Origin: Octopus vulgaris
Lineage: Eukaryota
Direction: 5' to 3'
Assembly: GCA_951406725.2 (NCBI GenBank)
Contig: OX597820.1
Span: 20,956,001 to 21,020,000 of the forward strand
DNA length: 64,000 nucleotides
This document shows positions 1 through 64,000 of this stretch, piece by piece (positions within the stretch are counted from its first letter, which is position 1; every line of letters begins with the position of its first letter). The notes below the pieces were generated by a model that was not told the origin of the DNA, did not search any database, and worked only from the letters and a program-made list of their open reading frames with translations. The position numbers and the translations under genes were made by a program.

Positions 1-522
1 CACACACACACACATATATATATACGACGGGCTTCTTTCAGTTTCTGTCTACCAAATCCACTCATAAGGCTTTGGTCGGCCCAAGGCTATAGTAGAAGAC
101 ACTTGCCCAAGGTGCCACGCAATGGGACTGAACCCGGAACCATGCGGTTTATAAGCAAGTTACTTACCACACAGCCACACCTATGCCTATATATATGATT
201 GGCTTCTTGCAGTGTCCATCTACCAAATCTATTCATACAACATTTTGGTCAGCTCGGGGCTATAGTAGAAGAAGCTACACAGTGGGACTGAACCCAAAAC
301 CATGTGGTTGTGAAGCAAACTTCTTAACCACACAGTCATATCTGTAGATAAATATATTTCTAATTTTATGTATTTGTGGGTCACTGAACAGTTGATATTT
401 TTAATTTACTTTTTGTATTACTATTTGTTTAATTTTTGCTGATGTAAGCATTGCCCAAGATAGAAATGGAGAAATGTGTGGGGTTATTTTTATGCTTAAA
501 ATATATTATTACATACATGTAG

Positions 523-960
523 TCATGCTTGAGAAGACCTGTTGAGTCAAGTGAAATCATTGTTGTGGCCAATGCCAGTGCTGCCTGACTGGCTCCTATG
601 CTGTTGGCACATTAAAAGCACCATTTGAGCATGGTTGATACCAGTTTTGCCAGATTGGCTCCTGTGCTGGTAGCACATAAAAAGCATGGTCAAAGCCAGT
701 GCCGGTGGACTGACTCCCGTGCTGGTAGCACATGAAAAGCACCATCCAAGTGTGGTCAATGCCAGTGGCATGTAAAAAGCAACCATTACACTCTCAGAGT
801 GGTGGTTGGCATTAGAAAAGGCATCCAGCTGTAGAAACCTTACCAGAACAGATTGGAACCTGGTGCAGCCTCCTGGCTTGCCAGGCCTCAATCGGGCTGT
901 CCAACCCATGCCAGCATGGAAAGCGGACATTAAATGATGATTATGATGATAATGATGACG
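523..960 (+). mobile_element. RTE-like LINE 3'UTR copy with about four ~57-bp internal tandem units
   Basis: Unit GCCAGTGC..GACTGGCTCCTGTGCTGGTGGCACATAAAAAGCACC, then the GGCATCCAGCTGTAGAAA motif and a (GAT)n tail. A second copy follows at ~1000-1310. Confidence 0.75.
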
Positions 961-1415
961 TAGGCCATAGGTAAATGTTAGAAAAAAAAACATTCAAAAG
1001 CACTGGAGATGGTACCACATAAAATCACTGGTGCCTTTGCCACGGAAAATGTACAGGTGATGATGCCAAATAAAAAGCACTGGCAACGGTTCCATGAAAA
1101 AAACACTGGTGATGGCGCCACATAAAAAGTATCCAGTACGCTCTGTAAAGTGGTTGGCATTAGGAAGGGAATTCAGCTGTAGAAATCAAGTCAAAACAGA
1201 CCAGAAAACCTGGTGTGGACTCTGGTCTTGCCAGTTCCTGTCAAGCTGTCCAACCCATGCCAGCATGGAAAACAGGTGCTAAATGATGATGATGATGATG
1301 ATGATGATGATAATTTATTATAAATAGAAAGTGTCCACCCCTGGTTAAAATAAAATAAAATAAAATGTAAAAAGTCAATAAAAAACGATAAAATAATTCA
1401 ATTAAGTGAACTTAC

Positions 1416-1574
1416 ACTTTTAAGGCAGTTTCTAATTCTTTTAAATCATCTTGCTTCTTTTTTAAATCCTTGGTAATTTTACTTAGAAAATCTTCAAAGT
1501 TTTCTACTACAACGGGATCATCTTCTCTGCGTAACTGAACCCAAAGTTCCTTGATATGCTTGATAGAGCCGTCA
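1416..1574 (-). CDS. CRACR2A: CRACR2A-like gene, coding exon 3 (159 nt, start of coiled coil)
   Basis: Acceptor TCATTTTTATAG, donor GTAAGT. Phase 2 in and out: DGSIKHIKELWVQLRREDDPVVVENFEDFLSKITKDLKKKQDDLKELETALK, resembling CRACR2A [30 protein letters not shown]...ELECALK. The gene continues left of the window. Confidence 0.9.
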
Positions 1575-1745
1575 CTATAAAAATGATAGAAATCAATGAG
1601 AAGAAATTTAGCTTTATAAATATAGAATACAGTAGAACCTCACAGTACAAGTAATTTGCTGTATGAGCTGAGACTTGTGCAAATTTTTGTCTTAAAGTAT
1701 GATTGGAGATCCATAGTATGAGCACACTAATTATCCCATCTTTAA

Positions 1746-1967
1746 CCCTTTAGCATTTAAACGAGCCATATCCGGCCAAAAGTATTCTGTCTGTTTTATT
1801 TTCAAACTAGCCAGATCTGGTCTCTCATACCAACCCTACAATACCATTTAAAAAATTAACAGCTACCTCATCAAAATCTCATAGCTACAAGATAATGCAT
1901 GATTAGTTCAAAACAATGTGGATAAAAATAACATTAATTTTGGCAGAATAATACAAACACTAAAGGG
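1746..1967. mobile_element. piggyBac-like MITE (~220 bp)
   Basis: TTAA|CCCTTTAG...CTAAAGGG|TTAA; lies within an older Tigger-like remnant (~1630-2226). Confidence 0.88.
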
Positions 1968-3239
1968 TTAAGGTAATTCAGTTAATAAAACCAGTTTACA
2001 TATTTCTTTTGCATTCTCTTTTTTATAATTGTCATTTTTCTTGTAACTACACCTTCTCTGTTTCAAAACCCATAAAAAATTATTTTTGAGTGTTTTTTGC
2101 TAGGGTTGGAATGGATTAATTATTTTTTAGTTAATTTCAATGGGGAAAATTGATTTGTAGAATGAGTAAATCGTAAGACAAGCTTGGCCATGGAATAAAT
2201 TAAACTCATCCTGCGAGGTATCACTAATAGATTTATGATTTAGAAGCACAAGTTTTCAAATTTCGTGGATAAATATAGTCATTAAATCAGTACTTGGAAC
2301 AACGGAAGCAATAGTTATACCTAGTAAGAATTGAACTCAGAGACAAAATATCAAATTTTTTATTTTTTACATATTGTGTGTCCTCCTACTCAACCCACAT
2401 CACCATCCTTACAACTCTCCAACTCTCTCCGTCCTATTAATATTTTACCTATTCTCTCATTTTTTACTCTGTCTTTGTTAGTTTTGCCCATCTACCCTCC
2501 TTCAACAATTACCCAGTGTAACTCTAATAAGAACTGACTTGGACCCTGATGAACCATCCAACCAATGCAGACACGGCATGCAAACTGACCCTTCTTATCA
2601 ATCGGTCCAACTACTCAAATGAGACCATCACTGCGCTACCACTTTGCCCAGCTCTTCCACCCACCTCCACACATACAAACATACACACACAGGGGTGTTT
2701 CTTTAAGCCAATCCAGAGGCCTTCAGACAAGTAAATCTCCAGGCAAGTCTGACTTGCCTGGAGAAACACCAGTGTTTCATGGGAACTCCAGAATAACAGG
2801 TCACTGGATCAGCTTAAATAAACTATTGCACTCTAGGTTTGTATTGACTAACACTTTCTCTAGATTATTACAAAACAACGAGTATATATATATATATATA
2901 TATAATATGAGATAGGGGTTGTAAATTCAACCCTCCATGGGATAACATATATCCAATATACTGCTAGAGAAGTACCCAACAAAGCTAATACATAAATGTT
3001 AAAAATTGCGATGCAATTATTTCATCTACTGTATTATGTGGGCAAAGGTAAAATTATTACCGTAAATTAATAATACAAAATGAGAAAATGGAGAAATATA
3101 TCTAAATCAATCATCAACCATCAGATAATACCCAATCAATACTTTATTAAACCATTATACAATAGCAATGATATTATACATCAATATAGTACAAATATAA
3201 CAAGACATAGAAATAGAAATAGAAAATACATTTACATAG

Positions 3240-3352
3240 TAGCTGACAGCTGTTTCGGCCGTGAAGACAGGTATGTCCCATTTAACCAATTAGCCATATA
3301 AAGCAGGTATAAATGAGACATTAACAAGAATGTCTCACGGCCTCTTCAGAGA
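3240..3352 (-). ncRNA. Type I minimal hammerhead ribozyme motif (Penelope-type), core intact
   Basis: CUGAAGA-GGCCGUGAGACA...UGUCUUCACGGCC-GAAA-CAGCUG-UC: long stem II, palindromic stem III, GUC triplet. Stem I is weak (about 2 bp). Confidence 0.6.
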
Positions 3353-5101
3353 ATTTAATGCAAGTATGAAAAAAAATTTACATATAAATATAAATATGTG
3401 TGCATACACACTCATATTCCTACATATATATATATACACAATAATACAATATAAACAATATAGATCAATATACATTAACAAACACAATAATGTTCCATAT
3501 TGAACTCCACAGTTCTATAACCAACATCAAGGAACTACAACATGTACACTCACATTTAAAGCAGGCATATATATTGAACAGTCCAATCTATTAAAATGTG
3601 TCATTACACAAAAAGTCAATAAAATTAATATTAATATTAATAATAATAATAACAACCACGATTGTACCATCCAAAGCAAGCGGACATCCACATATATACT
3701 CAATCAGTCGAATTCCTCTGCCCGCATGGTATTGATTTTCATAGATAGATTCGATTGGCTTATAGTTTTAAATTTGAATTACAATGGAAATTTTATGGTT
3801 AGTTAGCTAGGAAACATACACACGCGCATGCACATCCACAAATCGTGCGCACATACATACATAGTTATATGTATACACACACACACACCCACACACATAC
3901 ACACAGACATACCCACATACACAACCAAATCATAAATAAATAAATAAATAATATAAGAGGTAGTATCGCAACTATACACATGCAAAACAGAGAGGAACTC
4001 AACCGATTGCACATACATGCATGCAGACATCCAGCCACCCCAGACGACACCATGGCCGTGGTATTAACTAAGTATTTACAAATAGATCCACTCACATATG
4101 TATATAAATTAGTAAATACAAACATACATATAATTATATCCAGATAGAGAGTGTAATTTGTCATAAGGTACACAATTCATATGACACCGTATTTTTCGTA
4201 AACATAATATTTTATAACTAACAATGTCCGTAACTTTACCGCTATGTTTTATTCAAACATTCGCTAAATTATAAAGTATAGAATACCCGTTTCTGTTTGT
4301 CTATCAAAAGACATAAAAATATATATATACTAAGTTAACATCGGTTTATAATAATTAAATTATAAGAAATTAATTGTAAAAAGTCAAAATATGCTAATAT
4401 TCTAAGATATATAATCAAAATAACTCCTTATAGCTTATACAGATAGCATCCCTACGTAAGAAATCTAGTATTATTATAATACTAATATTTTCCTATTTAA
4501 ACCCTCACCAACGAACTAATAGAATTACACTCACATCTACATGTCCATATGTATACTCATGTGTAACAACAAACATACACATACACACCATATATTTTCA
4601 CATATGATGTGCGTGTAAACATTCGTAGTACTTATATATATATATGTATTTATGTGTCCACTGATACTTAAAAATACCAGCCACCCGTCTCCATGCCACT
4701 GATATTATCCAAGGGAAAGGCAAAGGCTGATACAGCTTGGCACTGGTGATATCACAACTAATCTCTCTCTCAACACATGCACCCATACAGATACATATAC
4801 ACACATACAAACACTTATACAGATATACAATGTACTGTTCACTTACTGATAAGATCAGCAAAAATGCATGCGGTTCAATGAGAGATAGATAACATTTAAT
4901 GAATACAGGAGTTATACATGAGCGACTTCAAGTTTTATGCTTGGATACTGCTGTAATCAAATGGGCTTACATAACACAACAAGCATGACCTGGCAAAACT
5001 TGAATGATTTCTAGACCATTGAGGGTATATTATACAAGTCTGTCTAGTTATTGCAGTATCCAAGCATGAAACTTGAAATAGCTCATGTGTAACCCTAGAT
5101 T

Positions 5102-5137
<36 letters not shown>

Positions 5138-5178
5138 ACATGCATGTGCGCATATATGATAGGCATTTTCCAGTTTCC

Positions 5179-5412
5179 TTATTTCTTTATTGCCCACAAG
5201 GGGCTAAACATAGAGGGGACAAACAAGGACAGACAAAGGGATTAAGTCGATTACATCAACCCCAGTGCATAACTGGTACTTAATTTATCGACCCCGAAAG
5301 GATGAAAGGCAAAGTCGACCTCGGCGGAATTTGAACTCAGAACGTAACGGCAGACGAATACCGCTAAGCATTTTGCCCGGCATGCTAACGTTTCTGCCAG
5401 CTCGCTGCCCTC
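5179..5412 (-). mobile_element. SINE family B (tRNA-like head, GGTCGAC..GCCTTTCATCCTTTCGGGGTCGATAAA core resembling the Meta/Deu-type central domain) nested in a family A copy
   Basis: Flanked by an 11-bp TSD, TTCCAGTTTCC (5168-5178 and 5413-5423). Other monomers at ~18900-19116(-), 21812-22022(-), 32557-32770(+), 42772-42945(-), 50025-50235(+), 52092-52320(-), 60175-60335(+). Confidence 0.88.
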
Positions 5413-5622
5413 TTCCAGTTTCCATCTACCAAATTTCACTCACAAGGCATTGGTCAACACACAGCTATAGCAGAAGACACCAGCCACGACAGTGTCCACA
5501 CAGAGAGGCTGCATCCTAAACAACACGGTTCCAAACCGAACTTCTTTACAGCATGGTCAGGCCCGCACATGTTAGAGTACCATGTACAGAAGAAAAATCA
5601 AATCAAGAAGATTGAATCTTAC

Positions 5623-5755
5623 TCATGAATAACATCTTTAGCACCGATTGTAGTAAGCATGTCAGTAAAAGCCTGATCTTCTATTTCTTCATTTTCCTCC
5701 CCATAAACAAGTTCCTCTTGATGTGGTGGTACTGCTGGTATTCCAATGAAACGAT
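5623..5755 (-). CDS. CRACR2A: CRACR2A-like gene, coding exon 2 (133 nt)
   Basis: Acceptor TTCTTCTTTCAACAG, donor GTAAGA. Phase 1 in, phase 2 out, in frame with the previous exon: (H)RFIGIPAVPPHQEELVYGEENEEIEDQAFTDMLTTIGAKDVIH(D), resembling CRACR2A EDEEAQFRMLMDRLGAQKVLED. Not in the ORF track. Confidence 0.88.
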
Positions 5756-5887
5756 CTGTTGAAAGAAGAAACAAGAGAAATTAATTGTTGTCATACTGTA
5801 GGTCACACATATGAAATATCATATGAGTAATGCATTTTACCAGTATATGATTTCTCTTACTAAACACAAAATCATATACTGATCATG

Positions 5888-6382
5888 CATGCGTATGTAT
5901 GTATGTATGTATGTATGTATGTATGTATGTATGTATGTATGTATGTTGTATGATGTATGTATGTATGTATGTATGTATGATGTATGTATGTATGTATGAT
6001 GTATGTATGTATGTATGTATGATGTATGTATGTATGTATGTATGATGTATGTATGTATGATGTATGTATGTATGTATGATGTATGTGTGTATGTATGTAT
6101 GATGTACGATGTATGTGTGTATGTGTGTATGTATGTATGTATGATGTATGTATGTATGTATGATGTATGTATGTATGATGTATGATGTATGTATGTATGT
6201 GTGTATGTATGATGTATGTATGTATGATGTATGTATGTATGATGTATGTATGTATGATGTATGTATGTATGATGTATGTGTGTATGTATGTATGATGTAT
6301 GATGTATGTGTGTATGTATGTATGTATGTATGATGTATGTATGTATGATGGATGTATGTGTGTATGTATGTATGTATGTATG
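5888..6382. repeat. (TATG)n/(TATGATG) microsatellite
   Basis: Directly visible, ~130 bp from the exon 2 acceptor. Confidence 0.95.
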
Positions 6383-6700
6383 TCATCATCATCATTGTTT
6401 AACGTCCACTTTCCATGCTAGCATGGGTTGGACAGTTCGACCGGGGTCTGGGAAGCCAGGAGGCTGCACCAGGCTCCAGTCTGATCTGGCAGTGTTTCTA
6501 CAGCCGGATGCCCTTCCTAATACCAACCACTCCGTGAGTGTAGTGGGTGCTTTTTATGTGCCACCGGCACAGGTGCCAGGCGAGGCTGGCAACGGCCATG
6601 ATTGGTTGGTGCTTTTTACGTGCCACTGGCACGGAGGCCAGTCGAGGCGGCGCTGGCAACAGCCACGTTCGGATAGTCCTTTTACGGGCCACTGGCACTG
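6383..6700 (-). mobile_element. RTE-like LINE 3'UTR copy
   Basis: Reverse-complement copy of the same family with (CAT)n at the left end. Further copies at ~9330-9525(+), 10800-11120(+), 20400-20515(-), 22020-22250(-), 34035-34190(+), 40355-40620(-), 47520-47755(-). Confidence 0.75.
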
Positions 6701-6728
6701 GTATATGTATGTATGTATGTATGTATGT

Positions 6729-7062
6729 GAAGGTGCATGGCTCAGTGGTTAGAGCATGAAGCTTACAATCATGAGGTTGTGAGCTCGAATCCCGGACCGG
6801 GCTGTGTGTTGTGTTCTTGAGCAAGACACTTTATTTCACATTGCTCCAGTTCACTCAGCTGTAGAAATGAGTTGCAATGTCACAGGTGCCAAGCTATATC
6901 GGCCTTTGCTTTTCCCTTGGATAACATGGGTGGCATGGAGTGGGGAGGCCGGTATGCATGGGTGACTGCTGGTCTTTCATAAACAGCCTTGCCCGGACTC
7001 GTGCCTGGGAGGGTAACTTTCTAGGTGCAATCCCATGGTCAGTCATGACCAAAGGGGGTCTC
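6729..7062 (+). mobile_element. SINE family D (tRNA head TGGCTCAGTGGTTAGAGC...TCGAATCCC, GTGTTCTTGAGCAAGACACTT core)
   Basis: Similar copies at 22413-22749(+) and ~19393-19698(-); partials at ~4680-4760, 37935-38070, 60030-60175. Confidence 0.85.
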
Positions 7063-7498
7063 AGCAATGCATTTTATATTTCCCTTCCAGCCATGAAGTG
7101 ATCAAGACAACTGAAACCTCGCACTTGCAGTAGTATTCTTCAATATCTGATATGAAACAAAAAACAAACAAACAGAAGGCAATCCAAATGAAAATCTTCT
7201 TTAGTCTTTACTCTGTGACTTTATTTGAGTTAAAAGCATCAGTGGAGTAGTATGAACAAACTCGTGACTAACAGAGAAATAGGGCACAAGCAAATTATAA
7301 TGAAAACCCAATGTTCCGTGAAATGAGTGCAAACAGACACATTCACACACACACATACGCGTGTAGATAGAAGGATGGATGGATGGATAGATTGACAGAC
7401 AGACAGACAACTAGATAAATAGATAATTTGAAAAGCAGTAGATAATATAGGTTTGGTAACACAAACAAGAAAACAGAAGTCAAAACATGAGCATATAC

Positions 7499-7530
<32 letters not shown>

Positions 7531-7531
7531 T

Positions 7532-7926
7532 GGTGTAGGAGTGGCTGTGTGGCAAGTAGCTTGCTTACCAACCACATGGTTCCGGGTTCAATTCCACTGC
7601 ATGGCACCTTGGGCAAGTGTCTTCTACAATAGCCTCTGGGCCAACCAAAGCCTTGTCAGTGGATTTAGTAGACGGAAACTGAAAGAAGTCCACCGTATAT
7701 ATGTATATGTGTGTATGTGTGTGTATATGTTTGACCCCCCAACATCGCTTGACAACCGATGCTGGTGTGTTTATGTCCCCGTAACTTAGCGGTTCGGTAA
7801 AAGAGACCGATAGAATAAGTACTAGGCTTACAAAGAATAAGTCCTGGGGTCGATTTGCTCAACTAAAGGCAGTGCTCCAGCATGGCCACAGTCAAATGAC
7901 TGAAACCAGTAAAAGAGTAAAAGAGT
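7532..7926 (+). mobile_element. SINE family A (tRNA-derived head, CORE-like CCTTGGGCAAGT segment, internal TA/TG microsatellite), full-length
   Basis: A box TGGCTGTGTGG, B box GGTTCAATTCC, tail GGCAGTGCTCCAGCATGGCCACAGTCAAATGACTGAAAC-(AGTAAAAG)n. The most abundant repeat in the window, with more than 20 full or partial copies. Confidence 0.9.
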
Positions 7927-8019
7927 ATATAGTGAGAATTTACAAAAAAACAAAAGATGAAGACAGGTGTGTAAGCAACAAACAAATTTATTAGTTTAAC
8001 ACTCAGGAAGTGAGAAAGT

Positions 8020-8056
8020 CTTTTACGTTTCGAGCCTACACTCTTCGGCAGAAAGG
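8020..8056 (-). ncRNA. Degenerate minimal hammerhead motif
   Basis: CUUU-CUGCCGA-A-GAGU-GUAG-GCUC-GAAA-CG-UA-AAAG; the conserved core A is replaced by C. Confidence 0.4.
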
Positions 8057-8304
8057 AATATAGAGATAAACAGGGAGAGAAAATAGGAAAAGGTTTAGTA
8101 GCTAGCGATCTATCATGGTGAATGCTGGACAGAGGGGTTTCACAAGTGTGAAACTGAGACTGTTTAGATTGTCAAGTGATGTTCCGAGTGATGCAGAGTG
8201 ATCACTCAGAACTGAAGATCAATCACTCAGAACTGAAGATCAATCAGCCATCCAACTGAAGATCAATCACTTGGAACTGAAGATCAATCAGCCATCCAAC
8301 TCAA

Positions 8305-8990
8305 AAATAACTGATGTAGACTATACTGATGATTTAACCTTGCTCTCTGGCACAATATCAAACTCCATCCAATTACTTCATAGACTAGAATTAGCTGGAC
8401 AACCTAAAAACCAAACTCAATAAGGATCCATCACCAGCATCAGCCGAGACCACATCAATCAAGATGATTATTTCACAGACCTTGACTCTGAGATATTCTT
8501 AACTGAAAAGGACATAAAAACTTGGATAGCCAAAGCATGATCAGCTCTAAATAAACTGGATGTTATCTGGAAATCAACCGTGTCAGACAGAATTAAGAGG
8601 AATTTTTTCCATGCAACTGTAGAGTCAGTTCTTTTGATATGGAGCAACAGCCTGGACACTTACCAAAACACTGGAACCCAAACTAGATGGAACTTACACC
8701 CAAATGTTAAGAGCAGTCTTAAACAAATCTTGTAGAACTCATCCCACCAAGAAACAGCTGTATGGAGATTTCTTGCCTGTTTCCACTATTATAAGGGAAA
8801 AGTGCTTGCACATTGTGGGACATTGCTGGTGAGCTAAACAAGAGCTGGCAAGTAAGTGACCCACTGCTTTGGATATGAAAGCATGGCTTTACTAGAGCAG
8901 GTCATTCAAACACAGCAGATGTAGACCAACACAACAGAGATACTAGGTGCTTACCTAAAGATCTCCCTCAACTGACACAGGACCATGATG
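8305..8990 (+). mobile_element. Decayed RTE-clade LINE fragment (RT C-terminal half)
   Basis: Frameshifted pieces ITDVDYTDDLTLLS, ALNKLDVIWKS...KRNFFHATVESVLL, KLDGTYTQMLRAVLN...HPTKKQLYG...GHCW, with internal stops. Confidence 0.8.
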
Positions 8991-9669
8991 GTCCTGGTTA
9001 AAAATGCACAGATTTAAAATGTCTGAGCTTAGTGGCATTTAACCTGTCTTTATGTTCTGAGTTCAGATTCTGCAGATGTCACCTTTATCTTTCATTTTTT
9101 TGAGGTGGATAAAATAATACCAGTCAAATACTGGGGCTGGTATAATCAACAAGAACACTCTGCTAAAAATTTCAGTCCTTGTGCCTGAAACAGATTATCT
9201 TCATATGTATGTTTTATGTTTATATGGTTGAATGACTGCATAACGCTCGAATGTTTGCTCTCTAAGACTGAATATCCTTCTTAATCTCAATCATTTTACT
9301 GAGCAAGCTTTGTCATGCATTTTTGCATGATGACCTCACAAGTGCTGGTGCCATGAAAAAACACACCCACTACACTCTGTAAATTGGTTGGCATTAGGAA
9401 GGGCATCCAACAGTAGAAACCACACCAAGGTAGACACTGGACCATGATAGAATCCTCAGACTGTACCATGTAGCATTTTGGATTCCGTCAAACCATTTAA
9501 CCCATGTCTGCATGAATGGACATTAACCTTTAGCACACTACATTTTCTCTAGAATTCTTTCCACTGTCACTGCTCAGTTTCTACAGGGGAGAAAACTCAT
9601 ATGGTGACACGATACACCAACAGTGTGCTAAAGATATGATGATGATGATGATGATGGACCCCGAGAGAT

Positions 9670-10340
9670 AGTATTTTTAAGATGTGTTTCTAGGTTACTG
9701 CAGAAGTAGCTTATCATTTTGGAAGTAATAGCGCCTGTAGTTCTTTTATCTATTCCTTTCATTGCGTAGGTGATCTATAGGTGTGGCCTAAGTGCAACGT
9801 GTCGAGATATGAAGTGTGCTGTTTTTGTATTCTTTGTAGTTTATTTTGATTTATTGCAAACAAGTCAATAATGGGCCAGGTAAAGCTCATACAATTTATC
9901 ATGAATTTAATGCACTGTGTTCATGCCATTGTTGTCTCTGATAGCTGCCAAAAATGTGGTATCTATGCATGCTCTAAGAATGTTTGTGTGTCATTTGCTT
10001 TTTTTTCTTTGACCTTATATACATGCTGCAAATATTGCAGAGGTGTGCCATGTAACTTAACACCTACTTAAATTTTTGTCTTCTGTGTTTATGATGTGTT
10101 TATGTTGTTGAATGTTATGACTGGTTGTATTTGATGTCTTCTGGTGTTAATAGTAAGAAAGAAAATATTGGGTTTAGTAGGAATTACTTCAAGTTTGTTG
10201 TTGTTCTGTAGCCATATTTCTAGAAAATTAAAGTTGGGTTGGAGACATCAGTCTGCAGTTATTTAGGTTTTCTATGTCCCATTTTATTTTTTTAATCTCT
10301 GGTAAAAGAAAGGGGTTAGGTAGATGCCACATCTCTTGAA
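9670..10340 (-). mobile_element. Heavily decayed non-LTR retrotransposon fragment (post-RT region)
   Basis: Scattered minus-strand peptides such as QPVITFNNIN and INQNKLQRIQ resemble L2/I/Jockey-group C-terminal RT sequence; many stops. Confidence 0.4.
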
Positions 10341-11121
10341 TTCTGTATTCCTTTAGCACATTACATTTTCTCTTGATTTGTTTCCACTTTGACTGCCCTG
10401 TTTCTACAGGGAAGAAAACTCATATGGTGACATGATACACCTACAGTGTGCTAAAGATATGATGATGATGATGAACCCTGAGAGTGATCTTGAAAAAGTA
10501 TTTGACTACATGATTTACAACTAGAACAGGAGATTACTTGAAGTTGTTATTGTGATATGTTGTGTGGTCATTAATAGATTTATTAATCTAAGGCAGCAAA
10601 ATGGTAAAACCATTAGCATGCTGGACAAAATGCTTAGTGGAATTTTGTCTATCTTTACATTCTGAGTTCAAATGGCACTGAGGTTGGCTTTGCCTTTCAT
10701 CCCTTTTAGGATGAGTGCTGAGGTCAATGTAATCGACTAACCCACTCCTCCAAAATTTCAGGCCTTGTTTCTGTAGTACAAAGGATTATTATTATTATTC
10801 TTACTGGCACTTGTGCCGGTGGCATGTGAAACAACATTCAAGCAAGGTTGTTGCCAGTGCCGCTGGACTGGCTCTTGTGCAGGTGGCACGTAAAAAACAC
10901 CATTTGAGCAGGACTGTTGCCAGTACCGCCTGACTGGCCCTCTTGCTGATGGCACATAAAAGCACCCACTACACACTTTGAGTGGTTGGTGTTAGGAAGG
11001 GCATCCAGCTTTATAAAATCTCAACCAGATCAGATCGGAGTCTGGTGCAGCCATCTGGTTCGCCAGTACTCAGTCAGATCGTCCAACCCATGCTAGCATG
11101 GAAAGCGGACGTTAAACAATG

Positions 11122-11164
<43 letters not shown>

Positions 11165-11168
<4 letters not shown>

Positions 11169-11533
11169 TTTTGCCTTAGCGAAGGCAAAGATATTGTTTC
11201 CAGTGGTGTTTGTTTGTTTGTTTTGTCTATGGACAAGATATCTCAAGAACTGCTGGATGAATTTGGATGAAACTTTCAGGGATGTTTGGCTTCATGACTG
11301 GCATGAACTGATTAGATTTTGGAGTCAATCTGGTACCAGACAAGGATTCTGGATTATTCTTTCTGTTTTTTACTTAATTTTTTAGAGTGGTCAGGTTCAT
11401 GTTTAGTATTCTCGTTTGTGAGAGCAGTCAAGTTTATTTCAGATATTCTCATTTTAAAAATCATCTCTGGCTAATCATTGAGGGGACATTGGTGGTGTCG
11501 CGGCGGAGGTTTGTGCTTTCTGAGTGCTCTTGT
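11165..11533 (+). mobile_element. Helentron-associated (HINE/DINE-1-like) element
   Basis: 5' hairpin TTTGCCTTAGCGAAGGCAAA, (GTTT)n, GGATGAATTTGGATGAAACTTT core, 3' GGCGGAGGTTTGTGCTTTCTGAGTGCTCTTGTT, T-rich flanks. Confidence 0.7.
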
Positions 11534-11744
11534 TATTATTGTAATTTAAGATGCAAGATGGCAGGATCATTACCATGACAAACATATACTTAGTGATGTT
11601 TTGTCTTTATGTTTTGAGTTCAAATATCAATAAGGTCAACTTTTGGGGTTCAATGAAGTAAGTATCAGTTAAGTACTGGGCTCAATGTAATTGACTAACT
11701 GCCCCACCACTCTCCCAAAATTTCAGGACTTAGGCCAACCTAAG

Positions 11745-12430
11745 CCAACCCTACAATGGTCACTCTTTCTTTCAGCTCCACAACACACACCTCTCTTAGC
11801 TCTACAATGTGTGCCTCCTTCTCTCAGATGTACAATTGTTACCCACTTCTCCCAGATTCACAATGTGTTCTCTTTCTGCCAGTCCTACAATGTATACCCT
11901 TTCTCCCAGTTCTATAATGTGTGCTCCCTTAATCTAACCCTACAATGTGTCCCACTTCTTTCAGACCTACAAGTGCACCCCGTTCTCCCAGACCTCTGAT
12001 GTATGCCCCCTTTTTCCTTGCCTATGATGTGTGCACTTTTCTCAAAGTCCTACAGTGCACACTCTTTTTCCCAGCCCCCCTTCAGCCAACCCACTATAAT
12101 GTGTTCTGCTTTGCCCAACCCTTTGATGTATGCCCTTTTCTTCCAAGCCTATGATGAGCACCCTCTTCTCCCAGTTTCACAATGTGATCTCTTTCTGTCA
12201 ATCCTACAATGTGTGCCCTTTCTCCCAGTTCTATTATGTGTGCTCCCTTAATCTAACCCTACATTGTGTCCCACTTCTTTCAGACCTACAAGTGCACCCT
12301 TTCTCCCAGACCTATGATGAGCACCCTCTTTTCATAGTCTCACAATGTGCTTCTCTTCTCCCAGAGCTACATTGTGCACCCTATTTTTCTAGCCCTACAG
12401 TATGCACCCCTCCTCCCAGTTCTACACTGA
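11745..12430. repeat. Degenerate ~23-bp pyrimidine-rich minisatellite
   Basis: Recurring CCTACAATGTGTGCCCTTTCTCCCAG-like unit, with a higher-order ~140-bp duplication (~11850-11995 vs ~12168-12312). Confidence 0.8.
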
Positions 12431-12776
12431 GCTTGCCTTCTTCCATCTCTATCCTGTGCAACTCTTTTAAAAACCTTTTCTACAAAATTCTTCCAGCCAT
12501 TACCATCTTCATATCAGCTAAAATGATCCAGTTGGAAACCTATAATCAACTTGAAAGCAAGAAGCCGACAGTTTTATTATCATATCTATGACTAAGTAAA
12601 TCTGTAATCTGGCAAAATTTTAGATGATTATGTTGAATCATTTGACAGGTCATAAGGCCATATGCTCCTCATGTTTTTCTTGACCCTGACACCAATTTTG
12701 TAATATCTCTTCTATTCCAAAAGTGAACTCTCCTGCTGTGTGTCTACAGTGACACCTCTTGTGCAGTGAAGATATT

Positions 12777-13165
12777 ACTCTTTTACTCTTTTACTTGTTT
12801 CAGTCATTTGACTGTGACCAAGCTGGAGCACCGCCTTTAGTCGAGCAAATCGACCCCCACGATTTATTCTTTGTAAGCCTAGTACTTATTCTATCAGTCT
12901 CTTTCACTGAACCGCTAAGTTACAGGGACGTAAACACACTAACATCGGTTGTCAAGCGATGTTGGGGGGACAAACACAAACACACACACATATATATATA
13001 TGACGGGCTTCTTTCAGTTTCCGTCTACCAAATCCACTCACAAGGCTTTGGTTGGCCCGAGGCTATAGCAGAAGACACTTGCCCAAGGTGCCACGCAGTG
13101 GGACTGAACCCGGAACCATGTGGTTGGTAAGCAAGCTACTTACCACTCAGCCACTCCTGCACCTA
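12777..13165 (-). mobile_element. SINE family A, full-length
   Basis: Reverse complement of 7532-7926. Confidence 0.9.
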
Positions 13166-13486
13166 TGTTATTTATGTTTTGCATAATGCAAAAGTCCAGG
13201 AGCTTGAAAGTTTGTGTAAATATCTGGAGCAATGAAATACCTTACAGGGAAAAGAAATACTGATTTCAAATATTGGCACAAGGCCAGCACTTTCAAAGAA
13301 GGAGATAATTTGATTATATCAACCTCAGTTCTTTTACTAATTTTATCAATCCTGGATGGATGAGAGGTAAAGTCAACCTTGGCAAAATTTTAACTCAGAA
13401 TGAAAAGACTGACAAAATACCACTAAGAATTTTGTCCAGTGTGCTAACAATTCTGTCAGCTCACTGTCTTCGGGAAAACTAATATT

Positions 13487-13649
13487 GGTGCAGGAGTGGC
13501 TGTGTGGTAAGTAGCTTGCTTATCAACCACATGGTTTCGGGTTCAGTCCCACTGCATGGCACTTTGGGCAAGTGCCTTCTACTATAACCTCGGGCCGACC
13601 AAAGCCTTGTGAGTGGATTTGGTAGATGGAAACTGAAAGAAGCCTGTCG

Positions 13650-13682
<33 letters not shown>

Positions 13683-13895
13683 GTATGTGTGTTTGTCCCC
13701 CCAACATTACTTGACAACTGATGCTGGTGTGTTTACGTCCCTGTAACTTAGCAGTTTGGCAAAAGAGACCGATAGAATAAGTACTAGTCTTACAAAGAAT
13801 AAGTCCTGGGGTCAATTTGCTCGACTAAAGGCGGTGCTCTAGCATGGCTGCAGTCAAATGACTGAAGCAAATAGAAGAGTAATAGAGTAAAAGAG
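13487..13895 (+). mobile_element. SINE family A, full-length
   Basis: Same consensus; inverted relative to the copy ~320 bp to its left. Confidence 0.9.
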
Positions 13896-14356
13896 CTTCA
13901 GGCAAGGTATTTGCTTGCAGAATACTGCTTGAGGAAAACTCACCCGACCCATGCTAGCATGGAGAAAAGGTGAACATAAAAAAACGATGATGATGATTAA
14001 GACTATTTGTCATATTACAATAGAAATCCTCTAATCAGATGGGAACTCAAAGAACCATTCAGAGTTGTTTACTCAAGGAAACAACTATTTATTAAAATAG
14101 CAACGTTTGGTCTCTTAACACACAATTTCCAAATCTTTACAGTAAAATTACTTTTGAAATGGAAAACTAATCAAAGTTTACTTTCAAACAAAGAGTTTTT
14201 TTGCTAAACCGAAGAAAATGTTATTTCTGTCTCAGTGATAAATAACAAACCAAGATTTAATCAAATCCTATTAGTTCAGTAAAATATTGCTTTGAAATTA
14301 GAATGTCACAGACTTTGTGCTTTTTTTTTCCAAATATATTTACCGCAACAAAAACA

Positions 14357-14366
14357 ATATATATAC

Positions 14367-14433
<67 letters not shown>

Positions 14434-14612
14434 CACACATACATATATATATACATACATACACATATACATACATACATATATATACATACATACACAT
14501 ATACATACATACATACATATATATATACATACATATATATACACACATACATATATATACATACATACATATATATACATACATACATATATATACATAT
14601 ATATATATACAT

Positions 14613-14643
<31 letters not shown>

Positions 14644-14657
14644 CATATATATATACA

Positions 14658-14689
<32 letters not shown>

Positions 14690-14711
14690 CATATATATAT
14701 ACATACATATA

Positions 14712-14743
<32 letters not shown>

Positions 14744-14848
14744 CACACACATATATATATACATATATATACATATATATACATACATACATACATATAT
14801 ATACATACATACACACACATATATATATATACATATATATACATATAT

Positions 14849-14881
<33 letters not shown>

Positions 14882-14905
14882 TATATACATACATACATAC
14901 ATACA

Positions 14906-14939
<34 letters not shown>

Positions 14940-15063
14940 CATATACATACATATATATATACATACATATACATATACATACATATATATATACATACAT
15001 ATATATATATACATACATATATATATAAACATACATATATACATACATATATACATACATACA

Positions 15064-15103
<40 letters not shown>

Positions 15104-15204
15104 AACATACATATATACATACATATATACATACATACATACATATATATATATACATACATATATGCATACATATATATATATACATACATACATATAT
15201 ACAT
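14357..15204. repeat. ~850-bp compound (TA)n/(TACA)n microsatellite, left flank of the LINE
   Basis: Directly visible; source of the YIYI/MYVC ORFs. Confidence 0.97.
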
Positions 15205-16846
15205 ATGAAGCATAATTCAGCAGTAGGTCCCGATAGGTTCCCTGCTTGTGTCTTGAAGATGTGTCAAAACCAACTTGCACCCCCTCTAGCCAATCTGTGG
15301 CGGAACTCATTGGATGCTGGATATATACCAGAAGACCTTCTATCCCAGTCTGTTGTCCCAGTTTTCAAAAAAGGAAACAAATCGCTTGCCGTGAATTACC
15401 GTCCAATCTCACTCACCTCTCATATCATCAAGGTATTTGAGAGGGTGCTGAGATCGCGTATGACTCACTTCCTTGAGAGTCATAATATGCTGAACCCCAA
15501 CCAGCATGGATTCCGTAATGGGAGAGATTGCCTGACGCAGCTACTGCATCATTTTGATGACATTTTGAGAGCCTTGGGAGAGGGTTCCAACACTGATGTC
15601 ATCTACCTTGATTTCAGCAAGGCCTTTGACAGGGTTGATCATAAGATCCTTCTGAGAAAGCTGTCCAATATTGGTGTCACTGGAAAGCTGCTGCAATGGA
15701 TCAAGTGCTTCCTCTCTAACAGAACCCAACATGTTGTAGTCGAAGGAGTCAAATCCAGCCCAGCCAAAGTCAGCAGTGGTGTCCCACAAGGCACTGTGTT
15801 GGGCCCACTTCTCTTCATCATCTACATAAATGATATTACTGACACCATCAAACACAGCAACATCAGAACCTTCGCTGATGATTCCAAGCTCCAGAAGGTC
15901 ATCAATGGCGTGGATGACCGAATAAACCTTCAGTCAGACCTACTAGCTGTTGTCCAATGGGCGGAAAAGAATAACATGTTGCTAAATGAAGACAAATTCG
16001 AACTGATCCACTTTGGAAGGGAGGACGCTCTGAAACTCCCATACTCTCTTCCTTCTGGAGAAATTCTCATGGCATCCAACAACATCAGAGACCTGGGAGT
16101 AACAGTGGACAACAACATAAGCTGGGCTACACATATAAGCAGCAAAGTTGACATGGCCCGCAGAATGTGTTCCTGGATTCTCAGAACCTTCCAGTCGAGA
16201 GATTCCCACGCCATTATCCTTCTTTTCTCCACTTTTGCCCGACCCCACCTTGAATACTGCTGTCCACTGTGGTCTCCCTACACAAAACAAAATATTATGA
16301 GAATTGAAGCTCCCCAAAGGTCAATCACAAAAAAGATAGATGGCCTGTCAGACCTTGACTACTGGGGTAGACTAGAGAAGCTGAAATTGTATTCACTCCA
16401 ACGACGCCGTGAACGCTACATTATCTGTATGATGTGGAAAATATTCCATCAGCACTGTCCGAATGATGTTGGCATCACCTTCAAAATGCATCCAAGGCTT
16501 GGACCACGTGCCATCCGTCCACAACAAAAATCTAAATCGCATCACATAACGACAATACGGCACAACTATTTCACCTCAATTGGACCCGCTCTCTTCAACA
16601 TTACACCAGGACACGTCAAAAAAGAAACTGACCACACAAAATTCAAGAAGTCTTTGGACAAATTCCTTCAAACAGTACCGGACAAACCATCCACACCCGG
16701 ATATGTCTCCGCAAACAATAACTCTCTGCTCGAATGGGCCTTGGTGCCCAAATCCTGAACTGAAAGACTTCGCCAGGTGGTGCTATTAAGTTAGACATGG
16801 CCTGGGCCAATACTGGCCAAAAACCTTTCTAAGTTATTCTAAGTTA
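15205..16846 (+). mobile_element. 5'-truncated, apparently young CR1/L2-group LINE with an uninterrupted RT ORF (15205-16758, 517 aa)
   Basis: Motifs [51 protein letters not shown], and a CR1-type C-terminus [13 protein letters not shown]...[10 protein letters not shown]. No endonuclease domain (truncated). Short 3'UTR ends in (TTCTAAGTTA)x2 at 16827-16846. Confidence 0.93.
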
Positions 16847-17282
16847 CATACATACATATATATATATACATACATATATACATACATATATATATATACA
16901 TACATACATATATACATACATATATATATATACATACATATATACATACATATATATATATACATACATATATACATACATATATATATATATATACATA
17001 CATACATATATACATACATATATATATATACATACATACATATATACATACATATATATATATATACATACATACATATATATATACATATATACATACA
17101 TATATACATACATATATATATATACATACATACATATATACATACATACATATATACATACATATATATATATACATACATATATATATACATACATATA
17201 TATATATACATACATATATATATATACAAATATATATATACAGACATATATATACACACATACAGAGGCATGTGTGTATGTA

Positions 17283-17330
<48 letters not shown>
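16847..17330. repeat. ~480-bp compound (TA)n/(TACA)n microsatellite, right flank of the LINE
   Basis: Directly visible; same strand polarity as the left flank. Confidence 0.97.
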
Positions 17331-17336
<6 letters not shown>

Positions 17337-17919
17337 GGTGTGGCTGTATGGTAAGAAACTTACTTCCTAACAACACAAAAGGATGTAGTTGAATCATTGC
17401 TAGACAAATAGAAAATGCAGGCTTTGTATGCATCTGATGCACTTATAGCACTAAGTATAAAAAGCACACCAAAAATAGGCTCTTTTAAATGTGCAGCTAC
17501 TTCACTAGAAGTAGTTGATAGCTTCTGTTACTAAATGACATAATTAGCAGTAGAGGTGGTTGTTCAAAAACTACTGTAGTTAGGATAAGAAGAGGTTGGG
17601 AAAAATTTAGGACATATTACCTCTACTGACAACAATAAAGGTAACAGAATGAATGGCAGATTGTATGATGTTTGATTTCACTGGTGCATGGTATGAGAAC
17701 ATGGGCCTTGACTGCAAAAAACTGAAAGCAGAGAATGCAAGAGACAAATGAAGCAAATATGCTCCAATGGATGTATAACGCCATTGTGCATAAATGCCAG
17801 AGTCAAAATGACCAAAGAGAAAACTAGGCACAACAGGAATGGTAAAGTGTGCATGGGAGATAGCTGCACTGCTATGAACATGAAAAAACCCAGTGATCTA
17901 GCGAATCTAGGTCTTTGAT

Positions 17920-18685
17920 CTCTGACCACTGACCATGCAGCAGCCATGACAACCAGACCAGTCAGTTCCAGCGATGAGACCAACCTGCAGCAACTCAGGA
18001 CCGTTCTCCACCATCGCCATCATCTCAACTGTCAACGTTCTCTACCGTCGCTATCACCACCGTCGACTTCAACGATACGTACACAACATTCACCCAGTTT
18101 AACTTCTCTCTGTTTGTGACTACTTCACCAAGGTTAATAGTCGTGAACTACCTGCAAGAATTCCTGTATCAAGTAACCCGGCACGGCATAATAGCCACAA
18201 CCTCTACACAACACGTGTAGTAACCAGTTCTGCCTCGTGACCTCAACTTCTTGTACAGGACTACAATTATTGTGTAACCTTACTACGAACTGGTAAATTA
18301 ACTCCATCTTGTCTGAAATATCCTGAGAGACTCATTCCATACTCTGTATTCTGTCTCACGTGCATACACCTTGTTTGTACTTATGTTCACTCTTGTAACG
18401 CACACACAAACACACAGACACAAACAACATGTCGCACTCACAGACACTACACATTGCTAGCGCTCACACACGCTCTTATCTTATTGTACACATCTGTAAA
18501 TAAAGTCTTCTTTCTCTCAAAACAGTAGAACGGTTGTGTTTTCTTCCTTATTCTTTTTGGCACTTATTCTTTTATGCCATGCATGTGGCTAGTCTTCTTT
18601 TGTGGGACAACCGTGCGGCGTTTAAAAGGAGACATTTCAGTCACCAACTCCTTTATGTATGGTCGTTTCTCTACGCACCTTTCAA
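17920..18685 (+). mobile_element. Possible solo LTR
   Basis: CpG-richer non-coding island with AATAAA near 18498 followed by T-rich sequence ending ...CA; boundaries and TSD not established. Confidence 0.3.
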
Positions 18686-18858
18686 AAAATGGGTGTTAGA
18701 GTTCAGGGCCAAAATACCCAAGGATCACTGGATACTATCTGATATCAGATAGTTACTGCTGACCAAAGCTCTGTTCACTTTGGTGAATGGAAAAGAAGCA
18801 CCTCTTTCTGGGTATCATTGACGACATGTGTGAATGTGTTAATATATTTATGCATGTG

Positions 18859-18903
<45 letters not shown>

Positions 18904-20553
18904 CTTTACTACCCACAAGGGGCTAAACATAGAGGGGACAAACGGATTAAGTCGATTACATCGACCCAGTGTGAAACTGGTACTTTGTTTATCGACCCCG
19001 AGAGGATGAAAGGCAAAGTCGACCTCGGCGGAATTTGAACTCAGAACGTAACGACAGACGAAATACGGCTAAGCATTTCACCTGGCGCGCTAACGTTTCT
19101 GCCAGCTCGCCGCCTTGATATATATATATGGAACAAAAACACAATAGAGGACAATAAAATCATTCAGACAGATAGACAATACAAAGGCAGACAAGAGAAA
19201 CAATAATTAGAAGGACAGGCAAAAACAGACAGGTCATTCATGGCCTTCTTTCTTCAGTCAAGTACCAGACGTCACAACCATTTCAGGCAGTTACACTTGA
19301 GATGGCTTGATCTGGTTGCCCCAAAAATGTCTAAGCTAAGAGCATAAGACCCCTCTGTAAGAAAGCTAGCAAATAGATGCATATAGGATAAAGACCCCCC
19401 CCTTCGGTCATGAATAACCACATGATTGCATCTAGAAAGTTTCCCTCTGAGGCACGAGTCTGGGCAAGATTGTTTATGGAAGACCAGCAGTCACCCATGC
19501 ATACCAGCATCCCCGCTCTCCACACCACCAATGTTATCCAAGGGAAAGGCAAAGGCCAATAAGGCACTCTACAGCTGAGTGAACTGAAGCCACATGAAAT
19601 AAAGTGTCTTGCTCAAGAACACAACACACAGCCCAGTCCAGGAATAGAACTCACTACCTCATGATTTTGGGCCTGGTGCTCTAACCACTGAGCCATGCCT
19701 ATGTATATATATATGCGTGTGTATGTTGAGTGTATATAAGTACAATAAACTGAGAAAACTACTTTAAACGACTGAAAAATAACCCCAAACCTTTATGGCT
19801 TAACTATTTTATTACGCATGTAAGAAAAATGAATCCCTCCCAGTGAGTAATGACTTTGTCTCAAGTGCAACTCCTTGAATTAAGGAATTTCTTGAAATCG
19901 TATTTTTATGTGTTTTGGCCTAGAAGTGTGAGGGAGTTTCCATGCAGTGTGGTTGGTCTGTTTTTTTTTCTTTGTTTTTTCTTTTGCATGTTAGTCATTT
20001 GCTTGTTATTTTTATTGTATTTTGTTTACAGGTAATGATTTTCGTGTGGGTCACATTAAACAATGCATGAATGTGTGGGTGTTGGTAAATCAATGCTGTA
20101 TCTTATTTTACGACAAGTAAAAAAAATAACAATAATCTAAATATTTCAGTCAGTTGAATGGGTGTGGTGTCCATACAAGAGGCATATATAAATGTTTTCT
20201 TACTGAAACATGCAGAAAATAACTTATTTATCATTGTACAAACCTACTATCTTAAAGATTGTGTATTTGGGATGGACATTGTGTTTCGGCTAGAGTGATA
20301 AATTGGTGTATTGCATGGCTTTGCATATGTGTATCTGTCTGTATTATATATGTTTATATATGAATATAGATTTGGTGAAACAAACAAGAAAATAGAAAAA
20401 CGGCCACGATCAGTTGGTGCTTTTTACATGCCAGTGGCACAGGTGCCAGGGGAGGCTGGCAACGGCCACGATCCGATGGTACTTTTTATGTGCCACCAGC
20501 ACAGAAGCCAGTCAAAGACATTTTTTTTTAAATATAAAAGCGTGCAAACTTAC

Positions 20554-20809
20554 GAAATCCTTCTGTAAATTCTTTGAGGGTAAGATATCCGTTCTTATCA
20601 TCATCTAAAATGTCGAATACTTGTTCCAACGCTTCAGGAGGAAGGGACAACTCTGGTTGTAGTCTCTGTAAGTCATACTTATTGACAAAACCTTTCCCTT
20701 CTTTGTCACATAGTATAAACAGTTCCCGTGACTTTTTATACTGCATGTCTTCTAACTCCCCTACAGTGAGGTTTGAACTCCCCATGGTTCCAGTTTCGGC
20801 TTCATACAT
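20554..20809 (-). CDS. CRACR2A: CRACR2A/EFCAB4B (Rab46)-like gene, first coding exon (EF-hand pair)
   Basis: Translates MYEAE...KSRELFILCDKEGKGFVNKYDLQRLQPELSLPPEALEQVFDILDDDKNGYLTLKEFTEGF. This parallels the CRACR2A N-terminus as I recall it ([24 protein letters not shown]...[25 protein letters not shown]). Donor GTAAGT at 20553-20548 (phase 1). In-frame TAG upstream at 20941-20939. Candidate acceptors: TTTTTCAG before 20971, or CCTACAG before 20816. Confidence 0.9.
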
Positions 20810-21044
20810 TGTTAAGCTGTAGGAAATCCGACTATGAACCAGAATTAATTGATTTGAACTTTTTTGTTTACATAAGTTTTGCCAAAATTTAGAAGTAACA
20901 AAGGAGTGTATTCTTCTAAGGTGTAGGACTTTTGAAGGCTATCATTTTGTTCTTTTATTCTGAACGTCTATCTGAAAAACAACAAAATAAAAATTCTATT
21001 AAATATGGTTTCATACATACATACATATATATATATATAAAATT

Positions 21045-21265
21045 TTTTATAATTATGAGTATAATTATAATTAGGGTTCAGCAAAAATTTGCTTCACCAC
21101 ATATCAAAATTTAGAAATAGTAGTTAAAACTAACTATTTCTCTACCATAAGAAAATCTCTTATCGTAGAGAAATAGTTAGTTTTAACTGCTATTTCTAAA
21201 TTCCGGTATGTGGTGAAGCAAACTTTTGCTGAACCCTAATTATAATTATACTCATAATTATAAAA
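21045..21265. repeat. Near-perfect ~220-bp palindrome
   Basis: Arms 21045-21152 and 21158-21265 with a 5-nt loop; about 6 mismatches by hand count. Confidence 0.95.
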
Positions 21266-21370
21266 TATTTTTGCTTAAGTTTACCAAAAATGGTTCTTTT
21301 AACATACCGAACTACTTGGTAAAATTATCAATTATTAATTAATTGATTAATTAATTTTACCCTTTATTAT

Positions 21371-21410
<40 letters not shown>

Positions 21411-21705
21411 GAAAGGGGAGGAGGAGAAGAACGAAGATGAAGAAGAAGAAACTGCACTAATTCTTTCATGTCACAGTTAATTCATTCCAAAGATTATTTT
21501 TACAATCAAATCATTTCAAAATAAAATACCTGTACAAATACAGCTTATCATGAACAAATTATTTCCAAAAATGTTGCTTCATATTCCAAAATATCATGTA
21601 ACATCTAAAATGCTTTACTATAATCAAAGGATTTTGAGATTACACATTCCAAATTACATTTTTACATTCATATCATCTCTAAATACATATGGTAGCCAGA
21701 AACTC

Positions 21706-21738
<33 letters not shown>

Positions 21739-22412
21739 ACGTGTGCATGTGAGTGTGTGTGTGTTATCAAAAACTTTATCATCATCATCATTTAATATCC
21801 ATCTGCCATACCTATTTCTTTACTACCCACAAGGGGCTAAACACAGAGAGGACAAACAAGGACAGACAAATGGATTAAGTAACTGGTACTTATTTAATTG
21901 ATCCCGAAAGGATGAAAGACAAAGTCGACCTTGGCGGAATTTGAACTCAGAACGTAGCAGCAGACGAAATACCGCTAAGCATTTCGCCCGGCGTGCTAAC
22001 GTTTCTGCCAGCTCGCTGCCTTTTCCAACTGCAATGCTGAAATGGGTTGGACAGCTTGGCAGGAATTGGCAAACCTGAAGACTGCACCAAGATCTACTGT
22101 CTTTTATGGCATGGTTTTAATGGTTGGATGTCCTTATGCAAACCAACCACTTTGCAGAGTGTACAGGGTCCTTTTTACATGGCACCAGCACCAGCGAGCT
22201 CACCAAGAAACCTGCAAGACAAAGATCCTTCAATTGAGAGGGAGTACGGTATTAAGTAAGGTTAGAGTGTGTGTATGTGTGTATATATATACTTTAAGTT
22301 GTTGTATTTCCAAGTAGTATACTCATGGTTATGGCATATAACTAATCAGAAAGTTTACTATTGCACTTGTCAATACCAAATACATAAATGTGTGTGTGTA
22401 TGTGTGTGTAGT

Positions 22413-22749
22413 GAAGGTGCATGGCTCAGTGGTATGAGCGTTGAGCTTACAATCGTGAGGTTGTGCGTTTGAATCCCGGACCGGGCTGCATGTGTTGTGT
22501 TCTTGAGCAAGACACTTTATTTCACGTTGCTCCAGTTCACTCAACTGTAGAAATGACTTGCGATGTTACTGGTGCCAAGCTGTATCGGTCTTTGCCTTTC
22601 CCTTGGATAACACTGGTGGCATGGAGAGGGGAGGCTGGTATGCATGGGCGACTGCTAGTCTTCCATAAACAACCTTGCCCGGACTTGTGCCTGGGAAGGT
22701 AACTTTCTAGGTGTAATCCCATGGTCAGTCATGACCGAAGGGGATCTCA
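22413..22749 (+). mobile_element. SINE family D
   Basis: Colinear with 6729-7062. Confidence 0.85.
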
Positions 22750-23042
22750 GTATGTGTGTGTGTGTGTGAGTGTGTGCATGTGTGTGTTTCCTTTTGTCTT
22801 ACTTTTGTAGATCCATAATTAAGTTGTTAGGAAAAATATGAGGAATATCGTTGTTTTCAACATAAAATATGAAAATTTGCAAGCAAACATAAATGCATAC
22901 ATGGACAATAAAGAACCGTTTATACAAGTTTTCCCTGCCACTTACATGCGTTTGTTGTTCAAATGTCAGCTCATTGGCTGAATATATTTTTCTTCAGAAA
23001 AACTGTTCACTACAAAATTTGTTAATTTAATATACCATTCAT

Positions 23043-23335
23043 GGAGGCGCAATAGCCCAGTCGTTAGGGCAGCGAACTCACGGTCAAAGGATCGCAGTTT
23101 CGATTCTCAGACTGGCATTGTGTGTGTTTATTGAGCGAAAACACCTAAAACTCACGAGGCTCTGGCAGGGAGTGGTGGCGACCCCTGTTGTACTCTTTCG
23201 CCCCAACTTTCTCTCACTCTTTCTTCCTGTTTCTTGAGTAATGCTGTGATGGACTGGCGTCCTGTCCAGCTGGGGGAACACATACGCCACAGAAACTGGG
23301 CCTATGAGCCTGGCTGGGCTGGAAAAGGGTGAAAA
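23043..23335 (+). mobile_element. SINE family E (tRNA head plus V-domain-like CTGCGATGGACTGGCGTCCTGTCCAG)
   Basis: A/B boxes present; copies at 36458-36760(+), 38605-38910(+), 53745-54048(-). Confidence 0.85.
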
Positions 23336-23950
23336 AAGGCAAAAGTGTACCATTCAAATATGATCTCCCAACATTTATACACATCTGTAGTCTATTCAGG
23401 GTATGTTATTCAAATTTTAAACCATTAAGTGGAATGGATTCCCAGTGGTATATACACATACACATTGTCAGTTCATGGTTCATTGATTAAAATTTTAGCT
23501 CATTATGCTTAGTTAAAATTTTCTTCAGAAAAATCCCTTTGTTATTCAATTTGTTCATTTAGAGACCCATTTATATACGGCTACCCGGCTGTACATTGAA
23601 AGGAAGTGAGAATTATTATTAAATTTAATGACATCTCAGCCCTTTCATTAATATATGCATACTTAATGAGAACATGCATAAACGAACGTGAATAAAAAGA
23701 AAGGAAATTAGCATAGGGAGCCAGATGTAAGCCCTACAGTCAGTTTACATTTACTACTCAAATTTATTGACTTTACAAATTCAGTTGTTAATTTGAGAGA
23801 GAAAGAGAGAGAAAGGGGCATTATAGTACTTCCATGTTTTAATATAGGATTTTTGTATTTTTTTACAACACAAAAAACCCAGGTGGCTAACCGGACACTG
23901 CACTTGTGTCTTTACTGTTACTGACAATAAATGCCTTATTGATTACTTAA

Positions 23951-24170
23951 CCCTTTAGTATTCAGATTACTCTGTTAAATATAATACTTTTTCACTCAAA
24001 TTGTTTTGAATTGATCATGCATTATCTTATAGCTTTGAGGTTTCAGTGATGTGATTGTTTATTTTTAGAATGACGTTGTAGGTTAAGTGTGAGAGGATAG
24101 ATATCGCCAGTTTGAATGTAAAACATTTAGAATATTTGGGCCGGATATAGCCGGTTTAAACACTAAAGGG
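23951..24170. mobile_element. piggyBac-like MITE, same family, opposite orientation
   Basis: TTAA TSD and CCCTTTAG TIR. Confidence 0.88.
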
Positions 24171-24809
24171 TTAAGAGATAAAGGAAACAAGTAGTTTAAT
24201 GCTTTATGATTAAAAAAAAAATTAAGCTTTAAATTAATAAACTATTTTTCCCAGAAACAACACACAGTTTCCATCTATCAAATCTATGCATAAGGCTTTG
24301 GTCAGATTGGGGATATAGTGGAAGACACTTGTTCAAATTGCCATACAGTAGGATTGAACCCAAAGCCATGTGGTTGGGGAACAAACTTCTAGCCACACAA
24401 TGATACCTGCACTTTTTACGTAAGTTTATATATATATATATATATATAATTATTAATATTAGGGAAGTTATTTCCAAGTCCACAAGGGCGAGAAATTCAA
24501 TTTAGAGGTACTAAATTGAATTTCTCACTGTATTATATACATATATATACATAAACCTACACATACATACACACACACACATATTATATACATATATATA
24601 CATAAACCTACACATACATACACACACACTTCAAAGGCCTTCCACTCATATCTACATCACTTTGTTTTCAAAGATGGAATTGGTAACTTCTGTCATCTTT
24701 TCCCATGGATTTTCCTTAATATTTCTGCAATGGAACAGCTACTGATATTATCTTTTACTAAGGATGATTTGGTAACTGCTATTATTCTTGATTAAGGCTA
24801 TTCTTTATT

Positions 24810-24877
24810 TCTCTCTGATGACGGAACAGTTAGCTTATGTAGAAGTCTTTACTCAATTCTAGAAACAGTTGTAGGAG
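24810..24877 (+). ncRNA. Decayed type I hammerhead motif
   Basis: UCUCU-CUGAUGA-CGGAA...UUCUA-GAAA-CAGUUG-UA-GGAGA: 5-bp stem I; the closing pair of stem II is mismatched. Confidence 0.5.
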
Positions 24878-25092
24878 ACTTTACGTATTTATTATAACCA
24901 CTCTGTACAATGTTTAAATTATAGATTATAAACTAAATGCTCTGAAGTGATATTGTATGTTTTGCTTGTTTATTCTGTTTCATATATATATATATATGCT
25001 CAATGATGAACCACTTCTAGCCATCTTTGATAAGCAGCTTCAACACCACCTTTCTTCAGCTGCAGCTCAAGCCGAAATTTTAGTGGTAAATC

Positions 25093-25472
25093 TTACTCTT
25101 TTACTTGTTTCAGTCATTTGACTGTGGCCATGCTGGAGCACCGTCTTTAGTCAAGCAAATCGACCCCAGGACTTATTCTTTGTAAGCCTAGTACTTATTC
25201 TATCAGTCTCTTTCGCTGAATCGCTAAGTTATGGGGATGTAAACACACTGGTTGTCAAGCGATGTTGGGGGGACAAACACAGACACACATACATATACAT
25301 ACATATATACGATGGGCTTCTTTCAGTTTCCATCTACCAAATCCATTCACAAGGCTTTGGTCAGCTCGAGGCTATAGTAGGAGACACTTGCCCAAGGTGT
25401 CATACAGTGGGACTGAACCCGGAACCATGTGGTTGGTAAGCAAGCTACTTACCACACAGCCACTCCTATGCC
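25093..25472 (-). mobile_element. SINE family A
   Basis: Same consensus. Confidence 0.88.
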
Positions 25473-26769
25473 TAAGCACTTATAGTACATATCTATTACA
25501 TTGTCATTAGATGAAAATTTTTTATATGTGTTTATATGCAAGGGGGTATTTGTTGTGCTTGTGTTCCTTTGCCTTGACATAATTGTAAATGATGATCCCC
25601 ACCCTAGAAGCAGTGACTTTTGTTTACAATTTTCTATAGAAACATGTCCAGCCATGGAGAAATATTATTCTGCTTGAAACTGGATGATGTTTAATGAGAG
25701 AACAGATAGAGGATTCAGTTAAAGAAAAGTTACTTCAACAATTTGCCTGACCTATGCAAGCATATGAAGTAGAATATTAAAATGATGATGATGATGATAA
25801 TGATGTATGTATGTTAAGAAGTAAAAATTTACATAAATATATTCTCATTAAAGATCTAATGACATTAGGTATGGAGGCAGTAGCTTCATTTATAGATACT
25901 AATTGTCCTATTACAAACGTCTCAGACTTAATTACCAACTGTGGATACCATTAGTTAAAGTGAAGCAACAATCTAAAGGATATAACAAGTAAAAAAATAA
26001 TTAACTTATATATTTTCAAACTAATTGAATTTTATTTTAATTTGTGGATCAGTCTCTCAGAAATTCTGGTATAGAAGTTAAAAACAAGCAATCAAACAAT
26101 CGGCCTATCTACCTACATATCTGTGTGTGTGTGTGTGTTTATGTATAATAGGTATCTTGGGGAAATTGTCTTCTACTATAGTCCTGGGCTAAGCAAAGTG
26201 TTGTGTATAGATCTGGTAGATGAAAAGTGAAAGAAACCTGTAGTGTACATGCACACACAGACATGTATGTATGCAAGTATGTGTGCGCATGGGTATGCCT
26301 GTGTGTGTTTGTGTATGTCCTTGTTTCAGCACCACGCGGTGGTTCTAAAATTAACATCATCATTCATACAAGTAACATTGTTCATCTCCAGTCTTCTTTG
26401 GAAAACATGTCTGGCCACGGGGAAATATTACCTCGCTTGGAAACAGCTGAGAGTTGGTAACAGGAGGAGCATCCAGCTTCAGAAAATTCACTTCAAGTTC
26501 TTTCTGACACAAGCAAGGATGTTATAGTAGACGGTACAAGCTGAAAGTGTCACAGCAGGACTGAACATGAAATTATGTTGGAAAGTGCACTTCTTAACCA
26601 CTCAGTGATTAACAAAGAACCAATTATTCTGGACTATCATAAAGAAGTATTCCGACAAACCTCAACAGCTAGGAATGAGGGCTTATTATCAAATACATAA
26701 TTATTCTGAATTCATTCCTTTATAATATCGTTTTTGAAATTTCATTTCCTTTTTATGAAGAACGCCTTA

Positions 26770-27228
26770 CTTCCCGGGGCATGGACACATTGAAACTCTG
26801 ACATCTGGCAGTGGACTTGGCAGACACCCATACAATTATTAACCATCTTACAAACAATAACTCTGAGCACCTTTTCAAACTCCATCTGTCTAACACCCGT
26901 GGACATGTTTACAAAGTCAGAAAACAGCACAGCTCTCATGACTTTCGGAAACATTTTTTCAAGCTAAGAGTTGCTGAAGCATGGAACAATCTGCCGGCAT
27001 CAGTTGTTAGTTGTTGGAGCACTGCATCCTTCAAAATTTCCATGCTTCATGAGATTCGCCAACACTACGCCTGATTTTCTCCCCTCCATACACACGCAAG
27101 CATGTATCAGACTCATACACTGTTCACTTTCTAGACATTTGTACATTACTACATATGCTTTATATGCACTTTTGACAAGTTGTGGTGCACCTGAGCACTG
27201 TATACAATAATTTCATTATTATTTTATA
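26770..27228 (+). mobile_element. CR1-like LINE 3' fragment (ORF2 end plus 3'UTR)
   Basis: NTRGHVYKVRKQ...FRKHFFKLRVAEAWNNLPASVV...SFK is the typical CR1 ORF2 terminus; ends in an (ATT)n-like tail. Confidence 0.85.
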
Positions 27229-29336
27229 TAAGAAACATTAACATCCTGCTAAGTCAGCTTTTGAAAAGAAAATAAATAAATACAGCTATGTGGTTAAGAA
27301 GCTCATTTTGCAAATGCATTGTTTTGGGTTCTATCCTAATGTGTGGCACCTTGGGCAAGTGTCTTCTGCTAAAGCCCTGAGGCATTCAAAGACTTGAGAG
27401 TGAATTTGTTTGACAGAAACTGAGTGGAAGCTTTGTGTATATATGTGTGTTTATGAATATAGATAGATAACTTTTTTTTGTTCTGTTCCTTCTCAAGCCA
27501 TGCCTGGCTCATAAGGGCCGGTTTCCCGGTTTCTTGGCGTATAGGTTCCTCACCTGGATGGGACGCCGGTCCATCGCAGGATATCTATGTGTATGTTTTT
27601 GTGTCAGTGTTTGTCACACCATCATCCCCACCCCTACACTTTGACAAAAAATGTTGGTTTGTTTATGTTCTGTAATTTAGGGTTCGGCAAAAGAGACCAG
27701 CAGAATAATCATCAGACTTTGAAAATACTCCTACGTACCAGGGTCAATTTGTACAACTAAAACCGTCCAAGAAAATGCTCCAGCCTGGTCGCAGTCCAAT
27801 GACTAAGACAAATAAAAGGGTAAAAAGTAAAGATAGTGTATATCCATTTTAAGCTAAGCTTTAATATTTTCTCTATGAATCAAAAGAGAAATTAAAAAGT
27901 AAAAACCTCCTCCTACACACCAAAGTTAGTCATAGCTGTTTTTTTCCTATTCTGTTTCTGGATTTACAGATACTGAGTCTTTTGAAAATAAGGCACAAGC
28001 ATGACTAATACGTACTACAACAATGTTTACGGAAGTTGAAACACTTTTCTAAGTAGTAGCAGTACATGTGTCTTCATTTGGGATGACCTCACTCAAACAC
28101 CTACCCCAAATCTTTAGCTGTGTGGTTTCTTACAATACATGATTGGTTATGAGCCTCTCTAATAATCTAAGGCAGTGTATTATATTGCATATCTCTCTGT
28201 CACACAGCTCAAGTGAATTGTCTTGATTACAGAGGTTAACTGGCTGACATCATATGTATTTACTTAAATAGCTAAACTGTGAGAGATCAGCAGGTTGCCA
28301 ATTGAATTTGTTATTCAGAACTAATCGTCTGAAAGAGCTATTGAGAGTGAATTTAAGAAATGAAAGGCCCAAGCATATTTGTGTAGTTAATAAATTTACT
28401 TTCCAGCCACATGGTTTCAGGTTTAGTCTGATTGCTTGGCACCTTGGGCAAGTGTCTTTTATTATAACTCCAGATCAATCATAACCTTATGAGTGGATCT
28501 GGAAGCAGCTGTGTGTGTGTGTATAAGAGAAAGAGAGAGAGAGAAAAAGAGAGGGAGAGACAGGGAAAGAGAGGTAGAGAGAGTGTGTGTGTGGGGGGGG
28601 GGGTGATGAGGATAGCTGGCCACTCATGACTGACGAAAACCATCACTGACCATCGCCCATGCAAAATGCCAGCAATGCCTGTGCATTGAATTTATTGCAC
28701 CAATAGTCAGCTTCACCCAGGTTCATGTTTGCAGCTTCCATGCTTGCTGTCGCACCCTACAACTAGATCAGGTATCGGACAGCTGCTCACTAGTGATTGC
28801 ACAACCTAAAATTTTAGATCCAATTTCCAGTACTCAATGTTACTCATTTTCAAACATCAACTTGTAAACTACGCTCACTTTTCTTTTGAAAATCTTTTGA
28901 AGTATGAAACGAGAGTTTGAAGAAAACACTTCACTTTATGTTCTTTTCTTTGAAAACCTCTTTGTTGCTAAAAACATTAATCCAAAGCATTACTTCAGAA
29001 CAGGCCTGCCAACTCGAATGACATTATGAACCACTTTAATCACAGAAAATTTTTTGAGGGCCGCTTGTATACTTCATGCACTAATAGTCAAACGATCAAA
29101 TTACAAAATCAAGAATTTTTCATTCTTTTCATTTGCTTAAAATTATAAAATTGTAGGTTATTGCTTTATAGCCACTTATAAATTTTGAATTATCATTGCA
29201 AAAGCAGTAGTATCTATCTTTTTTACTTTTCATTACAATCTATCATTACAATCTTGAGCAAGTGTTTTCTACTATAGCCTCGGGCCGACCAAAGCCTTGT
29301 GAGTGGATTTGGTAGATGGAAACTGAAAGAAGTCTG

Positions 29337-29388
<52 letters not shown>

Positions 29389-30161
29389 GTGTGTGTGTTT
29401 ATATGTTTGTAGATCTTTGTTTGTCCCCCCAACATCGCTTGACAACCGATGCTGGTGTGTTTACATCCCATAACTTAGTGGTTCGGCAAAAAGAGACAGA
29501 TAGAATAAGTACTAGGCTTTCAAAGAATAAGTCCTGGGGTCGATTTGCTCGACTAAAGGCGGTGCTCCAGAATGGCCACAGTCAAATGACTGAAAGAGGT
29601 AAAAGAGTAAAGAGTATTTCAAAAGAAAACCAGGCTTGGTTTACCAGCTGATGATCAGAAACATGATGGGCTTCCATACATTTTCTATCTATAAATCATG
29701 TGGTTGAAAAGCAAGTTTGTTAACCACACGGCCATGCTGGAGCCTATTTGGATTTTAAAGAAAAAAATCAAAGACTTACTCAAACAATTGAGGATAATTC
29801 ATTTAAAGAATCGTCTCCCAAAATAAAACAAAAATCCACCTTAGTTGTTGAACTGCAGGTTTACATATTCCAGTAAGGTCAAGGAATATGGTAATTGTGT
29901 AACTGTGTTAAAATAGTTTTACAAAAGGTTTTTAATATGGGAATTAAAAATACCAACAAAATTCGAACAAAATCAACCAAACTACCAAACAGGTTCGCTA
30001 ATTAGTATGATACTGTAATGAGAAACATATCAGCATTTCACATAGGTGCAGGCATAGCTGTGAGGTAAGAAGTTTGCTTTCCACCCACTTGGTTCCAGCT
30101 TCAGTCCAAATACATACAATCTTGGGCAAGTGGCTGACCGAAGCCTTGTGAGTGGCTTTGG

Positions 30162-30208
<47 letters not shown>

Positions 30209-30732
30209 CAGGTATATTTTTTTGTCTGTATTTGTAGCAGTAACAGGCCATGGTGGTTAATATGTTAAAGGTAATGCTTTGCTTAAAGCATGGTGACTTA
30301 ATAACAGAACAACTGGTGTTGGTGTGTTTATGTCCCTGTAACTTAGCAGTTCAGCAAAAGAAACCACTAGAAAAAGTGTCAGGCCTTTAAAAAAAAATAC
30401 TAAGTTTGACCAAAGTTCTTCAAGGCAGTGCCCCAGTATGGCCTCAGTCTGATGACTGAAACAAGTAAAAGATAAGATATGATAGCTAATTGTTTTAATC
30501 CTTTCTACTGTAGGCACAAGGTCTGAAATTTGGGGGTGAGGGGACTAGGCAAAGACATCCTCAGCAGAATTTGAACTCAGAATGTAGCAGCAGATAAAAT
30601 AACAATAAGTATTTCACCCAGCATGCTAACGATTCTGCCAGCTCACCGCATTATAGCTAATTGTTATAATATCATAAAATATGGTTTGAATTGGAAAAAA
30701 ATTTTCGTGAGTTTACAAGATTACTTGAGATA

Positions 30733-31132
30733 CAGGAGCAGGAGTGGCTGTGTGGTAAGTAGCTTGCTTACCAACCACATGGTTCTGGATTCAGTCCCAC
30801 TGTGTGGCACTTGGGCAAGTGTCTTCTACTACAGCCTCAGGCCGACCAAAGCCTTGTGAGTGGATTTGGCAGACGGAAACTGAAAGAAGCCCATTGTATA
30901 TATGTATATATCTGTGTGTGTGTGTGTGTGTGTGTGTGAGAGTATGTGTTTTTGTGTCTGTGTTGTCCCCCCAACATTGCTTGACAACCGATGCTGGTGT
31001 GTTTATGTCCCCGTAACTTAGCGGTTTGGCAAAAAGAGACCAGTAAAATAAGTACTAGGCTTACAAAGAATAAGTCCTGGGGTCGATTTGCTCAACTAAA
31101 GTCAGTCAAATGACTGAAACAAGTAAAAGAGT
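30733..31132 (+). mobile_element. SINE family A
   Basis: Same consensus; neighbouring partial copies at ~29255-29615 and ~30045-30480. Confidence 0.88.
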
Positions 31133-32262
31133 ATGCCTTGGCTCCATTTCATTCCTTTCATTATCATTAGTCAATTAGTTGACCGTTTAACTAAATAACT
31201 AATTGACTGTTTGATTAATCTTTTCACTTTTACTAAGTCACCCTGCTTTAGCAAAGCATTATCTTTAACATATTAACTGCCATGGCCTGTTATTGGTTGT
31301 TATGTGAAGTTAAGGAATGAACCCACCAGAGGTACATGTGGTGGTTAATGTGTAAAATAGTTGTTACATCATAAAACTGACATCTTTTCTATGCAATTGA
31401 CAAACTGAAATTATTCGCTGAAAATGAGTATCATCTGAGGGCTGGTGCCGCTGTTATATCTTTGATGGGCTGCTGGGTCAAAGGGTGAGAAAACCAAGTG
31501 GGTCTATCCATGACTACACAGGCACCTAAGATAATTAGAAACAGCATGGTACACACGGTACATGATACCAAGCCACACACTCTGTTTGCAGTGATGACTG
31601 GCTCTCAATTGTAAATAGACAATTTAATTAATCAAACAACAATAATTATCATCACCTATGCTGACACAAGATCAATTTACTCTATTTTATTTTTGCTTTC
31701 ATTCATACTGTGTGTATTAAAAATGGGTACCCCCACCCACCCACACACCTCCCCCAAAAATACAAACTGTCAGCAAATATTTCAAAAGGAAGCAAAATAA
31801 AAAAAAAAAGAGGACTGATTCATTAACTGACTCAGTTTTATAAATACTAATTTCTGCTGTAGGTCATTTGGTTTATTGTACAAGTTTCATTCAACTCTGT
31901 ACAAAAATACAACTGAAAAAATATCTAAATATGAATAACCTACACATGTTACCCTAGAAATGAACCACAAACGGTATTATAAAAAAAAAACTAGTAAAAA
32001 TAAGTCACCATCTGGTCTAACAGATTTAAATGCTATATTCAAAAGAAAAACGGAAGTGCTGTGATAGTGTGATACCATGGATGATGAGGATAAAAACTGA
32101 ATTCTACCTTGTGATTTTTCATCATTGTTGAAAGAGAGAGGAAGAGAGAGAAAGAGAGAGATTCTCTTATCTGCCTCGTCAGCTTCTTTTGTGGGCAAGA
32201 AAAGTATTTCATATTTATGATTTATTAAATTAAGACTGTTTCGCAGTCATTTATTTACTTAA

Positions 32263-32483
32263 CCCTTTAGTGTTTAAACCGGCTATATCCGGCTCAAATA
32301 TTCTACTCATTTTATGCTCAAACTGGCCAGAACCAGTATCTCACACCTACCCTGCAATGTAATTCTAAAAATAAACAATTACATCTTTCAAATCTTGAAG
32401 CTACAAGATAATACCAGATTAATTTTTTTTTAATGTAAATGAATAAAGATTACTTTTGACATATTAATTTGAATGCTAAAGGG
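32263..32483. mobile_element. piggyBac-like MITE, same family
   Basis: TTAA TSD and CCCTTTAG TIR; more decayed copies at 45269-45481 and 48496-48713. Confidence 0.88.
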
Positions 32484-34202
32484 TTAAATTGTCCCCCCCC
32501 CCCGAAAGAAACATCTGTATTTCTATACAAGTTGAATGGAAATTAAGAATAAACCAAAGGCGTTGAGCTGACAGAATTGTTAGCAGACTGAATGAAATGC
32601 TTAGTGGCATTTCGTCAGCCTTTACATTCTGAGTTCAAATTCCGCTGAAGTTGACTTTGCTTTTCATCCTTTCAGAGTCAATAAATTAAGTACCAGTTGC
32701 GTGCTGGGTCAATCTAATCAAATGCCCTCCTCCCACAAAATTTCAGGCCTTGTGCCTAGAGTAAAAAAGAATATTTATAAAACCAAGGCAATTAATGAAG
32801 CTTTTACCATTTCTTTTCTTTGGTAGTTCCACAGCATCTAATATCTCCTACCTCTACCAATACCCATTCTTTTCTTGTCCCCACCACCTCTAGCTCCCAC
32901 TTTCCTTTCAAAATCATGTGGATCCACCCACCCATTTATCCTCTCCAATCCCCAATCCACTTCAGAATATAGACATTCCTGTAGCTTGGATGTACTGCCC
33001 CTGCACTTCCCCATCACATCATCTTTCTCTCTTTTTCCTCTCTCCCTATCTGAGGTAGCTATGTTTCTATTCTAATGCAAGACACTTTTTCTGTCTCTCA
33101 ATACTCCTCCCTTCAGTTGAGGGGTCTTGTTCTACCAGTTACTTGGTGACCTCACTGTTGCTGGTGCCACATAAAACGCACTCTATAAAGTGGTTGGCAT
33201 TAGGAAAGGCATCCAGTTGTAGAAACCATGCCAAAAAAGAAACTTGCCAATGCTGGTTCCACATAAAAAGCACCCAGTACACTCTGTCAGTTGACTGCAG
33301 CCATGCTGGAGCACTGCCTTTAGTCAAGCAAATCAACCCTAGGACTTATTCTTTGTAAGCTTAGTACTTATTCTAAGTTACGGGGACGTAAACACACCAG
33401 CATCGGTTGTCAAGCGATGTTGGGAGAACAAACACAGACACACAGACACATATACACACACACACACACACACATATATACGACGGGCTTCTTTCAGTTT
33501 CCGTCTACCAAATTCACTCACAACGCTTTGGTCAGCCTGAGGCTATAGTAGAAGACGCTTGCTCAAGGTGCCACGCATTAGGATTGAACCCGGAACCATG
33601 TGGTTGGTAAGCAAGCTACATGCCACACAACCACTTTTATCAATATTTATAAGTATACACAAAATAAAATTCTGAATAGATCTCGTTTATTAATTAAACA
33701 TATTCTAATTTAAAGCTTAGTAATATCTGTAAAATATGCTAACTGGATGTAAAACATTGCATGTGTTGCTGAAGAGAAAACAAGATACACAATTATGTTT
33801 ATACACAGACAAACCCACACACATACACACAATATTGATCTGACTGGGACCTCAAGTTTCACCCTTAATGATTCATTCAACCAATGAAGTTGAGAAGAAT
33901 AGCTTCACAGGGTTCCTACTCAAATCAATATTATCAATAAATTTTACTCTAGATTATGTATGGAGTCCTACTGTTAGTAAATAAGTTTGTTGTTTTTCAA
34001 CAAATAGATCAACAATAGCAAATAGCAGCATCTGATACACTCTGTAAAGTGGTTGGCATTAGGAAGGGCATTCAGCTGTAAGAATCATGCCAAAACATAC
34101 AGTGAAGCATGGTGCAGTCCTCTGTCTAGCCAGCTCCTTTCAAATTTCCAACCCATACCAGCATGGAAGACGGATGTTAAATGATGAGAGAGAAAGAGTT
34201 AT

Positions 34203-34246
<44 letters not shown>

Positions 34247-34309
34247 GGGTTTTATTTCTACACTTCCACTGATAGTGTTCAGACCACCAAGTTTACTATA
34301 TTTGATTAC

Positions 34310-34712
34310 TCTCTCTTTTCTCTTTTACTTGTTTCAGTCATTTGACTGCAGCCATGCTGGAGCACCGCCTTAAGTCAGGCAAATTGACCCCAGGACTTAT
34401 TCTTTGTAAGCCTAGTACTTATTCTATCGGTCTCTTTTGCCGAACTACTAAGTTACGGGGACATAAATACACCAGCATCAGTTGTCAAGCGGTGTTGGGT
34501 GGACAAACACAGACACACAAACATACACACACACATATATATACATATATACGACGGGCTTCTTTCAATTTCCGTCTACCAAATCCACTCACAAGGCTTT
34601 GATCGGCCCAAGGCTATGGTAGAAGACACTTACTCAAAGTGCCACGCAGTGGGACTGAACCCGGAACCATGTGGTTGGTAAGCAAGCTACTTACCACACA
34701 GCCACTCCTGCA
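34310..34712 (-). mobile_element. SINE family A
   Basis: Same consensus; another copy at ~33290-33633(-). Confidence 0.88.
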
Positions 34713-34904
34713 CCTGCATACAAGATTCACATATTTAAAGAAAAATGTCTCCAAAAAAAGTCAGTTTGGGTCCTATGTATGAAGTTGGGCCGTCCATAAG
34801 TTTTAATGCACTAAAAACTGCTTTTACTTAAATGTGCACTGCTGAAAGTACAGTGCATTTAATTACGTCTGTATGCCTTTTATGTCAGCAAACAGTAATT
34901 TTTA

Positions 34905-35232
34905 ATACTGGCTCTCTGTCAGTTACGACAACGAGGGTTCCATTTGATCCGGTCAATAGAACAGCCTGCTCATGATATCAACGTGCAAGTGGTTGAGCAC
35001 TCTACAGACACGCGTACACTTAATGTAGTTCTCAGGGAGATTCACCATGACACAAGAGGTGACTAGGTTGGCCCTTTGAAATATAGGTACTGCACATTTT
35101 TTGCTAGCTGAGTGAACTGGAGCAATGTAAAATGAAGAGTTTTGCTCAAGGACACAAAGCGCTGCCAGGAATTGAACTCACAACCTTAGGATCATGAGCT
35201 GAATATCCATAATTTCTAGGCCATGTGTCTTC
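34905..35232 (-). mobile_element. SINE family F (D-like head, different body)
   Basis: Reverse B box GAATTGAACTC and TGCTCAAGGACAC core, with a body distinct from family D. Confidence 0.65.
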
Positions 35233-35500
35233 ATAACACAGCAAGCACAGTAATTAGCGGAGCAATAATTATTGAAGTAATAGACACAATGTGATTCAAA
35301 GCTGGTTCAACTATAGTTCTTATGTTACATGATAAATTAGAGTCAAATATAAAATAGTGACTCACATATCTAATATGAAAGGGAGTCAGTGCAGATTTAA
35401 ACCAGTCAGCAATATATAAAATGCTGAGCTAAAACTTTCACTGTAGTAAGAATTGAAAATGAACATAGTTTTGGTAACTGGGACCTTCTTATGGCACAGG

Positions 35501-35816
35501 CAGGGCTGAAGGAGTCGAAACAAAAAACTCTGACTCTGACTCCGACTCCTGTACTATTGGCACCTCTGACTCCAACTCTGATTCCGACTTCGGCTCTGAC
35601 TCCTCTTTATGTAATTAAGTGATTGTGGTCTGCATATCTCATAAAGCATATGCATACACTTGCACTTTGAGTAGGCCTGCATGTTATAATCGGTTTATAT
35701 AAAAGAATAAAGACATTGAGTCAGAATCAAAGTCGGAATACTTTTACCGACTCTGACTTTAGCTACCCCTTAACTTTTTCCAACTCCGACTCCATGACTC
35801 TGACTCCACAGCCCTG
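35501..35816. mobile_element. hAT-like MITE with subterminal GACTCY repeats
   Basis: TIR CAGGGCTG..GGAGTC / GACTCCACAGCCCTG; flanks share ACAGG (imperfect 8-bp TSD). Confidence 0.7.
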
Positions 35817-37089
35817 CTTACAGGTCCAGGGATCCAATTCTAATCTATGTATGGTGTTACTTGCTGTCAATAAATAAATACAATAGGGTCCAGTGCACTG
35901 ACTTGACTGGCAGTCTCACAGGTAGGGGCCCAATTCTGATCTATGTATGCTATCTGCTGTCAAGAAATAAACACAACCATGTCCATTGCACTGATTTTTG
36001 TCGAGGACCTATAATACTACTAAGACAGTTGCTGGGAAATTGGTAAATTTGTTCAGCTAAGCTTATACCTAATGGTGAGACTAGCTGAATGAAAAGTCAC
36101 ACTGAAGTTTGAATTTGTGTTATTGCAATAGAGAAAAAATGTGGACAAAAGAGGTATAATAGAAAGTTGCAAGGCCTGTGAATTGTAAACTGCAAAATGA
36201 CTTGTTGAAGTTAATGAATGAGAAATTGCTTGTGCCACAGATCACTGTGTTTCACAGTCTGACCTGCAGATCAGGTTGTGGAGTAGGAAAATGTGTAAAG
36301 AAAAGCCGTAGACAAAAACAGAAGAGAAAAACAAGAGCTGCTGAGGCAATGATCAAAAGAGACAAAAATCTGTAGAAATAAAGGCATGTAAAAATTCCAG
36401 AGAAAAGCCATAGTGAGGAAGTATAAAAAGAAAAATGGAAAGATAGTGAGAAAAAGTGAGGCGCAATGGCCCAGTGGTTAGGGCAGCAGGCTCGCGGTCG
36501 GAGGATCATGGTTTCGATTCCCAGACCGGGCATTGTGTGTGTTTATTGAGCGAAAACACCTAAAAAGCTCCACGAGGCTCTGGCGGGGGCTGGTGGCGAC
36601 CCCTGTTGTACTCTTTCACCACAACTTTCTCTCACTCTCTCTTCCTGTTTCTTGAGTAACGTTGCGACGGACTGGTGTCCTGTCCAGCTGGGGGGAACAC
36701 ATACCCCACAGAAACCGGGAAACCAGGCCAATGAGCCTGGCTAGACTTGAAAAGGGCGAAAAAAAAAAGTGAGAAAAGTAGTAGAATAAAGCAAAGAGAA
36801 AACTGACACTTTCTGTTATAACATGTATTATAACAGGCATTTTGGTCTACCTCATGAATTTCTCTTGTAAATGAGAATGAAAGTAATTTCAGGAAATGGC
36901 AAATTAACGGTGAAATCTAGCTAAACAGAATCTCAGTCAATGTTGAATTTATGTTGGTTTAGCAGACAAGAAATGCATAATAGAAGGTGCGTGGTTTATA
37001 CAGAATAAGTTGCAAGATAGCTTGTATAAAGAATAATAAGTAACTGAAAGCTACATAGCTTGTGAATTGTAAACTATGAAATTTATATA

Positions 37090-37549
37090 TCTATATATAT
37101 AAATGCAGCGTTAAAGTTAAATGGCGGTGCCCCAGCATGGCCACAGCTCATGAGCTGAAACTAGAATCAATCAATCATATAAAGCTGAAGTTGTCTGTGT
37201 ATGGCAGGTTTGGTAGTCTTCAATTAACACTATCTCCTCCGAGACCCTGCGGAGCAAGTTGACCAAAATTGAGAGTATGATAGAAGAAGGCTTGCTCTTC
37301 CTTCCGTAGAAGATAAAATTCAAATCGGACCATGTTAACACCGAAAATTATTTACATCAAAAAGGTGCTTTTTTTTCTATGAAAATCCCTATTTTTTACT
37401 GCTGTGTCGCCATTTTTCGGTGTATTTCAACCAGAAAAATGTTCGCTTAAAGAGAATAACAAGCTACATGATGCAAAATTTTTACTTTTCAAAAATTCCA
37501 ATTGTAAAGGGTCGAAGCAAACCCGAGCAATGATGGGCGATACTGCTAG
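37090..37549 (+). mobile_element. Non-autonomous Helitron
   Basis: A|TC start, 3' hairpin CCCGAGCAATGATGGG then CTAG|T; colinear with 63525-63918; carries a small insertion at 37104-37176. Confidence 0.85.
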
Positions 37550-39275
37550 TTCTTTGAAAAAGCTTTAATGGTTTGTAACAGAAGTCTAAGCTGCAATGAA
37601 AAGGCTTGTAACAGTAAATTGTACATCCATTCATATTTTCAAAGTTCATGAAACACATGTCAAAGATGGTTTAGTTTTTCGAATCTCTAATTTAAAATAA
37701 ACTGTACTGACATCTATCAGAACAGTTGTTTTCAAACTAGTCCATTGCAGGAGGGAATAATTTATTTCTTCTGTACAGACATACATCTTTCAATCGCAAT
37801 CCTAATTTTGTAACAAGTAACTCAATGACAGATATTTCAAACATTTCTTGAAATAGAATGGTAAGAGCATTTTTAGTGGACAAATTGATTAAATGTAGTT
37901 CTACTGTTGATATATAATAATAAAAATACATTTTTGCCAGCTGAGTGGACTGGAGTAACGTGAAATGAAGTGTTTTGCTCAAGAACACAACGCGTCGCCC
38001 AGTCCAGGAATCGAAACCACAATCTTACGATTATGATGCTGACACCCTAACGACTAAGCCATGCACCTCCGCCATTATATTTTTATAATTAAATATAAGT
38101 AGGAATTGTAAAAAAAAGAAATTGTTCAAAAATTATGTGTATTGTAAAAGTATAACTAATTAATTGCACATGGATGCTAACAACAAAATCCTATAAGAAC
38201 CCTAGTTGAGAAAAACTGCAATGGAATAATTAACATGGAGCTGAATATCAAAAAGTGTTCACAACAAAGTTCATAAATCAAGATAAGAATTATAGTTCAT
38301 CCTCACTCACCTTCGTCTATAGAAAGAATAAATATAATTCTCATATTTCCTTAACTTCTTGACATTAGAACCAGTTATAGAAATCTATGTAAATTTCCTA
38401 CTTAACAACTTATAGAAACTATTTTAAAGTAGGGCAAGAATAGTTAAGACCGAGAAAAATTGTCTTGAATAGCATGTACATTTTTTCATTTTTCTTTTAT
38501 TTTTATTTACAGGTAATCAAGCAAAAGTTATAATTTTAAAATATAATTAATGATTAAGGTCCAGAAGTGGATTAACATTAAAATAAAGTATAAGAAATAA
38601 AAAGTGGAGGCATGATGGCCCAGTGGTTAGGGCAGAGAACTCACAGTAGGAGGATTACGGTTTCGATTCCCAGACCAGGCGTTGTGTGTGTTTATTGATC
38701 GTAAACACCTAAAAGTTCCACAAGGCTCCAGCAGGGGGAGCCAGCGACCCCTGTTGTACTCTTTTGCTACAACTTTCCCCTCACTCTCTCTTCTTGTTTC
38801 TTGAGTAACACTGAGATGAACTTGTGTCCCATCCAGCTGGGGGGAACACATACGACACAGAAACCAGGAAACCGGGCCCATGAGCCGGGCTAGGCTTGAA
38901 AAGGGTGAAGCTTATCATTTTTTTATAAGAAATAAAATACTTTCCACTACATATTTATTGATGCATATACAAAGAAGGGTGCGGCTAAATTATAAACACA
39001 TGATTCACGCAGCATATGAGGTGGATTGTTTGAACAAAGTCTTATTTTAGGCAAACACAAGGAAGATACAGAAAAAAATATATATATAAAGGATGTGTGA
39101 AAACAAACAAATTGGTCATTGTCAAGAAATTTGCACTTATTTATTCAAGCTAAGATATGTAAAATTTTAATGAGGTAATAACGACAATTACATGAATGTT
39201 TTAGAAAGAGTTCATGAACTATGCAATAGCTGATATAAGCAGGAAACAGCACAAAACATAGGCATAGGTTTTTAA

Positions 39276-39877
39276 GAGCTGGCAGAAACGTTAGCACGCC
39301 GGGCGAAATGCTTAGCAGTATTTCGTCTGCCGTTACGTTCTGAGTTCAAATTCCGCCTGAGGTCGACTTTACCTTTCATCCTTTCGGTGTCGATTAAATA
39401 AGTACCAGTTACGCACTGGGGTCGATGTAATCGACTTAATCCGTTTGTTGTCCTTGTTTGTCCTCTCTGTGTTTAGCCCCTTGTGGGTAGTAAAGAAATA
39501 GGTATTTCGTCTGCCGCTACGTTCTGAGTTCAAATTCCGCAGAGGTCGACTTTACCTTTCATCCTTTCGGGGTCGATTAAATAAGTACCAGTTATGCACT
39601 GGGGTCGATGTAATCGACTTAATCCATTTGTCTGTCCTTGTTTGTCCTCTCTGTGTTTAGCCCCTTGTGGGTAGTAAAGAAATAGGTATTTCGTCTGCCG
39701 CTACGTTCTGAGTTCAAATTCTGCAGATGTCGACTTTGCCTTTCATCCTTTCGGGGGTCGATTAAATAAGTACCAGTTACGCACTGGGGTCGATGTAATC
39801 GACTTAATCCATTTATCTGTCCTTGTTTGTCCTCTCTGTGTTTAGCACCTTGTGGGTAGTAAAGAAATAGGTATTTC
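39276..39877 (+). repeat. Head-to-tail trimer of SINE family B (period ~184 bp)
   Basis: Junction AAAGAAATA|GGTATTTC after 39500, 39684 and 39869; only the first unit has the 5' head. Confidence 0.92.
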
Positions 39878-40796
39878 CAGTATAGAAGCTATTCTCATGC
39901 AATATCTGCCGTGTATTGTTTAATTGGACAGCCTCAGTGAAAGAACTTTGCTGTTTTTTTTCTTTTTATATTTCAAAAAAGATCTTCACTCTGTAATCAA
40001 ATATACAACAGCTATTCTGATGCCATGAGCTCAAAAAGTTTTGGTATGATACAGACAAAAACAGTCACCTTTGTATCAAGTAAAAGAGTTTTAGAAACTT
40101 ACAACACCTGTTGCTGACCCTCTCCATGACCAGACATATTTTCTAAGAAAGTTGTAAGCAGAGAACACCGCTTGTATATCAGTGACACTTGTTTACAACT
40201 ATCACATGATGACAAGGAGATAGTAAAACACACATACACACTCACACACATGGTGGGCGTCTTTCAGTTTACATCAATCAAATTCACTTACAAAGCCTTA
40301 GTTAAGCCAGGGTTATAGTAGACACTTGTCCAAGAAAAATACTGATCATCATCACCATCATCATCATTATCGTTTAATGCCCATTTTCCATGCTGGCATG
40401 GGTTGGACAGTTTCACAAGAACAGGCAAATCTGAAGATGACACCCACCAAGGTCTGCTGTCTGTTTTAGCATGGTTTCTGTGGCTGGATGCCTTTCATAA
40501 TACCAACCACTTCACAGAATGTAGTGGGGTCTTTGTAGATGGTAGTAGCATCAGTGAAGTCACCAAGTAACTTGCAGGACAAGATCCCTCAAATGGTGCG
40601 GTGGGGGTAGTATTGAAGGCAGACTGGGTGTCTTGCATTGCAAGAGGAACATGGCTTCCTCAGATGGAGAAAAGAGAGAGAAAAGGAAGATGGCAAACAT
40701 GTAACAGAGAGGGGGCAGGGACCATGCGATTGAGAGAGGGCAGGGACCGTGTGACAGAGATGGGGCAAGATAGATGAGACAGTTTACTGTTGTCCT

Positions 40797-41180
40797 CATC
40801 ATCACTTAATGTCCATTGTCCATGCTGGCATGGGTTGGACAGTTTGACTGGGCTGGCATGCTGGAAGGCTGTGCCAGGCTCCAGTTTGTTTTGGCATGGT
40901 TTTCTACAGCTGGATGCCCTTCCTAACGCTGACCACTCCGAGAGTGTAATGGGTGCAATTACATGCTACTGGCACAAGTGCAATTTGTGTGACACCGGTA
41001 TCTGCCACGACTGCAATTTTGCTTGGCTTGATGTGTCTTCTTCTCAAGCATGACATAATGCCAAAGGTCTTGGTCATTTGTCTCCATGAGGCCCAACACT
41101 TGAAAGGAAATTGGCCACTTCACCTCCATGAAGCCAAACGCTCCAGAGGAACTCAACCACCTCACCTCTGTGAGGCCTGC
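40797..41180 (-). mobile_element. RTE-like LINE 3' end: ORF2 C-terminus joined to the abundant 3'UTR family
   Basis: LGLMETNDQDLWHYVMLEKKTHQAK runs into the TTAGGAAGGGCATCCAGCTGTAGAAA...CCAACCCATGCCAGCATGGA...(GAT)n tail found in many copies in the window. Confidence 0.7.
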
Positions 41181-41429
41181 GCATGAGTAAATATACTTCA
41201 TAACTTACAAGTGTTTTGCAAACTAGTATGGTCAAGGTCAGCTGCTCCCTCTGGGACTAATCTACAGCTGGGTGGACAAGAGTAATGAAATAAGTTGTAA
41301 TAATAAAAAAAAAAGCACAACACAATGCACCACCTGGTTTAGGAACTGAAACTACTATCTTATGATCATGATTGCAATACTCTAATCACTAAGCCATGCA
41401 CCTAGTGGGTTAGGGTGTCTATAGTCTTT

Positions 41430-41820
41430 TCGTCTTTTACTTATATCAGTCATTTGATTGCAGCCATGCTGGAGCACCGCCTTTAGTTGAGCACATCGAT
41501 CCCAGGACTTAATCTTTGTAAGCCTAGTACTTATTCTATCAATCTCTTTTGCCGAACCGCTAAGTTACAGGGACGTAAACACACCAGCATCGGTTATCAA
41601 GCGATGTTGGGGGGACAAACACAGACACACATATACATATATATATATATATATATACATACGACAGGCTTCTTTCCAGTTTCTGTCTACCAAATCCACT
41701 CACAAGGCTTTGGTCGGCCTGAGGCTATAGTAGAAGACACTTGCCCAAGGTGCCACGCAGTGGGACTGAACCTGGAACTATGTAGTTCATAAGCAAGCTA
41801 CTTACCACACAGCCACTCCT
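41430..41820 (-). mobile_element. SINE family A
   Basis: Same consensus; further copies at ~42947-43293(-), 46058-46460(+), 47775-48265(+). Confidence 0.88.
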
Positions 41821-43159
41821 ACAGAGACACATTTCCACAATAAACATTTGTAAATTTAACATGTTTTGAATAAAAATATTTTGTCTACTTTAGAGAGGAA
41901 AGAAAAGAAAAACAAAGTTTTCTATATATTACTGGTATGTTTTCATGTACATTTCAAGCAATATTTGAGATATGTTGTGTAAACGATATGTATGTTAATC
42001 TATTGTCATATAAAATTCTCTCTTTCAAATCTTGCAAAACCGGTTTTTTTTTCAGTGTTTTTATATATGTATATGTGTGTGAATGTGTATATATATATAT
42101 ATATATATAATGATGAATGTGTGTACACACACACACATATATTTAAAGTTTCTAGTTTTACAATCATAAATACGCGTACTTGTTTTGACACAGTTTGCTA
42201 TTCAAATTTTGTATAAAAATCGTGAAGGAGAAGGCATGTAAACTATTTGAAAAACTGCCAATAGGTTTGTACTACAATCTTTAGTCAAACAATAAAAAAC
42301 TAGACTAAAACTTCTATTCTTGTCTTATACCTGCAGTTACAACCAATGACAAATTATTAGGAAAATAAAAACAAGTTTTTTTTTTCTCAGTTTCCTGTGC
42401 AGAAGATATCCTTGTTTATTGAGGTTTAGTAAAAATAACAAAAAAGGAAAGAAAGTAAATAAATAGATAAATACACAAGAGAAAGCAATGACAGAAATTT
42501 GACAGTTATTAAGGAATTTTCTTATCATATTTTTGTTGAAATACATATTGTTTCAACTAATTTTGAAAATGATAAAGAATTCAGTGAAATAAATCTGTGG
42601 TTAAACTTGTTGCAGAAAAGTTAGCGTGCTGTGCAAAATGCTTATCGGTATTTCATTTATCTTTTTTTAAGGCGCAGGAGTAGCTGCGTGGTAAGTAGCT
42701 TGTTTACCAACCACATGGTTCTGGGTTCGTTCCCACTGTGTGGCACCTTGGGCAAGTGTCTTCTTCTATAGCTATTTCTTTACTACCCACAAGGGGCTAC
42801 ACACAGAGGGGAGGACAAACAAGGACAGACAAACGGATCAAGTCGATTACATCGACCGCAGTGTGCAACTGGTATTTAATTTATCAAGCCCGAAAGGATA
42901 AAAGGCAAAGTCGATCTCAGCGGAATTTGAACTCAGAATGTAACGGTACTCTTTACTCTTGTTACTTGTTTCAGTCATTTGACAGTGGCCATGCTGGAGC
43001 ACCGCCTTTAGTTGAGCAAATTTACCCCAGGACTTATTCTTTGTAAGCCTAGTACTTATTCTACCGGTCTCTTTTACCGAACTGCTAAGTTACGGGGACA
43101 TAAACACACCAGCACCGGTTGTCAAGCGATGTTGGATGGACAAACACAGACACACAAAC

Positions 43160-43194
<35 letters not shown>

Positions 43195-43348
43195 AATACA
43201 CACACACACATACGATGGCCTTCTTTCAATTTCTGTCTACAAAATCCACTCACAAGGCTTTGGTTGGCCCATGGCTATAGAAGACACTTGCCCATATATA
43301 TAAATATATACATGTATATATAAATATATACATACATATATAGATAAA

Positions 43349-43396
<48 letters not shown>

Positions 43397-44588
43397 AAAT
43401 AACAAGGGTGGCTAGATGCAATATAAAACCAAAAGGAAAACTTCAATTGTCACTAATAATGACTGAGGGTACAGGGTAGCACTTACATTGCTAGAAACAA
43501 GAGCCAAAGACACTTAAGTATAAGTATATTTGTGTGTATATATAAGTGTGTGTGTGTGTGGTTTAAGAGTCTGGCAGTGGTCTGCAGTTGGGCAAGTCCT
43601 GTGCATGTCAACCTGTTCCAGCACTCTATATGTCCTAAGAGGGCCCATACCCTCCCCTAAGTAGATTACTGGAACTCTGACTACCATGACAAGATTTGGG
43701 GTGAATACTGAAGTGGTTTCCCGAAGCCTTCTCCAGACAGGTGGGATTAGAACTCAGAATGAAGAAAGCTGAAAGATATACCTTAAAGCACTTCTGCTAA
43801 AACGTCAGTGATTCTGCCACTCCCCCACCCACAGAGCGAGCTGAAATGAAGTGTTTTGCTCAAGAGCACAACACACCACCCAGTCTTGGAATTGAACTCA
43901 TGATCTAGCAATTCTGAACACAAAACCCTATCACTGGGTCACACACCCTCACAGTTTCAGAGCATAAGATTAAATACTGTTTATTTTTATTTTTATGTCC
44001 TTTGTCATAACTGTTGATAACATATCACTAGTTCTTATTTGATAGCATAAAGTAGGGGACACTGGGCACTGAGTGCAGACCAGTGCTGGGCTGTGGGTCA
44101 TTTGGGACCAAATTGCACAGAAAGAATAAATTTTGAAATTTTATTTCTATTTTATTGACCATCACAGTCTTCTGGGTTTTTTTTGCATTCTATAAGTGTC
44201 ATTGGTTGTAGGGGAGTCCCTACCCAGTCGGTATGGAAAATGCTTAAAGCCATTGAAATGAGAGGAAAAGAGTGAAGGGTGGCTATGCGCAGGATGGGAG
44301 AGGTAGCAGAAAAAGCCTTTAGCTGGTTATGGAGCAAGAAAGAATAGTTAAGTAGGAAACCAGGAGGAAATTAGTAGCAGTGATTTGGCCGCCTTTGCTG
44401 GCCCACCAACAGGAGGGTGTTGCAGTTCAGAGCTGAAATTGCCAATGGTAGTTAGATGCTGTCTGATGGCATCAGTTTCTCCTGGCAAACACACCATTCA
44501 CCTTGGTGAGTAGAAAAGAAGCACTTTCTTTTAGGTATTGTTAATAACATATACGGATGTAACAAATACATAATAATTAAATGATATA

Positions 44589-45084
44589 CAGTGATCCCTC
44601 GTTTATTGCAGTAGATTGGTTCCGAGACCGGCCGCGATAACTGAATTTCCGCGAAGTAGGAACACCATATTTACACCATATTTATTTAACGTGTATTTGG
44701 ACTTTAAAAACCCTCCCTGTACTGTTAACAACCTACCCATTACAGTAGTCTATTAATAACAAGGACAACTGTTAAGCAATAACACTTTAGATTAAAAAAA
44801 TAAAGATTGTTACTGTTACACAGGACAATCTGGCCTAGAAAGCTGTGATTCGTCGTCTCTCTCCATTGCACCAATCACAGCCTGTCTTAAATTCAAATAC
44901 TCCTGTATATGCTTTTTTGCTATTTTACGCTAGTTTTGTTGTTCCTAGACTAGGAAATAATATTTATTATTAATATTTTAATGGATTTAATGAAAAGTTT
45001 TGGGTGTTCATATATATATATTTTTAAAATCTGCAAAGTCATGAATCCGCAATAGTTGTACCACGAAGTAGCGAGGGATCACTG
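44589..45084. mobile_element. Tigger/pogo-like MITE
   Basis: TIR CAGTGATCCCTCG / CGAGGGATCACTG with TA target duplication on both sides; no ORF. Confidence 0.88.
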
Positions 45085-45761
45085 TATTATGCACTTAGTG
45101 TTTTGTTATATGTGTGATCCCTCAATCTGTGGAAAACTGTCTCACTTGAAGCAAATCCATTGTACAAAAGAGTTTAGGAACCGCTGGCATAAAAGATGCA
45201 CTGGCATATTAAACATACCCCAATTTCAGTAGCGTACATTCAGGAAAAAAATATTTTTAGTGCTTTAACCATGTGGTACTCAGATTACTCTATCAAACGT
45301 AATGCTTTTTTATTCACATTTAAAAAAAAATTTAATCATGCATTACCTTGTAGATTGGAGATTTCGATGTGATTGCTTATTTTTAGAATGATATTGCAGG
45401 GTAGATGTGAGAGGCTAGATCTACTAGAACTAGTCTGAACATAAAACAGAAGATTCGGGCTGGATATGACAGGCTAATGAGTTAAAGCTTACAGGAGGCT
45501 AACTTCACAAATAGAATCCAGGGTTATTTTTGTGAGTCATCTTATATGCTGTTCATAATCTATACTGTGTCTTATTCACATCTATAATGCATATAAAGAA
45601 TCGACCCTAGAACATTTACTGTTATTTTTACCCCTTTTAAAACTTGCTTGCAAATATCAAGTTTTTTTCCCTATTACCCCGTTTGTATTCTCCCTTATTG
45701 TATCTTATTTTAACTTGCTTTATTTTATTAAACCTTTTTTGATGTTCTTACAAGAATTCTT

Positions 45762-45861
45762 CACACTGATGAAAATGACAATGTATAAATTTAATTATAA
45801 TTACTATGGTTATAATTTTTTTCTTACATATTTGTATTGTCCTTTGAAATGCACATATGTA
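45762..45861 (+). ncRNA. Decayed type I hammerhead motif
   Basis: CACA-CUGAUGA-AAAUGACAAU...AUUGUCCUUU-GAAA-UGCACA-UA-UGUA; stem III looks like CpG-decayed CGCGCG. Confidence 0.45.
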
Positions 45862-45970
45862 CTGAATCCTATTTTGTATTAAATCTAATTTTGATTCAAC
45901 ATCTTTTTCTCCTCTATTTTTCTATAATTGTTTATGGTACTTTTATACCTATAATGATATTTTTCAACTA

Positions 45971-46003
<33 letters not shown>

Positions 46004-46729
46004 TAAATATATACATAGACATATATATATATATATATATAGTATATATATATATATAGGCACAGGAGAGGCTGTGTGGTAAGTAGCTTGTTTACCAACC
46101 ACATGATTCCAGGTTCAGTCCCACTGCACGTGGCATCTTGGGACCAAGGCCTAGTGAGTGAATTTGTAGGGAAACTGAGAGAAACCTGTTGTGTAGTGGA
46201 TATATATATATGGAATATATATATATATATATGTATATATATGTATGTGTGTATGTTGTGTGTCTGTGTTTGTCCCCCATCAACATTGCTTGATAACCGA
46301 TGCTGGTGTATTTACGTCCCCATAACTTAGCGGTTCGGCAAAAGAGGCTGATAGAATAAGTACTAGGCTTACAAAGAATAAGTCCTGGGGTCGATTTGCT
46401 CGACTAAAGGCGGTGCTCCAGCATGGCTGCAGTCAAATGACTGAAACAAGTAAAAGAGTATATATATATATATGTTGATAATAGTGTATCTTTTATATGC
46501 CATTAAATACAGGATTATCTCTATACAAAAATTAGTTTCTCTTAGTTTGCAACTTTAACAAATATTGTAGAAATAAAGAAAGGATAAAAATATATACTAC
46601 AAATGAATGTTATGTCAAACAACAAGTTTTTAATATTATTTATGCAAGATGTTCTTCTTTAACCTATATGTTTATTGAAATGGAAGTTCTTAAACTAGCT
46701 ATGATGACCTTAAAAACAGCGTTGCTAAA

Positions 46730-46801
46730 TCATAGAGGCTTGATGTCTTCCTGCATAATAGGAAACTCGTCATTCCGGTTAAATGTGTTGTCATCTGTCA
46801 T
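46730..46801 (-). CDS. Possible terminal coding exon of an unidentified upstream gene (MTDDNTFNRNDEFPIMQEDIKPL*)
   Basis: Non-repetitive island with acceptor-like TTTATTTCATTATGCAG, 23 open codons to TGA, and AATAAA at 46676-46671. No homology recognised and no partner exon found. Confidence 0.35.
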   Translation of the reverse strand: MTDDNTFNRNDEFPIMQEDIKPL

Positions 46802-46904
46802 CTGCATAATGAAATAAATGTTATATTGAAATTCAACTTGGACACTTTGATTCAGTATCCATGGAATGTGCAATCTAATATTTAAATGTACAGAATAATT
46901 AGCA

Positions 46905-47504
46905 AAGGCAGCAAGCTGGCAGAAATGTTAGCACACTGGGCAAAATGCTTAGCGGTATTTCGTCTATGTTTATTTTCTGAGTTCAAATTCCGTCGAGGTC
47001 GACTTTGCCTTTCATCCTTTCGGAGTCGATTAAGTATGTACCAGTTACGCACTGGGGTCGATGTAATCGACTTAATCCGTTTGCCTGTCCTTGTTTATCC
47101 CCTCTGTGTTTAGCCCCTTATGGGTAGTAAAGAAATAAGCATTTTGTCTGCCATTGTGTTCTGAGTTCAAATTCTGCCGGGGTCAACTTTGCCTTTCATC
47201 CTTTTGGGGTCGATTAAATAAGTACCAGTTATGCACTGGGTCGATATAATCGGCTTAATCCGTTTGTCTGTCCTAGTTTGTCCCCTCTGTGTTTTGTCCC
47301 TTGTGGGTAGTAAAGAAATAGGCATTTCATCTATGTTTATGTTCTGAGTTCAAATTCCGTCTAGGTCGACTTTGCCTTTCATCCTTTCGGTGTCGATTAA
47401 ATAAGTACCAGTTATGCACTGGAGTCAATGTAATTGACTTAATCCCTTTGTCTGTCCTTGTTTGTCCCCTCTGTGTGTAGCCCCTTGTGGGCAGTAAAGA
47501 AATA
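46905..47504 (+). repeat. Head-to-tail trimer of SINE family B
   Basis: Same junction position, after 47137 and 47320. Confidence 0.9.
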
Positions 47505-47975
47505 AGAATAATCAGCAACATCATCATCATCATCATCATCATTATTTAACATCTGCTTTCCATGCTGGCATGGGTTAGATGGTTTGACTGAAACAGGTAA
47601 GCCGGGTAGCTATACCTGGCTCCAGTCTGATTTGGCTTGGTTTCTATGGCTGGATGTCCTTCTTAAATGCTGATCACTCCAAGAGTGTAGTGGGTGCCTT
47701 TTTATGTGTCACTGGCACAGGCGTCTTTTACATGTTACTGGCACAGGTGCCTGTGACACAAAAAACAAAACACAAGCAGAATGTGCGTGTGGTAAGAAAT
47801 TTGCTTCTCAACCACCATGGTTCTGGGGGTTCTGGGTAAGTGTCATCTGTTATAACCCTAGGCCGACCAAAGCCTTCTGTGTGGATTTGGAAGACAGAAG
47901 CTGAAAGAAGCCCATTGCACATTATTATATATATATACATATTTATATATATATACATATATGTATGTATGCATG

Positions 47976-48039
<64 letters not shown>

Positions 48040-48776
48040 TACAGAAATATGTATGTGTATGTCTGTGTTTGTTCCCCATCATTAGCTGTCAACCAGTGTT
48101 GGTTTGTTTACGTCTGCATAGCTTAGCAGTTTGATCAAAGGGGACCAATACAAGTTACAAGGTTAAAATATAAATACTATGGTCAATCCATTCAACTAAA
48201 TCTCTGCAAGGCAGAGCCCCAGCATGGCCACAGTCCAATGACTGAAACCAATAAAGATAAAAGATTTAATTTATGTTAATTTATTCAGCCTCCTGAACAT
48301 AAGACAATCTCGAAAGAAAAACCATTCTAACTCTTCACGAAATTCAGTTAAAAAATTTATATAAGCTTAATCTGTAAGATCAAATCATTCACCTAAAATA
48401 TTCACTAACTACCTCTTTGATCTTTATTCAAATCTGTGGTGGAAGTCATATCACGATCATTGTTTTGACAGATATATACTTCTTTTTCTCTTTAACCCTG
48501 TAGCAGTTAAACCGGCCATATCTGACCCAAATATTTTATCTGTTTTAGTTCAGACCAACCAGATCTCATCTTTCACACCCATCCTACAATGTTATTCAAA
48601 AATGCAATAATCACATTATTGAACTCTCAAAGCTAAGAGATAATGCCTAATTAATTCAAAACAATGTGAGTAAATACACTTTACGTTTGACAGAAAAATC
48701 TGAATACTAAGGGTCAATGCATACTTCTCGATCAATGGTCACAGGTTATAAAAGTAACTTTATTCATGGTTAAGTA

Positions 48777-49342
48777 TTGGATTGTCCAGAAAGTTTGTGC
48801 TGATTTTTAAAGGAAAGAAAAAGGTCAATAAATACTTGACATTACATTTTTAATCAACCAAATATGAACCATTTTGTTGCACAATGCGTCTCCATCGTTC
48901 CTTTAACTTGAAAATACTCTTCTCCAGAATTGAGGTGGTTTCATGGCAAAGAATTCATCAAGGTATCTTTTTACGTCATCCAAGGAATTGAAATTTTTAC
49001 CATTAAGATTATTCTGCAGAGACCTGAATAAGTGAAAATCTGAAGGAGCAATATCTGGTGAATATGAAGGGTGGGGTAACACATCCCAGCCGAGCTGCAG
49101 CAATTTTTGTCTGGTTCCCAAAGCATCAAGTGCCGAGAATGGAACTTTCTTATCTTCCATTTTAAAGGGTTACAGAATTAACACAGGTTATAGGAACATA
49201 AATTTTCTTCCATGAAAAGATAGCTTAAACTGTGCTCTAAATGGAGGTGTAGTCAAATCCTATTTTATGGACTCAACTATGTTCTAAAATAAGTTGAAAG
49301 GTAAGCTACTATAAATCGGCACGAACTTTCCAGACAACCCAA
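48777..49342 (-). mobile_element. Internally deleted mariner transposon (mellifera-like termini)
   Basis: ~30-bp TIRs (TTGGATTGTCCAGAAAGTTTGTGCTGATTT / AAATCGGCACGAACTTTCCAGACAACCCAA) with TA on both sides (48775-76, 49343-44). The ORF fuses the transposase start MEDKKV to the C-terminal LGWDVLPHPSYSPDIAPSDFHLF. Confidence 0.92.
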
Positions 49343-51404
49343 TAGTTACAGACTAGCATACGTATAACAAAAATAATTGTCCACTATTGATTTGAACTGG
49401 CATTCAGAACATGCTGACGTTGAATAAAAAATATAAAAAAGAAAAACCATTTTTTCACATTCACATGAATTTTTATTTACCTTGGTGAATATGAGATAAA
49501 TAAAAGAAAAAAATTGTTATAAATTTCAAACAAGATAGTAATGTTTTTTTTCTTTTCCTTTCTCATAGAAGATACTGATTTAAGATCAAAAGTCTAAAGG
49601 TTGTTTATTTAATTTTTTTTTATCTTCTATCATTTATTAATTTCAGTCTTTGACTTATGGCTATGCTGGGACACAGCCTTGAAGGGTTAAGGATTTAGTC
49701 AAACAAATCAACTCCAGTACCTGTTTCAAGTCAGGTACTTATTCTGTTAGCCTCTTTTGCCTACCTGCTAAGTTACAGGGATGTAAACAAATGAACACCA
49801 GTTGTCAAGGAGTAGTGGGGGACATACATAAAGACACAAACACACACAATCATATACACACACACACACACATGCGTGTGCATACACACACATGCACATG
49901 CACAGTGGGCTCCCACATAATTTCAATCTACCAAACACATTCACAAGACATTGATCAGCTCAGAGCTATAGGAAAACACTTCTGTTATACTAAGGTGCCA
50001 CACAGTGGAACTGAACCTGAAACGATAGCACGCCAGGCAAAATGGTTATCGGTATGTCGTCTGACGCTACGTTCTGAGTTCAAATTCTGCCGAGGTCAAC
50101 TTTGCTTTTCATCCTTTTGGGGGTCGATTAAATAAGTACCAGTTACGCACTGGGCTCGATATAATCAACTTAATCCATTTGTCTGTCCCTGTTTGTCCCC
50201 TCTGTGTGTAACCCCTTGTAGGCAGTAAAGAAATAAGAAAGATAACAGAGAGGAGGGCATTAGGAAGAGGAATTGTGGAAGAGATGGGTGTTAGGAAAAT
50301 GGGTTTTAGCAGAAAAGGCTCATCAGAAACAAATAGGGTCCAAAGAAGCAGACATGGGCCACATACTTTTAGAGTCTCGTTTTCACCAAGCTGGACATTA
50401 TTCTTGAGCACAGCAAAGCATCAATTATCTCAGTCTTTTGTCATCTCCTCTGTGTGGCTAAGCATCTGGAGGTCATTCTTCAACACTTCATCCCATGTCT
50501 TCTTGGACATCCCTTTTCCATGACTTAATATATTAATTAATTGTTTCATGAAAGATGTAGATGATGCATTAACAATTTAAACAATTCTCTTTAATCTTTC
50601 ACTTAAGTTTAAATTGAGATTTCAAGTTTTTTTTTATATATTATATTTTCCTCGTTAAACTATCTTTTTGCTCATTTCAGTTTAGTTGAATGAATCAACC
50701 CCTAAGCCTGGTTCTTATTCCATTGGTCCCTTTTGCAAAACTGCTAAGTTACAGGGATGAAAACAAACCAACACCAGTTGCTATGCAGTGAAGTGAGGAC
50801 AAACAAAGGTAGACATACACACATAGTATACATAGACAGATAGATACATGATAGCCTTCTTTCAGCTTCGATCTACCACTCACAAGGTTTTGGTTGGTAT
50901 GAAACTATAGTATAAAACACTTGCCCAAGTTACCATTCAGTGGGACTGAACCCAGAACCATTTGGTTGGGAAGCAAACTTCTTACCACAAAGCCATGCCT
51001 GCACCTATGCTTAACTATTTAAACTACTTGTCTTAATCACTTCCAATTAAGTAATTTCAAGTTCCAGCACATTTTTCTACTGCAGTTAATGCTAATAGTT
51101 ATTAAATTTGTAATGAGACTATTTAACACTTAAAAAACTTAATTACAAACCTTCTTCTTTATTGGTTGAGAATACTATTTTCTAAATCTGAAACAATTTC
51201 TAATAGCTGGCATTATAAAATGGAACAAGTTACACTGTCAAACAAAGTACCATATTTGATGGGATATAAGATGTACCCTTTTTAAACCACCCCACCAAAA
51301 TGTCTTAAAAACACCACCACAAGTCCTACATGTAAAGTTGGACCAACATTACTTGTACATGCTTCAAGGTGCAAAAACTTCTTTCCAGAATATGTGCTAC
51401 TATA

Positions 51405-51565
51405 GGTGTAGGAGTGGCCGTGTGGTAAGTAGCTTGCTTACCAACCACATGGTTCCGGGTTCAGTCCCACTGCATGGCACCTTGGCCAAGTGTCTTCTAC
51501 TATAGCCTCGGGCCGACCAAAGCCTTGTGAGTTGATTTGGTAGACGGAAACTGAAAGAAGCCCAT

Positions 51566-51628
<63 letters not shown>

Positions 51629-51835
51629 TTGTGTGTCTGTGTTTGTCCCCCAACATTGCTTGCCAACCGATGCTGGTGTGTTTACATCCCCCATAGCTTA
51701 GCAGTTCAGCAACAGAGACTGATAGAATAAGTACTAGGCTTACAAAGAATAAGTCCTGGGGTCGATTTGCTCAACTAAAAGTGATGTTCCAGCATGGCCA
51801 CAGTCAAATGACTTCAACAAGTAAAAGAGTAAAAA
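51405..51835 (+). mobile_element. SINE family A
   Basis: Same consensus; further copies at ~50690-51005(-) and 54795-55210(-). Confidence 0.88.
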
Positions 51836-53104
51836 GTGTAAGTCATTTAATGGTGTATCTCAAGGCAAAATGCAGATGTAAATAATAGCTAGTAACATAT
51901 TAGGTCATAAATCTCTTGGATAGTAAAAGGCAGAAACCTATTTGCAGAACACATAGCATGCATTTTCTGTATCTATGACATACGTGTTATTAAATTATAA
52001 TTACATTAGCTTTGAAATATTCTTTTGAATGACATATTTGTCAATGCTTCTACATCTTTATTCTACAGGTAAACAGACATACTTGTCTTTCTTATTTCAT
52101 TATTGCCCACAAGGGGCTAAACATAGAGGGGACAAACAAGCAGACAAACGGATTAAGTCGATTGCATTGACCCAAGTGCGTAACTGGTACTTATTTAATC
52201 GACCCCAAAAGGATGAAAGGCAAAGTCAACCTCAGCAGAATTTGAACTCAGAACGTAACGGCAGACAAAATACCGCTAAGCATTTTGCCTGGCATGCTAA
52301 TGCTTCTGCCAGCTCGCTGCGTTTGTCTTTCTTGTGAAATTAAAGGACTTAAAGTAAATTTAGCATAATTGGTAGCATGCCTCTCATGGTTTACAAAAGA
52401 AACATGGTTCAAGTCCCACAGGTAGTTTTCGGCCATTTTCCAATCTAAAGGGATTTTATCCCAACATATTACAAACTATTATTTATAGCAGCATTTGGTT
52501 TGTGAGTTATTGTTAAACGATTTATTTGCATATTTCCTAAGGGTTCTAAATTTATACTATAACAAGAAAATTGTAGCAAAGCTGCATGTTAGTGGTGTCA
52601 CATGTGGCATGCATGTTTTATTTTTCTCAGTTTTATTTTGATATGCACATTGTGTTTTTATTCTTCTCTTCCATTTTATGAATTCAGTGTGCTCATGCAC
52701 ATTATGTGTTTATACTTTTCTTTCTGGTTCCTAATCAAAACATTTTACAGATCACAACCATCTCACGAACCTGTGTTCATGAGTGCTTATGCTCTGGTGC
52801 TTGTGAAAAAATATTAAAGAGTTTAATAATTGTCACCATCAAGAAAATTGTCTACACACACACTTAACTTGATAGGATAATCTTATTCTTACAGCAGGTA
52901 ATAAAATATTTCATAGCACTCCCAAAGTGCAAGGGCTAAATTACAAAACTAGCACATATATTGATAAGAAATATCAAAGTAGAAAAGCTGTGGCCGTAAC
53001 TGGCAAAGGTCAGCTAGTGAAACAAATACTCAATTAAATTACATTTTTAATAGTTAGTTAGAATTCTTTTTATATTTAAACCTTTCTTAAAAGATTGTTA
53101 AAAG

Positions 53105-53386
53105 ATGCAATTCTAAATTTTTGAGATGAGGTATTCATATGATGTATTTACTTTAGTCGGAGTGCATCCTCATTTTGATTGCTGTTTTCACTAAGTTTCA
53201 GCTGTGTACACTCCAGCCTTCTTCAGGTGTTTTGTGTTATGACATTTTTTTGTGAATTCACCTTAGTGCCTTGCCTGGAATTGATGTCAGAATCTCTAGG
53301 TAACTGCACCACATTAACCAATGCTTTTATCCACTATGCTATTCTTGTAGGCAGTGACAGAGTGAATTTTTAAGCTTTATAAACCT
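53105..53386 (-). mobile_element. Retrozyme-like monomer, left copy (Pol III A box plus minimal hammerhead)
   Basis: Minus strand: A box TAGCATAGTGG (53341-53331), degenerate B box, then CAC-CUGAAGA-A-GGCUG..CAGCU-GAAA-CU-UA-GUG (53229-53189). Confidence 0.6.
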
Positions 53387-53398
53387 GTTGCTTATAAA

Positions 53399-53735
53399 CT
53401 TAATATAGAGCAGTCACCTAGGTTTTCTGAGTTCAATCCTTAGCAAGATACTATGGTTAATTCACATAAAAAAATCAACTGAAGCAAAAAAACATCATGA
53501 CACAAGACACTTGAAGAATGCTGGAGAGTACATAGCAAAATGTAGTGAAAACAATGATCAAGATGAGGACACTAGTTCAGCTAAAGTAAACACAAAGTGA
53601 ATTCCTCATCTCTAATATATAGAATTGTATTATCCAATTGGTATGGAACTGACATAAGACATCAATGATGACATTAGGTTTATAAAGCTTTAAAATTTAC
53701 TGTCACTGCCTATGGGCATAGCATAGAGGATAAAA
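53399..53735 (+). mobile_element. Retrozyme-like monomer, right copy, circularly permuted
   Basis: B box GAGTTCAATCC (53429-53439), decayed hammerhead CAC-UUGAAGA-A-UGCUG..UAGCA-AAA-UG-UA-GUG (53508-53547), then the segment containing the A box TAGCATAGAGG (53719-53729) at the end instead of the start. Confidence 0.6.
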
Positions 53736-53744
53736 ACGATAAAC

Positions 53745-54048
53745 GTCGCCCTTTTCAAGCCTAGCTAGGCTTGTGGGCTCGGTTTCCTGGTTTCTGTGGC
53801 GTATGTATTCCCCCCAGCTGGACGGGACGCCAGTCCATCGCAGCGTTACTCAAGAAACAGGAAGAGAGAGCGAGGAAAAGTTGTGGCAAAAGAGTACAAC
53901 AGGGGTCGCCACCACTCCCTGCCAGAGCCTCATGGAGCTTTTAGGTGTTTACGATCAATAAACACACACAACGCTCGGTCTGGGAATCAAAACCACAATC
54001 CTCCGACTGTGAGTCCTCTGCCCTAACCACTGGGCCATTGTGCCTCCA
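53745..54048 (-). mobile_element. SINE family E
   Basis: Reverse complement of 23043-23335; abuts the right retrozyme-like monomer. Confidence 0.85.
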
Positions 54049-54069
54049 CATATATTTATATATATATAT

Positions 54070-54101
<32 letters not shown>

Positions 54102-56779
54102 TTGATTAATGAGAAAGACAGAAGATAGAAGATACGAGAATGTTTATTAATCATTACAATTATTTCAACCCATCTAGCATCAACCCCTAATGAGTTGGAT
54201 GAAAACATAACCTCCTTTTTTGGTGGAGGTAAATATAACTGTTAATAGATATACGTATAGGGACACACACAACAAGCTCCCATGCAATTTCTGTCAACTA
54301 CGTAATGTCATGCACAGAAAACAATTGCTTAAGGTACCATGCAGTAGGATGGAACACAAAACCACATAACTGAGCTTTGTCACCAGACTGCTATGTCTGT
54401 GCCCTATATATATATTTACGTATATATAAATAGAATACATGATTCTGTCTGTATTTCCTTCCCTTTCTACAGCAGATATACCAAATAAAACTGGGGAGTA
54501 AAACCGGTTTAGTGTCAGCATTTCTTCAACCACTCACTCACTCACTCACACACGTTCATTTGTATACATACACAGACACATACACATGTACACACACATA
54601 CTTACATTAATAGCATAATATGTTGTTATGTTTATGTTGTCGTTGTTATTGTTTTGCAAGAGAGCCTCAGTGAGGTTGCCATGAATAGAAATAGTAGCCA
54701 CATGTTCCTCAATTCATGTATCATCATTATCCTTTTGTATCCACTTTCCATGCAGGCATGGTTTGGACATTTTTCTTTTATTCTGTTTCTTTAATTCTGT
54801 TTCAGTCATTTGACTACAGCCATGCTGGAGCACTGCTTTTAGTCGAACAAATCGACTACAGGACTTATTTTTTGTAAGCTTAGTACTTATTCTATCGGTC
54901 TGTTTTGCTGAACTGCTAAGTTATGGGGACATAAACACACCAACATCAGTGCTCAAGCGACGGTGGGGGGACAAACACACACACAAACACACATGCACGC
55001 ACACACGCGCACACACACACGCACACACACACACACACACATACACGATGGGCTCTTTTGAGTTTCCTTCAACCAGATCCACTCACAAGGCTTTGGTCTG
55101 CCCGAGACCATAGTAGAAGACACTTGCCCAAGGTGCCACAGAGAGGGACTGTACCCGGAACCATGCTGTTGGTTTGGCAAGCTTCTTACCACACAGTTAC
55201 TCCTGCACCTATACATGTTGATACTTCTCTCATAGATGAGTCAGAGGATTACACCTCACTCAAAAGTTTGTTTAATTTTGGTTTGGCTTCGTTTTTGCAG
55301 GTGGATGCCATTTCCAACATAAGCTACTTTATAGTATATACTTACTTTACAGTATATACTGAGTGTATGTTATCATGTCAACAACACTGGAGATTGTCAT
55401 GTCTTCAACAAGAATGAAATATCCTCTTGGTGTTTACTAAGTACAATTTATTCAGGTATCAGCTTTAGAGAGAAATGCCATTTCATAAACAAGACTGTAG
55501 TAATCCCCTCAATCTATGTTACTGATAACCAACCACTTTACAGAGTAGACTGGCAGATATTTTTTTCGTAGCACAAGCACTAGTGAGGTTGCCTTGCCTG
55601 TAGAATTAGAGGGTCCTCACAACAAGATGATGTGTTTATTCACTCAAGATAACAGATCTAAGATGAGTAGAAGAGGCAAAGACTACAAGAGTATGGCAGC
55701 AGAAACAGAGTGATTGCAGGGAAAGGGAATAGACAGTGATGGATAGTGAATGAGGAAAGCTGATAGCAATAGAAAGTGGTTTGGGGAAGAGGAGGTGATG
55801 ACTGGCAGTAAAGAAAGGTTGATGATATGGTGTATAGGGAGCCTTCCTTTGTTACACCTGTAGAGTAATGAAACAAATAAAAGAGAAGGGATGTGAAGAA
55901 AAGGTGAATGATAGGAAGAAAAGTTATTGTTCAGATTCTTGCTGTTGTGTGTGCGCCTCATGGATTATTATCAGTCACAATAGAGAACAAGGTGATAATA
56001 AGACTTAAACATGTGATATACACCAGGTAAGTGGTTGATATATGCTTTATAATGGATATAATTGAAGACATTGAAAAATGAAAGGAAGACCTCCTACAAA
56101 ACAACTTTCTTTTATGATTCAACGTCAGAAACAATAAAACTCCTAACAATACAATGAGACCCCATGCACACTTTCTAGACATAAAGGATCAGTTTAAAGA
56201 AAAACAAGTGTACACCAACTCCATTTATATCAATGACAAATTATATGCATATGCTTATATGGATGAACGACCAATTCAATAAGTACCTTGTCGCAGTGAA
56301 GTGCCTGTGTGCTCCATTGACCTGGAGAGGTACGCTGGAGAGAGCGAATCTTCAGACAGGTCTTACCAGGCCAGACAGATCAAAAGGTAGGAGATAGACA
56401 AAGCCTTAATGACAATAAATCGAAGTGTTGGCAGCAGGGCATGGATTTAGTTATCGGCAGGACCTAACAGATAAGATTCCTGGCTTTGAACTGGTAGGAT
56501 GTCATACAGAGGATCTTGAATATAAGACAATGGATGAAACCCTAATACTCCTAGTTAGATAGAAACTGCAGGACCAACATGGGGCAGCGCCCTGTGACTC
56601 CTATAGTACACGCAACTGAAACCTCTATGAAGGGTATCCTACGAGACGACCTAGATGAGATGATGACTACAAGGGAAAAGTGACAATCCTCTCAGGATAA
56701 ACTCCTAGTAATACAATGATACCTTACACACTTTCTAGACACAAAAAATCAGTTTAAAAAAACAACAGGTACATCAAAT

Positions 56780-56989
56780 ACTCTTTTACTTGTTTCAGTC
56801 ATGTGACTGTGGCCATGCTGGAGCACCGCCTTTAGTCGAGCAAATCGACCCCAGGACTTATTCTTTGTAAGCCTAATACTTATTCTATCGGTCTCTCTTG
56901 CCGAACAGCTAAGTTACGGGGACGTAAACACACCATCATCGGTTGTCAAACGATGTTGGGGGGAAAAACACAAACACATACATATATAC

Positions 56990-57085
<96 letters not shown>

Positions 57086-57125
57086 GTATATATATATATA
57101 TACATATGTATATATATATATATAC

Positions 57126-57186
<61 letters not shown>

Positions 57187-57365
57187 CATATACATATATA
57201 TACGATGGGCTTCTTTCAGTTTCCATCTACAAATCCACTCACAAGGCTTTGGTCAGCCCAAGGCTATAGCAGAAGACACTTGCCCAAGGTGTCACGCAGT
57301 GGGATTGAACCTGGAACCATGTGGTTGGTAAGCAAGCTACTTACCACACAGCTACTCCTATGCCT
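56780..57365 (-). mobile_element. SINE family A with its internal (TA)n expanded to ~220 bp
   Basis: Both SINE halves are intact around the TA run at ~56980-57202. Further copies at ~59555-59800(+), 61028-61440(+), 62878-63290(+). Confidence 0.88.
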
Positions 57366-57669
57366 ATACATAAATTATATACATATACATATAAATATGT
57401 AAATTATATACATATATTTACATGGAGAAAGTGAATATCTGCTCAGGTGTAAAATACTTCGATAAAATCTCTGCTTAGAAAAGTATAAGGATTCACTTCC
57501 ATATACAAAACACAAAACAACGAAATCCACCAGATAAAAGAAATATTAATCAACAACAGGTATACAAACAAATTAAGAAGTAAAGCTACAGAACAATACA
57601 GAACATACATCAGATACTGTAACACCTATATAAGCCAAATACATATTAATTATAGAATAGCTATATACA

Positions 57670-58068
57670 TACTGTGCTTGAGGAGACCTATTGAGTCAAG
57701 GACATCAACATCAAAATAAATATCAAATGGAAATTGTAGTTGTGATACCTGTGCCAGTGGCACGTAAAAAGCACCATCCAAACGTGGCCGATGCCAGTGC
57801 CACCTTGACTGGCTTCTGTGCTGGTGGCATGTAAAAAGCACCAACTGATCATGGCAGCTGCCAAGCAGCCCCTGTCACCTGTGCTGGTGGCATGTAAAAA
57901 GCACCCACTACACTCACGGAGTGGTTGGCATTAGGAAGGGCATCCAGCTGTAGAAACACTGCCAGATCACACTGGGGCCTGGTGCAGCCGCCTGACTTCC
58001 CAGACCCCGGTCGAATCGTCCAACCCATGCTAGCACGGAAAACGGACGTTAAACGATGATGATGATGA
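57670..58068 (+). mobile_element. RTE-like LINE 3'UTR copy
   Basis: Same family: GTGCTTGAGGAGACC head, tandem GTGGCACGTAAAAAGCACC units, (GAT)n tail. Confidence 0.75.
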
Positions 58069-58147
58069 CACTTTACATAGGCCTGCTACTGCAGTGTTTA
58101 CCCTGAGGTAACAAATGTTAAGGATGTGATGTGTTAAGAACACAATA

Positions 58148-58380
58148 AATACCAGAGGGAGATAAAAATTCATGCCAGCAGTGGTCAGACAACTATTTGC
58201 AACATCAGTGAATGTTTAATTCATTGCTACCTATATTAGATGTGATGAATTCTTGTCTGAGCATGTGGCTGGCTGTGAGTATGCACCATAAAAGAGGACT
58301 AAAATGACCAAGATGCATCTGGTTTTCTTCCTGGTTACAGCTGGTATGAATTTTCTCTCTCTCTCTCTCTTTCTGATATT
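58148..58380. mobile_element. Small MITE-like element
   Basis: Imperfect TIR AATACCAGAG..AAAATTCATGCCAGC / GCTGGTATGAATTTT..TCTGATATT. Confidence 0.5.
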
Positions 58381-61300
58381 GTGTTTTTAACATTGCAAAT
58401 CCACAAGAGATGTTATCACAGGATAATTACAGCAATAACTGGCCTATCAACAGCGTATATACATTAAAAATGATACACAGATGGTTATAATAATTCAATA
58501 TTACTTCAGTAGCATATACCAGATTTTTATAGAATTGAGACTAAAAATAAACCTTATAGAATAGATGAAACAGAACATTAAATATAATATACCAAACCAT
58601 AAATTAACTCTAATAATGTATGACAAAAACACTAACATTTAAAACTGTCTTATTAATAACAAACTACAAGGATGTAAACTCATAAACAATATGATTTATA
58701 AATCCAATTGCAAACATATGAGTTGTAAACTTTACGATTCAATTGGCCATACACGTACAACCCTTTTCTGCCACTTCACTATGCATTCACAATAATGTAA
58801 CACACAATACAATACAACACTAAACAAAATTAAATACGGAAACACTTATCAACAATTGTTTCCTTTTTTAATTTTCTTTGGGAGTTAGGGTTATGTCATG
58901 TTGGTGATTTCTAAAAAAAATGAAATGGTGCTGTACATGATTACCACTGGCTAGAAAATTTTAAAACTTTGTAATGAGTAAGTAACAAATAATAAAAATT
59001 AATTATATGTATTCTATTCATCTTTTTCATTATTCTCTAATTTCAAATTCAAGCTTCTAATCCCACCAAATATTATAAAGAAATGATTATCTCCCTTGTA
59101 TGAACTGTTGGCTGGGGAACACCATGAATTTTGAACAAGCTCAGATAAAATCTATACATCTCTATATTCTAGAAAATTCCCCATAAATGTAGACAGTAAT
59201 GGAAGTAACACTGAAAGCACAGCTCAAAGCTAAACTGACCCTCATAAACAAGCTGTGACAGTAACCACCATTTGCTATTGGTTTAATTGCATGTTTATGT
59301 GTAAGTAGGTTGCTGTGTAAGATTGTTTACTTTGGATGTGTATCAATGTGACTTAGTGCTATTCAAAAAGACTATGTAATCATGACCCCAATGTGGGATA
59401 TTTTCACAATTTCTTTTCATGCATTGGCAAAGTGTCTACGTGCTGTAAGTGAAGGAGAAATTGCTGTCAGTACTATCTGTAAACATGTGAGGGTTGGAAT
59501 GCCAACAATGAACACATGAAAGAGATTTGGAGAGAGACAAGAGAAACGAAATCATGCAGGAGTGGCTGTGTGGTAAGTAGCTTGCTTACCAACCACATGG
59601 TTCCGGGTTCAGTCCCACTGTGTGGCACCTTGGGCAAGTGTCTTCTACTATAGCCTCAGGCCAACTTTGTGAGTGGATTTGGTAGACGGAAACTGAAAGA
59701 AGCCCGTCGTATGTATATATATGTGTTTGCTTGTGTCTGTGTTTGTCAACTAAAGGCGGTGCTCCAGCATGGCCACAGTCAAATGACTGAAACAGGTAAA
59801 AGAAAGAAAGGAAAAAAGAAAGAATTACATCATGCATTGGTGTAATGTATGTTGTCAAGAAAAAGAAAGAGAGAGAGTGTGTGTGTCATTAGTATATGCT
59901 ACAATGGAGCGTTCAAGGAAGAGGGGAACAAATTCATGCATGAATTGCTTGAGATGAGGAAAGCACAGTAGTGGGACAAATCATTTTGTAAACCAGCCCT
60001 TTAACATTCAGATTGCTCTGTCGAATGTTGAGACCCCCTTCGGTCATGACTGACCATGGGATTACACCTACAAAGTTACGCTCCCAGGCACAAGTCTGGG
60101 CAAGGTTGTTTATGGAAGACTAGCAGTCGCCCATGTATACCGGCCTCCCCTCTCCATGCCACCAATGTTATCCATTCGTCTGTCTTTACCTTTCCAAGTT
60201 CAAATTCCGGCGAGGTTGACTTTGCCTTTCATCCTTTTGGGGTCGATAAATTAAGCACCAATTGCATACTGGGGTTGATCTAATCAACTGGGCCCCTCCC
60301 CACAAATTTCAAGCCTTGTGCCTAGAGTAGAAAAGAATATAATATTATATAGTTTGTATACAATAGTATAATAATATTATAAATTCATGGCATCCCCCAA
60401 TTCACTGCCTTCCTTCCAATGCCTCCTTTTTCTCTACCCCCCTCCTGCAGCACCAGCACCCACCTGGCCCATCACAACACCCACTAGAGGGCAGTAGTGC
60501 CTACTTTGAGAACCTATGCTCTATAGCTTCTTATCCTTTGCAACAGTTACAAATATCTTTAGTGTGGATATCACAGATGTGAGATTTCACCTCAAGATGT
60601 TTCTGAATTGGCAAAAGGCTCCAACAGAATAAACACCAAGCTTGACAAAATAAGTGCTGGGGTCAATTCATTCAACTTAAAATTCAAGGTGGTGCTCCAG
60701 CATGGCTGCATTCAAGTGACTGAAACAAATAAAAGAAGATAGATATATCATCATCATCATTTAATGTTCACTTTCTATACTGTTATTGGGTCGATGGTTT
60801 GACAGCAGAGTCTGTTTTGGCATAGTTTCTATAACTGGATGCTCTTCCTAATGCCAACTACTTTATTTGTGCCATCATCACAAATGAGGGGTTATCAAGC
60901 AGATGGCGAGACTGCTGTGATAGGAGATACTTGCCCAAGTCCTGTGAAGTGGATTTGAACCTGTGTCCTTGAGATTGCAAAGTAATCATCTTAACCCTTA
61001 TCACTTATAAATATATATATATATATAGGGGTGGCTGTGTGTTAAATAGCTTGCTTACCAACCACATGGTTTCAGGTTGAGTCCCACTGTGTGGCACCTT
61101 CGGCAAGTGTCTTCTACTATTGCCTCGGGCTGATCAAAGCCTTGAGTGGATTTGGTAGACGGAAACTGAGAGAAGCTCGTTGTATATATGTATATATATA
61201 TGTATGTATATGTGTGTGTATGTGTTCATGTGTCTGTGTTTGTCCCCCCCAACATCGCTTGACAACCGATGCCGGTGTGTTTACGTTCCTGTAACTTAGC

Positions 61301-61562
61301 GGTTCAGCAAAAGAGACTGATAGAATAAGTATTAGGCTTACAAAGAATAAGTCTTAGGGTCAAGTTGCTCGACTAAAGGCAGTGCTCCAGCATGGCCACA
61401 GTCAAATGACTGAAACAAGTAAAAGAGAGAAAAAGAGAGTATGTATGTATGTATATATATATATATATATATATATACACTCTTTAATAGTTTCATCAAA
61501 GAAGCAAGAGCAATACTTTATAGAAAGTTCGAGACTGGTAGAGAAGTAGAGAGAAGGGGAGG

Positions 61563-61596
<34 letters not shown>

Positions 61597-61902
61597 ATCA
61601 ACAGGTCATGGATTGGTGCACAGGAAGCAATATTGAGTGACCCTGAAACTGGAATCCTGATCTGAATGTTGGCAACAGGTGGGACCCATTAAAAATAAGT
61701 CTACTTCACATTCAGTTTCATGTTCGATTCCCTTTAATTTTCTACCATATCTTCTGATCAACAAAAGCTTTGTGAGTGAGTTTTTGATAGACAGGAACTG
61801 TGTGGAAGCCTACTGAATGTGTAGTAAGAACCTGGACGAGATTCGAACCAGAGTACTCAGATTTTCCCAGTCTAGAACCACAACCTAATACATTTCCATA
61901 AA

Positions 61903-62414
61903 TAACTGGTACTTATTTAATTGACCCCGAAAGCATGAAAGGCAAAGTCGACCTTGGTAGAATTTGAACTCAGAACATAGTGGCAGATGAAATACCTATT
62001 TCTTTACTACCCACAAGGGACTAAACACAGAGAGGACAAACAAGGACAGACAAACGGATTAAGTCAATTATATCGACTCCAGTGCGTAACTGGTACTTAA
62101 TTTATCGACCCCAAAAGGATGAAAGACAAAGTTGACATCGGTGGAATTTGAACTCAGAATGTAAAGACATACAAAATACCTATTTCTATTTCTTTACTAC
62201 CCACAAGGGGCTAAACACAGAGAGGACAAACAAGGACAGACAAACGCATTAAGTCGATTATATCGACCCCAGTAACTGGTACTTATTTAATCCACCCCGA
62301 AAGGATGAAAGGCAAAGTCGACCTCGGCGGAATTTGAACTCAGAACGTAACGGCAGACGAAATACCGCTAAGCATTTTGCCTGGCGCGCTAATGTTTCTG
62401 CCAGCTCGCCGCCT
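61903..62414 (-). repeat. Head-to-tail ~2.5-mer of SINE family B
   Basis: Same junction (GAAATACC|TATTTC on +) at 61996/61997 and 62180/62181. Confidence 0.9.
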
Positions 62415-63035
62415 AGTGGCACAGTAAAGATTTTTAAGACATTCCAAACATTCTCTATCTGAGATTCTTCATCAATAACTCAACCAACACACCAACTCAA
62501 CTACATATTTACAGACACCAAGAAATCTCTTAATTCAAAACGTCTTATCGCTTTGTTGGCGACCGGCTTGAACTCCCTTCAGAACTCAGAGAAAAATCAT
62601 ACGTACATACATATGTAATCCATTAAAACCCTTTAAGGAAGTGCCACAGCTTAGTCATAATCCAAATGGCTGAATTCAGTAAAAGAATCAAAGAATCTAT
62701 TCTAAGTGTGGTAATACTGTTGCGCAAACCACATTGTTTAAACAGCTGAGAATCTCTCATGGTCGCTCAGTCTGCTAGACATAACAGCCAGACATCCCTC
62801 AACTTAGCCTATATCAACTTTAAGAAAATAAACTATTTATTGAAAAAAGAAATTTAGAAGCATCTGGAAAAAATTACGGGCTGTGTGGTAAAAAGCTTAC
62901 TTCCCAACCACATTGTTCCAGGTTCAACCCCACTGTGTGGCACCTGGGGCAGGTGTTTTCTACTATAACCTCAGGCCGACCTGAACTTTGAGAGTGAATT
63001 TGGTAGGTGGAAACTGAAAGAAGCTCCTCATGTAT

Positions 63036-63072
<37 letters not shown>

Positions 63073-63524
63073 CGTGCGTGTGTATGTGTTTGTCCACCAC
63101 CACTACTTGACAACTGGTGTTGATGTGTTTAGATTCCCCGTAACCTAGCGGTTCGGCAAAAGGGACCGGCAGAATAAGTGCCAGACTTTAAAAAAAAAAC
63201 ATAAGTACTGAGGTCGATTTATTCGACAAAAATTCTTCAAGACGTTGCCCCAGCATGGCCACAGTCAAATGACTGAAACAAGTAAAAGGAATAATAAAAG
63301 ACAGGACGATCACAGCTGAACGGCTTTTAATCATGTCCCATCCATCAGTCGACAGGGGACAAAACAACAATCAGCTCACCATGCATTTTTACATGATATA
63401 TAATTCTTATTTGACAGTTATAAATATACACAAATGATAATGGCTTGTATCACGGTGCTAACTCCTACATGCACATCTATTTTTATGCTATATAATAACT
63501 AGAATACCAATAACGTGTGGGTTA

Positions 63525-63918
63525 TCTATATATATAAAGCTGAAGTTGTCTGTGTGTGTGTGGCAGGTTTGGTAGCCTTCAACTAACACTATCTCCTCGG
63601 AGACCCTGCGGCGCAAGTTGACCAAAATTGAGAGTATGATAGAAGAAGGCTTGCTCTTCATTCCGTAGAAGAAAAAATTCAAATCAGACCATGTTAATAC
63701 CTAAAATTATTTACATCAAAAAGGTGTTTTTTTTCTATGAAAATCCCTATTTTTTAAGATTCTTTGACTGCTGTGTCACCATTTTTTGGTGTATTTCAAC
63801 CAGAAAAATGTTCACTTAAAGAGAATAACAAGCTACATAATTCGTAATGTTTACTTTTCAAAAATTCCAATTCTAAAGGGTCGAAACAAACCCGAGCAAC
63901 GCCGGGCAATACTGCTAG
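63525..63918 (+). mobile_element. Non-autonomous Helitron
   Basis: A|TCTATATATATAAAGCTG...CCCGAGCAACGCCGGGCAATACTGCTAG|T: TC/CTAG ends, subterminal hairpin, A-T insertion site, no TSD. Confidence 0.9.
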
Positions 63919-64000
63919 TAAATAAATAAAGTTTGATTTGTATTAGTGTAGTCTCGTTGAGAAACTGGACTCCTATGAAGGCCTTATCGTTAGCTAACCG

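Follow-up and report, generated by a model that had tools for sequence, protein, structure and literature searches.

The repeat at positions 53105-53735 of a 64,000-nucleotide stretch of the Octopus vulgaris contig OX597820.1 (the whole stretch is called the window below) is likely a pair of head-to-head, decayed end repeats of a Penelope-like element (PLE) from which the coding part is deleted, and was likely inserted in a single event by the enzyme of a full-length relative. We consider it highly probable that this is a non-autonomous, ORF-deleted PLE, made by target-primed, internally started reverse transcription of an RNA longer than one unit, and with a 5' inversion.

Two inverted-repeat pairs make up the locus, 53105-53320 versus 53399-53630 (BLAST E 4e-34) and 53325-53386 versus 53676-53735 (85%, BLAST E 4e-14), and both were found where a preliminary description of this DNA had placed them. 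Identities between the arms are 164/210 and 53/60, or about 80% overall, plus a 20-bp indel difference. The positions of the Pol III-type boxes also confirmed the segment orders read at that stage, which are C, A box, B box and hammerhead on the minus strand of the left arm and B box, hammerhead, C and A box on the plus strand of the right arm.

The left arm (53105..53386, minus strand) reads as an inverted, 5'-truncated copy of the PLE end repeat (pseudo-LTR, or pLTR) and ends at +2 from the fixed 3' boundary of the family. On the same strand it carries the A box of a tRNA-like segment (53331..53341), a mutated B box (53277..53288), a deletion joint at which ~85 bp are missing compared with the ORF-linked pLTR (53234..53244), a putative minimal type I hammerhead (53189..53229) and the optional ~30-bp PLE "tail" that lies between two clusters of 3' ends (53107..53135). 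The 5'-to-5' joint of the arms (53387..53399) contains 10 extra bp from the start of segment C. The right arm (53400..53735, plus strand) reads as a forward partial tandem, in which a 5'-truncated unit is followed by the start of the next unit, cut by a SINE. Its features, all on the plus strand, are a B box (53429..53439), a deletion joint identical to that of the left arm (53493..53503), a minimal hammerhead predicted to be dead (53508..53547), the tail segment up to the fixed 3' point of the family (53600..53628), 39 bp which in ORF-bearing elements come right after the pLTR (53629..53667) and segment C with a further A box at 53719-53729 (53670..53735), which is the sequence directly behind the PLE ORF end. 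The 39 bp belong to the 5' region of the PLE body and align to two genomic loci, L098 and L062, with the ORF N-terminus next. The ~85-bp deletion joint is present in both window arms and in no other fetched locus. This shared joint makes one template and one insertion event likely, and both arms are thus likely products of a single insertion.

Near-identical, overlapping contigs of two public runs (X2 and X3) span the locus and run across the inversion joint as well as the SINE joint, so that the layout is no assembly artefact; contigs of a third run (X1, guessed to be RNA) match at near identity over 52953-53166 alone. When the arms were used as queries against the 2.8-Gb, 227-contig genome, they returned 1,004 and 753 first-look candidates, of which 40 each were scored, and by these matches the arms appear to belong to a dispersed, old family. 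An exact search with a 35-letter pattern matched 1 copy and is unusable as a copy number.

Two other features of the window were recorded. An exon-like frame at 20528-20938 (minus strand) encodes an EF-hand pair (Pfam EF-hand_7, E 1e-9) and is probably part of a host calcium-binding gene; the hammerhead element lies ~32 kb upstream of it, on that frame's strand. A long open frame at 14302-16758 (plus strand) encodes a LINE-type reverse transcriptase (RVT_1, E 6e-31), is flanked by TA-rich microsatellites and is apparently young and unrelated to the hammerhead element.

The SINE that cuts the right arm (53736..54049, minus strand) is a separate, high-copy, tRNA-headed element outside the PLE. 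Three further near-full-length copies, 84-88% identical, lie in the window at 38604-38922, 36458-36759 and 23042-23332; the summed contig depth of the SINE at 53736-54049 is thousands of times that of its flank, and the best match of its head among 8 tRNA types is tRNA-Lys (z 9.1). The right end of the PLE insertion was lost at the SINE boundary, and the inverted-repeat comparison of the window found nothing left of the right arm beyond 53736-54049. The 3' end of the right arm is therefore set by the SINE, and its near-monomer length is due to chance and marks no natural unit: the sequence suggests that this length is simply the distance from the 5' break to a later SINE insertion. The right arm had been described as one circularly permuted monomer, of which the near-monomer length and the segment order stand and the natural end does not.

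The hammerhead core of the family comprises CUGAAGA, a single unpaired base, helix II (5 bp), GAAA, the ACGU palindrome and helix I (3 bp). The core proposed from the two arms proved to be the family pattern, being intact in 22 of 30 hammerhead-selected copies and in 45 of the 191 distinct hammerhead-like hits overall. Both window hammerheads are mutated, at different positions as had been noted. The left one keeps its core letters, has a broken helix III ACGU palindrome and a G-U pair at 10.1-11.1; in the right one four core or stem positions are changed (C3, G10.1, G12 and C15.2). Both are predicted to be inactive and probably are. They lie on opposite strands, and thus a single transcript cannot carry both in sense.

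The Rfam scan proposed in the preliminary description detected no hammerhead in the window (E<=10) or in 7 loci, intact copies included (E<=1). Stem pair counts over 35 hammerheads were 96% paired, with no compensatory change and no excess over shuffles, and single-strand folds yielded the hammerhead shape with z-scores of only -0.5 to -1.8. With Rfam silent and no covariation, the hammerhead call rests on the match to the published description of the minimal hammerheads of metazoan PLEs (Cervera and De la Peña, 2014; PMC4209133). Shared with these are a short helix I, the unpaired base between 9 and 10.1, G10.1-C11.1, the palindromic 15.2-16.2 pair, the lack of a loop 3, and opposite-strand pairs 100-700 bp apart, whereas helix II has 5-6 bp here and 7-8 bp there. 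Helix I has 3 bp in the window's family and 5 in a sister family. Octopus is not named in the parts of that study covered. By this comparison the family motif appears to be a minimal type I hammerhead within a pLTR, of the PLE type. A canonical type I hammerhead, with a 6-bp helix I, a 4-bp helix II and loop contacts, was considered and rejected, given the 3-bp helix I (5 bp in the sister family), the 5-6-bp helix II and the extra unpaired base. Canonical hammerheads are those assigned to retrozyme arrays (PMC7229834), and the earlier assignment to the design of Sm-alpha repeats and non-LTR retrozymes does not hold for a hammerhead of the minimal PLE type. Minimal PLE hammerheads are described as cleaving weakly and as dimers only (PMC4209133); the octopus motif would act only as a dimer, via its ACGU palindrome.

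A coding partner was found in the same genome, where a query with the RT (reverse transcriptase) piece gave 4,184 first-look candidates, of which 150 were scored. In the sister form, L062 combines a hammerhead and its flanks, a decayed ORF that has RT motifs and, at its C-terminus, an endonuclease region, and a second hammerhead. L089 has a 569-aa open frame with an RVT_1 match and an adjoining inverted, truncated copy. This frame is 40% identical over 575 columns, spanning the endonuclease region, to the protein P0069, which has RVT_1 and GIY-YIG matches, the latter passing the cut-off; homologs of the frame carry RVT_1, PF26215 and, in some cases, GIY-YIG. Pfam gave no direct GIY-YIG match on the octopus frames, which are assigned this domain through the homolog P0069.

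For the window's family, a query containing the ORF end gave 30 loci; in 10 of them, the query included, segment C and the A and/or B box follow the ORF C-terminus directly, and most of these 10 have a hammerhead behind the A/B segment. At the opposite end, a pLTR of the window's family leads into the ORF N-terminus in L098, and it is to this stretch that window positions 53629-53667 align. Linkage to an ORF was thus seen in L062, L089 and L090 for the sister family and in L086, L092-L099 (L098 included), L102 and L085 for the window's family. No intact autonomous full-length copy of the latter was recovered, the linkage coming from ORF ends and starts in separate decayed loci, and the window locus itself has no ORF. 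By these alignments, the "monomer" of the preliminary description is PLE end sequence only, namely the first 39 bp of the body plus the region behind the ORF end, and the whole of it represents the pLTR of a protein-coding PLE with the ORF deleted. The clade name Penelope/Poseidon is assigned from motifs and layout. The claim of an old retroelement family with Pol III-type boxes and a hammerhead was borne out, with "retrozyme" applying only loosely to what is a non-autonomous PLE derivative.

One further arrangement was seen at L098:560-2080, where a short-type pLTR plus ORF N-terminus is inverted relative to an ORF C-terminus plus long-type pLTR within one insertion, as if both ends of one RNA had been primed.

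The ends of the copies were compared in the best-scoring 30 loci of a search with a 64-nt hammerhead-only query (three known already, one of them the query), which, like the other 30-locus searches of this analysis, is a sample of top scorers and not a census. All 30 copies end within -70..+10 of one boundary and none beyond it: 12 at -5..+10 (one doubtful by eye), 13 at -24..-41 and 5 at -50..-70. The first two clusters hold 25 of the 30 copies and bound the ~30-bp optional tail. The short-joint subfamily (n=40, with wider bins) gave a similar picture, with 28 copies in two clusters, 7 ending earlier, 2 between and 3 reading through, two of these three being the references themselves. An inverted copy was present on the 5' side in 15 of the 30 hammerhead-selected loci at a score of at least 40 (119 of 120 control flanks scored <=32), while a direct copy was found upstream in 0 and downstream in 1. 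Among the 191 hammerheads, divergent partners (79) far outnumber convergent ones (4), and 17 have direct neighbours. Short-unit partial tandems occur at L002, L009 and L027. The combination of a partial tandem, an inverted 5' copy and a tail is the published layout of PLEs (PMC8557442; PMC4209133; PMC11167929), and in the anole element RT has two internal start sites, marked by the tail, that lie 111-118 nt inside the ORF (PMC11167929).

The preliminary description had expected random permutation points and tandem arrays. Neither was seen: the 3' ends are fixed, and no array of three or more A/B-hammerhead units was found in the 30 hammerhead-selected loci or among the 191 hits. It had also set fixed 5' and 3' ends, without permutation or arrays, against its own reading; half of that picture was found, in that the 3' ends are fixed. 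Fixed 3' ends refute random permutation but fit a circular template as well, and of the proposed copying from a circular or concatemeric RNA, an RNA of more than one unit stands as our reading of the template.

Two other kinds of tandem were observed. L003/L063 (L063 is G000:C29:1303000-1312000) holds five ~330-bp hammerhead units, arranged in two blocks as an old array, and its inner units have no A/B boxes; the L063 array is a second ORF-deleted derivative of the PLE. A ~220-bp tandem unit of the sister family, in which hammerhead and tail are followed by the ORF start and a hammerhead again, occurs at L016:1500-1860 and L019:1490-2030 and is a third such derivative.

The best surviving alternative, which we regard as unlikely, is that the ORF-less unit is a true retrozyme, in which hammerhead-cut monomers give ~300-nt circles and the PLE RT rolls past one unit from a fixed site. 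This could account for the partial tandems of the short unit and for the short-type copies, whose starts are scattered 24-92 nt upstream of the A box, in some cases across the unit joint, and it is also compatible with the fixed 3' ends; circles have been proposed for PLEs themselves (PMC4209133) and demonstrated for canonical retrozymes (PMC7229834). However, direct neighbours are few (1 of 30 hammerhead-selected loci; 17 of 191 hammerheads), no array of at least three units was seen in these samples, and the long-type copies begin at a defined 5' point, whereas a circle has none. The weak, dimer-only cleavage reported for minimal hammerheads (PMC4209133) also speaks against it, as does the anole PLE, which is reported to insert without needing cleavage and for which no reads ended at the cut (PMC11167929).

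In each of two diverged PLE families the A/B-box segment follows the ORF end at an equivalent position, and the intervening sequence is homologous; by position and flank, the two segments are thus homologous. Likeness to tRNA, measured against 8 tRNA types from the genome (shuffle z), is 9-12 in the sister family and weak (3.9-4.6) in the window's family. ARAGORN called no tRNA either in the window or in any of 10 loci, and Rfam called none in the loci scanned.

The 5' ends were placed in 30 sister-family loci selected by the segment alone and in 30 loci of the window's family, from which 2 without an A-box match were dropped. In the sister family, 27 of 30 copies stop short of the ORF end and 3 continue into the ORF; 17 of the 30 have their start 7-14 nt ahead of the A box, and the other 10 score 19-50 owing to weak extensions. 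Long-type copies of the window's family start 0-6 nt before the A box in 12 of 14 cases; among the 6 unclassified copies, 5 have their start no more than 9 nt away, whereas none of the 8 short-type copies starts there. Neither window arm starts at this pile-up site. Six sister-family copies from the hammerhead-only search extend to the A box, and 5 of them, judged by eye, appear to stop near it, a small sample. A Pol III-started RNA 5' end is the simplest reading of the pile-up, and the A/B segment inside the pLTR is likely a Pol III promoter that gives short, pLTR-only, SINE-like copies. The pile-up could alternatively reflect fold-back at a small palindrome, or RT stalling at a tRNA-like fold. 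Depletion of T4 runs was rejected as a sign of Pol III transcription, the ORF being equally poor in T-runs.

The turning point of several sister-family inversions (L149:1280-1500, L155, L162, L168 and L175) is a short palindrome that lies just upstream of the A box, which suggests snap-back priming at that point.

Fusion of an independent tRNA SINE to a PLE end, giving an Sm-alpha-like element, with the ORF-linked examples as secondary insertions, is highly improbable. Most segment-selected copies do start near the 5' end of the segment, as SINEs would, and Sm-alpha is described as combining a Pol III promoter with a hammerhead (PMC6765202). The copies linked to an ORF largely refute it, since the segment keeps its position behind the ORF end, and its flank, in both diverged families; moreover, a hammerhead follows downstream by pattern in 24 of 30 segment hits and the other 6 enter the same PLE-type spacer by eye, none having a different SINE body. 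That the two window arms are unrelated insertions which landed side by side is the least likely reading of all, for although the arms are only about 80% identical and differ by the 20-bp indel, they have in common a deletion joint that no other fetched locus showed, and the family usually occurs as 5'-to-5' pairs.

Under the preferred reading of a non-autonomous PLE insertion, an RNA longer than one unit would have been transcribed from a tandem source copy, and the PLE RT-endonuclease would have nicked AT-rich DNA. Reverse transcription would then begin internally, at a fixed site ~120 nt behind the hammerhead, by analogy with the anole element, for which an internal start site was demonstrated in vitro (PMC11167929). 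Copying would have stopped within the upstream unit, and a truncated copy would have been joined in inverted orientation on the 5' side; a later SINE insertion would have cut the right arm, probably with loss of the remainder. Across the family, Pol III initiation at the tRNA-derived pLTR segment would likely yield short, pLTR-only RNAs that are taken up by the PLE enzyme and give rise to SINE-like elements.

The closest known systems are the Penelope/Poseidon PLEs (for example Poseidon_Ac; PMC11167929, PMC8557442), as described there. Shared with them are an ORF of RT followed by a GIY-YIG-type domain, a hammerhead in the pLTR, two 3'-end sites ~30-40 bp apart (the tail), and a partial tandem with an inverted, 5'-truncated copy. 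The sister family has an ATG within the hammerhead core, close to where the ORF of the anole element starts, at stem II (PMC11167929). In contrast to these PLEs, the octopus elements add the tRNA-derived A/B-box segment between ORF end and hammerhead, and the window unit has no ORF. Metazoan non-LTR retrozymes (PMC7229834; bioRxiv 10.64898/2026.07.22.740005) share an ORF-less ~300-bp unit, a type I hammerhead and kinship to PLE pLTRs; the preprint derives animal retrozymes from PLE pLTRs and accepts minimal hammerheads too. The retrozymes of PMC7229834 are described with canonical hammerheads, arrays and expression of circles, whereas the octopus family has a minimal hammerhead and arrays of the unit were not found in the loci searched; head-to-tail arrays with complete consecutive hammerheads are rare in the family and absent from the window locus, where the two hammerheads lie on opposite strands. 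Schistosome Sm-alpha/Sj-alpha repeats (PMC6765202) share a Pol III-type promoter and a hammerhead in a short unit, and Schistosoma mansoni is reported to have canonical hammerheads besides minimal PLE ones (PMC4209133). In the octopus, unlike Sm-alpha, the promoter-like segment is part of the coding PLE's own end, and insertions show PLE inversions and tails.

Within the parts of the sources covered by the literature search, no account of a tRNA-type promoter inside a pLTR came up. Within that scope, the tRNA-type A/B segment inside the PLE end is the one feature of the family without a described precedent. Octopus tRNA SINEs were reportedly described by Ohshima and Okada in 1994. The evidence leaves evenly poised the proposal that octopus Poseidon-type PLEs captured a tRNA gene fragment before the two families split, so that the coding element would contain a built-in SINE, with a Pol III start in the pLTR and an RNA carrying the hammerhead and the RT start, copied by its own enzyme.

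Overall, the window locus is an ordinary dead PLE stub with a minimal hammerhead, of a known kind, and the family is of modest importance. It illustrates that apparent circular permutation can arise from PLE partial tandems and later damage, no circle being needed, and it connects repeats of the Sm-alpha design, which combine Pol III boxes and a hammerhead, with a named autonomous partner in their own genome. If true, the built-in SINE would be a direct way for an autonomous PLE to give rise to Pol III-plus-hammerhead elements like Sm-alpha. SINEs are reported to make up 11.6% of the O. vulgaris genome, most recently active SINE families being unclassified (PMC13282606), and part of this large fraction may be PLE end repeats.
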